DNA from: Planctomycetota bacterium
Lineage (GTDB): Bacteria; Planctomycetota; PLA2; JAEUHO01
DNA length: 64,000 nucleotides
Direction: 5' to 3'
Assembly: GCA_965222115.1 (NCBI GenBank)
Contig: CBDCTJ010000005.1
Location: 76,444 to 140,443, forward strand
Made by a program: the position numbers and the translations under genes. Of this stretch, positions 1 through 64,000 are shown piece by piece. The notes under the pieces were generated by a model. The model was given only the letters and a program-made list of their open reading frames with translations. It was not told where the DNA came from and ran no database searches. Numbering within the stretch: position 1 is the stretch's first letter; every line of letters begins with the position of its first letter.

Positions 1-713
1 CGCGCCATGAGATTCGCTTACCGAGCCCTCTCCAACTCCGCACGCCCTATGTAGACCATGAGATTTGCGTAGCGGTGGACGGTTATCGTGGCCGCAAGGG
101 CGCCCGTGTACACCTGTTTGATATGCGCATCGGCAAAGAGCGCTTCAAAACCACACTCACGGGCAAAGCCCAAGTGAAGGCCGTTCAACGCTACAAGGAT
201 AAAGTGTACGTGCTGCGCAGTGACGGTCACCTCGTCACGCTCTCCACCGACAACGGCAAGATCCTTCACGAAACGCGCATTTACCTTGGTGATGGCGTCT
301 TGGTGCGACCGTTCCCTCGCACCGAACTGTTGGTCAACGACACGTCACTCATGATCGTGCCCTGGACAAGTCGCCAGAACGCAGGCGTACTCTGCTACGA
401 ACTCCGCTCTGGCAAGTTGCAGTGGGAACTCCCCTTCGCCGAGAAAATGCGCCATAGCTACGCCCTGTTAGCACAGCACGGCGATACCCTCGTAAGCGTT
501 ACGTCGCATACCAAGCGACGCGAAATGAGCATTACCTTGCGATTGGTGGACCCCAACACCGGCAACGTGCTGTTCACTGCAAAACCTGAGGGCATTTCGC
601 GCGCCAATTGGATGCCCACCGTGATCGTTGGCTACGGAACGCTGGTGGTGTACGGGCGTTCGGGCTGTAGTGTGTTTCGTGGAGCGTCGGAAGCGCCGCT
701 GAAAGTTCGGTAA
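1..713 (+). CDS. PQQ-like beta-propeller protein, C-terminal part (5' truncated by window edge)
   Basis: Frame is open from position 3 to TAA at 711-713. Repeated propeller-blade motifs (LSTDNGKILHE, CYELRSGKLQWE, LVDPNTGNVLF). Confidence 0.6.
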   Translation, partial: RHEIRLPSPLQLRTPYVDHEICVAVDGYRGRKGARVHLFDMRIGKERFKTTLTGKAQVKAVQRYKDKVYVLRSDGHLVTLSTDNGKILHETRIYLGDGVLVRPFPRTELLVNDTSLMIVPWTSRQNAGVLCYELRSGKLQWELPFAEKMRHSYALLAQHGDTLVSVTSHTKRREMSITLRLVDPNTGNVLFTAKPEGISRANWMPTVIVGYGTLVVYGRSGCSVFRGASEAPLKVR

Positions 714-793
714 CGCGCCATACGGTGTCAGGAACGAATTCACACTTTTTGTGGAATGTGAACGGGTCTTGTGCGGTCGTGTGCAGTTCACCT

Positions 794-826
794 CACGCAG
801 GGGCGCCAAGTTGCAGAGGCGCGGAG
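794..826 (+). repeat. Left copy of 33-bp inverted repeat bracketing the Rhs island
   Basis: CACGCAGGGGCGCCAAGTTGCAGAGGCGCGGAG; 32/33 identical to the reverse complement of 11104-11136. Confidence 0.9.
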
Positions 827-1074
827 GGCGCAAGCGATGGGGAACGCGTATAGCGAACGTGCTCAGGGACTGGATGTGGATCGCCGCCTGAAGACGCTCA
901 CACGAAGAGCGCTAAGAAACAAAGCGCAAGCGTTGGGTGGCGCGTCTTGGCGAGGTCGTACACACTCGATGGTGGGACGCAGCTTGAAGAAGAGGCTCTC
1001 ACCAAGGAAAGGCCAAGGGCACCAAGCGCAACCGGACGCGTAGACACTCCCCTCCTTGGGTGATCGAAGGGGAA

Positions 1075-1148
1075 TGGCTCCGAAGGAGCCAAAGCTGATA
1101 GCTAGGGGTGAGCGAAGCGAACCCTGTGTAAGCGAATCTCTGATTCGC
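1075..1148. repeat. REP-like palindrome cluster
   Basis: Hairpins TGGCTCC-GAA-GGAGCCA (1075-1091), GGGT-GAGCGAAGCGA-ACCC (~1106-1124) and GCGAATC-TCT-GATTCGC (1132-1148). Confidence 0.55.
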
Positions 1149-1346
1149 GCCGTGCGCATCGAGGGACCGAATCAAGAGCCGCGTCAATGGGTCACACACG
1201 ACGTCCGCTCAACCGCTCGCACATCCGAGACGACTTGTGTAACGCACGCGTGTCGGTTGTGTCACGCTCGAATTTATGCAACAAGCGTTCACAACAAACG
1301 GTGTTCCAAACTCGCAAAGCCGCAAGCAAGCTATGTTTGAGCGTGA

Positions 1347-1376
1347 TTGACGCGTCGTTCACACGCGGTGTACTGT
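1347..1376 (+). promoter_or_regulatory. Possible sigma70 promoter for the HEAT/Rhs genes
   Basis: TTGACG-N18-TACTGT followed by an AT-rich tract, about 210 bp upstream of the ATG at 1586. Confidence 0.35.
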
Positions 1377-1585
1377 TAAAAACACGATTGTTTTCTTTGT
1401 AAAAAACGTTGAGAATTTCCGCGCCACCGGTTGCGCATATCTCTACTGTCGGCCTTGCGCTGTCGAGAAGCACGCGCACGTCGCCGTGTTCCTCGTTTTC
1501 TCCGCAACGAGCGACAGTCACACATATTGGGGTACGTATCCGCGCCAATCGCGGAGTGGATAGCTTCCCCAGTTAGGGGCACACC

Positions 1586-2821
1586 ATGGCCAACGGCACA
1601 TTGGATAAGAAGAGGAATCGCGAGCCAAATCGGGGCCGCGAGCGTGAAGTTGGTTCCTCGGATCGCGTTGATCGCGCGCAGAAGGTGAGGCGCGCTGCAC
1701 CTGTCGCCGGTGTGATGCTTGTGGCACTTGTAGCAGCGGTGATCACCGCAGCGCCAACGCCGTACGAAGCTGATTTGGCGCTTTTGTCCAATGTCGATGC
1801 TCAGAAGCGCCAAGACGCGAGCGATCGTCTGGGAAAGGGCGGTAGCGAGCAGGCCACAAAGCTCTTGGACGAACTTGCAGGCAAACACTCCGCCGTCACA
1901 CGCGCCGGTCTTGTGCGCTCCCTTTCAAAGCTACCTGTGGGTGGTGATCACGTGAGCGCACTTCGTGATCTCTTGGCGAGTGACAACGTCAACATTGCAG
2001 CAAGCGCCGCGCTGATTCTTCAGAAGGCGCCAAAGGCACGTGACAAGCTCGTTGCTGAGCTTGCAGACGTTCTTGCCGATGATCGCGTAGCCGATGGCGT
2101 CAAGGCTCGTGCAGCGCGTGCGCTCAAGGGAACCACCGGTGCAGGCGCCAAGGCATTGGAGGCTGCGGCAGCGGGTAGCGGGCTCACAAAGCTGGCTGCA
2201 ATTCGTACGATTGGCTTCATCCCAACGTCTGGCCCCGGCAAGCTCGCATCGATCGCCACGGATGAAAAACGCGAAGATCGAGATCGAGTTCTCGCGATGC
2301 GTTCTCTTGGTGAAGTCACGGGCAGCAACGCGAGTTCTGCTTCTTCCCAACTCAAGACGCTCGTGAAGAACACGTCGGGGTTTGTGCGCGAGCACGCCAC
2401 AGCAGCACTTAGTGCGAGGGGCGAGTCTGGAAACACCTCGACGTTCGTCACGCTTGCGAAAGACAAAGACGCGCGCGTTCGGCTGGAAGCACTTCGCGCC
2501 ATTCAGAAGGCGAAGGCAGTTTCAAGCGAGAAATCCACGGTCAAGACGCTGCTATCCGATTCGGATGTTCGCGTGCAAGAACTTGCCTTGCGTCTCGCGG
2601 CCGCTGAGAAGCCGTGGGACTTGTCCGATGTCAAGAGCACATTCGTTTCCGAGCTTGGTTCCAAGAACTTCAAGATCCGTCTCGGTGCTGCCTTAGCGCT
2701 TGCCGCGTATGGCGACAAGGGCGGGCTTCAAACCATGAAGACCGACAAGGATTCATCCACCAAATCCGTCGCGGCCCAAGCCAAGGCCGCGTACGACCTC
2801 ATTGACAAAATCGAAGAGTAG
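1586..2821 (+). CDS. Exported or membrane-anchored HEAT-repeat protein
   Basis: Basic N-region and hydrophobic stretch (VAGVMLVALVAAVITAA). HEAT/PBS-lyase repeats (LAKDKDARVRLEALRAI, LLSDSDVRVQELAL, NFKIRLGAALALA). Alternative starts at 1685 and 1715. Confidence 0.75.
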   Translation: MANGTLDKKRNREPNRGREREVGSSDRVDRAQKVRRAAPVAGVMLVALVAAVITAAPTPYEADLALLSNVDAQKRQDASDRLGKGGSEQATKLLDELAGKHSAVTRAGLVRSLSKLPVGGDHVSALRDLLASDNVNIAASAALILQKAPKARDKLVAELADVLADDRVADGVKARAARALKGTTGAGAKALEAAAAGSGLTKLAAIRTIGFIPTSGPGKLASIATDEKREDRDRVLAMRSLGEVTGSNASSASSQLKTLVKNTSGFVREHATAALSARGESGNTSTFVTLAKDKDARVRLEALRAIQKAKAVSSEKSTVKTLLSDSDVRVQELALRLAAAEKPWDLSDVKSTFVSELGSKNFKIRLGAALALAAYGDKGGLQTMKTDKDSSTKSVAAQAKAAYDLIDKIEE

Positions 2822-2877
2822 GGCGCAACGCATCACCGAAAACCATCAAGCAAGGTGTGAGCGAGATTGGGGTAGAC

Positions 2878-5800
2878 ATGGCCAGCAAGAACAGAAACAG
2901 TCGAAAGCGTTCAAAGAAGGACAGCCGCCCGGAAACACCTCGCCCATGGGTGCATACGCCTCTGGGGCTGGTTGCCGTAGGGCTTGCAACCTACGCTCTG
3001 GCATTCCTCGTGCTAACCGGTGGTCGTCGCATTCTTGCTGAGGCGGCGCCTCCAAGTCCGATCGTCATCACCGACTTCGGAATGAAGGACACGAGCACCA
3101 CAGGAAATCCAAAGGAGTCGTACAACTTGGCCGGGCAGGCTGGCGGCATCTACCAGGTCGATAACGCGAACCGCCATGCGGTTTCGTTCACGTCACTAAA
3201 GCCCGCCCACTCCAACAACGCGGTTCAGCAGATTGACTTGGATAAGACTTCCGGGGATGTCATCTACGGTGCGAGCAACGGTGAGATTGTTCGCGTTGAC
3301 ATGACGACCAACACGTCAACCACTGTCGGAACGGTTTCGGGTGCAGATTTCAAGGTAGCCGCGGCCGACAACAACTCCTCAAGTGTGGATGCCTGGGCGA
3401 TCGACGCGAATACCAACTCGCTTTATGAGTTCAAGTCCAGTGGTCCGTCGGTACTCGGTAATCCCTCGTTTGGTCAGGGTCCAACCGAACTGGCCGGCCC
3501 CAAGCCCGGTAACAACAACGTCGTCGCTTTGGGAGACGGTTCGGCTGAGATCTATCGTCTCGATGTGACGCTCTTAGTTGACTACGACGACACGTTTGCC
3601 GGTACCAATGTCGAGCCGACGGGTCTTGCGGTGGCCGACGCAGACTATTGTTACGTCTCGATCAATGACGGCTCGACAGCAAAGGTCTTGCAGGTTGACT
3701 TGCGGGCATCGACCTTCGGTTTTGTGACGCCTGTTATGGGCACGTACTCAAACGTAAGTGCGGTGGACATTTCTGTTGCCGGTCCATGGGTCACCGTACT
3801 CATGTCGGATAGCGCGAACAACGAGACGACCGCGCGCGTGTTTGATGTCGGCGTTCCAAGTTCGCCGCTTTACGTGGGCAGCGTGGACTTGTCGTTGGGC
3901 TACCAAGCCTACGGCGGGTTGACCACTTCGCTTATTGGCGGGGAGACCTATGACGATCTCGAATTTGTTTGGGCAAACGCCACCCAAGACATGAGCGTGA
4001 CGACTGGACGAGATGTTGACAACGAATGGACCTATGGGACTGCGACAACGGTTGCTTCCGGCTTAAATCCTGTCGTGACACCCGCAGCGCCGGGATCACA
4101 CAATCAAGCGGCGCTCGGCTGCTGCGGGCCTTGTCCACCCTGGGGGCCCGAGGGCCAAGGCGAAGTTCGTCACAACGGCACGTGCGGCACAGCCACGATG
4201 TTTCCGGGTGGGGCAAGTGGCGGAGGCAGGATTCAGGGAAGCACGGGAGGTGCGTTGTCAATCTGCTCACTCGGCTCTTTCCCAGGCAGAGGCAAAGGTC
4301 TAGAGATTGAGCTGACCTATCGGTCACGTAGTAACTTTCCATATCGATACGGGAACGGGTGCAATCTCAGCCAGGATGTCCGCCTCAAGACCGAGACAAA
4401 CGGCGACCTGACGTTTCAAAGTGCGTATGGACGCATGGATACGTATGTAAGCAACGGTGCGGGCGGATTCGTGAGCCCCCGACATTACGACACTACGCTA
4501 GTTGCGAGCGGGTCGGGGCATACGATCACGGATCGATTTGGCCAGACAGCTACATTCGACGCGAATGGATACAGAACCAGTCTGGCGGACAGATATGGCA
4601 ACACTCACACGTTTACCTATTCTTCAGACAAGCTGACGAAGATCACAGATTCACTTGGCCGGATCTACAATTTTAATTACGACACCACGGGCCGACTTTC
4701 AAGCGTAGTAGACTTCGGCGGGCGAACGTGGACACTCAAGTATGATTACATTGGCAATCTGCGGCAACTGACAACTCCCGCATCTGCTCAGTTTCCTAAC
4801 GGCCGTACAACCACATACTCATATTCGCCAAGGAACGCGGACTCCCGGCTCCAGGGCAACTTGATTCATGTAGAGAACCCCGGCGATGAGGTTGTGCAGA
4901 CTCTGAAGTACAATGAGCACGACATGGTCGTTGAAGAAGTTCGAGGCGACACTTCGAAGATCATCAGTTATGACATCACGAACAACCAGACGACCTTCGT
5001 AGACCATGCGGGGAATACGACGCGATGGACTTTTGACGCGAACGCGATGGTGACTGAGACGAAGATTTACACCAAGGGCCTGAGAACCGGGGAACCTACA
5101 GCGTTCACAACCGCATACACAATCGATTCAGTATCAGGATTTGTTAAGGCCGTCGTGTACCCGCGCGGCAACCGAACCGACTACACATATGACAGCTCCC
5201 TCAATCTCACTGAGGTCCGGCACCGGACGACGGACACCAGCACCAACAGCGGCACGGATCTCGTTACCTCGTACCAGTACACGGCCCAATACAACCAAAT
5301 GAGCCAAGTGACCGACCCCAAGGGCAACGTCACGTCCATGACGGTTGATTCCTCTGGGAACACGACGGCCGTATCGCGACCTGCGGTCACGCAGCCGACG
5401 AGCCAGTCCATCGCAGAGACTTTTGCATACGATTCCTACGGGCGCATCACGTCGGCAACCGATGCGGAGAGTCGCGTAACGAATTTTGTGTATTACACAT
5501 CTGGTTCCCAAAATGGATACTTGCACAAAGTCATTCGTGATCCTGACGGGCTCTCGATCACCACGACGTTCCAATATGATCAGTATGGAAACGTAACCTC
5601 TGTAACAGACCCGAGTGGTGCCACGACGACCATCACGGTGGACGCCGAAAACTTTGTTACACAGATACAAGCGCCTACGCCGCTTAACTACAAACGCAAG
5701 TTCACCTACGATGCCAATCGAAATCTCACGCTGCTTGAAACGGAGAACCGCGACAAAGACGGCACGCTCGATCCCACCACGCCCTGGATTGAGACAAGTT

Positions 5801-8800
5801 ATACGTACAACGAGATGGGCTGGCGTTTGACTGCCACCCAAGATCTGACGTCGTCAAGTCAAGCGGTAACGACATATGAGTACGACGGCGAGGGCAAGGT
5901 CACCAAAATTCAAAGCCCGACGGGCGAAGAGACGAAGATCGAGTACGACGAGCGAGCGTTGCTTTTCAAGCTCACGCGGGGCTACGGCGCGGCTGAAGCC
6001 TCGACGATTCAAGTGGACTACGATGCCAACGGCAATCGCAGCAAGACGATCAATGGCGAAGGCGACGCGACGAATTTCACGTACGATCTCTTTGACCGCG
6101 CCACGAAGCGAACGAACGCGCTGAGTCACTATGTTTCTTGGACCTACGATAAGAACGGAAACGTCCTGACGGCGGCAGCCTACAACGCCTCGAACGTGCT
6201 TCAGGCCAAGACGACGAATCATTTTGACGAAGTGAACCGGATCTGGAAGCGTGTTCAGGATCGATTTGGCTCGGGCCTCACGCCGAGTTACCCGACGGTC
6301 ACCATCCAGCACGATAAGACGGGTCGCGTCACCGAGATCAAAGATCCGCTCAACAATAAGACGACCTATTCATACGACACTGCAGGACGCCAGACCAAGG
6401 TCCAAGACGCCGTTGGAAACGAAACCGAGTGGGTCCTCGATGCGCGCGGGCAAGCCACCAAGATCAAGCGCAAGGACATTCCTACGGCAGGCGGTTCCGA
6501 AACGTTTGAAACCGAGTTTGTCTACGATGCCCTGGGCCGCCTAACCTCCAAGCGCGAGATCGACCGGCTCAACGCTTCAAACATTTTGACGACGAATTTT
6601 TCGTATGACAGCCGCGAAAATTTGACCTTCCGAGTAGACGCCGAAGGGAATCCTGTTCGTTGGGCGTACGACCTCGCGAATCGCCAGACGAGCTATGAGC
6701 GCGCGCTTGCTATTGGCACGTCGATTGACGATTTCACCAATAGCATACTTGAGACAGCGAGCTTTGACGCCTCGGGCCGATTGACGTCGGTGACTGACGA
6801 CAATCTGAACACGACGTCCTATTCTTATGACGCCCTTTCGCGCGTGTTCAAGACGACCTTTGCCGACACGAAGTTCGTGACCCGAACTTTCGATAAGAAC
6901 GATCGCGTCAAGACGTGGACGGATCAGAACGGCACCGTGGTTACCAATACCTATGACATGCTGAGTCGTCTGACTTCGCGCACGGTCAATCGCGCCACCG
7001 GTGTCTTGGGAACGACGTCGGAGACCTATTCCTACGATGCGCTAAACCGCATGCTCACCGCGAAAGACAATGACTATGAGGTGCAGTTCACGTATGACAG
7101 CGTGGGCAACGAGCTGAAGGAAACGCAGGGCTACACAGTGACAGGTCAAGAGAAGTGGCGCACCGTCACCTCGACGTATACCGACGCGGGCTCGCGTAGC
7201 GCGATTCAGTATCCGAGTGCCTTCAGTGTGCTTCACCAACGCGACGCCATCTACCGCATGACGGCCATGGTAGATTCCGCGGCCTCCACCAACATCGCGA
7301 GTTTCACATTCCAGGGCGCAGGCCGCCTTGCCAAGACAACCAACCAGAACTCGACCACGACGGACCACGGGTACGACGGCTTTGCGCGTCTCTCGCAGCT
7401 CGATCACAAGAATGGCTCGGCGCAGAGCTTCCACACATTCGACTATTTGTATGACAAAGTCCACAACCGTCGGATGGAGAAGAACTCGTTCAACGCCACC
7501 TGGATCGGCTCGTTACCGACCGGGATCCAGCCCTTCCTGAATGCGCGAAACGGCAAGGGCGATGTCTATGCCTACGATATGGCCTACCGCATGGTGGACA
7601 CGCGTTACGACGTAACCAATCCCGCAACGGAGGTGGGCACACCCGGTTCGCAGACTTACGTCACCAAGCAAGTCTACACGCTCGATGGCCTCGGCAACCG
7701 CAGCCAAACGCAGCAGACTCCGTGGGGCGGCTCAGCCACAACAGTTGCTTACTCGTTCAATGCGATGAATGAGTACACGGCGATTGGCGGTACTTCGCGC
7801 ACACACGATAGCAACGGCAATCTGACGGACGACGGCACGCAGACTTACCACTACGATTACAAAAATCGCTTGGTCGAGGTGCGGGTCAGTGGATCGAGCA
7901 CTGTTGTTGCGAAGTACAAGTACGACGCGCTCGGGCGGCGGGTTGAAAAGCACGTCGTCTCCGGCGCGGTCACGACGCGCTACATTCTCGATGGCCAGGA
8001 CATCGTCGAGGAGTTTGACGGGAACAACACATGGCTTGCGCGCTACTTCCACGAAGACCGTATTGACCATCCGCGGGCGATGGATCGCGCGGACATTGCG
8101 GATGTGGATGGGGACAGCAATACGGCAGAGATTCTTCGGTTCACGTATCACCAGAACGCGCTTGGGAATGTGAGCGAAATTTCAGCGCCCGGTGGCGGAG
8201 TAGTTGAATGGGTGACGTATGACGCCTATGGAAAGGCGACCGTTCGAAACTCGGCGGGGACGACGCAGGGGTCGAGCTATGTTGGAAATCCGTTCTTGTT
8301 CACGGGGCGCGAGTTCGACGCCGAGTCGGGAATGTATCACTATCGTGCGAGGGCGTACGACCCAGAGACGGGGCGGTTCTTGCAGAGGGATCCACTGGGG
8401 TATGTGGATGGGTTGGGGTTGTATGAATACGTGGGAAGCCGGCCGAGCACGTCCGTGGATCCTAGTGGGGCGCTCTCCGAAGCAACGGAGGCAGCGATAA
8501 AGAAAGCTGAGGCCGCCTTTAAAAAATGGGCGGCTAAGAACCAACAGATGCAGTCGTTGGTAGCAAAATTGCTGGCAGAGATCGCGAAATTGAGGAAGGC
8601 CCGTCAGGGCAACGATACGAAGAGGAGGCAACTCAAGAAAAAGAAACAAACGGACGAGTGCGTAAAGGAGATCGCGGTTTTGTCCGCCTCAATCGCGCAG
8701 CAGGATAGTCAAATCAAGAAATTACTGGAACAACTCAAGGAGATCAAGAAGAGTGATGAATACAAGAAGGCCAAGAAGGAAGCGGAAGATGCCAAATCTG

Positions 8801-9204
8801 ACTTCGAAGACGCCCTCAAAGACGCCATTGATGCTATCGACAATGACAATACGACCAGCGGTGATACTGATGGAGAGAAAAACAAGAAGAAAAATAAAAA
8901 GGATGAGAAAGAAGAGGCAAAGGACGGATTGTTCGCGAGAGAGCGAATACATGATCTCATTTGGGAGCATCTGAATAGGGGATCCTGGCCACCCAATGCG
9001 GGAAAGGGAGGAGGGACATTCAAGAACGACGGCCGGGGCGGAACCGACGTAATCCGAGGTGCACCTGCCGGCACAACGTACAGGGAGTACGATTTACCTA
9101 GCGACGCTCAGGACCGCGGAAACAACCGGCTAATCATCGGATCGGATGGTTCGGCGCACGTGACCAATGACCACTACACTCGCATTAGCAACATTGCTAG
9201 ATAG
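2878..9204 (+). CDS. RHS/YD-repeat polymorphic toxin with N-terminal signal peptide and C-terminal barnase/RNase Sa (N1/T1)-like ribonuclease
   Basis: Dozens of YD repeats. Core signature NPFLFTGREFDAESGMYHYRARAYDPETGRFLQRDPLG..LYEYVGSRP..VDPSG (DPSG at 8458-8469). Tip GGTFKN..YREYDL..RGNNRLIIGSDG..TNDHY matches microbial guanyl-specific RNases. Alternative GTG start at 2857. Confidence 0.92.
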   Translation: MASKNRNSRKRSKKDSRPETPRPWVHTPLGLVAVGLATYALAFLVLTGGRRILAEAAPPSPIVITDFGMKDTSTTGNPKESYNLAGQAGGIYQVDNANRHAVSFTSLKPAHSNNAVQQIDLDKTSGDVIYGASNGEIVRVDMTTNTSTTVGTVSGADFKVAAADNNSSSVDAWAIDANTNSLYEFKSSGPSVLGNPSFGQGPTELAGPKPGNNNVVALGDGSAEIYRLDVTLLVDYDDTFAGTNVEPTGLAVADADYCYVSINDGSTAKVLQVDLRASTFGFVTPVMGTYSNVSAVDISVAGPWVTVLMSDSANNETTARVFDVGVPSSPLYVGSVDLSLGYQAYGGLTTSLIGGETYDDLEFVWANATQDMSVTTGRDVDNEWTYGTATTVASGLNPVVTPAAPGSHNQAALGCCGPCPPWGPEGQGEVRHNGTCGTATMFPGGASGGGRIQGSTGGALSICSLGSFPGRGKGLEIELTYRSRSNFPYRYGNGCNLSQDVRLKTETNGDLTFQSAYGRMDTYVSNGAGGFVSPRHYDTTLVASGSGHTITDRFGQTATFDANGYRTSLADRYGNTHTFTYSSDKLTKITDSLGRIYNFNYDTTGRLSSVVDFGGRTWTLKYDYIGNLRQLTTPASAQFPNGRTTTYSYSPRNADSRLQGNLIHVENPGDEVVQTLKYNEHDMVVEEVRGDTSKIISYDITNNQTTFVDHAGNTTRWTFDANAMVTETKIYTKGLRTGEPTAFTTAYTIDSVSGFVKAVVYPRGNRTDYTYDSSLNLTEVRHRTTDTSTNSGTDLVTSYQYTAQYNQMSQVTDPKGNVTSMTVDSSGNTTAVSRPAVTQPTSQSIAETFAYDSYGRITSATDAESRVTNFVYYTSGSQNGYLHKVIRDPDGLSITTTFQYDQYGNVTSVTDPSGATTTITVDAENFVTQIQAPTPLNYKRKFTYDANRNLTLLETENRDKDGTLDPTTPWIETSYTYNEMGWRLTATQDLTSSSQAVTTYEYDGEGKVTKIQSPTGEETKIEYDERALLFKLTRGYGAAEASTIQVDYDANGNRSKTINGEGDATNFTYDLFDRATKRTNALSHYVSWTYDKNGNVLTAAAYNASNVLQAKTTNHFDEVNRIWKRVQDRFGSGLTPSYPTVTIQHDKTGRVTEIKDPLNNKTTYSYDTAGRQTKVQDAVGNETEWVLDARGQATKIKRKDIPTAGGSETFETEFVYDALGRLTSKREIDRLNASNILTTNFSYDSRENLTFRVDAEGNPVRWAYDLANRQTSYERALAIGTSIDDFTNSILETASFDASGRLTSVTDDNLNTTSYSYDALSRVFKTTFADTKFVTRTFDKNDRVKTWTDQNGTVVTNTYDMLSRLTSRTVNRATGVLGTTSETYSYDALNRMLTAKDNDYEVQFTYDSVGNELKETQGYTVTGQEKWRTVTSTYTDAGSRSAIQYPSAFSVLHQRDAIYRMTAMVDSAASTNIASFTFQGAGRLAKTTNQNSTTTDHGYDGFARLSQLDHKNGSAQSFHTFDYLYDKVHNRRMEKNSFNATWIGSLPTGIQPFLNARNGKGDVYAYDMAYRMVDTRYDVTNPATEVGTPGSQTYVTKQVYTLDGLGNRSQTQQTPWGGSATTVAYSFNAMNEYTAIGGTSRTHDSNGNLTDDGTQTYHYDYKNRLVEVRVSGSSTVVAKYKYDALGRRVEKHVVSGAVTTRYILDGQDIVEEFDGNNTWLARYFHEDRIDHPRAMDRADIADVDGDSNTAEILRFTYHQNALGNVSEISAPGGGVVEWVTYDAYGKATVRNSAGTTQGSSYVGNPFLFTGREFDAESGMYHYRARAYDPETGRFLQRDPLGYVDGLGLYEYVGSRPSTSVDPSGALSEATEAAIKKAEAAFKKWAAKNQQMQSLVAKLLAEIAKLRKARQGNDTKRRQLKKKKQTDECVKEIAVLSASIAQQDSQIKKLLEQLKEIKKSDEYKKAKKEAEDAKSDFEDALKDAIDAIDNDNTTSGDTDGEKNKKKNKKDEKEEAKDGLFARERIHDLIWEHLNRGSWPPNAGKGGGTFKNDGRGGTDVIRGAPAGTTYREYDLPSDAQDRGNNRLIIGSDGSAHVTNDHYTRISNIAR

Positions 9205-9257
9205 TACGTTAGAGTTGCGTACTTGGCTTAGACTCGCATCCACAGGAGTACCAGGCT

Positions 9258-9836
9258 GTGTATGACATCGAGGGCTTCTGCGTCAAGGCGATCTCAGAAT
9301 TAAAGAGTGAGTCCAAGATTGAGTTCAGAGAGGGGCTTTCTAAATCGAAAATACTCTCTTATGAAACAGAATTTGATTGCAAGTTTCCACCGGAGTTGAA
9401 GGTTTTCCTTGAAATCGCCGTACCGGTGGGCCACGGTTGGCCCAAGTGGCATGGACGGGCCTCCGATCTGGTTCGAGGCGTTAGAGAGTTCTTCGAATAC
9501 GTCTTTCGCACTGCAATACGCGATGACTATGCGGTATGGGTCCCGAGCAGATGGGGAATTCGACCGACGGATGATAAAGAGGCAGTGTCAATCGCACTTC
9601 AAGACATTCGTTCTCTACCACCACTGATTCCTATCTACAAGATTAGGCATATCCCATCCTTCCCTGCAAAGGTGGGCAATCCAATTTACTCGATCTACAG
9701 TCCGTATGATTCGGTAGTGTACGGGGTGGACTTTCCTGAGTATCTTCACAATGAGTTCGGAGTCAGCGTTCCTGAGGATCACACGCCGCACTTCCGAGCC
9801 GCGCCACATTGGCATGACTTGCTGACCACTTGCTAA
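9258..9836 (+). CDS. SMI1/KNR4 (SUKH)-family immunity protein
   Basis: Directly after the toxin and lower in GC. Motifs GLSKSKILSYETEFDCKFPPELKVFL and PPLIPIY..P..GNPIYSI..YG. Confidence 0.8.
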   Translation: MYDIEGFCVKAISELKSESKIEFREGLSKSKILSYETEFDCKFPPELKVFLEIAVPVGHGWPKWHGRASDLVRGVREFFEYVFRTAIRDDYAVWVPSRWGIRPTDDKEAVSIALQDIRSLPPLIPIYKIRHIPSFPAKVGNPIYSIYSPYDSVVYGVDFPEYLHNEFGVSVPEDHTPHFRAAPHWHDLLTTC

Positions 9837-9890
9837 GATACCGCAAAGGATAACCGTGCCGAGATACCAGATACCGCAGATACCGTGCCG
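9836..9890 (+). repeat. Imperfect tandem duplication built from AGATACC(G) units
   Basis: AGATACCGCA..GATAACCGTGCCG, AGATACC, AGATACCGCA-GATACCGTGCCG. Confidence 0.7.
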
Positions 9891-10077
9891 CATCTTCTCT
9901 CACCAACTTCGTGACTTTCGACTTTCGCACCTCCAAGTACGCTCCGCGTGATTCACCGGCGCGACCCGGCACAAAGGATGACGGCCGTGGAGACGAAGAG
10001 CAGTTTCGGGGCCTAACCACTCCTTCGACATCTTCAAGAGAGTCGAGCACATCGCCTTGTCACGGTAAACTATAGAA

Positions 10078-10941
10078 ATGCCCGGTCGCCCACTACCGCA
10101 CCGCCTGCGTCGACTGATATGGACGGCTTGTATTCCCGCAACAGTTGCCGCGATCATCATGTCTATTGAGTTCGTAAGCAACACCCAGCGCGCGTCGCCA
10201 AAGCCATTTACATGGATTCGACCTCACGTGGAAGCGCCAGCGTTGGCAACAAAGCCAATCGACAATACGTTGCTCCATCTCATGGAACGGATGCACCCGT
10301 ATTCAGCACGGGCGGCTACGCCAAGAAACCAGCAACTATCCGCGCCGACTATCCCCCCACTACGCGCCTTCGCCATCTCTATGTGGATACACGGCGCATC
10401 CGGAACTACGCTGACTCTTCGTTGCAAAGATCCAGCCCACGACATCGCGTATTGCATCGGCACCGACAAGCCAGATCGAGACGTGAAACTCGTTTACGTG
10501 GACGTGGATGACAAGCTTGCGCGGTTTACCGTCAATCGCGGCGACGAGCAGCACACGTTTAAGTTCAATCGCAGCCGCGAATTTCACAGCAACGTGATTC
10601 GTTTTAGTCCGCCTCGTCCTAATCCACCGAGCGCACGACGGAGCGAGGATGGCTATCACGCCCAAGTCATTGCAGGCACCGCGCACACAGCCCTCAAAGC
10701 CGTCCCTTTCTATGACACTCGCGGTATGTGTATCGGTATGCGTGTGACAGGGGTTCGATCCAACTCGGATTGGGCGACACGCGGCATCGTACGGGGCGAC
10801 GTGTTGCTAATGGCTGACGGCATATCGATGCGTGAACCGGCCGAGTTCAGAAGGCGAATCCGCGCCGGCTGGTCGCCAAGCTCGATTCGCATCGGGCGAC
10901 TTAAGAACGGAACGCTGAACAAGACCGTTCTCGGTGGATAG
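10078..10941 (+). CDS. GspC-like membrane protein with C-terminal PDZ domain
   Basis: N-terminal TM (LIWTACIPATVAAIIMSI), beta-rich middle, and PDZ-like VPFYDTRG..IGMRVTGVRSNS....GIVRGDVLLMADG. Resembles the T2SS protein C architecture. Confidence 0.55.
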   Translation: MPGRPLPHRLRRLIWTACIPATVAAIIMSIEFVSNTQRASPKPFTWIRPHVEAPALATKPIDNTLLHLMERMHPYSARAATPRNQQLSAPTIPPLRAFAISMWIHGASGTTLTLRCKDPAHDIAYCIGTDKPDRDVKLVYVDVDDKLARFTVNRGDEQHTFKFNRSREFHSNVIRFSPPRPNPPSARRSEDGYHAQVIAGTAHTALKAVPFYDTRGMCIGMRVTGVRSNSDWATRGIVRGDVLLMADGISMREPAEFRRRIRAGWSPSSIRIGRLKNGTLNKTVLGG

Positions 10942-11103
10942 GGGGATGGCCCATTCCAGGTAACGGTGAGAGGCAACAAGCACTCCCGGAAGCGACGACA
11001 TTGGCCGGGTTTGGCTCGGATGGGCACTGACCTCGAGGCTCTAACCTCTCGTTGCGAGGACGGGCAATTCATTGCTGGTTCAGCAGCCAACGAAACGCAT
11101 GCG

Positions 11104-11136
11104 CTCCGCGCCTCTGCAACTTGGCGCCTCTGCGTG
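11104..11136 (-). repeat. Right copy of 33-bp inverted repeat bracketing the Rhs island
   Basis: CTCCGCGCCTCTGCAACTTGGCGCCTCTGCGTG is the reverse complement of 794-826 with one mismatch. Confidence 0.9.
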
Positions 11137-11223
11137 CGATAGCCCAATCCTAACGAATGGGCGCGCCCCCGCCCACAGCTCAACAGCAAGCCGGCCCACC
11201 GCATGTGGTAGACTTCTTTGCCT

Positions 11224-12435
11224 ATGCCTCATCGCATTTCCCGTTACGCCGTGTTCGCACCGATCCTCGCCATGCTCGTGGTGCTGTCGGTGGTCTTGCA
11301 GCCTCTACCCGTGCGCGCCGACGCCGAGTTGGGGCAGGATCTCGTGACGCCCCAGACCATGCGGGCGATTCGCAGGGGCACGAAGTTTTTGGTGTCGCTG
11401 CAGCGTCCCGATGGCTCGTGGCCGAGCGATGCGGGTAAGAAGATCAACGAGCGCTATAGTCGGTTTCCGAAGGGCTCAAACGTCTCGCATGTGGGTGTGA
11501 CGAGCTTGGCGGCATTGGCGTTGCTCGCCGGTGGTCATCTTCCGGGTCGAGGCCCTTATGGCAAAGCCATGGAACGCGCGATCGACTACATCGCCGCACA
11601 GGTGCGTGACTCGGGTTACATCACGGCCAATGGCACGCGCATGTATAGCCACGCCTTCGCCACGTTGGCGCTAGCTGAGGTTTACGGACAAACCAACGAC
11701 GCTTCGATTCACCGCAAGCTGCAAGAAGCAGTGCAGTTCACCATTAAGTCGCAAAATCAAACGGGCGGTTGGCGCTACGTGCCGCAGACCAATGACAGCG
11801 ACATGAGCGTTGCGGTGTGTCAGGTAGTTGCTCTTCGTGCTGCGCGCAACGTGGGCATCAAAGTGCCGCGTCGCACGATTGACCGCGCGCTCCGTTATGT
11901 CTTAGGCAGCGCCGTTCCCGGGCCGCGTGGCCCCACGGGCGCGTTTTATTACCAGCCGCAGGACCAACACCAACACAACCGCGATAGTTTCGCACTGTGT
12001 GCCGCCGGACTCACCACGCTCTTCCAGGCGGGCCTCTACGACAACAAGATGTTGCGTCGCAAGGCCAAGGAACTCGGTGTGCCGCCGAGGAGCGTGCCGG
12101 ATATTCAGGCGTCAGTTGCTTATATGCGCGATCGCTACCGCCGCATTCACGGTCGCTACGGCGGTCCCGATCATTACTTCTACTACTACGGCAACTACTA
12201 CGCCGCCCAGGCCATGTACCAGGTTGGTGGCAAGCACCCGAGCGTGTGGCGCAGTTGGTACCGCATGGTTCGCGACGACTTGCTCGAAATGCAACGCAAC
12301 CGCAAGGCATCGGGCTCCGGCGAGCGCGAGTATTACTGGAAGAGCAACGTGGACGACACCCACGCCTACGCCACCGCATCGGCGCTGCTCATTCTTCAGT
12401 TCCCGCTGGACCACTTGCCGATTCACCAGCGGTAG
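11224..12435 (+). CDS. Prenyltransferase/squalene oxidase repeat protein (exported)
   Basis: Signal peptide. QW-like repeats LVSLQRPDGSW and KSQNQTGGWRY. Motifs MYSHAFATLALAE, SDMSVAVCQVVALRAARNVGI, YYYGNYYAAQAMYQ. Confidence 0.85.
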   Translation: MPHRISRYAVFAPILAMLVVLSVVLQPLPVRADAELGQDLVTPQTMRAIRRGTKFLVSLQRPDGSWPSDAGKKINERYSRFPKGSNVSHVGVTSLAALALLAGGHLPGRGPYGKAMERAIDYIAAQVRDSGYITANGTRMYSHAFATLALAEVYGQTNDASIHRKLQEAVQFTIKSQNQTGGWRYVPQTNDSDMSVAVCQVVALRAARNVGIKVPRRTIDRALRYVLGSAVPGPRGPTGAFYYQPQDQHQHNRDSFALCAAGLTTLFQAGLYDNKMLRRKAKELGVPPRSVPDIQASVAYMRDRYRRIHGRYGGPDHYFYYYGNYYAAQAMYQVGGKHPSVWRSWYRMVRDDLLEMQRNRKASGSGEREYYWKSNVDDTHAYATASALLILQFPLDHLPIHQR

Positions 12436-12492
12436 CTCTCAATGCCGCAATTGACGTGAACCCTCCGCGGCCCGAATCGTTCAGGTCGCTAT

Positions 12493-13581
12493 ATGTATTG
12501 GGCAAGGCACATCACCACGGTTCTTGCGCTTCTTCTCGTAGCATGTGGTCCGTGCGGGGGCGGTCCGTGTGGGGGCAATGTGCACGAAGTTCAATCTTTC
12601 GAGGTTCCGCGAGAACCCGCTTCGTCGGCGTCGGAAAACGGTGAACAGAATGTCAAGCGAGGTAGACGACGGCTTGAGGTGCGCGACCCCATGCTGTCGC
12701 ATATCCATAACCCTACGCGGGACGACAATGGCTCGAGCATGCTTGCCGATGCATTTCGGCGTAGCGATCTAGCTCACGAGGCGTTGGGCTTGACCGCGTA
12801 CGCGTGTCTAGCAAGCGGCTACACCCATCGTGGCAAGGAACCGTGTAGTCGCCTCGTCGGGCGTGCAATTCGTAAATTCAAGGATGAGGTCCGCGCCCTC
12901 GACTCAAGTAGACCACCTTCGCTCAATCCTTTGATAGCCCTCGTATTGATTAAGTCCTATGGCATGACGGGAAATGTGTGGATACGAGCGGAAGCGCAGC
13001 GCGCCCTGACCGACGCTGCCAACCAGTGTCGTCGGGGCGGAGTCACTGACGAAACTACGGCGGGCTGGATGCTCTTGACGCTCATGTACGCGCGACGGAC
13101 AAACAATGGTATGCAGCGGCGCCACAAGGGCACAAAGCAACTGCTTAATATTGACGAGTCATCGTTCGCAATTCTTGCCGACTGGTGCGGTGATGACGTA
13201 CGCAACTCGTATCGCCGTCGTGCCGTCGCCGCCCTCGCCACACTCCTGTTCGCGCCCAAGGACACGGCGCGCGCCGAGCTTGAATCGATCGCTCGTGATC
13301 TTACGAGGCGCCCTTACTCAAGAGATACTCGGGACGGCACGACCGATTTGATTGGATCCGTGTTTGCGGGCATCGCCCTCGGCTTTGTCGACTCAAATGT
13401 CGCGCTGGCATGGAGACAGAAGACTTCCGGTGCGGCAAACGAACAGTCGCACGCACTCCAAGAACAGGCAAAGGCAAGTACCATCAACGCGAGATCCATA
13501 CGAACGCTTGCCTTGCTTGCTATGCTCGAAAAAAAGACGTGGTTGGGGTATGACCTTCCGTCCATCGACACGGTGCGTTAG
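12493..13581 (+). CDS. Divergent prenyltransferase/squalene-oxidase-like (alpha/alpha toroid) putative lipoprotein
   Basis: Lipobox-like LLVAC. Degenerate family motifs (GLTAYACLASGYTH, YGMTG..AQRAL, TTAGWMLLTL). Confidence 0.5.
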   Translation: MYWARHITTVLALLLVACGPCGGGPCGGNVHEVQSFEVPREPASSASENGEQNVKRGRRRLEVRDPMLSHIHNPTRDDNGSSMLADAFRRSDLAHEALGLTAYACLASGYTHRGKEPCSRLVGRAIRKFKDEVRALDSSRPPSLNPLIALVLIKSYGMTGNVWIRAEAQRALTDAANQCRRGGVTDETTAGWMLLTLMYARRTNNGMQRRHKGTKQLLNIDESSFAILADWCGDDVRNSYRRRAVAALATLLFAPKDTARAELESIARDLTRRPYSRDTRDGTTDLIGSVFAGIALGFVDSNVALAWRQKTSGAANEQSHALQEQAKASTINARSIRTLALLAMLEKKTWLGYDLPSIDTVR

Positions 13582-13629
13582 CAAACGGTAGCCGGCGCTC
13601 AACGATCAACGGCAAGTGATCTTGCGGAG

Positions 13630-14532
13630 CTACTCCCACATCAACGAAATACGGCTCGGCGGTTTCTCTCGCGAAAATGGAACCAATACCTTGATTTCAC
13701 CCGGATCCTCAGGCGCGCCAATACGAACCACATGACTCGTGATCCACTTGCCTTGGTCGTCGTATTGCTCAACCCGCGCATAGCCCGCCGCTAGCGACTC
13801 CAGCACCCGGCGCAGTGCCAATCCGGTGTTCTCGGAGCTTGCAAGCGATTCAACGTCCGCCTGCGAGGCGGGATACCCGGGGAGACGGTTCATGGTGAGC
13901 TGCAACTGGCGGCCACCGGACGCCGATTCCACGCCTTCCACCTTGAGATAGGACGCAAACGGACCGGGGTCGAGTTGCACGGATTTCACATTGACCGGCC
14001 CGACCTTGTTCCAAACCTTGGCAAAGAGCTCCTTGTAGTCCACGAAAATCGACGACACGAGAAACGCTCCGCAGAGCACAAGAAATGCCAGTGCGGCGGT
14101 TTTCAATAGTTGCGCACGGCTCAGCGGTTTGCTCGCAGCGCGTGTGTTGGCGTCTACGGTTCGTTGACGCGCTTCTACGTGCCCACCGGAAATCACGTAC
14201 AGCGTCTGTGTTTCGGTGCCTTTATCCCATTGAGTCGTTCGAATCGTAGAAAACAGTGAAGCGCGCTGCTCCGCGGGTGCCATGTCCACAAGTTGCTGCA
14301 AAAGATCGCGCAGGGGCACGGATACGTCGGGATGTTGCGCGTGCGCCGGACGGTTGTCGCCGAGCAAGCTGAAGTTGCCCCCATCCAACTCGATCGAGAA
14401 GCCGTATCCACCTGAACGTGCAAGCGTTGTCCATTCAACAAGCCGATCACGAAACGACTCATCGCCCCAAACCGGACCCTCCAAGAGTCCGTCCACGGAA
14501 AAGGTGCCCACTTCGCGCACTTGTGCACTCAT
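13630..14532 (-). CDS. Hypothetical single-TM membrane protein
   Basis: 300-aa ORF with a central TM (AALAFLVLCGAFLVSSIFV); 2 bp from the upstream gene. Confidence 0.7.
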   Translation of the reverse strand: MSAQVREVGTFSVDGLLEGPVWGDESFRDRLVEWTTLARSGGYGFSIELDGGNFSLLGDNRPAHAQHPDVSVPLRDLLQQLVDMAPAEQRASLFSTIRTTQWDKGTETQTLYVISGGHVEARQRTVDANTRAASKPLSRAQLLKTAALAFLVLCGAFLVSSIFVDYKELFAKVWNKVGPVNVKSVQLDPGPFASYLKVEGVESASGGRQLQLTMNRLPGYPASQADVESLASSENTGLALRRVLESLAAGYARVEQYDDQGKWITSHVVRIGAPEDPGEIKVLVPFSREKPPSRISLMWE

Positions 14533-14534
14533 CG

Positions 14535-15122
14535 CTAGGACAGAAAACTCGAACGAAACATTTGAATCTCACTCAATGGTCGCCAATTTTCCATTCCGTC
14601 TCTCCATACAAGGGTGGTGCCATCGATCTTGCCGTCCGCAAGTCCCTTACGTAAGGCCGCGGCCGACACCGGCCCACACTCTCCCGCCCCGGTGTCGTAC
14701 TTCCACTCCTTGACTGGGACGACAGGCTCGTCTAACTCCTGATGCTCAGCGGCGTCTGAATCACCCGGGAGCGCCTGGGGACCGTCGTCGTGCATGCCGT
14801 GTCCCGCGGGCAGTGGGGTAATGCGGCGCGTGTCTATTCCAAGCGAACCGTCATGGGCGTTCAGCCGGGCTTCTGCGTGACGACGATGCGCCTCGTTTTT
14901 CATCTGTTCCTGACGAAGTTTTTCACGGAGCCTTCGCCGCTCGGATCGTGCGGCTACTCGGTGACGCTCGCGTTCACGTTCATTGGAGACCACCAATACG
15001 ATGATTAATCCAATGAGCCCCAGAAGGAAGCCGATAAAGAACCAGCCGAGTGGATTGCGGCCCTTGTTCGATGCAATAATCGCGCAAGCCGCCGCACAAA
15101 TGACCGCAACAATCCAAACCAC
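14535..15122 (-). CDS. Membrane protein with GYF_2 (DUF4339) domain
   Basis: N-terminal IIASNKGRNPLGWFFIGFLLG hairpin, coiled coil, and C-terminal WKY..G..GPVS...L...GKI...TLVWRDGMENW. Confidence 0.85.
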   Translation of the reverse strand: MVWIVAVICAAACAIIASNKGRNPLGWFFIGFLLGLIGLIIVLVVSNERERERHRVAARSERRRLREKLRQEQMKNEAHRRHAEARLNAHDGSLGIDTRRITPLPAGHGMHDDGPQALPGDSDAAEHQELDEPVVPVKEWKYDTGAGECGPVSAAALRKGLADGKIDGTTLVWRDGMENWRPLSEIQMFRSSFLS

Positions 15123-15182
15123 GGAATGACCTCACCCGGTGACGATCACGGCATTATGCCTGCCTCCGCGTGCCCCTGCAAG

Positions 15183-16007
15183 TCACGCCCGATCAATCAT
15201 CAAGACCGCCAAATTGTGAAGAAAGTGAGCAAGCATGGCGGGGTAGAGGCTGCCGGTCTTCATCCGTATCCAGCCCAATAAGTAGCCAACGAGAAAGAGA
15301 TAGGGCGCACGAAGTATCGAAAAGTGCATGGCGGAGAACAGTACCGCCCCAAGCGCGATGGCGCGCGCGGGTCGAAGCGCCGACATGAGCCACGTCTGAA
15401 CAAGGCCGCGAAACGCAATCTCCTCATTGATTGCAGGAAACACACAGATCAGTAAGACCAATGCGGCATCGGACAGTCCGTCGCTGCTCAACTGCGCCAC
15501 CCAGGAACTCCCGCCAACGCCATCCAACGACTGCAAGAACTCGTGGTACCCAAAATTCAATGCGAGCATCGGCACGAGCAATGCTAGTCCGATGTAGGCG
15601 TAGCGACCGCCAAACCCGGTGCGCGCCAACTGGGTGCGAAGAAGTGGCCAATAGCGAACGGCGAAGACTGCGGTCGTTATCAAAACCGCAAGATCGGTAA
15701 CTATGATGTGCATCCCGAGCCGCTGCTGACCGGCGGTAACGAACAACAAAAGACTCACACCAAAGATAACGCAAAAGTATGTCCACCAGACGCGGCTAAC
15801 ATTCGGCGCGTGTAGCTTGACGAGCTCGCCCGCGGAAGGCCGCATGGCGCGCACCGGCGTCAAAACGGATGCAACGTCCTTGTAGGGCGTCGCGCAGCGG
15901 CGACAAAAGTAGTACGTTGGATCCAAGGGCGCATCACAGTATCGGCAATGCAAGTCGTCTCCCGACGTGGCAAGTTCGACGGGCGTTGGCGGTCGGAGGT
16001 CGCTCAT
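15183..16007 (-). CDS. CPBP (CAAX/Abi) family intramembrane glutamic endopeptidase with N-terminal zinc ribbon
   Basis: CRYC..CRRC zinc ribbon; PAINEEIAFRG, FSAMH and AHFLHN motifs. Start placed at ATG 16007 (ORF extends to 16106). Confidence 0.88.
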   Translation of the reverse strand: MSDLRPPTPVELATSGDDLHCRYCDAPLDPTYYFCRRCATPYKDVASVLTPVRAMRPSAGELVKLHAPNVSRVWWTYFCVIFGVSLLLFVTAGQQRLGMHIIVTDLAVLITTAVFAVRYWPLLRTQLARTGFGGRYAYIGLALLVPMLALNFGYHEFLQSLDGVGGSSWVAQLSSDGLSDAALVLLICVFPAINEEIAFRGLVQTWLMSALRPARAIALGAVLFSAMHFSILRAPYLFLVGYLLGWIRMKTGSLYPAMLAHFLHNLAVLMIDRA

Positions 16008-16252
16008 GGCGGGTTCGTTACCGTCCTTGCGGCGGGGGAACAACGGGTAGGCAGAGGATGCCACAGATGAGCGGCGACACATGACCAACGCAATGGACGC
16101 ATTCATTCACGAGGAGAGGAAACCCGTAGAATTGCGCGACCCATCGTTCCGCAGCGGTCCAATTGCTGGGGCTCTCGTCCAAGACCCGCATTGGTGGGAG
16201 AATCGAGGGAACCCCCACACCCCACCCTGGTTCTACGTATTGACGCCCCCCC

Positions 16253-17050
16253 ATGAGCGAATCACCCACCCCCACCCCGGATGCACGCACTACTGGGCAA
16301 TCCACGGCTGACCGCTCGTCGGCGAATCAGGCGTCGGCGAGTCATGCGTCCGTCGATTCCGACGGAGCAACTCGCACCGAACCAGGTGACTCCGGCGAGC
16401 CCGCGTTGGGTTACCGATTGATGGCCGATTTGCAACGCGTGCTGGCGGCGTCCTCCCCGAATGAATCATCTCAAGGGCAAGGCACTCCTGCCGACTCCAT
16501 CGATGCGTTTCGCCCCATCTACGAGGCCTATGCCCCGCGCGTCATGCAGTTTTTCTTTCGCATGTGTGGCGATCGGTCCTTGGCCGAAGACTTGACACAG
16601 GACGTGTTCGTCAAAGTGTGGCGTGCAGCGCCATCGTGGCGCCCCGAAGCGCCGCTCCATACGTGGATCTTCACCATCGCTCGCTATCACGGGTGGAACG
16701 CACTGGCGTTTCGACGGCGGCGCAAGTCGGTTTGGCAACAGGCCGCAGATCAACCCGCTGTCAACGAACCGGCCGATTCCACGGCATCGAATCGAGTACC
16801 CCACGAACGACTCGCCGCGCGCGAGTTTGGAACCCACTTGCAGCGTGCGGTGCTCTCGCTTTCACCGCGCCTGCGAGTGGCGTTCGTCTTGGCGCGTTTC
16901 GAACGTCTCTCCCTGGCAGAAATCGCCCACATCGCAGGCGCCCCCATCGGCACCATCAAGAGCCGCATTGCCCGTGCGGAAAAACGGCTTCGGCGAGCGC
17001 TTTCGCATTCGCATGCATCCATGAAAGGGGGCTCTCATGACTCCCAATAA
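16253..17050 (+). CDS. ECF sigma-70 factor
   Basis: Region 2 (AEDLTQDVFVKVW..TWIFTIAR) and region 4 (LSLAEIA...PIGTIKSRIARA). Confidence 0.92.
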   Translation: MSESPTPTPDARTTGQSTADRSSANQASASHASVDSDGATRTEPGDSGEPALGYRLMADLQRVLAASSPNESSQGQGTPADSIDAFRPIYEAYAPRVMQFFFRMCGDRSLAEDLTQDVFVKVWRAAPSWRPEAPLHTWIFTIARYHGWNALAFRRRRKSVWQQAADQPAVNEPADSTASNRVPHERLAAREFGTHLQRAVLSLSPRLRVAFVLARFERLSLAEIAHIAGAPIGTIKSRIARAEKRLRRALSHSHASMKGGSHDSQ

Positions 17051-18593
17051 ACAGCACAAGTCGCCCAATAAATCGCGCGGCGGCAGTTCGCACGATCTTG
17101 CTTCATTTGCATTGCATCTCCTCGATGCCGACGAGGCGCAATCGATCGAAGCGCGCGTTGCTCAGTCGCCCCGTGAATCCCGTGAACTCGACGATATCGC
17201 AGCGCATTTGGTCATGTACGACCGAATCGAAGGCGCACCGCCTGCCCCCACCTTTGAACAGTTTCGTACACACGTGAAGTCGTCCGACGACGTAGATGCA
17301 CCGCAGGCGCGTTTATCCGCCACAGTCAACGACTTCAGCTCGACGGACTCGTCAAAACGTTGGTTTCGGCTTGGCATGGCAGCGGTCGCGCTACTGGCAA
17401 TTGGCGCGGCAGCGCTGTGGGGATTCACGCGAGATCGCGGTAAGACGAATTCATCGCAGCTTGCAAGCATTTCGTGGGTTGGCCCGAGCGTTCAAACAGT
17501 TGCGGATGGTGCGCCGGCGCCCCTCAAGTCATCTTCGGCATTACAACCTGGCACGTGGCTCTATGGCGGCGAGGATGCAGGCGAGGTGCGCTACACAACG
17601 CGCAATCATACCGTTCGCCTCGTGCTTTCGTCCGGTGCATCGCTGCGATATACAAGTCCCACGCAGGTTTACTTGGAGAAGGGCAAGGCGTGGTTTGAGG
17701 TCACGAGACTTCAAACTGACACGAACGCATCGCCGATCACATTCCGCGTGTACTCACCTCGCGGTGCAGTAAACGTGCTGGGCACGTCATTTCTTGTGGA
17801 CGTCAACCGCGACGCGTTTTCCGTGGGCGTGTGGCATGGTGCTGTTGAGGTAAAACGTGCTGTGCAAATCACGCAAGACTCTAAGAACGATGCGAATGAC
17901 GCCTTTCGTGTTGGCGCACGTGAATCGCTCGCATTTCACAGTTCGAGAGACGCGAGTACGCCTGCTCCCACACGCGCGCCCTTCGCTTCACTTCCTGCAT
18001 TCCTGTCAAAGGGCTTGGAACTCAGCACGCGCGTCGTGGCCGACGGCAAACAAGGCGATGAATGGATCGTCGATTGCGTATTTCGAAATCGCGGTGGGCT
18101 GCGGCTATCTCTCAATGGCGACGACGAGGGGCAAAGCCCGCTTTGGTTGCACGTGAGCGATGCACAGGGCGGCCAAGTGAGCGCATTACCCGTGCTGCCA
18201 GTCAACATCGTCTCCCGATCCAACGAGACCGACTCAGATGCTGAGTTGGCGCCCTGGATCGTTGCTACGAGCTCCGGACAGGCATCAGGCGCAGATTCAA
18301 TCCTCGCGCCGGGCGAGTCGCGCGTGGTCCGAGTCCGATTCAAGGCGCCGCGCGTCCGAATGAAGGTCTCCGATGGTCCCCTGCCCCGCTACGTTTGTCG
18401 GGCGGTGTACCGAGGCGAAGCGCTCCCCCCGCTCCAATCCGCGCCAGTCCCAATTCACGCCGCTCCCTCTCCTTTGAAGGAAGATGAGGCGGCAGAAAAT
18501 GGGTCGATTGGCAACGGTTCGGAGCGAGCAGACGAGGCTCCGTCCGATGCCGCCAACGGCGAATCGAAATCCACGGAGCAGCCCGGCCGATGA
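17037..18593 (+). CDS. Anti-sigma factor with TM and FecR domain
   Basis: Overlaps the sigma gene. Anti-sigma-like N-terminus, TM, FecR motifs (VYLEKGKAWFEV, FRVYSPRGAVNVLGTSFLV, VWHGAVEV) and a further beta domain. Confidence 0.8.
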   Translation: MTPNKQHKSPNKSRGGSSHDLASFALHLLDADEAQSIEARVAQSPRESRELDDIAAHLVMYDRIEGAPPAPTFEQFRTHVKSSDDVDAPQARLSATVNDFSSTDSSKRWFRLGMAAVALLAIGAAALWGFTRDRGKTNSSQLASISWVGPSVQTVADGAPAPLKSSSALQPGTWLYGGEDAGEVRYTTRNHTVRLVLSSGASLRYTSPTQVYLEKGKAWFEVTRLQTDTNASPITFRVYSPRGAVNVLGTSFLVDVNRDAFSVGVWHGAVEVKRAVQITQDSKNDANDAFRVGARESLAFHSSRDASTPAPTRAPFASLPAFLSKGLELSTRVVADGKQGDEWIVDCVFRNRGGLRLSLNGDDEGQSPLWLHVSDAQGGQVSALPVLPVNIVSRSNETDSDAELAPWIVATSSGQASGADSILAPGESRVVRVRFKAPRVRMKVSDGPLPRYVCRAVYRGEALPPLQSAPVPIHAAPSPLKEDEAAENGSIGNGSERADEAPSDAANGESKSTEQPGR

Positions 18594-21355
18594 GCACCTC
18601 TTCTAAACAACACGGCTCCCTCCCACCAAGCGACGGATCGCGTAAGCAGAGCTCCCCGGAGGTGCGCAAAGTTCGCACCAGGCTCGGGTTGTTGCGCGCG
18701 CGTGTGCGCGGCATTCTCGCCACGGTAGCCACATGCAAATGGATCGTCGCTGCGGTCGGGGCATTGGCCGCATTCTTTGTCGCCGATTGGTTCCTCGACC
18801 TGCCCATGCATGTACGTCGTTTTCTGCGCTCGGGTCTCTTGACCCAACCGGAAACGTGGTCGGTCTTCGCGTGGTTGGCGGCGCTCGCGATAGCTATCGC
18901 CGTCGCGGTGGTATTTACGAAAGCACGCAGGCGCACCGCACCCTTCTTTGCGTTTATCGCCTGTGGTCTCGTTGGACTCTTGGCGTGGTTTGCCTATCAG
19001 CAGTTTGCCCCCATCGGCGCACGCATTCGTGACGAAGAGTTGGCACTCGGTGTGGAGGCCCGTCACGCGGGGCTTCGACATCGCTTGGCGTCGGCGCTCG
19101 ATTTCGACAAGACCATTCAGGGAACGACTGTAGAGAGTCCCCGAGGTGAAAGCCGCGAGTTGATGGAAGCCATGGTGGCCGAGACCACCGCCGAAGCGAA
19201 AGGCGTCAAGTTTGCGCGCGCTGCCAATAGCGCACCGGCCACGCGTTGGGTATCGCTTGCAGGTTTGGCACTTGCGGGTGCGGTGATCGCCATGATTGCG
19301 TTGCCGGCAACCAAACTTTGGGCACGACGCAGCCTGTTATTGGAAGACGTGGACTGGCCGCGCGACACCACCATGCTCGCCGTAGATGTTGACGTATTGG
19401 ATGAGGCGAAGGCCTCGTCGGGCGACAACGCCAACGTTTCCACAGAAGGTGACTCAAACAGCGCGATCAATACGCGCATCACGCCACACGATCCTAAGGT
19501 GCCATTTTCCGTAACGGTGGGACGACCGCTCACGATCTACGCATTGGCCGAGGGCGACGCGCCCGATGAGGCCTACTTGTTGGACTTCGTCGAAGGGCAA
19601 CAACCACTTTCGCGCCGCATGTATCAAGTGCCGGGACGCGACCATCTCTTCGCGTTTGAGTTTCGCGATGTGCGCCGTCCGTTCACCTTCATTCTTCGCG
19701 GGGGCGATGACGACGATGACCGCCCGGTCTATTCCGTGGAGATCAGCATTCCACCGCGCATTCAGTCCATTCAGACGTCGGTGACCTACCCGAGCTATCT
19801 GGGACTGGACGCCACAACGCACGATCGCGGCAGCGTGAGTGTTCCTCAGGGCTCAATCATCAATGTCACGTTTGTGCCCGATGTCCCATTGTCCGCTGCG
19901 TTTGCATTGGTCGGCGGCAAACGCAGAGAGGTCACGCCCGTAAAGGTCCCCATGGGCGACAGCGAAGCCGACGGCTACCGCTTCACGTCCACGACGGAGT
20001 CATCGTTCCGCTACTCACTGGTGCTCGAAACACAGAGTGGCAAACGCAATGAATCGGCCGCCGATAGCTACGAAGTGCGAGTCAAAGAAGACCGCGCGCC
20101 TCGGCTCGACTGGATCTTCCCGCGCGGGTTGGGTGAGCGCACGGCCAAGGGACGTATTCCCCTGTTGGTGCGTGCCTCGGATGATTACGGCATTGGCAGC
20201 CTTGCGCTTGAGTTGCGGGCAGGTGGTCAATCGGTTCAGCGTTTCGAGTTAGGGAAGGACGTAAGTGAGTCCGGCGAAGAAGAGTCCATAGCCACTGAAC
20301 TGCGCCGTCGCCTACTGGAAAACGCCAAGATGGATGGTGATTTAGGCCGCGGCCAAATCCTTGCGTATGTACCCATCGACATTCCTATGCTGCGCGACGA
20401 CGAAGGTGTGCCTGTGTCTTCGCCCTCCCGTGTGAGCTTTCGCTTTGTCGCCAAAGACACCAAGGGGCAAGTTCGCGAAGGCGAGTGGAACGCCATGGAC
20501 ATTTCGAGTGCCGGCGACATTGAACGCGGTCTGAGCAGCAGTCGTGCGTCGTTGCGCTCACAGCTTGCCGCGTTGCAACGCGAACAAAATGCTCGCCGTG
20601 ATGATGTGGCAGCGATCCTGACCGAGTTCACGCGATCGGGCGCCGTCGATACCGATACCACACGCGCCGACCGCGCCGAGGCACTTCGCAGCATTCGCTT
20701 TCGACAGGGACGCATCGCGCAGGATGCCCAACGTGCCACACGTGCGCTGATTCGCATCTTCAATGACTTTGTTTACAACCGCCTCGGTGCGGCCAATCCT
20801 AATGAGCGCATCCTTGGCTACCTCAATCGCTATCACAATCAGACCTTTGGCGTCCCAGCGGCGGTTCGCGATCCCACGTTGCCTAAGTCAGCGCGTACAT
20901 CAGCAGATAGCAGCCGCTCCTCGGATGTGAATGCCAATGGCGATCCCGTGTTTCCCTACCGCCTCTATGACGACATTCTGGATGCGTGGCGCAACAAGGT
21001 CATTTATGACAAGGGACTCATTGAGCGCATGTTGTTGGTGATGCAGGACGCAGTGGATATCGCTGCGCGCCTTGCACCGAAAACACACACGCTGGCGATC
21101 GACGCGGCGGGCGGCTCGCGCGCAAAGCGTGGCGCGGATGCACCCCTCGGCGACGCACTAGAGACAGAACGCAAACGCATCAATGACCTGCTTAACTCGC
21201 AGGAGTCCGTGCTGGCGTCACTCGATCGACTGCTAAAGGCCATGAGCGGCTGGCAGAGTTTGAGCGACCTCACGATGGCGCTGCGCGGCATTGTGGAAGA
21301 GCAAGAGAGTCTTCGTGACCGCATGGAAACGATCGATTCGGAAGGATCGAAGTAA
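18590..21355 (+). CDS. DUF4175-like membrane protein (TMs, Ig-like domains, coiled coil)
   Basis: N-terminal TMs; RLASALDF, WPRDT, PPRI..V.YPSYLG, DRAPRL..P, ASDDYGI motifs typical of this planctomycete family. ATGA overlap with the upstream gene. Confidence 0.7.
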   Translation: MSTSSKQHGSLPPSDGSRKQSSPEVRKVRTRLGLLRARVRGILATVATCKWIVAAVGALAAFFVADWFLDLPMHVRRFLRSGLLTQPETWSVFAWLAALAIAIAVAVVFTKARRRTAPFFAFIACGLVGLLAWFAYQQFAPIGARIRDEELALGVEARHAGLRHRLASALDFDKTIQGTTVESPRGESRELMEAMVAETTAEAKGVKFARAANSAPATRWVSLAGLALAGAVIAMIALPATKLWARRSLLLEDVDWPRDTTMLAVDVDVLDEAKASSGDNANVSTEGDSNSAINTRITPHDPKVPFSVTVGRPLTIYALAEGDAPDEAYLLDFVEGQQPLSRRMYQVPGRDHLFAFEFRDVRRPFTFILRGGDDDDDRPVYSVEISIPPRIQSIQTSVTYPSYLGLDATTHDRGSVSVPQGSIINVTFVPDVPLSAAFALVGGKRREVTPVKVPMGDSEADGYRFTSTTESSFRYSLVLETQSGKRNESAADSYEVRVKEDRAPRLDWIFPRGLGERTAKGRIPLLVRASDDYGIGSLALELRAGGQSVQRFELGKDVSESGEEESIATELRRRLLENAKMDGDLGRGQILAYVPIDIPMLRDDEGVPVSSPSRVSFRFVAKDTKGQVREGEWNAMDISSAGDIERGLSSSRASLRSQLAALQREQNARRDDVAAILTEFTRSGAVDTDTTRADRAEALRSIRFRQGRIAQDAQRATRALIRIFNDFVYNRLGAANPNERILGYLNRYHNQTFGVPAAVRDPTLPKSARTSADSSRSSDVNANGDPVFPYRLYDDILDAWRNKVIYDKGLIERMLLVMQDAVDIAARLAPKTHTLAIDAAGGSRAKRGADAPLGDALETERKRINDLLNSQESVLASLDRLLKAMSGWQSLSDLTMALRGIVEEQESLRDRMETIDSEGSK

Positions 21356-24300
21356 TGAACGAACAATGGCTACGCGATCCTCGCCCTGGTAGGCACGCGC
21401 CGCGTGCACGCAACAACAGTTTTGACATGGAGAGCACGATGAACACGACCACCCGCTTGGGCATGACGCGATGGGTTCTCGGACTTGCCATCTGCTTGGT
21501 TGCACTCCTCGCGGTGCCGCGTTTTGCGCGCGCCAAAGACGAGGCGAACGACTTGGATGCGAAGAAGGAAGCTGAGCGCTTCCTCGCCGACCAACGTCGT
21601 ATCCAGGGCAAGATTCTTCAGCTCGAAGACAATATGAAGGTCTTGGCGGCTGAACTTCGCCGCACCGGCCACGAGTACGAGGCCAAGCTGCTTGAGAACG
21701 GCCTTTCACACCTAAAGACCAGTGGTATCGGCGGTTATGTGTCGGCTGTGTTGGCGGCCCTCGGCGACAAGCAGCCAGAACGCGCGCGCGCCGCGGCCGA
21801 TCAAGTGCGAGAGAGTCTCGGCGAACTGCTTGCCATTCTCGAAGACCGCAATCGCGAGTTTACTGAAAAACAACTCAAGGAACGGATGGAAGCCACCAAG
21901 AAGGCAACCGAGGTGTCCAAGGAGTTGATTGAGCGCGAAAAGAAGATCGAAGAAAAGCTGCGTGACCTCGCCGAAGGTAAGACGAGCGACGCGGGCAAGC
22001 AGGCGTCGGAACTTCGCGATCAAGTAGAGAAGCTCAAGCGCGAACACCAAGAGATCAATGAGGCTATGAAGGATGCAGCCTCGAAAACCAAATCAGACAA
22101 CCAGACCGATAAGCAGCGCGAAGAAGACGCGCGACGGGCGGCCGAGCAACTTGCGCGCCTCAACGACATGTTGGCGCGTCAGAAAGAAGCGTTGGAGAAA
22201 ACTCGGAACGCCGAAGAAGCCAACAAAGCGAATGCCAATAAGAGTGACGCGAAATCAAAGGACTCAAAGTCCGATGATGGCGACAAGCGCGATCCCACAG
22301 CGTCGAGTTCGAAGGCGAGCGAGGCAGCAAAGGCGCGGCAAGAACAGGCAAAGAAGCTCGCCAGTGATGCGGCCCGACTTGCGCGGGCCGAGCGTCTCGC
22401 CCAGCAGAAGCTCATGCTGGATCAAACGCGCGAGGCCATTGGCAAACAGGCTCAAGCACTCGCCGAGCGCGTCAAGCGCGAACGCGAAGCATCCAAGGCG
22501 CGGGCAGCAAAGGAAGCCACCGAGAAACTCGCCAGCGAAGCGAGCGCGGCCGGATCCAAAGCACCTGCATCAAATGACGACGCAAAGGCGGCTGCCGAAA
22601 AGTTGGATGCGATGGCGGCCAAGGCGACGGCTGAGGCAAAGAAGCTGAGTCAACCGTCTGAAAAGAACGCCGATGCTTCATCAAAGGACGAGCCGTCAAA
22701 GAGTGGAGAGTCGTCCAAGAGTGGTGATCCAAAGGGCTCTCCTTCTACTGCCGATCGGGCTGCCACTGATCCGGCTGCCAAGGCAGTTCAAGATGCTTTG
22801 AAAAAGCTCGCTGAAGCAGCAAAGAAGTCGGCCGATGCGGAACGAGGCCGTGCAAGCGCCGGCGGCAAGGGCGATCAAGCAAAGGCGGCATCGAAGACCG
22901 CAGAAGAAGCGCGCAAGGGATTGCGAGCGGCAGCCAATGAACTCAAGAGCGCCCAACAAAAGGCGTCACGCGCACGCGCCGCCGCCGAGAAGCGCGCCGA
23001 TGCATTGGCGAAAGACGCCGATCGGTTGAAGTCCACCACCGATTCGCTGGCGAAAGAAGCCGACAAGTTGCGCGCCGCGATGGATGCCCTTCAGAAGCAA
23101 GCGGAAGCCGCAGCGAAGGCCGCTGGGGCTCCAGCAAACGCAAACGGCGGTTCGCCAAGTGGCAACGCACAGGCGGAAGCTGCGCAAAGGGCTGCCGACG
23201 CCAAAGCGAAAGCAGCCATGGCTGCGGCCAAAGACAAACTCGACGCGCTTTCCAAGTCGGTCGGCGAAGGCAAAGACAGTGATGCCGCAAGTGCTGCGAC
23301 CGCCGCCGAAAAGGCACTCGCAGAAGCCGCAAAGGCACTTGGTGCCGACAGTAAGGGGTCACAAAAGGCTGGATCGGAAAAGGGCGACGAGGGATCAAAT
23401 TCGGGTGGCGAGTCGGGTTCATCCGGTAACGAGTCGGGTGAGAACAAGACTGGCGAGTCCGCTTCGAGTTCGTCGAGTCAACGAGAAGCAGCCGCCAATG
23501 CCGAGTCGGAACGCGCGAAGGCCGCGGCCGCACTTGCTGCGAAGCTAAAGGCACTGGCCGAAGCCCATCGCGCTGCGAAGCCCGGCAGTAACGCCACAGG
23601 TGACGAATCGGGTTCTGCGGGTGAACAGAATGACTCCGGTGAATCGGATGAAGCGTCTGCTAAGGCCGCCGAAGAGGCAGCCAAGCGCGCCGATGCAGCA
23701 GCGGGCGCAATGAATCGTGCTGGCGAAGCCATGGGTGAAGGCGATACGGCTGGCGCCATGTCGGCACAAGATGAAGCCATTGGCAACCTTGAAGAAGCTG
23801 CCCGAGCATTGGGTGAAGCCATGGGCGAGGCCAATGACGGCTCGACCGGCGGCGAGTCGGGCCAATCATCGGAAGCCGACTCCGAGTCAAACCCATCCGG
23901 TGAGAACGGATCGGAGAGCGGCGGTTCCGAAAGCGGCTCGTCCGGTGAACAGAGCGGTTCAAGCGGCGAGTCACCAGGTGTCTCTCCGGAAGAACTCGCC
24001 GAGATGCAAAAGAAGATTCGCGAAGCCACTGAAGCGCTTGCCAATGACATGCGCGGCGGCGGATCCGAAGGTAGTGACTCAGAAGGCACTGATTCCAAAG
24101 GCAGTGACTCGAGCGGGTCTGAGTCGTCTGGATCGGAGTCATCGGGTTCTGAGTCATCCGGTAGTGAGTCCAAGGGTAGTGAATCAAGTGGATCGGAATC
24201 TTCGGGATCGGAGTCGTCTGGTTCAGAGCAGAGCGGTTCAGAACAAAGTGGCTCCGAGAGCAAGACACCCAATCCTGAGAAGGCCCCCAAGGTGGATGTG

Positions 24301-25728
24301 GCCACGGAGTCCATGCGCGAAGCCGAAGAGGCTCTGGAGCGTGGTGATTTGGATACGGGTCGCCGGGCACAAGAAAACGCCGTGCGTGAGTTGGAAGAAG
24401 CGGCGGGCGAACTCGCAGAGAAGACCCGTCGTCTCCGAGAAGAGGCCAAGAAAGCTGAAGCCCTTGCTGAACAACAACGGAAACTCGCCGAGCGCGCAAA
24501 GAAGCTCGCCGAGCAGTCGCGAAAACTCGATGCGAATACCGACAAGGCAAAGGACGCCGCCCGTCGTGCAGCCGACGCGCTCAAACGTGCCGAAGAAGGC
24601 ATGAAGAAGCAAGCGCAGCAATCCAAGAGCGGATCCCAGCAGTCCGGCTCGCAGCAATCCGGTTCACAAGAATCTGGTTCGCAGCAATCGGACTCTCAAC
24701 AGCAACAGCAGCAACAAGAACAAGTGCAACAAGCGCTCGACGAAGCGCAGAAAGCCCTCGATGAAGCGGCGAAGAGCGAAGAGAGCACGCCGCCCGATTA
24801 CGACCGCATCAAGAAGCAGTTGATGGACGAGCAAGAAGAGGTGCGCAAGCGCCTCAAGTCGCTCAAGGAAGCGCTTGAGAAGAGCGAGTCGGACGGTGCG
24901 CAACAAAGTTCACAGCAGGCGCAAAAGTCCATGCAGCAGGCGCAGGATCAGATGCAGATCGACTCCCCCAAGACGGCGGCCGAGAGTGCAGAAGAAGCGC
25001 GTAAGTACATGGAAGAAATGAAAGAACAACTCGAGAAGGAACAGCGTCGCTACCAGTCGCTGCGCCAAGAGGAGTTGCTCTACCGTCTCGTACGCGATCT
25101 CAAGTCCTACCGCGATCGCCAAATTGAAGTGCGCTCCCTCACCAAGGAGTTCGCGGAGAAGATGGCGCTCAAGGGACGCTTGAGCCGTAAGGACAAGAAG
25201 AAGGTGCGTCGCGTATTGGCGAAGGAGCAAACGCTACTGGCCAAGCTTGTCGCCGAGCGTCTGGAAGCGGTCAAGAAGGAAGAATCCACGGCGTTCGCTG
25301 CCATCATGGAAGAAGTGATGCTCGATATGCAGGCCGTTGCAGGCATGCTTGAAGACATCGACCTCGGCCCGCTCACCGTGGGCATTCAAACTGAGATCAT
25401 TCAGCGCATCAGTGACTTGGTTGGCGGCTTTGAAGACATCATTAAGCAGAAGCAAGATCCCCCCGGCAACGAACCCCCGCCGCAAGGTCAACCCAAGCCC
25501 AAGCTCGTTCCGCCCATCGTGGAGATCAAGCTATTGCGTCGTCTCCAGAACGACCTCAACGTGAAGGCCCAGAACTTCTGGCGCCGCAATCCCAAGCTCC
25601 AGCAAGGCGAAGTGACCGAGCGTCAACGGCGCATGCTTGAGCGACTCTCCCTCCAGCAGGGACGTTTGAAGAAAGTGCTCGACGAGCTGATTCAACAGGT
25701 ATTTGGACAGGAAGAAGGTCCTAAGTAA
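21355..25728 (+). CDS. Giant exported coiled-coil protein with Ser/Gly/Glu/Gln low-complexity repeats
   Basis: 1457-aa ORF with TAATG coupling, signal peptide, long Ala/Lys/Glu heptads and C-terminal PKLVPPIVEIKLLRRLQ. Start may be 21439. Confidence 0.8.
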   Translation: MNEQWLRDPRPGRHAPRARNNSFDMESTMNTTTRLGMTRWVLGLAICLVALLAVPRFARAKDEANDLDAKKEAERFLADQRRIQGKILQLEDNMKVLAAELRRTGHEYEAKLLENGLSHLKTSGIGGYVSAVLAALGDKQPERARAAADQVRESLGELLAILEDRNREFTEKQLKERMEATKKATEVSKELIEREKKIEEKLRDLAEGKTSDAGKQASELRDQVEKLKREHQEINEAMKDAASKTKSDNQTDKQREEDARRAAEQLARLNDMLARQKEALEKTRNAEEANKANANKSDAKSKDSKSDDGDKRDPTASSSKASEAAKARQEQAKKLASDAARLARAERLAQQKLMLDQTREAIGKQAQALAERVKREREASKARAAKEATEKLASEASAAGSKAPASNDDAKAAAEKLDAMAAKATAEAKKLSQPSEKNADASSKDEPSKSGESSKSGDPKGSPSTADRAATDPAAKAVQDALKKLAEAAKKSADAERGRASAGGKGDQAKAASKTAEEARKGLRAAANELKSAQQKASRARAAAEKRADALAKDADRLKSTTDSLAKEADKLRAAMDALQKQAEAAAKAAGAPANANGGSPSGNAQAEAAQRAADAKAKAAMAAAKDKLDALSKSVGEGKDSDAASAATAAEKALAEAAKALGADSKGSQKAGSEKGDEGSNSGGESGSSGNESGENKTGESASSSSSQREAAANAESERAKAAAALAAKLKALAEAHRAAKPGSNATGDESGSAGEQNDSGESDEASAKAAEEAAKRADAAAGAMNRAGEAMGEGDTAGAMSAQDEAIGNLEEAARALGEAMGEANDGSTGGESGQSSEADSESNPSGENGSESGGSESGSSGEQSGSSGESPGVSPEELAEMQKKIREATEALANDMRGGGSEGSDSEGTDSKGSDSSGSESSGSESSGSESSGSESKGSESSGSESSGSESSGSEQSGSEQSGSESKTPNPEKAPKVDVATESMREAEEALERGDLDTGRRAQENAVRELEEAAGELAEKTRRLREEAKKAEALAEQQRKLAERAKKLAEQSRKLDANTDKAKDAARRAADALKRAEEGMKKQAQQSKSGSQQSGSQQSGSQESGSQQSDSQQQQQQQEQVQQALDEAQKALDEAAKSEESTPPDYDRIKKQLMDEQEEVRKRLKSLKEALEKSESDGAQQSSQQAQKSMQQAQDQMQIDSPKTAAESAEEARKYMEEMKEQLEKEQRRYQSLRQEELLYRLVRDLKSYRDRQIEVRSLTKEFAEKMALKGRLSRKDKKKVRRVLAKEQTLLAKLVAERLEAVKKEESTAFAAIMEEVMLDMQAVAGMLEDIDLGPLTVGIQTEIIQRISDLVGGFEDIIKQKQDPPGNEPPPQGQPKPKLVPPIVEIKLLRRLQNDLNVKAQNFWRRNPKLQQGEVTERQRRMLERLSLQQGRLKKVLDELIQQVFGQEEGPK
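24058..24260 (+). repeat. Coding pentapeptide repeat (SGSES/SGSEQ)n
   Basis: GSDSSGSESSGSESSGSESSGSESKGSESSGSESSGSESSGSEQSGSEQSGSES, encoded with varied synonymous codons. Confidence 0.85.
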
Positions 25729-25864
25729 GCAGTTTCGGCGCGACGCACCCGCGGCATTTGATTCTTCAAGAACCGCTGGCTCGCGTTTGTGTCATACTAG
25801 AGAGTGGATGTTGCGTAAGCGCTGTGTTTGCAGCCGTTTCGCATGCCACCGCGGAGGTACTCGC

Positions 25865-26752
25865 ATGAGCCTTAAATCGATGAGCCCTAACCCGATATGT
25901 CGAGCACGCTGGCTGATTCCAGCGGTTGCGCTTGGCTTGATGATCGCACTTGCACCCGCGAGTCGCGCCGAAGAGGAAGCCGGTGGCGACCTCAAGGAGA
26001 AGATCCGCAAGCAGATGGAAAAGATTCGCGACCTCATGAAAGAGAATGAGGACGCACTTCTTGATCTGAGCACCGGTGGGAAATCCAAGCCCAAGGCGGT
26101 GGACGTCGAAGTGCCCAATCCGCCTTCCTCTTCAGGCGGCTCGTCGTCAGGCGATGAATCGGGAAGCTCGGGCGAATCGGGATCATCGGGTGAGTCCGGT
26201 AGTGAATCGGGATCAAAGGGCGAATCTAATAAGGGCACGGGCGAAGAGATCCGTCGCAAGCTCGACAAGTTGATCGAGAGTCAAAAGGGTGCCTCCAAGG
26301 CCATCCCCAGCGAACTCGAAAACCTCGTCAAGATGATTCCCTTGTGAAACAGTTGCAGCGGCCAGTTTGGTTCGCAGTCAAAGTCTCAGAAGCCTCAAAG
26401 CGGTTCAAAGAACGGTGAAGATCAACAAGCCGATGCACGCGACGCGCGCAGCAAGGAGTTGTCGGAAGCCGAACGTCGTCGCCGTGAACGCGAAATGGCG
26501 GGCAAAGAAAACCAGCCCCAGAACGGCGAGAAGAGCAAGGATCCCACCGCGCGTGGCAACAACGCCAAAGAAGATCCAAACGCCGATAAGGTCCCCACGC
26601 GCGACGACAAGTTGGCGCCGTGGATCACGGCCTTGCCGCCGGAGTGGCGCGATGCTGCCAAGGCAGGCGTGTGGGAGAAGATTCCTGCGCGCTATCGCGA
26701 GCTGCTTCGACGCTACAGCAAGGACTTGCAGAAGAACGACACGGAACGTTAG
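25865..26752 (+). CDS. Secreted protein with in-frame TGA (codon 161) in a UxxC motif: candidate selenoprotein
   Basis: GGAGGT RBS then ATG 25865, signal peptide. ORFs 25703-26347 and 26459-26752 share one frame, separated only by TGA 26345-26347. Read-through gives IPL-U-NSC-SGQ..., ending WITALPPEWR..IPARYRELLRRY. Confidence 0.65.
26348..26378 (+). promoter_or_regulatory. Putative bacterial SECIS element
   Basis: Stem GCG-GCCA / TGGT-(T)-CGC (26358-26375) starts at +11 after UGA, with apical loop GUU at +18 to +20. Confidence 0.5.
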
Positions 26753-26789
26753 AAAGACAAACGTTAGAAAGACAAACGTTAGAAAGACA
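26745..26789 (+). repeat. Perfect tandem repeat, 3 x 15 bp (AACGTTAGAAAGACA)
   Basis: Copies at 26745, 26760 and 26775, plus a degenerate CGTTAGAGCGAC. The first copy contains the TAG stop of the preceding gene. Confidence 0.9.
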
Positions 26790-26947
26790 CAGGTCGTTAG
26801 AGCGACTCACTCGATTTCGCTCACCTAAAACGCCGCGAATGCCGCATGCATTCGCGGCGTCTTCATTTTTTGGTAGGTCCCTCACCTGCGCTCAAACGTG
26901 CGCCCCGTACACTCGGATGCATTCGAACTGTGTCGGAGGACTTACCG

Positions 26948-29900
26948 ATGAAGCAACTACTTCTACTCGTCACGTTGCTGGCGTTGGCCGCCGCGGCCTA
27001 CTTCGTTCTCAGTTCGGGCATGGGCGAATCCGACAGGGACGCGTCGTCTACAGCCACCGACGTAGATCCTTCGCACAGCAATGAGGCATTGACCGCCAGT
27101 GAACGCGACAAAGAAGCGTCGTCCATGACAGGACTGCACGTAGCCGATTCGGTTCGCCGCAAGCGCCCCGCCTCCAACTTTGAACCGGGCAACAGTGCCA
27201 TCGTCGGACGCGTAACGCTTGGCGGCGCACCGGTGGCGGCCGCGGTGGAGCTTAGGTTCGAGCGAGGCCTACAGGCCAGTCGTCCGGGCGAACCCACGCT
27301 CACCGGCTTCATCAAAATGATCGATCAGTTTCTTCAAGGCGGTCTCACGGCGGGGCCGGCACTGAAGTCAGCGACGGCAAACAAAGACGGCCAGTTTCAG
27401 TTCGATGGCCTCGGGCGTGGACACTACGAAGTTCGCGCCTTCGATGACCAAGGTCGCCTGCAGAACGAGCGCGTCGCCATCGAAGTTGAGGGCGTGAACG
27501 TACGAACGGACATTGCCCTGCCAAACGGTGAGCACGCTCTTCGCGGCAAGGCCATGTTCTCAGACAAGACGCCATTTCAAGGTTGGGTAACGGCAACGCA
27601 CAGCTCGGGTAACGAACGCATGTCGCCTTTCGGGATGATCGGCGGTCAATCGACGCGCGTCAAGAGTGATGGGTCGTTTGAGATCCCCGGCCTCGTCGAA
27701 GGTACGTACGGCATCACGCTCGTGCAGCCGCGCAAACTGCGTTTCACATCCATGGGACACCAGGTGCCTTCAGAATCCAATGTTGACGTCATCATTCCCT
27801 TCGGCGAAGAGAAGCTCACTGGCCAGGTTGTATCGTCGGTCGATCAAACGCCGATCGCCAGCGCCCATGTCTTGGTGGGCTCTATGAGTGAGCGCGGCTT
27901 CTTGGTGATGACAACCACAACGGATGGCGGCGGCCGGTTTCAAGCATCCTCCAGCGGCATCGATCGGGGAGGTCTCGTTGTCCGCGCAAAGGGCTTTGCG
28001 GCCAAGCAGGTCCAACTGCGCGGCATCGATCTGACCGAACCCATCACCATCGCTCTCGACCCCCATGGAAGCGTTTCTGGGCGAGTGATTGACGCGAGCG
28101 GAACCGGCATCGAAGGCGTCACAGTTACCCTCCATTCCCAAGGCCCGGATGGTCGAGAAACGATGAGCCAAGTGTCAGCGGTTAGTGGCGCTGACGGCGC
28201 GTACGCTATCGAGACTGTACCTGCGGGTCGCATATCCGCATCCGCCGCGGGTAACGGATATGTGAGCGAACTCGTAAGTGAGATTGCGTCCGGTCGCATG
28301 AAGGGCGAAGCGCTTGAAGCGAATGGCTCGTTGGAAATCGACGTAAAAGTCACGCGCGCAGCACGGGTAGAAGGAACGATAACATCAAGCGACGGGAAGC
28401 CCATCGCGGGCGCCAAGGTGTCGCTTGAAGAGAAAGAATCGCAGGCGTCGTTCATGCGCAGGTTCCTCATGTTGGGTAGCAATGAGGGCTCGACAGCCAC
28501 CGATGAGCAGGGGCGCTACGTCATTGAAAACTGTGTTCCCGGGGAAGGGCAGTTCATTCGCGTTGTCACCACCGACTATCCCGAGGCGAAGTCCGATCCC
28601 TTCAAACTCAAGGGAAGCGAAACGCGTCGCGTCGATCTTCGCATCGACGCAGGGCGCGACGTCACAATTCGAGTAACCGATGCCGAGTCCAATGCGCCGA
28701 TCCCCGCAGCCACGATCATGCTGCTCAACGCTAGCAATGACGCACGCAGCATTGCCATCATGATGGGTACGGCAAAGCCCATAACCGTGACTACGGACGA
28801 GTCCGGAGAGGCCGTGGTGAAGGCGCCGAGTGGACCGGCCAATGTCATGGTCAGCGCCTCGGACTACATCAACCCGGAAAAGCCCGTAACTCTCGAACCC
28901 GACGCCACGTCGGTCGCCGTGTCGCTAGTGAAAGGTATGGTGATCTCAGGTAGAGTTGAGACGATCGACGACGTTCCCATGTCTTCGATTCGTGTTTCGG
29001 TTGAACGTACGAGGAATCTCGCGGGCGGTCGTTGGTATCACGAGTCGACGAGTCCCGATACATCGGGCGCCTTCAAGATTAGCAAGGTGCCTGTGGGCCA
29101 GTTCAAAGCGTCGGCGCATGCAACGACCAAGACCTGGAAGTACGAGGCCTCGGCCGTCGTCGATGCAGGGGTCACAGATGTCGTGTTAACACTAAAGCGA
29201 GCAAGCAAGCGACGTGTGCTCACGATCAAGGTTATAGGGCCCGACGGCAAGCCGGTGAAATCAGGACAGGTCTCGTTGCAATGGGAACACGACGGCGGCA
29301 CGCACTCCACGAGCGGCCGCGTTTCTATGGGCAAGGGCACGTTTGAACTGAATGATCAAGACGCAAAGGGCGCATTGTACGTCCATGTGAAGTCACTTCC
29401 CCGTGGACTGGGTAGCGCGACCGTTGGACCTCTGGATGCGATACCATCCGACAACGAGATCATTGTCAATGTCCCTCGAGGACGTTCGATTTCGGGGCGC
29501 GTTGTCAGCGGCGGTAATGGCGTCCCTGGCGTTCAGATCTACGCCAAACTTCAAAGCGAGTCAATTAACACCTACCTCCGTCAATCCGAACGCGTAAACT
29601 CCGGCGCAGATGGATCGTTCTCCATCGATGGACTGGGGCCCGGCTCCTATGAGTTGTCAATTGATGACCATCGTTCGTGGATGGGCCCCGAAAAGAATCC
29701 CGTGGTGCGTGCGGGTGCCAACGGCGTCGTGATCAACGTCACGCAGCTCGAACGCGCCACAGTACGGGTCGTGGATACGTCGGGTCGTCCGGTGGTTAGT
29801 GCACGGATTCAGTGTTATCCAGCGGCCCAGCCTACCGGCAAACGTCGCGTTCACTATCCGAGTGCTCCGAAGTCTGACAGTGACGGCGTGAGCGACATCT

Positions 29901-30853
29901 CGGGACTCATGCCCGGCATGAAATACAACCTACAGGTGTCACCGCCAACGGATCAGATGGACACGTTCGGCACCGTGAGCAAGAAGAACTGGACGCCGGC
30001 CGACGAAACCATCATGCTTCCGCGCGGCTACGTGATCTCGGGCCGTGTACTGAATGCAAAGGGTGCACCCATTCGCGCGGGCATGATCTACATAAAGCCA
30101 GTCGATAGCAATGCGTGGAACGGAACACCAATGAAGGAAAACGGAGCCTTTGAACTCAAGGGACTCACAAAGGGCGAATACGTGATCAAGGCAGTACCGA
30201 CGGGGATGGATCACTTCATGCAGCCGCCCGATTCCGATGCGCCGGTACCGTTTCAAGACACGGTCAGCGCTGGAACCCACAACGTAGTGCTTCGAGGAGA
30301 TACCAAAGAATCCATCGACGTCACATTTGAAGGCCTCACCCCAAGCGCATCACCGAGCGACGTCCGCGTTCGGGGCATTCCCGTGATGATCCCTGGAGGA
30401 AGCCACCGGCACGTGTACATGATCGAAGAGCAGAATGGCACACGCAAGCAAGCCATGCTCAAAAACGGCAAGCTCATCGTGTATGGCATTGACGCAGCCA
30501 AGACGTACACCGTGGGCCTCTACCGTCTCCCGAAGGGAAAGTACTACCTTCGGAAGGGACTCAAGGCCGGCGACAACGTCACGCTTCAGCCTCAACAAGG
30601 CGTCACGCTTACGGGCGAGGTTGCCTTTCCACCGGGTGTGAGCCCTGCGCGGACGTACGTGCGGATTGAAGTTCCCGGCGGAACGCTGAGTGCAAACGTG
30701 CGGTCGAATGGCGAGATGTCAATCGAAGGTGTCCCCCCCGGTACATGGAAGGTGGCGGCTACCGCGCAAGTCGACAAACAAGCCTACCGCGGTACGGCCA
30801 ACGTAACACCGGGCACGCCCGCCACAATTACGCTGACGCGCGTCGATCAATAG
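26948..30853 (+). CDS. Membrane-anchored carboxypeptidase-regulatory-like (prealbumin-fold) repeat protein
   Basis: GGAGGA RBS then ATG 26948, N-terminal TM. Many GRV...G.P..GA.V / TD..G.F....L..G.Y repeats. Confidence 0.85.
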   Translation: MKQLLLLVTLLALAAAAYFVLSSGMGESDRDASSTATDVDPSHSNEALTASERDKEASSMTGLHVADSVRRKRPASNFEPGNSAIVGRVTLGGAPVAAAVELRFERGLQASRPGEPTLTGFIKMIDQFLQGGLTAGPALKSATANKDGQFQFDGLGRGHYEVRAFDDQGRLQNERVAIEVEGVNVRTDIALPNGEHALRGKAMFSDKTPFQGWVTATHSSGNERMSPFGMIGGQSTRVKSDGSFEIPGLVEGTYGITLVQPRKLRFTSMGHQVPSESNVDVIIPFGEEKLTGQVVSSVDQTPIASAHVLVGSMSERGFLVMTTTTDGGGRFQASSSGIDRGGLVVRAKGFAAKQVQLRGIDLTEPITIALDPHGSVSGRVIDASGTGIEGVTVTLHSQGPDGRETMSQVSAVSGADGAYAIETVPAGRISASAAGNGYVSELVSEIASGRMKGEALEANGSLEIDVKVTRAARVEGTITSSDGKPIAGAKVSLEEKESQASFMRRFLMLGSNEGSTATDEQGRYVIENCVPGEGQFIRVVTTDYPEAKSDPFKLKGSETRRVDLRIDAGRDVTIRVTDAESNAPIPAATIMLLNASNDARSIAIMMGTAKPITVTTDESGEAVVKAPSGPANVMVSASDYINPEKPVTLEPDATSVAVSLVKGMVISGRVETIDDVPMSSIRVSVERTRNLAGGRWYHESTSPDTSGAFKISKVPVGQFKASAHATTKTWKYEASAVVDAGVTDVVLTLKRASKRRVLTIKVIGPDGKPVKSGQVSLQWEHDGGTHSTSGRVSMGKGTFELNDQDAKGALYVHVKSLPRGLGSATVGPLDAIPSDNEIIVNVPRGRSISGRVVSGGNGVPGVQIYAKLQSESINTYLRQSERVNSGADGSFSIDGLGPGSYELSIDDHRSWMGPEKNPVVRAGANGVVINVTQLERATVRVVDTSGRPVVSARIQCYPAAQPTGKRRVHYPSAPKSDSDGVSDISGLMPGMKYNLQVSPPTDQMDTFGTVSKKNWTPADETIMLPRGYVISGRVLNAKGAPIRAGMIYIKPVDSNAWNGTPMKENGAFELKGLTKGEYVIKAVPTGMDHFMQPPDSDAPVPFQDTVSAGTHNVVLRGDTKESIDVTFEGLTPSASPSDVRVRGIPVMIPGGSHRHVYMIEEQNGTRKQAMLKNGKLIVYGIDAAKTYTVGLYRLPKGKYYLRKGLKAGDNVTLQPQQGVTLTGEVAFPPGVSPARTYVRIEVPGGTLSANVRSNGEMSIEGVPPGTWKVAATAQVDKQAYRGTANVTPGTPATITLTRVDQ

Positions 30854-30863
30854 ATTTCCTTCC

Positions 30864-32894
30864 GTGAGCCGCATCACGATCATGATGACCCTGCTCGCGC
30901 TGACGGGAACCATCATGCTGGCGCATGGATGGCTGTCTTCATTCGCTCAGCATAAACACACGAGCGAACCCTCTGCGGAACGGGTCGAGGCGGAGCGCGG
31001 CACGCGTTCGGGAGCCGTGGGCCTTACGCCAGGCGGATCTCCAAGATCACGCGGCGGTACCCGCCGTGAATCGAACGAAGAGGCCAGATTGAATGGCAAC
31101 GGTCCCGAGGTGAACCCAACTCGTCCGCAGTTCGACTCGGGCGACCTCATCACGGTACGTGTTGTGGATCGACACGGAGCCCCTGCAGCGATTCGAGAAA
31201 TGACGCTGGGGCTTGCAAGTCCGCTGGGCACCCGAATTGATTCATCGTCTCCAGCGCATGGCGGCGTGAGCCACTTTCCACTTGGTATCGGCGAGCACTT
31301 CGGTCCCGTGTATATCGTTGTCTCGCCATCCGATGCGACGCAGCCCGAGTACTTGTTCGGCCCTTTCCAATCGATACCCGAATCCAAGTCGTTCGCGCTG
31401 ACCATCGAAGTAGGCAAGCGCCTCTACACCATTGCGGGCCGCGTATCGGACGCTTCGGGCAACGCCGTTCCCGGTGAACTGGTCGTCGCATCGCCGTGGA
31501 ATCGCCGCGACCTCGGCTGTCACCGAGGTTACGGCCCGGAAGCGCGCACCGATAGCGATGGGCGATTTGTGATCGATCGCCTGCCAAAGGGTAGGTACCA
31601 CATCGCCGCGTGTCACTCGAAACTGCCCTCGAACTACTACGAAGCGAGCGTGCCCACGCCCGTCGAGGGTGGCGCCGACAACGTCGTGATTCTTGTGCAG
31701 CCGAAAGCGATCTTTGAAATCGTCGCGGAGAACCACGCGGGCGAACCGGTGCGAGGGTCTGTCTCGTTACGAAGTACGTGGACCGACGCCACGGGACGCA
31801 GCCACGGTCGCCGCACGCATGCGACGTTGAAACGGGGTAGGGCCCGCCTTCCTCACACGACAAGATCTACGCAAGCCGCACACCAACTCATCGTCACCCC
31901 TCTGGGTGCCACAAATCGAGAGTGTACGACGACCGTCCTCGATGACTGGACGCCCCAGAGCGAAACGATACGACTCACGCGAACATACCCCGTGCAGGGC
32001 AGTGTATTCACCGCAGACGGACGCCCGCTAAGAGGCGCTCAAGTGCGTGCAGGGTCGAAAAAGGCCATAACCGACAACCTAGGTGCGTTTTCCTTGGGTT
32101 ATGCGATCGCCGGAGAGATGACACTCGAGGTCGTACCGGAAGGCATGAATGTACCGGCATCCATCGGCGGCAATTGCAACGTCTCCGTATCCGTTCCGCT
32201 GGTCTCTGACTCACTTCGCCTATCGCTTGACCCTTTGTTACGGATTCAAGTTACGGTTGACGAGTGGTCACGACTCGTGCGGCAAGGCCCGGTATCCGAA
32301 AAGGATGAGCCCCACGATCTCTTGTTGATTGATGAATCAAGTAACGAAGTGGCAAGACTTCCTTTACTCAGCGCCACGGTTACGTTTCTTGGTGTACAAG
32401 ACGGCGCGTCCTATACAGTCGCGGGCTACGGACTTCCTGGCGAGCGGTACATCTTAAAACGTGGCATTCGAGCTGGCACCACGCTTCATGTAACACCGAA
32501 GCGCGGTGTAATGCTCTCGTGCAAGCCGGCCTATCCCGACGAGCTTGAGCATCGTGGGGGCACCCACGCGACGCTCGAACTGCCCGGTGACCGTTTCGGC
32601 AAAGCAGCGCACCAAGGTGCGGTCACCGTGTTTAGAGGCGTTCCGCCGGGCACGTGGAAGCTGAGTCTATCGGACGCCTTCATGCACTCGCTCGACTATG
32701 GGTTCATGGAAGGCGCGGCCCGTGCCAAGACGGAATCGCTAACGCTTGTGCCGATGGCGATCAAAGAGCCGACGGAAGCCCCGCCGTTGCTGTACGCATC
32801 CGAGCAACCCACGCCAAACGATGACGGTTTGCCGAACCGCGCTGCGTCTCCAACGATTCCAAATCCACCGGAAGCGCTTCCCGTACCGCGGTGA
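30864..32894 (+). CDS. Carboxypeptidase-regulatory-like domain protein, paralog of upstream gene
   Basis: N-terminal TM; IAGRVSDASGNAVPG..ARTDSDGRF motif. C-terminal blocks align with the upstream gene (WTP..ETI.L.R, YTV..Y.LP...Y.L..G..AG, GVPPGTWK). Confidence 0.8.
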   Translation: MSRITIMMTLLALTGTIMLAHGWLSSFAQHKHTSEPSAERVEAERGTRSGAVGLTPGGSPRSRGGTRRESNEEARLNGNGPEVNPTRPQFDSGDLITVRVVDRHGAPAAIREMTLGLASPLGTRIDSSSPAHGGVSHFPLGIGEHFGPVYIVVSPSDATQPEYLFGPFQSIPESKSFALTIEVGKRLYTIAGRVSDASGNAVPGELVVASPWNRRDLGCHRGYGPEARTDSDGRFVIDRLPKGRYHIAACHSKLPSNYYEASVPTPVEGGADNVVILVQPKAIFEIVAENHAGEPVRGSVSLRSTWTDATGRSHGRRTHATLKRGRARLPHTTRSTQAAHQLIVTPLGATNRECTTTVLDDWTPQSETIRLTRTYPVQGSVFTADGRPLRGAQVRAGSKKAITDNLGAFSLGYAIAGEMTLEVVPEGMNVPASIGGNCNVSVSVPLVSDSLRLSLDPLLRIQVTVDEWSRLVRQGPVSEKDEPHDLLLIDESSNEVARLPLLSATVTFLGVQDGASYTVAGYGLPGERYILKRGIRAGTTLHVTPKRGVMLSCKPAYPDELEHRGGTHATLELPGDRFGKAAHQGAVTVFRGVPPGTWKLSLSDAFMHSLDYGFMEGAARAKTESLTLVPMAIKEPTEAPPLLYASEQPTPNDDGLPNRAASPTIPNPPEALPVPR

Positions 32895-32971
32895 TCGCGC
32901 CTACGCGGATTTGCTGGGCGAGGCTCTGCGCCTTCCGTTAGCCACCGCCGGACCGTTCGTATCCTCTCAGT

Positions 32972-35900
32972 ATGAAACCCATCCAGATTCCCATCGCTAC
33001 CTTTGGCGTGCTCATCCTGCTTACCGGGAGCTTCTATCCGCAAGCCGTCCGCGCGAAGGAGCCTGCCACACAGACACGGGTAACAGCGCACCGAGTTTCT
33101 GCACGATTTGATCCGCCGCGCCATCGCATCATTGCCAGCGACACCCTGACGCTGGCATCTTCGCCGGCGGCCATGCGCGTTGCATTGGATCTCGCGCCCA
33201 CACTCAAACTTCGGAAGGTGACGCTCGGTGAAAGCGATGCGCCGCTGCCAGCGCGTGAGAAGGACGGCCAGTTTACGATCGACATACCGGCGGGGACGAC
33301 CTCAATTACGCTTTCGTACGACGGCGAGATCTTTGACGCCGTCAAACGTGAGGACGATCTTGCGTGGGTTGTGGGTGACGACACCAAGGGCGTCATTTCG
33401 GAAGAGGGCGTGTACTTGTCTGGTGCTTCGCGGTGGATTCCGCGGCTCGTGGATCAACGTGTGCCGACCACGTTTGAACTCGAAACGTGGATCCCGGCAC
33501 CATTCCTCGTGGTGACGCAGGGCGGTGTACCGAAGCGGTCAGAAATCAAGAGTGACAGCTTTGACGACGCGGGCAATGAACTCGTGCCAACGCCGGCCAA
33601 AGATAAGGCAAGCGCAACCGCTGCCACGTGGCATCACGCCATTCATCCCGCCGGCATCCCCACCGACAGTGTGGCTCTCAGTGCGGGCGACTACGAAGTC
33701 AATCATCGCGATGTAGAGGGCGTACGCCTGGCCACCTACTTCTTTCGACGCAAGGGTTCCGGCGGCGCCAAACGAAACGGCAATTCCAAGTCGGCCGGCA
33801 ACTCAGGTTATTCGTCGCTCTGGCTTGACAGCGCCGCCGAAACGGTGAAGCGCTACACGCCGATTCTGGGCAAGTACCCCCACCGCAAGTTCGATATTGT
33901 CGAGAACTTCTTTCAATCCGGCTACGGCATGCCGTCCTACACGTTGCTGGGCAACCGCGTCATCGCCTATGTGTCAATGAAGGCGCGTCGAAGCGGCGGG
34001 AAGATTCCCCCCGGTTACCTCGATCACGAGTACGTACACGGCTGGTTTGGCAACGGGTTGCTGGTGGACTATGCATCGGGCAACTGGTGTGAAGCGTTTA
34101 CGACCTACTACAGCAACTACTTGGCCCAAGAACTCGAGTCGACCGAGAAGGCTCGCGACTATCGTCGAGCCGTGCTTGAGAAATACACGCTGAGGATCAA
34201 TCCCGAGAAGGACTACCCTATCCGCAATTTCGTGACCAAGACGGAAGACTTCGACAACGACATTGGTTACGGCAAAGGCAGCATGTTTGTGCACCAACTT
34301 CGTCGGCATCTCGATCTCGAGGGCGAAGGAACCTTCTTCAAACGTATGCGCGCGTTTACGCAGTCGCGCATGGGCACCGTTGTGCGGTGGCCCGATCTCT
34401 TGGAAGCATTGTTAGGCAACGATCAGGACGCGTTTCTCCCCTATCTCGATCGGTCTGGCTTGCCTCAGTATCGAATTCGCGGTTCGCGCGCAACAAAGAA
34501 GGACAGCGGCTGGCAGTTGGTCGTTGACATCGAGCAAGTTCGACGAGAGGGCGAGATCACGTGGCCCGGAACGATTGACGTTCAAATCACCGGCAAAGAC
34601 GCAGGTGGCAAGACGCAGCAAGAGACGCGGACGGTCACCATGAAAGCCGGGCATGCACACGTCTCGTGGGATATGAAGCTGAAACCCACCCATGTGACGC
34701 TCGATCCGGATGCCCACGCGCTTCGTTCCATCAGCAAGCACGAACTGCCGGCATGTCTCAACGCGACCTTGGAATCGCCTGGGGATGGCATGGTCGTCGT
34801 GCGTGGACCCGATCAACTCTTCGGACGTCTTGCGCAACGCTTCGCCGAGCAAAAGGGCTTTCGCGTGGTCAAGGGCGACTTCGATGTGGAGCACCATCGG
34901 GGGCCCGTGGTTACGTTTTCGATTCAACCGGGCGCGGACCAAGTGGCGGGCGTGCGATTGCGCGAACCGCATCAGTCCATCCTGTTTAGCACGCGCACGG
35001 TGGACGGTCATCCACGAACACACTACGTGGCCACATCGCCGTCGGCAGCCGCGCGCGTGGGCTACGCGCCGTTTTATGGATGGGACACACGCATCGTATT
35101 TGAACGCGGGCGTCCCATCGATCGTTCGGTGGCACGCACGCCGTCAAGTGACACACACCAGCGACTGACGAGCCGCGCCGAGACGATTCGTGATGACATC
35201 CGCGCGCTCGCAGCGATGCCACGCGGTGCCCCGTGGCCCCCACAAGAAAAGGACGCCAAGCAGCCACTGCCAAATCGCGACGACGTTTACACGTTTATCA
35301 ACCGTCAACTCGCGCTGCCCTCGCCGCTTCCCGCAATCGACGACAACGGCCAAGATCCACATGCGTTTCGTGTATCCGTTCCGTGGATCGCCAATGCCAC
35401 GCTCTCCTACAAGAGCGACGCGAACGCCGGCCAGTTGATTGGTGATCCTTCGGTCTGTCGCCCCTTGAGCTTTTCGGCAGAAGCAGGTCGTGGTTCGTTT
35501 GATCCCGTCGGCGAGGCAAAGGGCAGTGTGCATCTCGTTTCGCTAGAAACGACATCGATTGACGCGCTATACAAATCTGCAGTGGAACGCGAACGAGCAG
35601 GTGCGAAGGCTGTGGTATTCGTCTTGGGCAGCAACGCCTGGAATGCCGTACGTCCTTGGCTTGATAGCGTGAGCAAACTTACGAGTGAGTCGGAGGCCGA
35701 GTTGGCCAAACCTGGCCGCAGCGGAAAGCCACGACCGCGACCCGACATCGGTTCGTGGATCCTTGGCAAGCGTGCACGCAGCAAACGTGTAGACGGAGCG
35801 CCTCTGTCGCTCAAGGCCTTGAAGATTCCGGTCGTCGCCATCAAAGCGAGTGCGATGCCCAACGAGCAGTCAAGCACAATCAATCTCTCGGTTCGCATGC

Positions 35901-36556
35901 AGCGCGAGGCCCTTGCGCTACGAAACATCGTGGGCGTTTGGGCGCGCAAGGGTCCGGTGAGCCCCAAGGCCAAGCCCCGGGCATGGGTTGTCATGGCCCA
36001 CTTCGATACTCCAGTCAAAGAAGGCGTGACCTACCCCGGTGCCGACGACAATGCGAGCGGTGTGGCGTGTGTCTTGGAACTTGCGCGCGCGCTCAAGGCC
36101 TACGATGCGTTTTATAACGACAAGGATGCGATCAATGTATCGCATGTGATCTTCGCCTTTCCCGACGGGGAAGAACGCGGGCTGCTTGGATCGCGGCACC
36201 TGGTGAAACACCTAACCGGACGCTTTCAAATTCAAGGCGTGATCAACGTAGACAGCGTGGGCCGCGCCACCAGCAAGTCGGTGCATGTCATTGGCGCGAG
36301 TGTCCACAAAGACCTCGGGCAACGCCTATCCACGGCACTCGAAGGTGCTTCGCTCAAGCTGGGTAAGAACATCGACCGCTTCGCGTTTCCTCACGGCAGC
36401 GACCACTGGCCATTTCATGAGGCCGGCATTCCCGCTGTCAGCCTGTGGGCTTCGGACTACCGAATCATGAACACGGCTGCGGACACACCCGAGAAGGTTG
36501 AGCCGGATGGCATTGCAAAGATCGTTGACGCGCTGCTGAAGGTGCTCAATCAGTAG
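32972..36556 (+). CDS. Exported bifunctional peptidase: M1-like aminopeptidase plus M28 domain
   Basis: Signal peptide. HEYVH...NWCEAFTTY gluzincin motif. M28 motifs AHFD, GADDNASG, GEERGLLGS, NVDSVG, SDHWPF. Confidence 0.85.
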   Translation: MKPIQIPIATFGVLILLTGSFYPQAVRAKEPATQTRVTAHRVSARFDPPRHRIIASDTLTLASSPAAMRVALDLAPTLKLRKVTLGESDAPLPAREKDGQFTIDIPAGTTSITLSYDGEIFDAVKREDDLAWVVGDDTKGVISEEGVYLSGASRWIPRLVDQRVPTTFELETWIPAPFLVVTQGGVPKRSEIKSDSFDDAGNELVPTPAKDKASATAATWHHAIHPAGIPTDSVALSAGDYEVNHRDVEGVRLATYFFRRKGSGGAKRNGNSKSAGNSGYSSLWLDSAAETVKRYTPILGKYPHRKFDIVENFFQSGYGMPSYTLLGNRVIAYVSMKARRSGGKIPPGYLDHEYVHGWFGNGLLVDYASGNWCEAFTTYYSNYLAQELESTEKARDYRRAVLEKYTLRINPEKDYPIRNFVTKTEDFDNDIGYGKGSMFVHQLRRHLDLEGEGTFFKRMRAFTQSRMGTVVRWPDLLEALLGNDQDAFLPYLDRSGLPQYRIRGSRATKKDSGWQLVVDIEQVRREGEITWPGTIDVQITGKDAGGKTQQETRTVTMKAGHAHVSWDMKLKPTHVTLDPDAHALRSISKHELPACLNATLESPGDGMVVVRGPDQLFGRLAQRFAEQKGFRVVKGDFDVEHHRGPVVTFSIQPGADQVAGVRLREPHQSILFSTRTVDGHPRTHYVATSPSAAARVGYAPFYGWDTRIVFERGRPIDRSVARTPSSDTHQRLTSRAETIRDDIRALAAMPRGAPWPPQEKDAKQPLPNRDDVYTFINRQLALPSPLPAIDDNGQDPHAFRVSVPWIANATLSYKSDANAGQLIGDPSVCRPLSFSAEAGRGSFDPVGEAKGSVHLVSLETTSIDALYKSAVERERAGAKAVVFVLGSNAWNAVRPWLDSVSKLTSESEAELAKPGRSGKPRPRPDIGSWILGKRARSKRVDGAPLSLKALKIPVVAIKASAMPNEQSSTINLSVRMQREALALRNIVGVWARKGPVSPKAKPRAWVVMAHFDTPVKEGVTYPGADDNASGVACVLELARALKAYDAFYNDKDAINVSHVIFAFPDGEERGLLGSRHLVKHLTGRFQIQGVINVDSVGRATSKSVHVIGASVHKDLGQRLSTALEGASLKLGKNIDRFAFPHGSDHWPFHEAGIPAVSLWASDYRIMNTAADTPEKVEPDGIAKIVDALLKVLNQ

Positions 36557-36632
36557 CAGCGTGCATCTAGCCGTCGGCGGCGAGGCGGTTGGTATAGTCA
36601 CCCCTGCCAGCAAGCGGTTTACGGAGTGGTCC

Positions 36633-37745
36633 ATGTCGATTGTCAAACCCCGGCGCAAGACGCGCAGTGTGCGTGTGGGCTCACTGCAGATGGGCTCCGA
36701 GCACCCGATCGTGGTGCAGACCATGACCAAGGGCGACACGGCCGACGTCCACGCCACGTTTGACGAGATCATTGGGCTGGAAGCCACGGGCTGTGAAATG
36801 GTGCGCGTAAGCGTGCCGAGCATGAAACAGGCCCAGGCCCTCGGCGAAATCAAGAAAATGATCAGCATCCCGCTGGTGGCCGACATTCATTTCAGTGCAC
36901 CGCTTGCACTGGAGGCCATTCGCCAGGGCGTGGACAAGGTGCGCATCAATCCAGGCAATATTGGCCGGCCCGACGAAGTGGAAAACGTTGTACGCGCCGC
37001 CAAGGAACGCGGCGTGGCGATGCGTATCGGCGTGAACTCGGGGTCGATCCGCGATCGCAAGGGGCTCAGTGTTGTTCAGAGCGAAGACGATTTGATTGAA
37101 CTCAGCATCCGTGAAGCCCTGCGCCATATCGAGATCCTAGAAGCGCTCGATTTCTATGACACGGTCATATCCATCAAGGCACACACGGTGGGCTTAACGG
37201 TGGAAGCCAATCGACGACTTGCCGAAGTGTGTGACTATCCGATTCACTTGGGCGTCACGCATGCGGGCAGTTTGTTGCCCGCCACCGTGAAGTCGAGTGC
37301 AGCACTTGGCATGCTTTTGGCCGACGGCATTGGCGACACGATTCGCCTGTCGATCACGGGCGACAATCGCGATGAGGTCAAGGTTGGACACATGTTGTTG
37401 CAGAGCCTGGGCTTACGCGAAAAGACGTTCGATCTCTATGCCTGCCCTAGCTGCGGTCGCGCCGAAGTCGATCTCATTGGGCTCACCGAGAAGGTGGAAG
37501 AAGCCACCAAGGGTCTTACTTATCCCTGTCGCGTTGCGGTCATGGGCTGCATAGTAAATGGTCCGGGTGAAGCGGCAGATGCCGACGTGTCGGTGAGCGC
37601 GGGTCGTGGCTTTGGCTTTATCTACCGCGGCGCCACTATGATTCGCAAAGTCGACGAGAAGGATCTCGTCAATGAACTCCGCGCCGAAATCGATCGCTGG
37701 ATCGCCGAACACAAAGCCGGCGAGGCAGTAAGCGGAGGCGTATGA
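36633..37745 (+). CDS. ispG: (E)-4-hydroxy-3-methylbut-2-enyl-diphosphate synthase
   Basis: PIVVQTM, PLVADIHF, RINPGNIG, RIGVNSGS, GIGDTIR, CPSCGR, MGCIVNGPGEA. Confidence 0.97.
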   Translation: MSIVKPRRKTRSVRVGSLQMGSEHPIVVQTMTKGDTADVHATFDEIIGLEATGCEMVRVSVPSMKQAQALGEIKKMISIPLVADIHFSAPLALEAIRQGVDKVRINPGNIGRPDEVENVVRAAKERGVAMRIGVNSGSIRDRKGLSVVQSEDDLIELSIREALRHIEILEALDFYDTVISIKAHTVGLTVEANRRLAEVCDYPIHLGVTHAGSLLPATVKSSAALGMLLADGIGDTIRLSITGDNRDEVKVGHMLLQSLGLREKTFDLYACPSCGRAEVDLIGLTEKVEEATKGLTYPCRVAVMGCIVNGPGEAADADVSVSAGRGFGFIYRGATMIRKVDEKDLVNELRAEIDRWIAEHKAGEAVSGGV

Positions 37746-38713
37746 CCGCCCATTGGGATCAAGCCGCACGCGAACTTCGTCGCGATCTCGCCCGCGCACT
37801 CCCCACCGACGTCATGCGCGATCTCCATCGTTTGCGCCCGTGGCGGCACGCGCTCGTTGTTCTCCGGCAACTGCTCATGCTCGTCGCGGCGGTGATTGTG
37901 ATTCTCAAATGGGGGGACCGCGCCTACGCGTGGATTCCTGCAAGTTTCGTAATCGGCTTCTGGGTGTTCAACGGCACGATCTTGCTTCACGAAGTGATCC
38001 ATCGGCTCGTGTCACTGCGTACGCCCAAACCACTTTTGCGTTTTCTTGCTCTGTTCTACGCCGTGCCCAGCGGACTTTCCGCCACGCAGTTTGAACGTTG
38101 GCATCTCGACCATCACGACAACCTTGGCACAGTTGATCGCGACCCCAAGCGCGCACACCTCTCACCGAAGCGCACGAGTCGCTTGCTGAAATTCGCCTAT
38201 TTCACGCCTTTGCTTTTCCCGATCTACTTTCGCGCTGCAGCAAAGGCAACGGCCGATTACAACGAAGCCACGCGGCGCCGCATTCGATTCGAGCGCGTGC
38301 TCACTACATTGTTTCATGCTTCCGTTTTGGCAGCGCTATGGATTGGTCTGGGGTTTGACGCTGCACTCAAACTCTACGTCGTGCCCGTGTTTTTCGTGTT
38401 TCCCATCGCCTTTGCCATTAACCGACTCGGACAGCACTACGACATTCGAAGCGACGATCCAGCGACGTGGTCCACGTGGATGCGCTCGAGCCCGTTGTTC
38501 TGGGACGTCATCTACCTGTGGTCCAATTACCACTTAGAGCATCACTATTTTCCACGGGTTCCGTTTTACAATCTGAGACGACTGCACGTGGCGCTCACGC
38601 CGTTTCTTGAAGGGAAGGGCGTTCGCAAACGCAGCTATAGCGGCCTGCTTGCCGACTGGCTAATCGGCAACAAGACGCCCCACACCGACTGGCGAGCGGA
38701 GGCTTCAACGTGA
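37742..38713 (+). CDS. Membrane fatty acid desaturase-family protein
   Basis: Three His boxes (HEVIH, HLDHH, HLEHH) and TMs; ATGA overlap with ispG. Confidence 0.88.
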   Translation: MTAHWDQAARELRRDLARALPTDVMRDLHRLRPWRHALVVLRQLLMLVAAVIVILKWGDRAYAWIPASFVIGFWVFNGTILLHEVIHRLVSLRTPKPLLRFLALFYAVPSGLSATQFERWHLDHHDNLGTVDRDPKRAHLSPKRTSRLLKFAYFTPLLFPIYFRAAAKATADYNEATRRRIRFERVLTTLFHASVLAALWIGLGFDAALKLYVVPVFFVFPIAFAINRLGQHYDIRSDDPATWSTWMRSSPLFWDVIYLWSNYHLEHHYFPRVPFYNLRRLHVALTPFLEGKGVRKRSYSGLLADWLIGNKTPHTDWRAEAST

Positions 38714-38976
38714 CGTCCGACGTAGAGACAATTCCCCTAACCGTGCGCTTCTTCGCTGCCGCACGCGAAGCGACAGGGGCACAAAAAATCGAAATGAAAT
38801 TTCCAGTCGGTTCCACACTTGCCGACCTCGTACGCGAGCTTTACACCCGCCACCCCGCGCTACAGAAAATCGAGCCCTCCCTTCGGTTCGCCATAGACGA
38901 GGCCTTTGCCTCCACCGACACTCCCCTCACCTCGGGAGCACAGGTAGCCGTCATTCCCCCAGTTGGCGGCGGGTAG
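38710..38976 (+). CDS. moaD: Molybdopterin synthase sulfur carrier subunit
   Basis: VRFFAAARE..., C-terminal VAVIPPVGGG. Confidence 0.92.
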   Translation: MTSDVETIPLTVRFFAAAREATGAQKIEMKFPVGSTLADLVRELYTRHPALQKIEPSLRFAIDEAFASTDTPLTSGAQVAVIPPVGGG

Positions 38977-39009
38977 GCCTTCTGCGTTCCTCCCGACGGA
39001 GGGCAGTTC

Positions 39010-39471
39010 GTGTTCCATATCACCACCGAAGCGATCGACGCCGATGTGCTGCGCCAAGCGGTGGAGCATCCGGGGTGCGGCGCGGTGATCGTGTTTCATG
39101 GCACCGTTCGCAATCGCACCGGTGAACGCTCGGTGCGCTTTCTTGAATACGAGGCCTACGACAGCATGGCCGTCAAAGCGATGACGGCCATCGCCGATGA
39201 TCTCACGTCTTCGCTCCACGTTGAAGCCATCGCATGTACCCATCGCGTGGGGCGCGTGGAAATTGGCGAAGACGCAATGGTCCTGGCCGTCGCAAGTCCC
39301 CACCGTGCCGCGGCACTAGAAGCCGTTGGCACGTTCATCGCGCGTCTCAAACAAGAGGTTCCCATTTGGAAGAAGGAACACTTCGATGGCGGCGACGTGT
39401 GGGTAGGAACCCCAGAAGACCCCCAAGGCACGAATCTCGTCGGTGATGGGCGACTGGGGATCAACGCGTGA
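39010..39471 (+). CDS. moaE: Molybdopterin synthase catalytic subunit
   Basis: GAVIVFHGTVR, LEYEAY, HRVG, SPHR, LKQEVPIWKKE. Confidence 0.95.
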   Translation: MFHITTEAIDADVLRQAVEHPGCGAVIVFHGTVRNRTGERSVRFLEYEAYDSMAVKAMTAIADDLTSSLHVEAIACTHRVGRVEIGEDAMVLAVASPHRAAALEAVGTFIARLKQEVPIWKKEHFDGGDVWVGTPEDPQGTNLVGDGRLGINA

Positions 39472-40319
39472 CGCGCCCCATCATGTTGGCGATTTCCGAT
39501 GCAACGGGCGAAACGGCGGAACAGTCGTGTCGCGCTGCGCTAGCACAGTTTGGTCACTTTGAAGATGCGCGCATCCGCATGTTGCCCCACATTCTGAATG
39601 AACGCGCCCTCGAACGCGCTGTGTTGGAGGCCAAGACCGAGAAAGCACTCTTGGTCTATACGCTGGTGGGCCCCGAGCTTCGGGCGCGCGTCAAAGACTT
39701 GGTGGAAGAACACGATGTGGGCTCGGTGGACTTATTGGGTCCTTTGGTATCGCGCTTGGGGAAACACCTCGGCCAGCGACCCCTCGCCGTACCCGGTCTT
39801 GGCCACGAACTCGATGAGGACTACTTCCGCCGCATTGATGCGATTGAATTTGCGGTGAGCAATGACGACGGTCGAAGACCCGACAACTTGAAGAAGGCCG
39901 AGCTGGTCATCGTCGGCATTAGTCGCACGTCGAAGACGCCGCTGTCCAACTACATCGCGCATCGTGGGTATCGCGTGGCCAATGTGCCGATTGTGCTCGA
40001 CATGCCCCCACCACCGCAGTTGGACACGCTCGACCCCCAGCGTGTATTCGGACTCACCATCGATCCCGTGACCCTCATGAAGATTCGCCAGGCACGCATG
40101 GCGGCGCTCAAGATGGAGTCCAACAGCGACTACGGCGACCTGCGGCAAATCCGTCGAGAGATTGCCTTCGCACGCAAGTTATTTGATCGGCATCCTGGAT
40201 GGACCGTGATTGAAGTGTCGCGCAAGGCCATCGAAGAAACGGCTTCACTCATCCTAGAAACCTATCGTCATCGGTTCGAAGGTGCCTCGGCACCCGCGGC
40301 ATCGAGCGAGGAACGATAG
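39468..40319 (+). CDS. ppsR: PEP synthase/pyruvate phosphate dikinase regulatory kinase-pyrophosphorylase (DUF299)
   Basis: ISDATGETAE, YFRRIDAIEFAV.NDDG, GISRTSKTPLS, AIEETA. Confidence 0.92.
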   Translation: MTRPIMLAISDATGETAEQSCRAALAQFGHFEDARIRMLPHILNERALERAVLEAKTEKALLVYTLVGPELRARVKDLVEEHDVGSVDLLGPLVSRLGKHLGQRPLAVPGLGHELDEDYFRRIDAIEFAVSNDDGRRPDNLKKAELVIVGISRTSKTPLSNYIAHRGYRVANVPIVLDMPPPPQLDTLDPQRVFGLTIDPVTLMKIRQARMAALKMESNSDYGDLRQIRREIAFARKLFDRHPGWTVIEVSRKAIEETASLILETYRHRFEGASAPAASSEER

Positions 40320-40322
40320 TCC

Positions 40323-41273
40323 ATGGCTGTCATTTCTACTCAAGGACTGACCAAGCAATACGGGAACAACCCCCCTGCGCTGAAGAACGTCACCATCGAT
40401 ATTCCGGATGGCGTCACGGGACTGCTCGGCCCTAACGGTGCCGGCAAATCGACACTGCTTCAGTGTGTGCTGGGCCTCTTACCCGACTTTCGAGGCGACG
40501 CCACGGTCTTGGGCAAAAACACCCGTAAGGAACGCCGTGCGCTTCGACGCAATGTAGGCTTCATGCCCGAAACCGACACCTACATCGCCGGCATGACCGG
40601 CATTCGCGCCGTGCGCTACTTAGGACAACTGGGTGGCATGCCCTACACGGAAGCGTTGCGCCGCGCACACGAAGTGTTGTTTCATGTGGGCTTGGGTGAG
40701 GCCATCTATCGGAAGGTAACGGAATACAGCACGGGCATGCGTCAGCGCTTCAAGCTCGCCCAGGCTTTGGTGCACGATCCGGATCTCCTGTTGCTCGATG
40801 AACCGCTATCGGGCTTGGATCCCAAGGGACGCGTCGAAGTTCTCAACCTCATTACCGATTTGGCCACCAACCACGGCAAACATGTGGTGTGGTCGTCGCA
40901 CATTCTTCCCGATGTGCAGCGCGTAGCCGAACATGTCGTGATCCTGCATCATGGGGAGTACCACGGTACCCATCGCCTGGACGCGCTCGCCTCCACGCAG
41001 GGCCAATACGCGCTTGATGTAGAAGGCGACACGGAGGCACTCGGCGTGTTCCTTGGGGACCGCTCGGTTACGTTTGACGTCGCGCCTTCCGAAGACGTCG
41101 TGCCCGGCGGACGCGTCACGTGGACCGTGTCACTTCCCGATGGCGTGGGCCCGGCGGCGCTGCTTTCGGCCGCAGCGGAAACAGGTGCGCGCGTTCGGCG
41201 GTTGACGCCCGTGCGCGAGAGCTTGGAAGATGTCTTTTTACGCGTCCTCGACGGACCCACGGAGGCCGCGTGA
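40323..41273 (+). CDS. ABC transporter ATP-binding protein
   Basis: GPNGAGKST, YSTGMRQR, LLLDEP, SSH. Confidence 0.93.
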   Translation: MAVISTQGLTKQYGNNPPALKNVTIDIPDGVTGLLGPNGAGKSTLLQCVLGLLPDFRGDATVLGKNTRKERRALRRNVGFMPETDTYIAGMTGIRAVRYLGQLGGMPYTEALRRAHEVLFHVGLGEAIYRKVTEYSTGMRQRFKLAQALVHDPDLLLLDEPLSGLDPKGRVEVLNLITDLATNHGKHVVWSSHILPDVQRVAEHVVILHHGEYHGTHRLDALASTQGQYALDVEGDTEALGVFLGDRSVTFDVAPSEDVVPGGRVTWTVSLPDGVGPAALLSAAAETGARVRRLTPVRESLEDVFLRVLDGPTEAA

Positions 41274-42220
41274 CTGTCTATACCCGTGGCTATCGCCCGT
41301 ACGAGGGCACCTTCGGTGGTGCCCCCGCCTTCTGGGTCATTACGCGCGAAGGGTTGCGCGCTGCGTGGGAGCGCCGCGGCGTTCGCATGCTCGGTATCTT
41401 CTTCTTGCTGTGGTTCATCATTGGCTCCGTCGCGCTGTACATGACCATCAACATGTCGGAGATGATGGGTCGCAGCACAGACCTAAAAAAAATGATTTCG
41501 CCGGAGTTGTCACGAACCGCCCTCTGCACTGCGTATCAGTTCTTCTACAGTGGAATCGCCGTGTTGGGAGCGCTAGTGGCTGTCATGGTCGGCACGGGGC
41601 TCATTTCCGACGACTTGCGTCACAAGTCACTTTCGCTTTACCTCGTGCGCCCCATTCGTCCGATCGACTACGCAATCGGTAAGGCTGCGATCATTCCCGT
41701 CGTGTTCCTTTTTCTGAGCGTACTTCCCGGCATCTCGTACTACTTGCTTGTCACCGTGTGGCAGGAGCCTGGAGAGAGCGCAAACTTTTTCAACGGCAAT
41801 ACAGATCTGTTGTGGCTCGTCCTTAAGCACTACATCATCGCGGCTACGAGTTACACGGGACTCATGCTTATTGCTTCGTCGCGCACCGCGCGCCGCGGAG
41901 CGGTTGTGGGGTTGAGCGCGGTCATTCTCTTTGGCGGAACCATGCTCGGGATCGTGGGCGCGGCTTTGAAAGGACCCATCGGAAGCGCATTTCGGCACAT
42001 GGGACTCCCCGAAAACGCAGCGGCGCCGCTCATCATTGCCAACCTCGAGCAGACGATGAAGAACCCCCAACGGATGCGCTTTCGCAGCAATCGACACTTT
42101 CAACGCATCATCGACTCCTTGCCGAGCACGGAGACGTCACTGATCATCGGCTGTGCGCTCTTTGCGCTCGGTCTATACCTCGTGTATCGACGCGCGCGTT
42201 CTGCGGAGGTCGTTTCGTGA
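41270..42220 (+). CDS. ABC transporter permease (ABC-2-like)
   Basis: GTG start overlapping the upstream stop; multiple TMs; GLISDDLRHKSLSLYLVRPI motif. Confidence 0.85.
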   Translation: MTVYTRGYRPYEGTFGGAPAFWVITREGLRAAWERRGVRMLGIFFLLWFIIGSVALYMTINMSEMMGRSTDLKKMISPELSRTALCTAYQFFYSGIAVLGALVAVMVGTGLISDDLRHKSLSLYLVRPIRPIDYAIGKAAIIPVVFLFLSVLPGISYYLLVTVWQEPGESANFFNGNTDLLWLVLKHYIIAATSYTGLMLIASSRTARRGAVVGLSAVILFGGTMLGIVGAALKGPIGSAFRHMGLPENAAAPLIIANLEQTMKNPQRMRFRSNRHFQRIIDSLPSTETSLIIGCALFALGLYLVYRRARSAEVVS

Positions 42221-43137
42221 GCGCTCCGCGTATTGAACTAAAGTCCGTCAGCAAATGGTACGGCGAGGTGATGGGCCTCAACGAAGTCACGACCGAGTTC
42301 GGGCCCGGCGTGAGCGGACTTCTTGGACCCAACGGCGCCGGCAAAAGCACCATGCTCAAAGTCATTTGCGGCATGCTCAAGCCCGATTTGGGCACGGTGC
42401 GCGTAAACGGTCGGCGCGTGTTCAATCGCACGGGCGTCATGCGAAGCATTGGCCTTTGCCCGGAACAAGATGCGGTCTATCCACGCGCGTCGGCATTGCT
42501 CGTAACGACATATCTCACCAAGCTTCAAGGATTCGGTGCCAAGGAAGCCAAAGCGCGGGCGAAACGCGGCCTTGAGCGCGCGGGGCTGAGTGACGCCATG
42601 CACCGAAGCGCTACGGGGTTTAGCAAAGGCATGCGGCAACGGTTCAAATTGGCTCAAGCATTGGCTCACGACCCCTCCGTCGTGATCCTTGACGAACCGC
42701 TCAATGGGCTCGATCCGCCGGGGCGACGTCAGTTTTCCGATGTGATTGCAGAGCTAGGCGACGAGGGCAAATGCGTGCTCGTAAGCAGCCACATTCTTCA
42801 TGAAGTGGAATCGCTCGCCCGTCGATTGTTGGTCGTCTACTCCGGGCGCGTATTGGCGGAGGGAACCGCGCGCGAACTGCGCGAGGAGATGTCTGAATTC
42901 CCGCTCACCATTGAAATTCGAACCCGCACTGCGCACGCGATTGCCACGGCGCTCATTGCCGTCGATGGCGTGCGACGCATCGAACACACCCCCGATGGAT
43001 TGGAGATACGAACCGAATCACCGCGGCACTTCTTCGACGCGCTCGGCGAACTCGCATCCGACCCTGAGATCGACGTACAGGCCGTGATTCCCACCGACGA
43101 AGATTTAGAGAGTGTCTTCCGCTACTTGACCCAGTAG
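42217..43137 (+). CDS. ABC transporter ATP-binding protein
   Basis: GPNGAGKST, FSKGMRQR, ILDEP, SSH. Confidence 0.93.
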   Translation: MSAPRIELKSVSKWYGEVMGLNEVTTEFGPGVSGLLGPNGAGKSTMLKVICGMLKPDLGTVRVNGRRVFNRTGVMRSIGLCPEQDAVYPRASALLVTTYLTKLQGFGAKEAKARAKRGLERAGLSDAMHRSATGFSKGMRQRFKLAQALAHDPSVVILDEPLNGLDPPGRRQFSDVIAELGDEGKCVLVSSHILHEVESLARRLLVVYSGRVLAEGTARELREEMSEFPLTIEIRTRTAHAIATALIAVDGVRRIEHTPDGLEIRTESPRHFFDALGELASDPEIDVQAVIPTDEDLESVFRYLTQ

Positions 43138-43148
43138 GTACGCACCGA

Positions 43149-44114
43149 ATGATCGAATCAAGTACTCCACTACCAACGACCCCACCGCCCGCAAGCGGAT
43201 CGTCGCCTTCAAGTAGCTCGACGAGCACCTCGCCAACCATGCTGGGGCCCGGATTCGGTCGCGGATTCGTAGACTCGTTCGTATGGGGCGTACGGCAATC
43301 GCTTCTCAGTAAGCGCTTCTTGATCGCCATGGGCATTGCAGCGATTGGTGGCTATCTGCTTGGTTCGGAAGGCGTTGGCACGCAGCGCCGCGCGTGGATG
43401 CCACCACCCGACGCGGTACACGACGTGTGGAAGCTGCTCGACAATCCCATACTTCCCTACGTGCTGCCAATCGTGGCGATGTTCGTTGTCGCGGGCGGGT
43501 TCTCCAAAGAAGTCGGCCAACGCACGCTTGTCTATCACCTCGTGCGCCCCATATCGCGGTCCACGCTATTTGTATCTCGTTATCTATCCGGCGTAATTCC
43601 TGCGATCGCTATCTCGCTGGTGCTCTTAATCGTATTCAGCCTCACGAGCGGCGTGTCGTTGCCTGGGTCTTACTGGGTATCACTACCCGTGACCGCAGCG
43701 TTCGGCACGATCGCTATTGGCGCGGTGTATTACACGCTCGCTGCGCTCATGCGTTCTGGAACAATTCTCGGGCTGGTCTACACCTTTGCCTTCGATCCTC
43801 TGTTTGCCAGCTCCAAGGGTTCGATGCAGAAGTTTTCCGTGATGTATCACGTGCGTTCGCTGCATCACCAAATGACCGACGAATTCTTCATTGAGAACTC
43901 CGCGCGGGTACGCAATGAGTTGACCAACACGCTTGAAAAGCTCATTGAAAAGGCCGCGGGTGTAACCGACCCCGGCCAGTTGCTCTCAATCAGCGAGACC
44001 ATCGCGTGGTCGTCGAAGAGCAGCGCCGTCACCACGCTCACACTCATTGCGGTCGTGGCGCTCGCCATTGGCTGCTTCCGCATCGCCCGACGCGACTTCC
44101 CGCTCAAGGACTGA
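43149..44114 (+). CDS. ABC transporter permease
   Basis: Multiple TMs; EVGQRTLVYHLVRPISR motif. Confidence 0.85.
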   Translation: MIESSTPLPTTPPPASGSSPSSSSTSTSPTMLGPGFGRGFVDSFVWGVRQSLLSKRFLIAMGIAAIGGYLLGSEGVGTQRRAWMPPPDAVHDVWKLLDNPILPYVLPIVAMFVVAGGFSKEVGQRTLVYHLVRPISRSTLFVSRYLSGVIPAIAISLVLLIVFSLTSGVSLPGSYWVSLPVTAAFGTIAIGAVYYTLAALMRSGTILGLVYTFAFDPLFASSKGSMQKFSVMYHVRSLHHQMTDEFFIENSARVRNELTNTLEKLIEKAAGVTDPGQLLSISETIAWSSKSSAVTTLTLIAVVALAIGCFRIARRDFPLKD

Positions 44115-44138
44115 TCCGACTCGGTGTACTGTGATCGG

Positions 44139-44828
44139 ATGATTGGCGTCGTGATCACAGCCGCGGGTGCATCAAGTCGTTTCGGCGGCTCGTTGCCCAA
44201 AGTGTTTGCCCCGCTTGCGGGTCGCCGCGTGATCGATTGGACGCTGGCCGCGTGGTCCGAGGCCCTGCTCGAAGAGCCCCATGAGCTGATCGTCACGCTT
44301 CCTCGCGTTCACCGAAGCGCCATGCCTGAGAGTGCCACCGTAGAAGGCGGTGATACGCGGCAAGCCAGTGTTCGACGCGGGTACGAGGCACTCTCAAAGG
44401 CGTGCGATGTTGTCCTTGTTCACGATGGAGCGCGCCCGCTCATTCGCGCCGAGACGATCCGCGCCGCCGTCAAGGCGATTCGCATGCATGGCGCCGCGGC
44501 CGTAGTTACAAAGACCACCAACTCCTTGCATCGACTCCACGAATCGCTTGAGGGACCGCTGATTGAGCCGATTCCCCGGCAACAGGTTGTTGCTGCACAA
44601 ACGCCGCAAGGCGCTCGTCGTTCTCTTCTGGACGTCGCGTGGAAGCATGCCGATGCGTCTGGAGAGGACTTTACTGATGAGGCGTCCGCGCTGCGCAGCG
44701 CGAACATAGACGTGTGGCCGGTGTATGGCATCAGCGATAACATCAAGATCACCACGCAGGCAGACTTGGTGGTCGCCGAAGCGCTGATGACGCTTCGCCT
44801 TGATGAAACACACGAGGCCCCGGCATGA
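44139..44828 (+). CDS. ispD: 2-C-methyl-D-erythritol 4-phosphate cytidylyltransferase
   Basis: AAGASSRFG..PK, GGDTRQASV, VHDGARP, QTPQG, TDEAS, NIKITT. Confidence 0.92.
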   Translation: MIGVVITAAGASSRFGGSLPKVFAPLAGRRVIDWTLAAWSEALLEEPHELIVTLPRVHRSAMPESATVEGGDTRQASVRRGYEALSKACDVVLVHDGARPLIRAETIRAAVKAIRMHGAAAVVTKTTNSLHRLHESLEGPLIEPIPRQQVVAAQTPQGARRSLLDVAWKHADASGEDFTDEASALRSANIDVWPVYGISDNIKITTQADLVVAEALMTLRLDETHEAPA

Positions 44829-45409
44829 ACGGGCCTCGGCTACGCATCCTTGGCATTGACCCCGGAACCATTCAAGCAGGCTGGGGCGTGATCGATGTAA
44901 ACGGGTCACGCCTCACCTGTGTGGGATGTGGCACGCTTACCGCGAAGCGCAGCGCGCCGGTGGCTGAACGACTGCTCGCACTCGTCTCCGAACTGCGCGT
45001 GGTGATTCGGGAAACGAACCCCACCGAGGCCGCCATCGAAGAGGCGTTCTACGGTCGCGATGTTCGATCGGCGCTGCGCATTGGAGAAGCGCGCGGCGCG
45101 TTGGTCACCGTCATGGGCGAGGCGGGTCTCTCCGTGCGAGGCTACACCAACAATGTGATCAAGAAGGCGGTCACGGGCGTGGGGCGCGCGGGCAAGTCTC
45201 AGGTACACGCCATGGTCTCGCGCATGCTCAACTTGGAGACGGCGCCCGCCACGTCCGACGCGTCTGACGCCTTAGCGATCGCCATCTGTCACAGCCATCG
45301 ACGAAGCGCGCTTGGTGCCACGGACGCCCGCCAAAACGACGGCGGCACCCCACCACGCGTCCGCGCGGCCATTGAAGCGGCTCGCAAGGAGCGCCGCAAT
45401 CGCTCGTAG
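44825..45409 (+). CDS. ruvC: Crossover junction endodeoxyribonuclease
   Basis: ILGIDPG, AIEEAF, GEARG, KKAVTG.G.A.K.QV, DASDALAIAICH. Confidence 0.96.
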   Translation: MNGPRLRILGIDPGTIQAGWGVIDVNGSRLTCVGCGTLTAKRSAPVAERLLALVSELRVVIRETNPTEAAIEEAFYGRDVRSALRIGEARGALVTVMGEAGLSVRGYTNNVIKKAVTGVGRAGKSQVHAMVSRMLNLETAPATSDASDALAIAICHSHRRSALGATDARQNDGGTPPRVRAAIEAARKERRNRS

Positions 45410-45622
45410 AGGGCCTACCTGAGCCGCTTTCAGGTTTCGGCAGGACGCGCTATCAGTTCGTCGTATCGTTGGGGCCAGTCGCCGGGGCGTGTTCGCCCCG
45501 CGCCTCGTCTTTCGGAGCATTGCCCTTCCATGCCACGCAAGCGCTATGGCGCTCGTACTCATTCAACGCCTCGTGTTCAATCAACGCGTCGTATTCAGTC
45601 AACGCAGAGTGGTCGTCGCAGC

Positions 45623-47080
45623 ATGCTCTTGCTGTCATTCGGCTTGCCGTCGATCGTCGTGGCGGGTCTGTTCCCGTCCGCCTTTGTGCCCACCTCCCTT
45701 ATGCCGCACGTGCCCCTCGCACTCTCCATGGTGACGTGGATCTCGCTGCTCATTTTCGCGGAGGCTGCGGCATGGTTTAGCGCGAGTGCCGAGGCGGCAC
45801 TTGATCGCTGCAGTCATTCGGGCGTTCTGGCCATCGCGGATCGTCACGGCAAACGCGAGCAGACAGAGGAGCGATTAAAGAACGCGTCGCGTTATCAATT
45901 CGCGGCCCGCCTCACGCGATTTCTCGGGAACGCGTGCGTAGTCGTGAGTCTTGCCTACTTAGCGCTGCGGGGCAGTGCCATCCAAGACGACGAGGGCGTG
46001 GGCACATTCTCGGTGAGCACGGCGGTCGTCGTGCTGGGCACCGCGTTCCTGCTTACATTCATTATTAACGATGTGTTGGCGCGGCTTGTGGCCTGTCGCA
46101 ACCCCGATCGCTACGTATATCGCGCATTGCCGTTCCTGCGTTGGCTTCGATTTGCAACCGCGCCTCTGTGCGCCCCCTTGCTATGGCTGGGCTCAAGGCT
46201 CTTTCAAGTTCGATTGCTACGCAAAACGGCTTCGGCTCGCGAAGAGATCTTGGAGTCCGTGGAGGAGGGTGAGCGCGCCGGAAGTTTTTCCGCCACCGAA
46301 GCCGACATGATCGAGTCGATTATCGACATGGGCCGTTCGCGCGTTGAAGACGTCATGACGCCACGCGCCGACCTCGTCATGTTGCATGTGGACGCCTCAC
46401 TCCAAGACGCACTCACCACGATTACCGAAGAGGGGTATTCGCGCATACCGATTTACAAGAGCGATCGCGACGACGTGGTGGGTGTGCTCTACGCGCGCGA
46501 TCTGCTTCCCCACTGGGGTCAGGACGAAGGCTCGCCCGTGACCGTGGAGAACGGCGAGACCACCCATACCGCGCTCACCGTGCGGGGCATGATGCGCAAG
46601 CCGCTCTACGTGCCCGAAGGCAAGCGCGTGAGCGATCTTTTGGGCGACATGCGCGCCAACAAGGTGCACATGGGCATTGTGCTCGACGAGTTCAACGGCA
46701 CGGCGGGTGTGGTCACCATCGAAGACCTCTTGGAAGAGATCGTTGGAGAGATTCAAGACGAGTACGACGAGGACGAAGACGAGGTCACCAGCGCTTCGGC
46801 CGATGGTGTGATTCAAGTGCCGGGCCGGACCACGATTGAAGACGTCAACCGCGCGCTGCACATTGAACTGCCCATCGAAGAGGATTTTGAAACCGTGGGC
46901 GGCCTCGTCTTCAACCGACTGGGGCAGGTGCCCGTGGCGGGTGATGAACTCCGACTCGATGGCGCCACGCTCACCGTGTTGGAAGCAGACGAACGAACCG
47001 TTCAGTCGGTGCGCGTCGCGCGCCAGGACACGACGAACGAAACCGACGTTCCGCCGTCACCGGCGCGCCATGTAAGCTAG
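45623..47080 (+). CDS. Hemolysin-family / CNNM-CorC CBS-domain membrane protein
   Basis: FSASAEAAL and TMs, CBS pair (VMTPR, YSRIPIY, VLDEFNGTAGVVTIEDLLEEIVGEI), CorC_HlyC domain (FETVGG). Start uncertain. Confidence 0.9.
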   Translation: MLLLSFGLPSIVVAGLFPSAFVPTSLMPHVPLALSMVTWISLLIFAEAAAWFSASAEAALDRCSHSGVLAIADRHGKREQTEERLKNASRYQFAARLTRFLGNACVVVSLAYLALRGSAIQDDEGVGTFSVSTAVVVLGTAFLLTFIINDVLARLVACRNPDRYVYRALPFLRWLRFATAPLCAPLLWLGSRLFQVRLLRKTASAREEILESVEEGERAGSFSATEADMIESIIDMGRSRVEDVMTPRADLVMLHVDASLQDALTTITEEGYSRIPIYKSDRDDVVGVLYARDLLPHWGQDEGSPVTVENGETTHTALTVRGMMRKPLYVPEGKRVSDLLGDMRANKVHMGIVLDEFNGTAGVVTIEDLLEEIVGEIQDEYDEDEDEVTSASADGVIQVPGRTTIEDVNRALHIELPIEEDFETVGGLVFNRLGQVPVAGDELRLDGATLTVLEADERTVQSVRVARQDTTNETDVPPSPARHVS

Positions 47081-47129
47081 CCGTGTGAGGTCTACATCCA
47101 CCCGACCATCGAAGACCGGCGCCAAACAA

Positions 47130-47879
47130 ATGTCGGCGGTTACGACCGATACCATCTCGGTTCGTGTGACGCCATTTGGTGAGACCAGTCAAATCGTGCT
47201 GTTGCTCACACCCGACATGGGTGCTGTGTCCGCACTTGCAAAGGGTAGTTTTCGTCCCAGTGCCTCGTTTCAAGGCGGGATTCCATTTTGTGTAATTGGC
47301 AAAGCCCAATTGCGGCGACGGCGCGGTGAGCTGCACTTACTTCAAAAGTTCACCGTGCAGGACGGACTGCGCGGGCTTCGACGCTCGCTCCATCGGTTTT
47401 ATGGCGCCAACTATGTCGTTGAGTTGCTACGCCTTTGGGCACAACCCGATTTGCCCGCCCCGGGATTGTTTGGCGCCGCCGTAACAACGCTGCGCGCCTT
47501 GGCACATACCAAAGAAGAACACATTCCCACGTGGCTCGTATGGTTCGAAGCCCGGGCTATAGCGGCAGCCGGACAACGGCCGAGACTGGATCGCTGTGCC
47601 GTATGTGAAGAGGTGGTTGGGACCGGTGCGCGATTCTCAGGACCCGCTGGTGGACTTGCACACGCATCTTGTATGCCCGTGGGTCCGCAGATTGGCGTGA
47701 GTTCTTCCGCCCTTGGCACCTTGCGGCGGCTCTACACAGAACGCCTTCCGGTATTGGCCGCCTCACCGCCCTCGCTGCGCGAGGCGCTAGAAGTCCGCCG
47801 CATCCACGACCTCTACGTCCCTTACAGCCTTGAACGCCAGCCCCGAGGACTCGCGCGACTCCAACGACGGGTACTGTGA
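47130..47879 (+). CDS. recO: DNA repair protein RecO
   Basis: PFGETSQIV.LLT...G.V..LAKG OB-fold; PRLDRCAVC zinc site; typical neighbourhood. Confidence 0.88.
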   Translation: MSAVTTDTISVRVTPFGETSQIVLLLTPDMGAVSALAKGSFRPSASFQGGIPFCVIGKAQLRRRRGELHLLQKFTVQDGLRGLRRSLHRFYGANYVVELLRLWAQPDLPAPGLFGAAVTTLRALAHTKEEHIPTWLVWFEARAIAAAGQRPRLDRCAVCEEVVGTGARFSGPAGGLAHASCMPVGPQIGVSSSALGTLRRLYTERLPVLAASPPSLREALEVRRIHDLYVPYSLERQPRGLARLQRRVL

Positions 47880-47948
47880 CCATCGGGTGAATCGCCGCGG
47901 CCCGCGGACACGCTTCGCCCCGTTTCTCGGCGAAACGAAGGTCGATGG

Positions 47949-49496
47949 ATGGGCGGTGTTCGTAGGTATGTTGATCGTATGGAAGTCGTACGCCCCCCGC
48001 GCCCCCTCCCGACCGTCGCCGCCTCCCTGCTCGCGGTATCTCTTGTGGCCTCTTCGCTCGCGTGCGGCGGCTGCGCCTCAGGCGTGAGCCGCATTCGCGA
48101 TGCGGGTGACAGTGCACTCGATACGCTCTCGCGATTGGGGGGCAGCAAGGACACGGGCAATCCGTTTATCCCCAACCAAGTCGCGGGTGGCGATCCCAAC
48201 GACCCAGGCCTACGCGGTCGCCGTGGCGGAACCACAGATGAACGCCTGAGTCGCGAGGAAGTTAACAAGTTGATTGCCGAGCGTCGCCGCCAAGGGGATG
48301 CACTCTGGCAGTCAGCCAATCGTGAACGCAATCCGTCGGACGCAGCAGTTCGGTTCAACGACTTCGCAGCGGGCGTCCCCGAACACCCGCGCGCGGCGGA
48401 GGCAAAGTACCGCCAAGGCCGCCGTCATTTTGATGCCGGCGAATATGACGCTGCGTTCGAATCACTTAAGACGTATATGCGCATCGCACCGGTCAATCCG
48501 CATCTAAAAGAAGTCGAAGAACTGATCTATCACTCGGGCATTCGGCACCTGCAGGGCGCGCGCTCCGGTTTCTTGGGGGGTGCGTTCAAGAACGACGATT
48601 CCGGGATTGAAGCGCTTAACTACATCCCCACACACTTTCCCGCAGGTGATCGCGCCGATGACGCCCTGCTTGCTTTGGCGCGCTACTACCAAAAGAAGCG
48701 CGACTATGACGCGTCGGTGTTGCGCTACAAGGAACTGTTGGTGCGCTACCCCAATAGCGAATGGAGCTTCCTGGCACGCATCGGCTTGGGGGATGTGTAT
48801 TTGGCTCGCGACAATGGTGAGCCCTATCACGCCGGCTACGTGGACCGCGATCCGCGCGAAAAGGTTCGCAAGGAAATGGCCAAACGCGCGGGCCATGTCA
48901 AGAGCGCCGGCGAGTTGGCCCTTGAGCAATACGAGTTCTTCCTACGACGCATTGAGCGTGATCCGGGCCGCAAAGCCGAGTACGCCAAGCACGTGGCCTA
49001 CGTCACAAAGCGCGTCCGTGAAGTCCGTACGGCATTGGCCGCCAAGGATCGTCGTATCGCAGCGTGGTATGCCTCGCATGGACAGCCTCAGGCTGCACGG
49101 CTCTATGAGCAGTCGGCGCGGCGTTGGCTCTCGGGCGAACAATCTGTCGGCGCAGCGTCCGAGTTTCGTGTAGCTCCGCAACCCTCAACGACCCCACCAG
49201 CGAGTACCCCCGCTATTGGCGTTCCGCCAACCCAAGTTCCTCCGGTACAGGTCCCCCCGGTTCAAATTCCGCCATCGCAGATCCCTCCGCGTCAGCTACC
49301 TCCCCCACAACCACCCGTTTCAATTCCACCGCCGGCGACGGGACCCGGTTCCGTAGTGCCCCCTTCCGCTCGCGGCCCCGGACCCGTTGTGCAGGTTGCG
49401 CCCCCACAGATCCAACCCACGCCAGTTCCAATGCGCCCAGCACCTTCACACACGCCAGTTCCACCGCCCCCGCCTCCGCCACCGTTGGCGCCGTAA
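47949..49496 (+). CDS. bamD: BamD-like TPR lipoprotein with proline-rich C-terminal tail
   Basis: Lipobox-like SLAC; TPRs (HPRAAEAKYR, RADDALLALARYY, YKELLVRYPNSEW); LAAKD..IA.WY; lies between recO and lptE. Start may be later. Confidence 0.7.
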   Translation: MGGVRRYVDRMEVVRPPRPLPTVAASLLAVSLVASSLACGGCASGVSRIRDAGDSALDTLSRLGGSKDTGNPFIPNQVAGGDPNDPGLRGRRGGTTDERLSREEVNKLIAERRRQGDALWQSANRERNPSDAAVRFNDFAAGVPEHPRAAEAKYRQGRRHFDAGEYDAAFESLKTYMRIAPVNPHLKEVEELIYHSGIRHLQGARSGFLGGAFKNDDSGIEALNYIPTHFPAGDRADDALLALARYYQKKRDYDASVLRYKELLVRYPNSEWSFLARIGLGDVYLARDNGEPYHAGYVDRDPREKVRKEMAKRAGHVKSAGELALEQYEFFLRRIERDPGRKAEYAKHVAYVTKRVREVRTALAAKDRRIAAWYASHGQPQAARLYEQSARRWLSGEQSVGAASEFRVAPQPSTTPPASTPAIGVPPTQVPPVQVPPVQIPPSQIPPRQLPPPQPPVSIPPPATGPGSVVPPSARGPGPVVQVAPPQIQPTPVPMRPAPSHTPVPPPPPPPPLAP

Positions 49497-49497
49497 C

Positions 49498-49998
49498 GTG
49501 TATCGTCGATTTGCCACTGTGTGTGCGCTCGTGGTCGCATGCGGTGTCGTCGTGGGTTGCGGCTACTCAACACGGCGACTGAACGACTTTCCTTCCGCCC
49601 GCACAGTTGCCGTCGTTCCGTTTACCAACACGGGGTTTCGTCGAGATCTTGAACTGGAGCTCACCCAGGCTGTGGTACGTGAGGTACGCGCGCGAACCGA
49701 CTTCGCTATCGGCCATCCATCACGCGCCGACCTCATCATCCGCGGTTCCACGACACCGGAAGAAGCTGCTACCGGACTGGGCCCCGATGGTCTCGTGTTT
49801 CAGCGTCGCTTGCTCGGCACACTCGAGGTGGAGGTCGTAGACCGCGCACGTGACAAGGTCGTCCGGCGTGCAACCCTCACTGCCAACGAGGAATTTCGCC
49901 CCCACCTTCCCAGTGAAGGACTCGACACGACGGCGCGAGAAGCATGGACGCGCCACATGGCGGAAAGGGTCGCGCAACTGCTTGAGCGGGGATTTTAA
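49498..49998 (+). CDS. lptE: LptE-family lipoprotein
   Basis: VVGCGY lipobox; RTVAVVPFTN..FRRDLELELTQAV. Confidence 0.78.
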   Translation: MYRRFATVCALVVACGVVVGCGYSTRRLNDFPSARTVAVVPFTNTGFRRDLELELTQAVVREVRARTDFAIGHPSRADLIIRGSTTPEEAATGLGPDGLVFQRRLLGTLEVEVVDRARDKVVRRATLTANEEFRPHLPSEGLDTTAREAWTRHMAERVAQLLERGF

Positions 49999-50148
49999 AC
50001 TGGGGGTAGTTCACGACGCGCGCACCGAGGAGTTACGAGGAATTGCAGCGCGTCCCCAGCTTTCTGAGCCGAATCGCCTGGGAAACTCGGGCCGGGTAAG
50101 GCAACCGTGCGTTGCCGCCCCAACCCTCGGGGGTAGACTTCCCCCGTT

Positions 50149-52161
50149 ATGACACAACCAGATGGAACGTCCCCGCCCGGGGCCCCCCAACGCCCGCGCC
50201 GGAACATTCCGATGCTCCTGCTGCTACTTGGCCTCGCCATGATTGCGGTCCTCGTTTTGGGCAGCAACCAGACCAAAACGCGCACGCTCGAAACGATGGC
50301 GCAAGTGGAAGAAATCCTCCAAGAGGGTTTCGCCAGCGAGCTCACCATCGTGGACGGGACGCGCGTGCGCGGCACGTTTCGTCCCTTGGGGAACAATCCT
50401 CACGTTCCCGCATACGAGGCGTTTGAACTCGCCTACACCGGCCCTCCTGAAAACTCTCCCATCACACCCGAACGGCTGGCTGCATGGGAGAAGTCGCTCG
50501 GCAAAGACGGAAAACTCAAGTACGAAACCACCAACACGGCCATGAAAGGTTTGCTCGCATTCCTGCCGTGGCTGGTGTTGATGCTGCTCTTTTGGTTCTT
50601 CATATTCCGTCAGATGCGCGGCATGGGTGGCAGTGGTGTGATGCAGTTCGGGCGCACGCGCGCCAAGATGCACATGAAGGAACAAACCGGCGTTTCATTT
50701 GACGACGTCGCAGGCATCGAAGAAGCGCTCTCGGAAGTGGGCGAAATCGTCGCCTTTCTCAAGTCGCCGCAGAAGTTCAAGACCATTGGTGCGCGCATAC
50801 CACGTGGTGTGCTGTTGGTCGGTCCTCCAGGTTGCGGCAAGACGCTGCTGGCCAAAGCCATCGCGGGCGAAGCCGACGTGCCGTTTTTCTCTGTATCTGG
50901 AAGTGACTTCGTGGAGATGTTCGTGGGCGTTGGCGCAAGCCGCGTGCGCGACCTCTTTCGGCAGGCGCGCGAGAACTCGCCGTGCATTATCTTCTTGGAT
51001 GAAATCGATGCCGTGGGTCGCAAGCGCGGCGCCGGGCTCGGCGGTGGCCACGACGAGCGTGAACAGACGTTGAATCAAATCCTGGTTGAGATGGACGGCT
51101 TCGATACCGACCAGGGCATCATCTTGTTGGCAGCAACCAACCGACCCGACGTGTTGGATCCTGCGCTGCTTCGCCCAGGTCGTTTTGATCGACAAATCGT
51201 GATCAATCTGCCGGACCTGAATGGACGCGAAAAGATCCTTCGGGTGCATGCACAGAAGGTCAAGATGGATCCGTCCATCGACCTAAAGCGCGTTGCACGA
51301 GCCACGCCAGGCTTTTCGGGTGCCGACTTGGAAGCGCTCATCAACGAGGGCGCGCTGATGGCGGTAACTGCCGGTCGCGACCGCGTCACGCTTGCCGACC
51401 TTGAAGAAGCCCGAGACAAGATCCGGTTCGGTCGCTCGCGCAAGAGCATGCTGATGACCGACGACGAGAAAAAGATCACGGCGTATCACGAGGCGGGGCA
51501 CGCGATTGTGACCGTGCTTGAGAAGAAGGCCGATCCGCTACACAAGGTCACCATCATCCCCCGCGGCATGGCATTGGGCGCCACCATGAGCTTGCCCGAA
51601 CGTGACCGCCACGGCATGTCCAAGAAGGAGATTTTGGCGCGCCTGCGTGTGCTCTATGGCGGCCGCGTCGCCGAAGAACTTGTGTGCGACGACGTGACGA
51701 GCGGCGCGCAAAATGACATCGAGCAGGCCACCGAACTTGCGCGATTGATGGTCACCAAGTGGGGTATGAGTGAGCGCGTGGGGCCGGTGTCGCTTGCAGA
51801 AGGCGAAGAGCACCTCTTCCTGGGGCGTGAGGTCACGCGCACGGTAGACCATGCGGAATCAACAGCCCAAGTAATCGATGCGGAGGTCAAACGCTTTCTC
51901 GTAGAAGCCCTGGAAGACACGCGCACGATGCTTCGTGAAAACTTGCCGGCACTGCATCGCGTATCGCAGGGGTTGTTGCGCTATGAAACGCTTTCGGCCG
52001 CCGAGGTGAAGACGCTGATTGAGGGTGGCGATCCGGACCTGCTGCGTCCCACACCGCCAACCCAACCACCCGTGCGTGAAGAGTCCACCATCGCACCGCC
52101 GTCGCGCAGTGAAGATCCGCTAACCGACGAAGGCGAAGGCCGGCCCGGGTTTGCCTACTAA
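50149..52161 (+). CDS. ftsH: ATP-dependent zinc metalloprotease FtsH
   Basis: Two TMs, [43 protein letters not shown]. Confidence 0.98.
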
Positions 52162-52993
52162 CGCGAACGGGTTCACGATTCCCTCGTTGTGGGGGATCAT
52201 CAACGCCACGCCAGATTCCTTCAGCGACGGTGGCAAGTACGAAAGCACCGAGCGTGCAATCGACCATGGATTGCGCCTAGTGCGCGACGGGGCGAACGTA
52301 CTCGACGTGGGCGGTGAGAGCACGCGTCCAGGAGCACGCCCGGTATCGCCTGCGGAAGAAATCGACCGCGTCTGCCCCGTCGTGGTCGGCCTGCTCGAAG
52401 CGGGCGTCACACGACCGATCAGCGTTGATACGAGACATTGCGATGTTGCAAAGGCGGCGCTCGACGCAGGAGCCTCCATCATCAACGACGTGTCGGCGGG
52501 CGCGGATCGTGGGATGTTTGAAACTGTGGCCAGCGCGAAGGCGTCTATGGTGCTCATGCATATGCGAGGCATACCCGAGACCATGCAAGATGACCCACGT
52601 TACGACGACGTCGTAAATGAGATCGGTGACGCGTTGCACGAACGCGCAGGGCTCGCTGTCGCCGCAGGCATCAAACGCGAGCGCCTGTGGATCGATCCCG
52701 GCATCGGATTCGGGAAGACCATCGCTCACAATGTGACGCTCTTGCGCGAACTCGAGTCGCTGATGGCGCGGGGGCTACGGGTTCTTATCGGAACATCGCG
52801 CAAGTCGTTTCTGGGCCAACTTGTGGGCGGTCGCCCCACACACGAACGACTTGCGGGAACGCTGGCCACGCTGGCGCGGGCCTACGACGCGGGCGTACAG
52901 GCCGTTCGCATCCACGACGTACGTGCCGCGCACGACTTTCTCGTCACATACGACGCACTGACAAGCGCGAAGGCGGCGGCCGACAACACGTGA
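52151..52993 (+). CDS. folP: Dihydropteroate synthase
   Basis: GIINATPDSFSDGG, DVGGESTRPG, INDVS, DPGIGFGK, SRKSF, RIHDV. Exact start uncertain. Confidence 0.96.
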   Translation: MPTNANGFTIPSLWGIINATPDSFSDGGKYESTERAIDHGLRLVRDGANVLDVGGESTRPGARPVSPAEEIDRVCPVVVGLLEAGVTRPISVDTRHCDVAKAALDAGASIINDVSAGADRGMFETVASAKASMVLMHMRGIPETMQDDPRYDDVVNEIGDALHERAGLAVAAGIKRERLWIDPGIGFGKTIAHNVTLLRELESLMARGLRVLIGTSRKSFLGQLVGGRPTHERLAGTLATLARAYDAGVQAVRIHDVRAAHDFLVTYDALTSAKAAADNT

Positions 52994-53082
52994 ACGGAAC
53001 TCGTGCCGGGCCAACCGAAGAATGAGTGCTCAGGGTCGCGACAGTTCCAGGTAGCATTCGAGGTGTGACGCATCCGTCTTCA

Positions 53083-53943
53083 ATGGCGACCTGGCTTTCG
53101 CTGGATCTAAGTGAGTGGCTGGAGGTCGCCGTCCTCTTTGCGGCGATCTATCTACTGCTGCGCTTTCTTCGGCAAACGATCGCGGGCGGGGTGTTTCGCG
53201 GCCCGGCCATGCTTGTTTGGATCGTGGTGTTTGGTTTGTTCTGGCTGCTGCGCACTCTCAACCTCGACACGCTTGCGCTGTTGGCCAAGCGCGCGCTCCC
53301 CGTGTTCCTGCTCGCCATGGTGGTAACATTCCAAACCGAATTGCGACACGGTATTGCACGCTTGGGCGATGCATCGTGGTGGCGTGGGCTCTTTGGTCGC
53401 AAGAGTGACGACCATAAGTCAAGACCGGAAGCCACGGAAATCGTGAACGCGCTCAAGCGTCTTACGCAAGAAAAGGTGGGCGCACTCATTGCGCTCGAAC
53501 GCAATATTGAACTCACCACCTACATCGACACCGGCGTGCCGATGGACGCGATCATTCGATCCGAAACGCTGACCTCCATTTTCAATGTCAATACGGTCCT
53601 GCACGACGGCGCCGTCGTCGTGCGACGTGGGCGCATCGCCGCTGCCGGCTGCTTGTTTCCGCTCACCGAGCGTCCGCAATTTCCACGGAGTTTTGGCACG
53701 CGCCACCGCGCGGGTATCGGGCTCAGTGAACTATCGGATGCATTGATACTCGTGGCGTCCGAGGAAACCGGCGACATCAGCTTGGTGGAGCGCGGCGACC
53801 TTATTACCCGCCCCACGTGGAAACATATCTTGCAACGAATCAATAGCGTGTTCGCGGAAGGCGGTGTGGGAACGCCCACTCACACCCGCCCCAAGAAACA
53901 CACATCCATGCAACGAACGCGAACGAGCCCGGAACCCTCATAA
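53083..53943 (+). CDS. cdaA: Diadenylate cyclase CdaA/DacA
   Basis: Three N-terminal TMs, FQTELR, GALI, LHDGA, GTRHRA, SEETG. Confidence 0.93.
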   Translation: MATWLSLDLSEWLEVAVLFAAIYLLLRFLRQTIAGGVFRGPAMLVWIVVFGLFWLLRTLNLDTLALLAKRALPVFLLAMVVTFQTELRHGIARLGDASWWRGLFGRKSDDHKSRPEATEIVNALKRLTQEKVGALIALERNIELTTYIDTGVPMDAIIRSETLTSIFNVNTVLHDGAVVVRRGRIAAAGCLFPLTERPQFPRSFGTRHRAGIGLSELSDALILVASEETGDISLVERGDLITRPTWKHILQRINSVFAEGGVGTPTHTRPKKHTSMQRTRTSPEPS

Positions 53944-53967
53944 CGGGAACCTCATGTCGGAACTCCT

Positions 53968-55134
53968 ATGACCACGCCTTCCGTAACGCTTGAAACCAAA
54001 CGCCCCGCACCGGAGCCGCGTCCGTCGCGGTGGTCCCTCTCTCGCTTCTTTGGCCGTGAGTGGAGCCTCTTGCTGTTGGCTGCCATCTTGACCGCCATCG
54101 TGTGGGACACGATGCGCAACGAAGTCATGGAGCGTGAGACCGTGAGCATGCCACTCGTGCTCCCCAAGGAGCACGTGGTGCTCTTTGATCGACCCGTCAA
54201 TGAAATCGAATTGGCGTTTGATTGCCCCAAGTCGAAACTTCGTGCGATTCGAAAGAACCTTGCGCACGAGGAAGGACGCCCACGGCTTGCAGTTGGCGGG
54301 TTGCCCACGAGCGGAAGCCGCCCACTGAGCGACGGAATGGATCGCATCGTGATTCCGTTTGAAGAACGCTTTCTGCAAGGCCAAAAAGCACCAACGATCG
54401 AGAGCTTACGCATTAGCGGTTGGGTGTATCGCCTCGTCCCAACGGCTGTCACGTTCGAATCGCCCGCGTACACCCCCGAGAGCGAAGCGCTGCTCAAAGA
54501 ACGAAATTTGGAAGCAACCATTCGCATCTCACCGCAGACTGAGACGATTGACGCACCGCAAAATGGTATGGATGCCACGATCGCGCCCGATCCGATCGAC
54601 ATCAGGCCATTCTTGGCGTCCAGCGCCACAGTCGCGAACGACCTCGGCCCTATTTCCCTGACGTTTCTCAACTGGAGAGAGGCGACGGGGAGGGGACCCG
54701 CGATTCAAACGTGGCGAAGCCAAGTGAATTTGCCGGACAACTTGACTGCCACGCTGACGCTTCGAAAGCGAATTCGAAAAGCCATAGTCAACGACGTCGT
54801 ATTCATGATTCCGGATGCCGGCCGGTACGAATTCAACCTCGACTCCTTGCCCAAGCGGCCCCAGGCAACGACCAAGTATGAGGGTCAGTTGACGGGCGCC
54901 AAAGACGTGTTGGATACGTTGGTCAGTGCCAAGGGTCTCAAGACGTGGTACTGGGGCATACGTCTAAGTGATCTAAGTAAATTGCCTCAATCAACGTCAG
55001 ACGGAGAGAAAGCCATACTCGCGTTCATTGAGTGGGTTCCGCTACCCGAAGCACAGAATAAAGACGTCGCGTTCGCTCCCGGCGACCCCACCGACCGCGA
55101 GTTCATGCTCAAGATAAAGCGACGTTCCGAATAG
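53968..55134 (+). CDS. CdaR/YbbR-like membrane-anchored protein
   Basis: Single N-terminal TM (LLLLAAILTAIVW) then beta-rich domains; directly after cdaA. Assignment is largely positional. Confidence 0.5.
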   Translation: MTTPSVTLETKRPAPEPRPSRWSLSRFFGREWSLLLLAAILTAIVWDTMRNEVMERETVSMPLVLPKEHVVLFDRPVNEIELAFDCPKSKLRAIRKNLAHEEGRPRLAVGGLPTSGSRPLSDGMDRIVIPFEERFLQGQKAPTIESLRISGWVYRLVPTAVTFESPAYTPESEALLKERNLEATIRISPQTETIDAPQNGMDATIAPDPIDIRPFLASSATVANDLGPISLTFLNWREATGRGPAIQTWRSQVNLPDNLTATLTLRKRIRKAIVNDVVFMIPDAGRYEFNLDSLPKRPQATTKYEGQLTGAKDVLDTLVSAKGLKTWYWGIRLSDLSKLPQSTSDGEKAILAFIEWVPLPEAQNKDVAFAPGDPTDREFMLKIKRRSE

Positions 55135-55141
55135 GGTAGCG

Positions 55142-56512
55142 CTACGACGACGTGTGTTCGTCGGAGGTTGCTGATCGAGCCACGTCGGCGAGTGCATTGA
55201 CGGCACGCGTGACCAAGGCGTCATCTTTGCCTTCGGCCATGATGCGAAGCAGGGGCTCTGTACCGCTGTAGCGAATAACGAGTCGTCCAACGCCGTCGAG
55301 TAGCGCCTCTTGGCGCTTCATCTCTTCCTGAAACGCCGGCCACGCATCCAAAGGACGGCGTGCATCCATGCGCACATTGACCAGAATCTGTGGGACCCGT
55401 GCGCGGAGCGACCCGGCTTCGGCCACCGATAGGCCCGCGGCCAAGATCTCTTGAAGTACGCGCACGCCCGCCACGAGTCCGTCCCCGATCAGCACGGAGG
55501 CGCCCAAGTCTTCGCGCGGCATGACCACATGGCCGCTGGGTTCACCGCCGAGGCAGGATCCGTGTTCGCGCATGCGCGTGGCCACGTTGCGATCCCCCAC
55601 CGCGGCGCGAACCAGTTTGACGGATCGCCGTCCGAGAAACTCTTCGAGACCGAGATTGGACATGACCGTGGACACAACGGTGTCGCCGGGCACGCCCCCA
55701 CGACGCTGATGACCCGTCGCCAATAAAGCGAGCATGTCATCCCCGTCGAGCGTGGTGCCATCACTGGCGCCAACCACCACACGGTCCGCGTCGCCATCAA
55801 AGGCAAGCCCAACGGCGTGGGGATGACGGGCAAGTTCGGCCAACCAACGTGCAGTGTGCTCGCTGCCGCAATCGTCGTTGATGGTGCGGGAACCCATCTC
55901 GTGCATCGTGGTTACGCGCGCACCAAGCGTCTTAAGTACCGTGGCGGCTGTGGTTGAAGCCGCCCCTGCGGCAAGATCCAACACGACGTGGACATCGTCA
56001 AGCGTACCAAAGGATGACAACCAGGAACTCGTCCACCGTGCGTAGCGTCCGGCCGCCTCGTCGCCTGCGCTCAGTACGCCACGCCACTTTGCCGTGGGTG
56101 AGGCCTGATGGGCCTCGTCCATAAGCGTTTCTACGTCGCGCTCCTGCTCAACGCTAAGTTTGCTACCGCACGCAAGAAACGGTTTAATGCCGTTGTAGTC
56201 GGATGGATTGTGAGACGCGCTGAGCATGCAGCCCAGGTCGAATCCACCGTCCACCACGTGCCAGGCGAGTGCGGGCGTAGGCAACACGCCAAGATCGATC
56301 ACGTCGGCGCCCGCAGCTTCCATATTGGCGGCAAGCATACGGGATAGCACTTGACCACTGGGGCGTGTATCGCGCGCCAGTACAATGCGTGGACGGCCGG
56401 CAGACCGCGAGGCGAACTGGGCGAGTGCCCATCCCACGCGCGCCACGATGGCGGGCGCGAGACGTCCTTCGCCTGCCACATCTCGTATCCCATCGGTGCC
56501 GAAATAGCGCAG
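55142..56512 (-). CDS. glmM: Phosphoglucosamine mutase
   Basis: YFGTDGIR, RDTRPSG, SASHNP, FDGDADR, TVMSNLG, GGEPSGH, RYSGTEPLLRIMAEG. Start placed at CTG 56512 behind AGGAG (alternative ATG 56620). Confidence 0.93.
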   Translation of the reverse strand: MRYFGTDGIRDVAGEGRLAPAIVARVGWALAQFASRSAGRPRIVLARDTRPSGQVLSRMLAANMEAAGADVIDLGVLPTPALAWHVVDGGFDLGCMLSASHNPSDYNGIKPFLACGSKLSVEQERDVETLMDEAHQASPTAKWRGVLSAGDEAAGRYARWTSSWLSSFGTLDDVHVVLDLAAGAASTTAATVLKTLGARVTTMHEMGSRTINDDCGSEHTARWLAELARHPHAVGLAFDGDADRVVVGASDGTTLDGDDMLALLATGHQRRGGVPGDTVVSTVMSNLGLEEFLGRRSVKLVRAAVGDRNVATRMREHGSCLGGEPSGHVVMPREDLGASVLIGDGLVAGVRVLQEILAAGLSVAEAGSLRARVPQILVNVRMDARRPLDAWPAFQEEMKRQEALLDGVGRLVIRYSGTEPLLRIMAEGKDDALVTRAVNALADVARSATSDEHTSS

Positions 56513-56741
56513 TTTGGGCTCCTGTGTCTCGTACGCGGGTCTCGCCGCATGACCCCCTTTCGCTTGACGCAAGGGCTCACGCGGGGACCGTATCTGACCG
56601 GACACAGAAGTATCAACCATTTGCCTACTCGCGAATCGAGGAGATGTTCCGAACGGCACCGCGTGTCGCGGATCCTGCCGTAGGATCTCGTCGGCCAGAG
56701 GGGTGCGCTGGCCCCAGCCTCTTTTTCCTGGGAGTGGCCAA

Positions 56742-57428
56742 ATGGGCATTCTGGTCCTTACAGCGAGCACATCTGGAGCGGAAATCGGTGTTGCCACGTC
56801 AAATCAGGGCAACTGGGCGATTACACATGTGGAACGCACGGAGCGGCGTCGGGGACGCGACCTGCTCGCACTCGTCAAGCGCGCCACGATCGAAGCCGGC
56901 ATCCGTCGGTCCGACCTTCGGGGGGTTATCGTCGATCGTGGTCCCGGGAGCTTTACCGGTGTACGCCTCGCGGTGACGGTTGCCAAGACGCTTGGCTATG
57001 CGCTTTCCATACCGGTGACACCGGTGAATAGTCTCGAAGCCATGGCCGCAAGCCCGGCGAGCCGACGTCCCACGATGTGCGTCGTGGATGCCGGTCGCGG
57101 TACTTGCTATGCCGGAATCTATGGCGGCGCGAAATCGGATGACGCCTCACACCTCGCCGTGCGATTCGCACCAGCACGTGTACCCGATGCCGACGTAATT
57201 CGTCTCAGTCATGAACATCGCTGCCTCACGCCGAATCCGGAACAGATGGTGCAGCGTATGCCTTCTGTGTCGTGGTCGCACGCGGCGCCCCGCGCCGAGG
57301 GTGTACTCGCAGCGGGCATCGGTAGGCACACGGAAACGTTTGATGGTTCTTCCGTCCACGCCCTGGTACCGCTATACCTACAAGCATCGGCGCCGGAACA
57401 AAAGCTCGACGCCCCGAACTCGTCGTAG
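56742..57428 (+). CDS. tsaB: tRNA threonylcarbamoyladenosine biosynthesis protein TsaB
   Basis: GPGSFTGVR..V.VAKTLG, VNSLEAMA, DAGRG..Y, LVPLYL. Confidence 0.9.
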   Translation: MGILVLTASTSGAEIGVATSNQGNWAITHVERTERRRGRDLLALVKRATIEAGIRRSDLRGVIVDRGPGSFTGVRLAVTVAKTLGYALSIPVTPVNSLEAMAASPASRRPTMCVVDAGRGTCYAGIYGGAKSDDASHLAVRFAPARVPDADVIRLSHEHRCLTPNPEQMVQRMPSVSWSHAAPRAEGVLAAGIGRHTETFDGSSVHALVPLYLQASAPEQKLDAPNSS

Positions 57429-57442
57429 CTGAAAGGCAGCAC

Positions 57443-58594
57443 TTGCTTCACGCACGTACCTGGGCCGATGTGGACCTCCATGCCATCTCGCACAACATCA
57501 ATGTGTTGCGTGATGCATTGCGGCCCGATATAGCGCTACTACCGGTCACAAAGGCCGACGCCTATGGACACGGCGCCATTGCCATTGCGTGGCACCTGAC
57601 GCGCCTGGGTGTATATGGCCTTGGTGTGGGCGATTCAACGGAGGCGTTGGAGCTACGCGCCGCAGGCATCACATCGCCAATATTGATTCTCGGCGCCATC
57701 GTGCGGGGCGAACTCGATGACGTATTGCGCGGCGGCATTCAAGTCACTGTTCACGCTGAGGACCGAGTGGAGGCGCTTCGCGAACAAGCGCGGCGCAGCG
57801 CTTCAACGGTGGATGTGCATTTGAAAGTCGATACAGGCATGGGTCGCCTTGGCTGCCAACCGTCTCGCGCCATTTCTATTGCCAAAGCAGTTCGGGATGC
57901 CAAGCAAGTGAATCTAGTTGGAATCGCGACGCATCTCGCTGACGCTCGTGAGGACGGCGGTGAATCGGCATTGCGGCAAATGCGCTTGTTTGCCTCGGTG
58001 TGTGACAGCTTAGATGACGCGGGGCTGCTCCCGGCTTGGCGACACACATTCGCAAGCGGCGCCGCGATGAGTGTCTTGCCACCCGAGTGCAATCTCATTC
58101 GACCCGGCCTAAGCGTGTACGGGATTGCGCCGCATCGTTCTCAGATTGAGTCGACACAGCTTCAACCCGCATTGGCATGGCGCACGCAGATCGTGTTCCT
58201 AAAAGACCATGAAACGGGCACCGACATTGGCTACGGCGGCACCTGGACTGCGCCACGCGCAAGCCGTATCGCCACGCTGCCCGTCGGCTACAACGACGGC
58301 TATCGATTCGCCTTTTCCAACACCGCCGATGTGCTGATTCGTGGAATCCGCGTACCGGTGGTAGGCCGCGTTTCGATGGACTACATCTGTATTGACGTAA
58401 CCGATGTTCCCGGCGCACAGGTCGGCGATGTCGTCACACTGTTGGGACGTGACGGGGACCAGTCGATTTCGGTTTGGGACTTGGCGGACTACGCAAACAC
58501 GATTCCTTACGAAATCCTGTGCGGCATAGGCCGACGCGTGAAGCGGCGTTACACCGGTGGTGACGGTAGTGAACCAAAGCAGAACTTCATTTAG
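57443..58594 (+). CDS. alr: Alanine racemase
   Basis: VTKADAYGHG, HLKVDTGMGRLG, IRPG..YG, GYNDG, GRVSMD, TIPYEI. Confidence 0.96.
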   Translation: MLHARTWADVDLHAISHNINVLRDALRPDIALLPVTKADAYGHGAIAIAWHLTRLGVYGLGVGDSTEALELRAAGITSPILILGAIVRGELDDVLRGGIQVTVHAEDRVEALREQARRSASTVDVHLKVDTGMGRLGCQPSRAISIAKAVRDAKQVNLVGIATHLADAREDGGESALRQMRLFASVCDSLDDAGLLPAWRHTFASGAAMSVLPPECNLIRPGLSVYGIAPHRSQIESTQLQPALAWRTQIVFLKDHETGTDIGYGGTWTAPRASRIATLPVGYNDGYRFAFSNTADVLIRGIRVPVVGRVSMDYICIDVTDVPGAQVGDVVTLLGRDGDQSISVWDLADYANTIPYEILCGIGRRVKRRYTGGDGSEPKQNFI

Positions 58595-58623
58595 ACGCAC
58601 AAGGCCGCAGTCGATAGGGGTCC

Positions 58624-59091
58624 ATGCAACGCGGCTCGAAACAGCAGCAGTTCAGGCCCAAGAAGCTCAAGAAACGGGACCTTGAATCCCCAATCATGCC
58701 GGATCAGCGCATGCTCCCGGCCGACATGCTTGAAGATATGCACCGCCGCAAGTTGGAACGCGAGGCGCGTCACGCTGTGTGGGGCGAACGGCAGAAGAGG
58801 CGAACGAAACACTACATTGCGGGCGCCATCATCGGCCTGTTGGTGGTCAACTACCTATTCACCTGGACGGGCCACGCATCGCTGTTGGTGCAGATTCCGG
58901 TATACGCGGTGTACGGCATCTATGTGGCGTTGATGCGTCCAAGTCCAGCGCACGCCGCGCTGGTCACCATTGCTTGTGGTCTCATTGCAAGTTGGCTGGG
59001 TGGCGTCCACCTGGGACCGTTCGCCCTGGCCATGAGCGCAATGTTCTGGGGACTCATCGGTTGTGCCGTCGGCGCAGCGGAAATGGAATAA
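58624..59091 (+). CDS. Hypothetical 4-TM membrane protein
   Basis: 155-aa ORF with a charged N-terminus and four hydrophobic segments, filling the alr-manC gap. Confidence 0.65.
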   Translation: MQRGSKQQQFRPKKLKKRDLESPIMPDQRMLPADMLEDMHRRKLEREARHAVWGERQKRRTKHYIAGAIIGLLVVNYLFTWTGHASLLVQIPVYAVYGIYVALMRPSPAHAALVTIACGLIASWLGGVHLGPFALAMSAMFWGLIGCAVGAAEME

Positions 59092-59152
59092 GGGCACGCC
59101 GCTTCGCGCCAGTTCATCGAAACGAGATGCTGCGCGTTATAGTCACCGACAG

Positions 59153-60244
59153 ATGGCGGCCACTCCCCCGACAATTGCGATTCTAGCCGGGGGCTCCGGG
59201 ACTCGATTTTGGCCTGCAGGGCGCGTCAGTCGTCCAAAGCAGGTACTTCCGCTCGACGGCGATGATCCGCGACCACTGTTGCAGGCCACGCTTGAACGCG
59301 TCAAGCCGCTAAGTAAGTCACCTGCGCTCATCGTCGCGCCAGCGTCGCTACGATCATTGCTACACAAGCTGCTGAAGGGTCACCCCAAAGATGCATTTCT
59401 TTGGGAACCTATGCCGAGGAATACGGCAGCAGCGGTTGCACTCACGGCGCGCTATGCAGAGGAAGTAGCGCCTAAGTCACCCGTGTTGCTTGTACCGGCC
59501 GATCATCACATCTCGCCGCTCTCGACCTATCGTGCCGCATTGCGCGCAATGATCTCGCGCGCACGCAGCGGAAAGTCCATTGTCACACTGGGCTTGAAAC
59601 CGGACCGCCCTGCAACAGGCTATGGCTATCTGAAACTTGGACCGCAAATTGACAAACGGGCCGCGGGCCCGATTCATCGCGTCGACGCCTATGTTGAGAA
59701 GCCCACCGCGCCGCGCGCACGTGCGATGCTCAAGGGGCGTAAACACTTGTGGAACGGCGGAACGTTCGCGTTTCGACCCGATGTTTTCTTGGATGAGACG
59801 GCGGCGCACTTGCCAAACGTAGCGGCGCCACTGGAAGAGGCATTTGCACACTTTGGAAAGCGCACGTTTACGTCAGCGCTCAAGAAGGCCTATAAGGCGA
59901 TGCCAAGTATTTCGGTGGACTATGGCGTCATGGAACGCGCGGCCGAAGTCGAAGTAGTTGCTGCTGATTTCGCATGGGACGACCTCGGAAGTTGGGACGC
60001 TGTAGCGCGTCATCGCAAACCTGATGAGGACGGCAACCTCATTCGCGGCGATGTGACGTCTGTAGACAGCAAGGACTGTGTTGTGGACGTAAGCGATGGC
60101 CACGTGGCCTTGTTGGGCGTCAAAGACCTCATTGTGGTGCGCACGAAGGATACGGTTTTGGTGGCCAAGCGTGGCGCGGGCGAATCGGTACGCGATGTGG
60201 TGGAACGCCTCAAGGCCACTGGTCGCGACGACCTCGTCCGTTGA
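59153..60244 (+). CDS. manC: Mannose-1-phosphate guanylyltransferase
   Basis: ILAGGSGTRFWP..R..RPKQ, EP..RNTA, PADH, TGYGY, VEKP, WNGG, ISVDYGVME, WDDLGSW. Confidence 0.93.
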   Translation: MAATPPTIAILAGGSGTRFWPAGRVSRPKQVLPLDGDDPRPLLQATLERVKPLSKSPALIVAPASLRSLLHKLLKGHPKDAFLWEPMPRNTAAAVALTARYAEEVAPKSPVLLVPADHHISPLSTYRAALRAMISRARSGKSIVTLGLKPDRPATGYGYLKLGPQIDKRAAGPIHRVDAYVEKPTAPRARAMLKGRKHLWNGGTFAFRPDVFLDETAAHLPNVAAPLEEAFAHFGKRTFTSALKKAYKAMPSISVDYGVMERAAEVEVVAADFAWDDLGSWDAVARHRKPDEDGNLIRGDVTSVDSKDCVVDVSDGHVALLGVKDLIVVRTKDTVLVAKRGAGESVRDVVERLKATGRDDLVR

Positions 60245-60265
60245 CGCCTCCCGTACAGTAGATCC

Positions 60266-60700
60266 ATGAAACGCGTCGCAGCCATCGACTACGGACGCCG
60301 CCGTATCGGCATCGCCGTTGCCGATCCACTAGGAATCATCGTGCGTGGCCACGAGACCATTACGCGCAGCGGGTCGATGGAGGTCGCCGCCAAGCACACG
60401 GCGGATTCACTCGCCGAGTTTGAACTCCGAACGGTCGTCGTCGGCCTCCCGCTTCACAGCAATGGCGACGAATCGGACATGAGTCGCGAGGTGCGTGCGT
60501 TTGTTGCCTTGTTGAGACCGTTGTTGAGTGACATTGATGTCGTACTTCAAGACGAAAGTCTTACTTCGTGGAGCGCAGAAGAGTCGTTGAAGGCGCGCGG
60601 CGTTTCGCTCAAGGAGGCGCGACTCAAGGGGCTGATTGATCAAGAATCGGCGGTGTGCATTTTGCGAGAGTGGTTGCGGCGGCAAGGTGCTACAGAATAA
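60266..60700 (+). CDS. ruvX: Holliday junction resolvase-like / pre-16S rRNA nuclease RuvX (YqgF)
   Basis: AIDYGRRRIGIAVAD, VVGLP, QDE.LTS, ID..SA..IL. Confidence 0.92.
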   Translation: MKRVAAIDYGRRRIGIAVADPLGIIVRGHETITRSGSMEVAAKHTADSLAEFELRTVVVGLPLHSNGDESDMSREVRAFVALLRPLLSDIDVVLQDESLTSWSAEESLKARGVSLKEARLKGLIDQESAVCILREWLRRQGATE

Positions 60701-60704
60701 CGAA

Positions 60705-60780
60705 GCGCTCCCTTTACTGAAGCTGAATCTTAATCTGCTTCCTGACCCCGTCCTCCGTTTGTACATGTTTCGATCAACCG
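60705..60780 (+). repeat. Direct repeat, copy 1 (upstream of ECF fusion gene)
   Basis: 68/76 identical to 63921-63996. Core GAAGCTGAATCTTAATCTG(C/T)TTCCTGACCCCGTCCT.. (62 bp, 4 mismatches). Confidence 0.9.
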
Positions 60781-60850
60781 CGTCGATTCGATGAGTATTG
60801 AGAACTGGATCAGGAATTGGAGCGGTTTGCTTGCATGTGGACGCGGTTCA

Positions 60851-61080
60851 TTTCGCGCAGAGACGCAAGGAACGCGGCGGCGCAGAGGGCGAACTGTGGG
60901 TGCGCGGAACTGGTTGCAAGTGGCTCATACCCCGGGATTGTTACGCAAAGAAATTGGATAAAGAGAGGCGCAAGCGTCGCGGGGCGCGAATCTCGGTTGT
61001 GTGGAGTAGGTTGCAAGCAGAACGCCACTCCAATACGAATCTCCTCTGCGTCCCAGCGCACGCTTCGCCTCTGCGTGAAA
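60851..61080. repeat. Degenerate inverted pair of CGCAGAG-type repeats (60851-60888 / 61043-61080)
   Basis: TTTCGCGCAGAGACG..CGCAGAGG versus the reverse complement TTTCACGCAGAGGCG..CGCAGAGG, about 28/38 identical. Same motif family as the Rhs-island repeats. Confidence 0.6.
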
Positions 61081-61156
61081 CTTGCGACGCACGACAAGAG
61101 CCAAAAAACAGGATTCTCTGCAACACCGCGACCACTCACGGCAATAGTGGGTAACG

Positions 61157-63769
61157 ATGAAGCCGTCCCTCGAGTCACTCTTTGATCGGTACCGACGCAA
61201 GGGTGACATTGCTGCACTCGGAAAGATCTTTGACCGCACGTCAAGCGACTTGCTTCGTGTAGCGCTGCATGTGGCCTCCCATGCGGCCGAAGCAGAAGAT
61301 CTCGTGCAGGAGACGTACCTCACCGCCATTGCGAAGGCCGAGTCGTTTGACGATAACCGTCCGCTTACGCCGTGGTTGTTGGGCATCTTGCGCAACCACG
61401 CACGGCGCGCGAAGCGCAAGCGAAGCCCTCTTATTCTGGATAGGGCGGATGGCACCAGCGAAACGCGCTCCGAGACGCAGTCCATTTCCCTGAGTTGGAA
61501 CGACAGAGTGTCCAAAGCGGTTTCGACGCTTCCCAATCCGTATCGACAAGTCTTGGTGCTCCGGGTCTGTCACGACAAGAGCCCAGCCGAGATCGCCGTG
61601 CTCCTCGATCGAACGCCCGCCACCGTTCGGAGTCAGATCTCTCGCGGTCTTGAGCGTCTGCGCAAACTGCTGCCAAACGAACGCGGAATCAGCGGTTTGG
61701 TTTTGGTCCCAACCGCGCTCGGCCTCTCAAACGTTCGGAATTCCGTACTGGCCAAAGCCACGTTGGCGTCCCAAATGACGTCGGTCGGTGTCGCCGCTTC
61801 ATCCATCGCTATCGGAGGACTCATTGTGTCAAAGTCAACTTTAGTTGTCGCGGCGTTGGTCGTCGCTGCACTTGGCGCGGGAACGTACCTGATAACGCGA
61901 CCGTCAATAGACAGCGACAATGGTTCGGTGGCGACGGTCGAAAACAACGCGTTGAATTCGCCTACAGAAAACGTCGAATCGCCAACGTTGGTTGGCGCTA
62001 CTCCTTCGCGTGAAGGGGAGGTGAACGCGGAGTCCACCGAACCGGTAGCCAGCAAAGAGAAGACCGGTGCGGATCCGTGGCCGCCGAAGCGCCCAATTCC
62101 AACCGACAAAGGAAGCGTAGCGGGAACCATTCTATTTGAGGACGGCACGCCGTTGGTTGGGGCACGTATTGCGCTTTGGGGACAAACGGAAGAGGTGTGC
62201 GTCACGGACGAGCGCGGTCGGTATCACCTTCACGCCGAACGGGTTGGCGAACGATCGCCCGTACTTCGCCTTGAACCAGGCAAATCCCATGTAAGGAACA
62301 CGCTCGTTTTATCTGAGAAGGTAGAGATGAGAGCTGGGGTCCTCGTTTTACACGATTTCAAGATTCAACGTGGACTCACCCTGAGTGCGACGGTCGTGGA
62401 CGCAGAAACACAAGAGCCACTTGAAAATTCACGAATCGCTGTGAGAAGAGTACCCTATGGCCCAGGACAAGCGGAAGCCGCGTTCACATCTACAAACTCA
62501 AACGGGCACTTCGAGATCCCCTATTTGCCACGTGCCAAGTACGCAATTGAGATTGAACATGATGGCCGTGAAACACTGTTCGACGAAATCGATAGTTCCA
62601 AGACAGATTTTCCAAGCGCATTCTCGCTTCGTCGCGCGAATGGACTCACAATTCAGTTCGAGAATTTACCAGTAGCAGCATGGGGGCAACCGCTTTCATT
62701 CAGTTTCGCAAAGTTCGGTCCTCCCTCAGTGAACGGACAACCCCGATTTACCAGCAAGAAAGGAGTTGTTGGAGACGACGGTAGGCTCGTAATCGACTCG
62801 CCGCCGCCCGGAACTTATCAAGTCTCGGTGTATGGACACAAGGTTCTTGCACGAGCCACTCGAAGGATAACCATTCTCCCCAAGAAACCAACGACCGTCA
62901 AGTGGAGTCTCCCGCCGACGTCGGTCGTCTCTGGCGTGCTCCGAAATCATAAAGGGAAATCGCTCGCTGGTTATCGAGTGCGAGTGAAGGGAACCAGAGA
63001 GAATGATTTTTCTGATAAGGACGGCGATTTCACGCTCTCGGGTGTTAAGCACGGAACACATGGCCTCGAGGTTTACGCAGGGACTGCATGGGTTCGAGTT
63101 GCGATGATTAGCGTAGGAAAGTCTGACAGCACGAACTTGGATGTGCGCGTGAGCGGCAACTCGACACTCAAAGGTCGATGGTTGATTGGAGATCAACCCG
63201 TTTCAACGCACAATGGCACGGGCTTTCTAACCCGAAAGGGTGATACAGCGCTGACGGCCACCGTGCTTACGGACGTGAACGGCGAAATACGTATTGACCT
63301 GCTTGAAGAGGGCGATTACCAGCTCGCGTTGCGGGCGGGACCTGCAGTGCCAAAGACCGTGGATGTTCACGTGCCCGCAGATGGTGAGGTGTCAATCGGC
63401 GACGTAGTATCAACAAGGCTCATGCGTGTTCCCGTTTCCCTACTTGGCATCGACTTCAAGAGTCTCGACGGCGGCATAAACGGGTTTGCGTTTTCGCCCT
63501 CCTATCGTCGTGTGCGGTCACCTTCGAAGCATCCTGCATCCCTATCCGCGACGGATCTAGCAGCCATGAACAAAGGAGAAATGATCCGAATTCGAGTCGT
63601 TCAAGACGCCAGAGGCCAAACATTGCTAGAGGGCGTCCCGCCCGGCCAACGACGACTAGAACTTTATGACGTACGACGCGTTTACCGGGCGGAGATCGAT
63701 GTGGACGTCACCGATGGTATGACCGAGCCGATTGAAATCCTGTTTGCCAAGACGTCGGATGGGGAATAG
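61157..63769 (+). CDS. ECF sigma-70 factor fused to TM and carboxypeptidase-regulatory-like domains
   Basis: AEDLVQETYL..PWLLGILRN (region 2); LPNPYRQVLVLR..SPAEIA..TVRSQISRGLERLR (region 4); TM VVAALVVAALGAGTYLI; then GTILFEDGTPLVGA..TDERGRY repeats. Confidence 0.9.
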   Translation: MKPSLESLFDRYRRKGDIAALGKIFDRTSSDLLRVALHVASHAAEAEDLVQETYLTAIAKAESFDDNRPLTPWLLGILRNHARRAKRKRSPLILDRADGTSETRSETQSISLSWNDRVSKAVSTLPNPYRQVLVLRVCHDKSPAEIAVLLDRTPATVRSQISRGLERLRKLLPNERGISGLVLVPTALGLSNVRNSVLAKATLASQMTSVGVAASSIAIGGLIVSKSTLVVAALVVAALGAGTYLITRPSIDSDNGSVATVENNALNSPTENVESPTLVGATPSREGEVNAESTEPVASKEKTGADPWPPKRPIPTDKGSVAGTILFEDGTPLVGARIALWGQTEEVCVTDERGRYHLHAERVGERSPVLRLEPGKSHVRNTLVLSEKVEMRAGVLVLHDFKIQRGLTLSATVVDAETQEPLENSRIAVRRVPYGPGQAEAAFTSTNSNGHFEIPYLPRAKYAIEIEHDGRETLFDEIDSSKTDFPSAFSLRRANGLTIQFENLPVAAWGQPLSFSFAKFGPPSVNGQPRFTSKKGVVGDDGRLVIDSPPPGTYQVSVYGHKVLARATRRITILPKKPTTVKWSLPPTSVVSGVLRNHKGKSLAGYRVRVKGTRENDFSDKDGDFTLSGVKHGTHGLEVYAGTAWVRVAMISVGKSDSTNLDVRVSGNSTLKGRWLIGDQPVSTHNGTGFLTRKGDTALTATVLTDVNGEIRIDLLEEGDYQLALRAGPAVPKTVDVHVPADGEVSIGDVVSTRLMRVPVSLLGIDFKSLDGGINGFAFSPSYRRVRSPSKHPASLSATDLAAMNKGEMIRIRVVQDARGQTLLEGVPPGQRRLELYDVRRVYRAEIDVDVTDGMTEPIEILFAKTSDGE

Positions 63770-63803
63770 GCGGAGGGCGTCGCGAGAGGTTCCTACCCCG
63801 CTT

Positions 63804-63829
63804 CTGAATCTTAATCTTTCTCCTGACCC
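63804..63829 (+). repeat. Partial third copy of the direct-repeat core
   Basis: CTGAATCTTAATCTTTCTCCTGACCC. Confidence 0.75.
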
Positions 63830-63920
63830 TGCTCCTCTTGTTGTTTCTGCCCCTGTGATTTCGGAACTAGGTCACGGTGAGGTCAAAGATCCAGTTTCAG
63901 TTGATCGTGCGACTGCAAGC

Positions 63921-63996
63921 GCGCTCACTTCGCCGAAGCTGAATCTTAATCTGTTTCCTGACCCCGTCCTTCGTTCGTACATGTTTCAATCAACCG
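63921..63996 (+). repeat. Direct repeat, copy 2 (downstream of ECF fusion gene)
   Basis: Matches 60705-60780 at an offset of 3216 bp. Confidence 0.9.
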
Positions 63997-64000
63997 TATG

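Follow-up and report, generated by a model that had tools for sequence, protein, structure and literature searches.

The window, a stretch of 64,000 nucleotides from a Planctomycetota genome, carries on its forward strand a tightly packed operon that comprises genes for an ECF sigma factor, an anti-sigma factor and two large proteins of 921 and 1457 aa, and that ends with the candidate selenoprotein gene considered here. The features of this region are as follows.

16253 to 17050, + strand: ECF-type sigma factor, at the head of the operon (Pfam Sigma70_r2, E 8.8e-16; Sigma70_r4_2, E 5.1e-12)
17037 to 18593, + strand: FecR-like anti-sigma factor (Pfam FecR, 1.7e-9; NCBIfam anti-sigma, 1.6e-8, below the curated cut-off)
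18590 to 21355, + strand: 921-aa protein, matching no Pfam and no NCBIfam family
21355 to 25728, + strand: 1457-aa low-complexity, coiled-coil-like protein, matching no Pfam family
25853 to 25857, + strand: Shine-Dalgarno-like GGAGG, 7 nt 5' of the ATG at 25865, read from the sequence
25865 to 26752, + strand: coding sequence of the selenoprotein candidate, 295 aa when codon 161 is read as U, closed by TAG at 26750-26752
25865 to 25969, + strand: predicted signal peptide, residues 1-35, a hydrophobic core followed by ...ASRA and EEE
26345 to 26347, + strand: putative selenocysteine codon TGA (U161), in a conserved column at which database fragments end and with which contigs from public runs concur
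26354 to 26356, + strand: TGC for the cysteine of UxxC, Cys164, shared by all 13 aligned U-forms
26358 to 26375, + strand: SECIS-like hairpin of 7 pairs with one bulged U, loop GUU at 26365-26367, -5.5 kcal/mol
26612 to 26746, + strand: conserved C-terminal helical domain, residues 250-294, with invariant columns and pLDDT 82-93
26745 to 26789, + strand: perfect tandem repeat of three 15-nt units, giving in-frame TAG at 26750, 26765 and 26780
26830 to 26870, + strand: intrinsic-terminator-like hairpin of 13 pairs (9 G-C) with a T-run, marking the end of the operon

The anti-sigma gene overlaps the sigma gene and also, via ATGA, the gene that follows it. Neither the 921-aa nor the 1457-aa protein could be assigned to a family in Pfam or NCBIfam. 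The C-terminal part of the latter, about 330 residues, is conserved, and a gene encoding it lies directly upstream of the homologue of our candidate in 20 of 22 loci (39-55% identity), equally for the homologues that have the U motif and for those that do not; at the two remaining loci the gene lies near the end of the available DNA.

An earlier, sequence-only reading of this DNA had proposed that two called open frames are halves of one gene, interrupted by a selenocysteine codon. Coordinates and translation agree with this: the upstream and downstream halves share a frame, its sole interruption is the TGA at 26345-26347, and when this is read as U the product is a 295-aa protein running ...VKMIPL-U-NS-C-SGQFGS... 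At its maximal extension the upstream frame opens with TTG at 25703, and in the multiple alignment the starts of homologues coincide with the ATG at 25865. A signal-peptide-like N-terminal pattern is common to all 22 homologues that possess a start. The same reading held that the downstream half lacks a convincing ribosome-binding site or start of its own, and indeed its first possible starts, TTG at +38 codons and ATG at +50 codons, have no Shine-Dalgarno-like word upstream. Past the TAG that closes the gene, the threefold 15-nt repeat supplies two extra in-frame TAG codons.

The TGA itself is unlikely to be an artefact of the sequence. Contigs from three public runs (two samples of one study) span it at low depth without a differing letter or a gap, although these contigs may derive from the source samples of the assembly. 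TGA also serves as an ordinary stop in this genome, as had been claimed: it ends 414 of the 1514 open frames of at least 400 codons, it closes the anti-sigma gene of the same operon in the ATGA overlap at 18590-18593, and 5 of 14 U-form genes themselves terminate with it. Since the run contigs agree and TGA closes so many frames, the genome is not recoded and the TGA at codon 161 is no assembly slip.

The initial word-based search for homologues yielded a single protein, which has Thr facing the TGA and Gln facing the Cys. A six-frame search recovered the gene in 34 of 61 related genomes, and exactly one in-frame TGA was present in 13 of the 40 matches outside the window's genome. One of these 13 (G050) proved to be a distant homologue without the motif, in which the TGA is the terminal stop, and it was dropped from the U-forms. 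We aligned 23 homologous genes, drawn from 21 genomes; 13 carry the TGA in one and the same column in the context IP[TLQM]-U-[SNDK]-[SG]-C, and the other 10 have at this column a Gly/Gln-rich stretch with no Cys. U161 and C164 are invariant throughout the 13 U-forms, invariant residues flank the TGA on both sides, and 13 sequences besides the window's own, counting the metagenome U-form described below, have TGA at the same column at 35-45% protein identity. The homologues proposed as a check, similar on both sides of a TGA conserved at position 161, thus exist in 13 of the 23 aligned genes, and on this alignment the position of the TGA is conserved beyond chance.

The U-forms are spread over 13 of the 29 genomes and 10 of the 16 genera of the taxonomic family; in its sister family the gene is present in 10 of 11 genomes and the TGA in none. 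Searches widened to the taxonomic family (29 genomes) and to the class (40 genomes, made up of the family and the sister family only) brought no extra U-forms. A fourteenth U-form (L056) came from a metagenome contig: a DNA pattern scan of such contigs returned 21 stretches, among which it is the sole family member, the other 20 having no homology and being treated as chance matches. A protein scan of metagenome contigs with the family alignment gave no relatives among 591 pattern matches, and a scan of genome contigs gave eight loci whose motifs and U positions duplicate those of known sequences, so that they were not counted again. Within the genomes searched, the protein family is confined to one small class of Planctomycetota.

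Homologues with Cys in place of Sec had been named as support, and the check for them gave a positive result, with low numbers. Among 27 full-length representatives anchored on the helix that precedes the Sec column, two have Cys there and 25 have none, a scarcity unusual for a selenoprotein. One of the two (P0007) reads ...P-L-C-D-S-C-S-G-Q-L-G, that is, CxxC followed by the same SGQLG as in the U-forms; the other (P0012) reads C-S-G-N-C, a CxxxC arrangement. In a maximum-likelihood tree of 45 rows the CxxC protein is nested within a U clade (support 100/99), and this clade joins the window's protein at 95/84. The motif is absent throughout another clade, which has 16 rows. A U-form (L008) is sister to a motif-less protein (L012) of the same genus with support 81/88, and on well-supported branches the U state must have changed at least twice. 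In three genomes two copies lie in tandem, the giant gene being followed first by the motif-less copy and then by the U copy. The scarcity of Cys at the site shows the UxxC motif to be dispensable for the core role of the family, and since most relatives are without it, the U/C pair is an added feature and not the core function.

Decoding of the E. coli fdhF type relies on SelB and tRNA-Sec together with a SECIS hairpin that immediately follows the UGA. In the description of bSECISearch, such a hairpin reportedly has its apical loop 16-37 nt from the UGA and a G within the first two loop positions. The sequence-only reading had placed a hairpin at +11 with a GU-initiated loop at +18; its position agrees, the stem opening at the 11th base after the UGA and the loop at the 18th. 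In each of the 14 U-forms there is a hairpin whose loop measures 3-5 nt, carries a G at one of its first two positions and opens 16-20 nt past the UGA. In 11 of them its sequence is GGCC/AGCC-AGUU(N)-GGC; the other three (L005, L010, L017) build theirs from another stem and loop, which code for other amino acids, and in two of these the hairpin is shifted by one codon. The family uses at least two hairpin sequences and three registers.

As to whether this element is a SECIS, the results point both ways. The hairpins of all 14 U-forms agree with the rules, but the 10 homologues free of TGA also contain qualifying hairpins in the same column with similar energy (Mann-Whitney p 0.29 under loose SECIS rules). 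The RNAalifold consensus consists of three nearly invariant pairs with no compensatory changes, and thus no column-wise covariation was seen, in part because the registers differ. The window's own copy is the weakest of the 14 (-5.5 kcal/mol) and statistically ordinary: its 48 nt fold no better than dinucleotide shuffles (z = -0.37), and when synonymous codons are shuffled instead the copy gives z = +0.46. At the level of the family, the synonymous-codon test, in which the peptide is fixed and codons are re-drawn from the family's own usage, gave a mean z of -1.10 for the U-forms (11 of 14 negative, p 0.004) as against +0.85 for the TGA-free forms (2 of 10 negative), the two groups differing at p 0.0005, and of the structure tests this one alone speaks for selected structure; these p-values are overstated because the 14 sequences are related. 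Rfam offered nothing credible at the locus (four chance microRNA/lncRNA matches, E at least 0.5). We take the hairpin to be compatible with a SECIS and probably under selection in the family, though short of proof, the window's copy being statistically unexceptional.

The genome was to be checked for selA, selB, selC and selD. The first three are present: SelA scores 416 bits, SelB 347 bits against a cut-off of 242, and a tRNA-Sec with anticodon UCA is found by both ARAGORN and Rfam (RF01852, 71.6 bits against a cut-off of 47). The fourth reads as broken in this assembly. The sole SelD copy scores above the cut-off (150.6 bits) and has the active-site TGA of the Sec type, but it contains extra internal stops and at least two frame changes and ends 436 nt from a contig end. 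Among the relatives, SelA occurs in 26 of 28 genomes of the taxonomic family and in all 11 of the sister family, 26 of the 27 with a SelD match have the Sec type with exactly one in-frame TGA, and SelD lies just downstream of SelA wherever both coordinates are listed. In the window's genome SelD stands at the very end of one contig (C1) and SelA at the very start of another (C7), both on the minus strand, which suggests that a selA-selD operon has been split between the two contigs; C1 is generally fragmentary over its final 3.5 kb. The damage to SelD may reflect either poor polishing or real decay. SelA was found in 11 of the 12 relatives that carry a U-form; in one U-form genome of 92% completeness (G004) neither SelA nor SelD was found. 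Formate dehydrogenase, the sole further Sec enzyme examined here, gave matches below the cut-off, free of stops and not of the Sec type.

Our main reading is that the gene encodes Sec at UGA 161 in this organism, and we give it a probability of roughly 0.82; that the family as a whole encodes Sec is held with higher confidence. A first alternative is that the family is one of selenoproteins but the Sec trait is being lost here: selD would have become a pseudogene, UGA 161 would terminate and only a 160-aa product would be made. The internal stops and frame changes of SelD speak for such a loss, as do the window's hairpin, the weakest of the family with no excess structure, and the failure to find another Sec-type enzyme in the one family examined. 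We nevertheless consider it improbable, since the genome has intact SelA, SelB and tRNA-Sec, no stop interrupts the 134 codons past the TGA, which retain all family-invariant residues, and the damaged SelD lies in the fragmentary end of a contig, where the break seems to run through a selA-selD operon that is intact in relatives.

Selenium-free read-through would be another way to obtain the full protein: a near-cognate tRNA would insert Trp or Cys at a leaky stop, two isoforms would be made, and the hairpin would merely slow the ribosome. This agrees with a hairpin that is not separable from background by energy or column covariation and with a motif that most homologues dispense with. The invariant UxxC context together with the nested CxxC form is characteristic of an exchange between Sec and Cys, nearly all genomes of the clade possess Sec machinery, and the loop features match the SelB-binding rules in all 14 U-forms, and this makes read-through of this kind very unlikely, about half as probable in our view as a loss of the Sec trait.

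The way in which public databases hold this family bears on a further alternative. When 1.84 billion representatives of 50%-identity clusters were searched exhaustively with HMMER, 144 matched. At least 58 of these are fragments (91-182 aa) whose last residue is the one immediately preceding the TGA column, and among the matches listed four more have slightly different ends. About 20 short C-terminal fragments, such as one of 85 aa (P0004), start at scattered residues. Gene callers that stop at a Sec codon would leave just such a pattern. The halves are indeed called separately, as would be expected if they were two genes, with the UGA a true stop and the C-terminal half translated independently, as annotated. 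Yet the predicted C-terminal halves begin at scattered residues, 3 of the 14 U-forms offer no start codon (ATG, GTG or TTG) between the TGA and the conserved C-terminal domain (two further ones have a single possible start, three codons ahead of that domain), and the TGA-free and Cys homologues are single proteins covering both halves. Two separate genes are thus slightly less probable still than near-cognate read-through, and the region after the TGA is, to judge from these comparisons, translated in frame as part of the same protein. A nonsense mutation in a decaying gene, or else a sequencing error, might have been suspected from the first homologue, with its Thr and Gln opposite the motif, but is refuted by the TGA column kept in 13 further sequences at 35-45% protein identity, by the 58 of 144 database representatives that end there and by the run contigs with the same TGA.

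The protein had been described as exported, helical, outside the thioredoxin fold and unlike any known selenoprotein family, and our comparisons bear this out. The window's protein matches no Pfam family and no NCBIfam model, including the selenoprotein models; across the 13 U-forms NCBIfam gave one weak match, to an unrelated repeat protein. Catalogued families keyed only to cd or PTHR identifiers fall outside such a model comparison. An AlphaFold2 model built from 45 sequences (mean pLDDT 65.5, pTM 0.25) consists of helices at residues 14-28, 42-70, 125-143, 149-156, 191-213 and 252-294, with no strand. Residues 159-162 and 164-188 fall below pLDDT 50, which places Sec161 and Cys164 on what seems to be a flexible stretch after a conserved helix. 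No thioredoxin fold was recognised, there being no family match, only helices, and the motif in a loop of pLDDT below 50, in a model whose overall confidence is low (pTM 0.25). The C-terminal helical domain contains the invariant residues W253, L257, P258, R262, D263, Y277, Y284 and L288. The model thus suggests an exported protein of helices joined by disordered linkers.

The CxxC homologue P0007 was also used as a structural probe. Its structure matches do not exceed TM 0.31, and an atlas search with it returned Planctomycetota clusters only. A feature-space lead to DUF4175 (PF13779; 0.79 for P0007) was rejected, as neither P0001 nor P0007 has a Pfam match, the latter even at E up to 1.

Among catalogued selenoproteins, Table 1 of a 2026 review of the prokaryotic selenoproteome lists known and predicted families with their Pfam and NCBIfam identifiers (PMC13188914), and none of the families in that table fits the window's protein. 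The nearest in design are the exported UxxC oxidoreductases (DsbA-like, DsbG-like and thiol:disulfide interchange proteins), which are entered there as predicted families and with which our candidate shares a signal peptide, a single Sec in UxxC, Cys relatives and probable recoding of the bacterial SECIS type. They differ in having a thioredoxin fold with Pfam/NCBIfam models, whereas the window's protein shows neither, is helix-only in its model, holds the motif in a disordered linker and has few Cys relatives. The UGSC-containing protein (NF041046) and Hypothetical protein GOS_C (NF045500) of the same review likewise combine UxxC with an annotation that names no function and an origin in environmental sequence. 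Both are small selenoproteins. None of the 13 U-forms matches either model, and the motif here is U-[SNDK]-[SG]-C and not UGSC. Haft and Gwadz recognised selenoprotein families through entries truncated at the Sec codon (bioRxiv 10.1101/2022.07.06.499078), the same artefact as in 58 of our 144 representatives, but the families reported there are unrelated proteins (MerB-like, ABC transport, HgcA/B) and no NCBIfam match links them to ours.

BSepDB holds 111 families and subfamilies (PMC13326102). Deep-Sep, according to its authors, may miss selenoproteins that have no Cys homologues (PMC12013277), and this limitation matches a family in which most relatives are without Cys. A genome paper on Planctomycetes gives the selenoprotein candidates of two members in its S9 Table only (PMC4807772). 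No prior description of such a family was found in the literature searched, although that S9 Table and Table S2 of BSepDB could hold a relative.

As for decoding, the window's gene resembles E. coli fdhF in a hairpin about 11 nt past the UGA with a small apical loop, an early G and a bulged U, and in the presence of SelA, SelB and tRNA-Sec in the genome. It differs from fdhF in that its element is short and weak, in the three registers and at least two hairpin sequences of its family, and in a binding of SelB that is putative only. Most likely this is a new selenoprotein family in which the mechanism of decoding is a known one and the protein context is unusual.

The comparisons show a conserved UGA that is translated through, a clade with the machinery to decode Sec, and a conserved operon; the working of the protein is inferred from these. 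We suggest that UGA 161 would be decoded as selenocysteine by SelB and tRNA-Sec, aided by the hairpin 11 nt downstream. The resulting Sec161-Cys164 pair could close reversibly into a selenenylsulfide or hold a soft metal, and this envelope protein would thereby possess a site sensitive to redox state or to metal. It may act jointly with the giant protein encoded upstream, under control of the ECF sigma/anti-sigma pair. When selenium runs short, translation would end at codon 161, leaving a product of the first 160 residues. In function, the selenol/thiol pair on its flexible loop is probably either redox-active or a metal binder.

A bolder version of this scheme, which we regard as unlikely though less so than any of the alternatives above, treats the UxxC cassette as a movable selenium-dependent “switch” in a disordered linker of an envelope scaffold. 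UGA decoding would select whether the full protein or its N-terminal 160 residues are exported, the selenol/thiol would signal to the ECF sigma/anti-sigma pair how redox or metal conditions stand in the periplasm, and the cassette would have been gained or lost several times. The last element is suggested by the changes of the U state, at least two, that the tree forces, by the sister pair of a U and a motif-less protein in one genus, and by the three genomes with a motif-less copy followed by a U copy.

If true, the Sec reading would add a selenoprotein family outside the thioredoxin fold, exported and largely disordered and helical, from a poorly known class of Planctomycetota. Public annotation currently cuts the gene in two, and at least 58 cluster representatives are truncated halves, an error that can be corrected. 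The family also exposes a blind spot of current detection methods, as most of its relatives are without Cys at the Sec site. Finally, the operon is conserved across the class and offers a handle on an uncharacterised system.

The candidate selenoprotein gene, which encodes an exported protein of 295 aa, carries short repeats at both of its ends. Its stop codon lies inside a perfect tandem repeat of three 15-nt units (window 26745-26789), which places three in-frame TAG codons at the end of the gene with a spacing of 15 nt; this may represent a back-up stop arrangement or merely a recent duplication. At the 5' end, a 15-nt unit is repeated 2.1 times (window 25865-25896) and yields two ATGs located 15 nt apart, M1 and M6, either of which could be the true start.

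The genes on both sides of the candidate encode large proteins:

18590-21355, plus strand: 921-aa protein
21355-25728, plus strand: 1457-aa protein (the "giant gene"), directly upstream of the selenoprotein gene
26846-30853: 1335-aa protein with nine CarboxypepD_reg stretches, downstream of the selenoprotein gene

Neither the 921-aa nor the 1457-aa protein (window 18590-25728) has a match in Pfam or NCBIfam. The latter is largely of low complexity, being rich in Ala, Lys, Glu, and Ser, but its C-terminal domain of about 330 aa is conserved. Since the called ATG of the 1335-aa protein (26846) falls within the stem of the terminator-like hairpin that ends the operon, the real start is probably a later Met, ahead of the hydrophobic stretch MKQLLLL.

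In the genome to which the window belongs, two genes of the Sec machinery are located at contig ends:

Contig C1, 654443-655201, minus strand: selD, in the final few hundred bases of the contig
Contig C7, 4-1092, minus strand: selA, in the first bases of the contig

Because selA adjoins selD in the relatives, the assembly seems to be broken inside the selA-selD operon; the selD sequence at the end of C1 contains many stops and frame changes. Another contig of this genome, C6 (48,116 nt), has a G+C content of 39.7% versus 55-59% in the other six, and it could be a foreign element, a plasmid, or a binning contaminant. Among 1514 long open frames of the genome, TAG is the most frequent stop codon (761, versus 414 for TGA and 339 for TAA), which is atypical for a genome with 59% G+C.

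Two tandem copies of the selenoprotein-family gene occur in three related genomes (G001, G013, and G003; loci L009, L013, and L004, respectively), and in all three the giant gene is followed by a copy lacking the UxxC motif and then by the copy with the in-frame TGA. A distant homologue from another family of the phylum (L113, contig C41 of genome G050), also without UxxC, retains the architecture: a signal peptide, an N-terminal helix, a Gly-rich linker, and the C-terminal domain ...LPPELR...EY...YFRRLA. This match lies outside the class, and the selenoprotein family therefore extends past the class, at low similarity.
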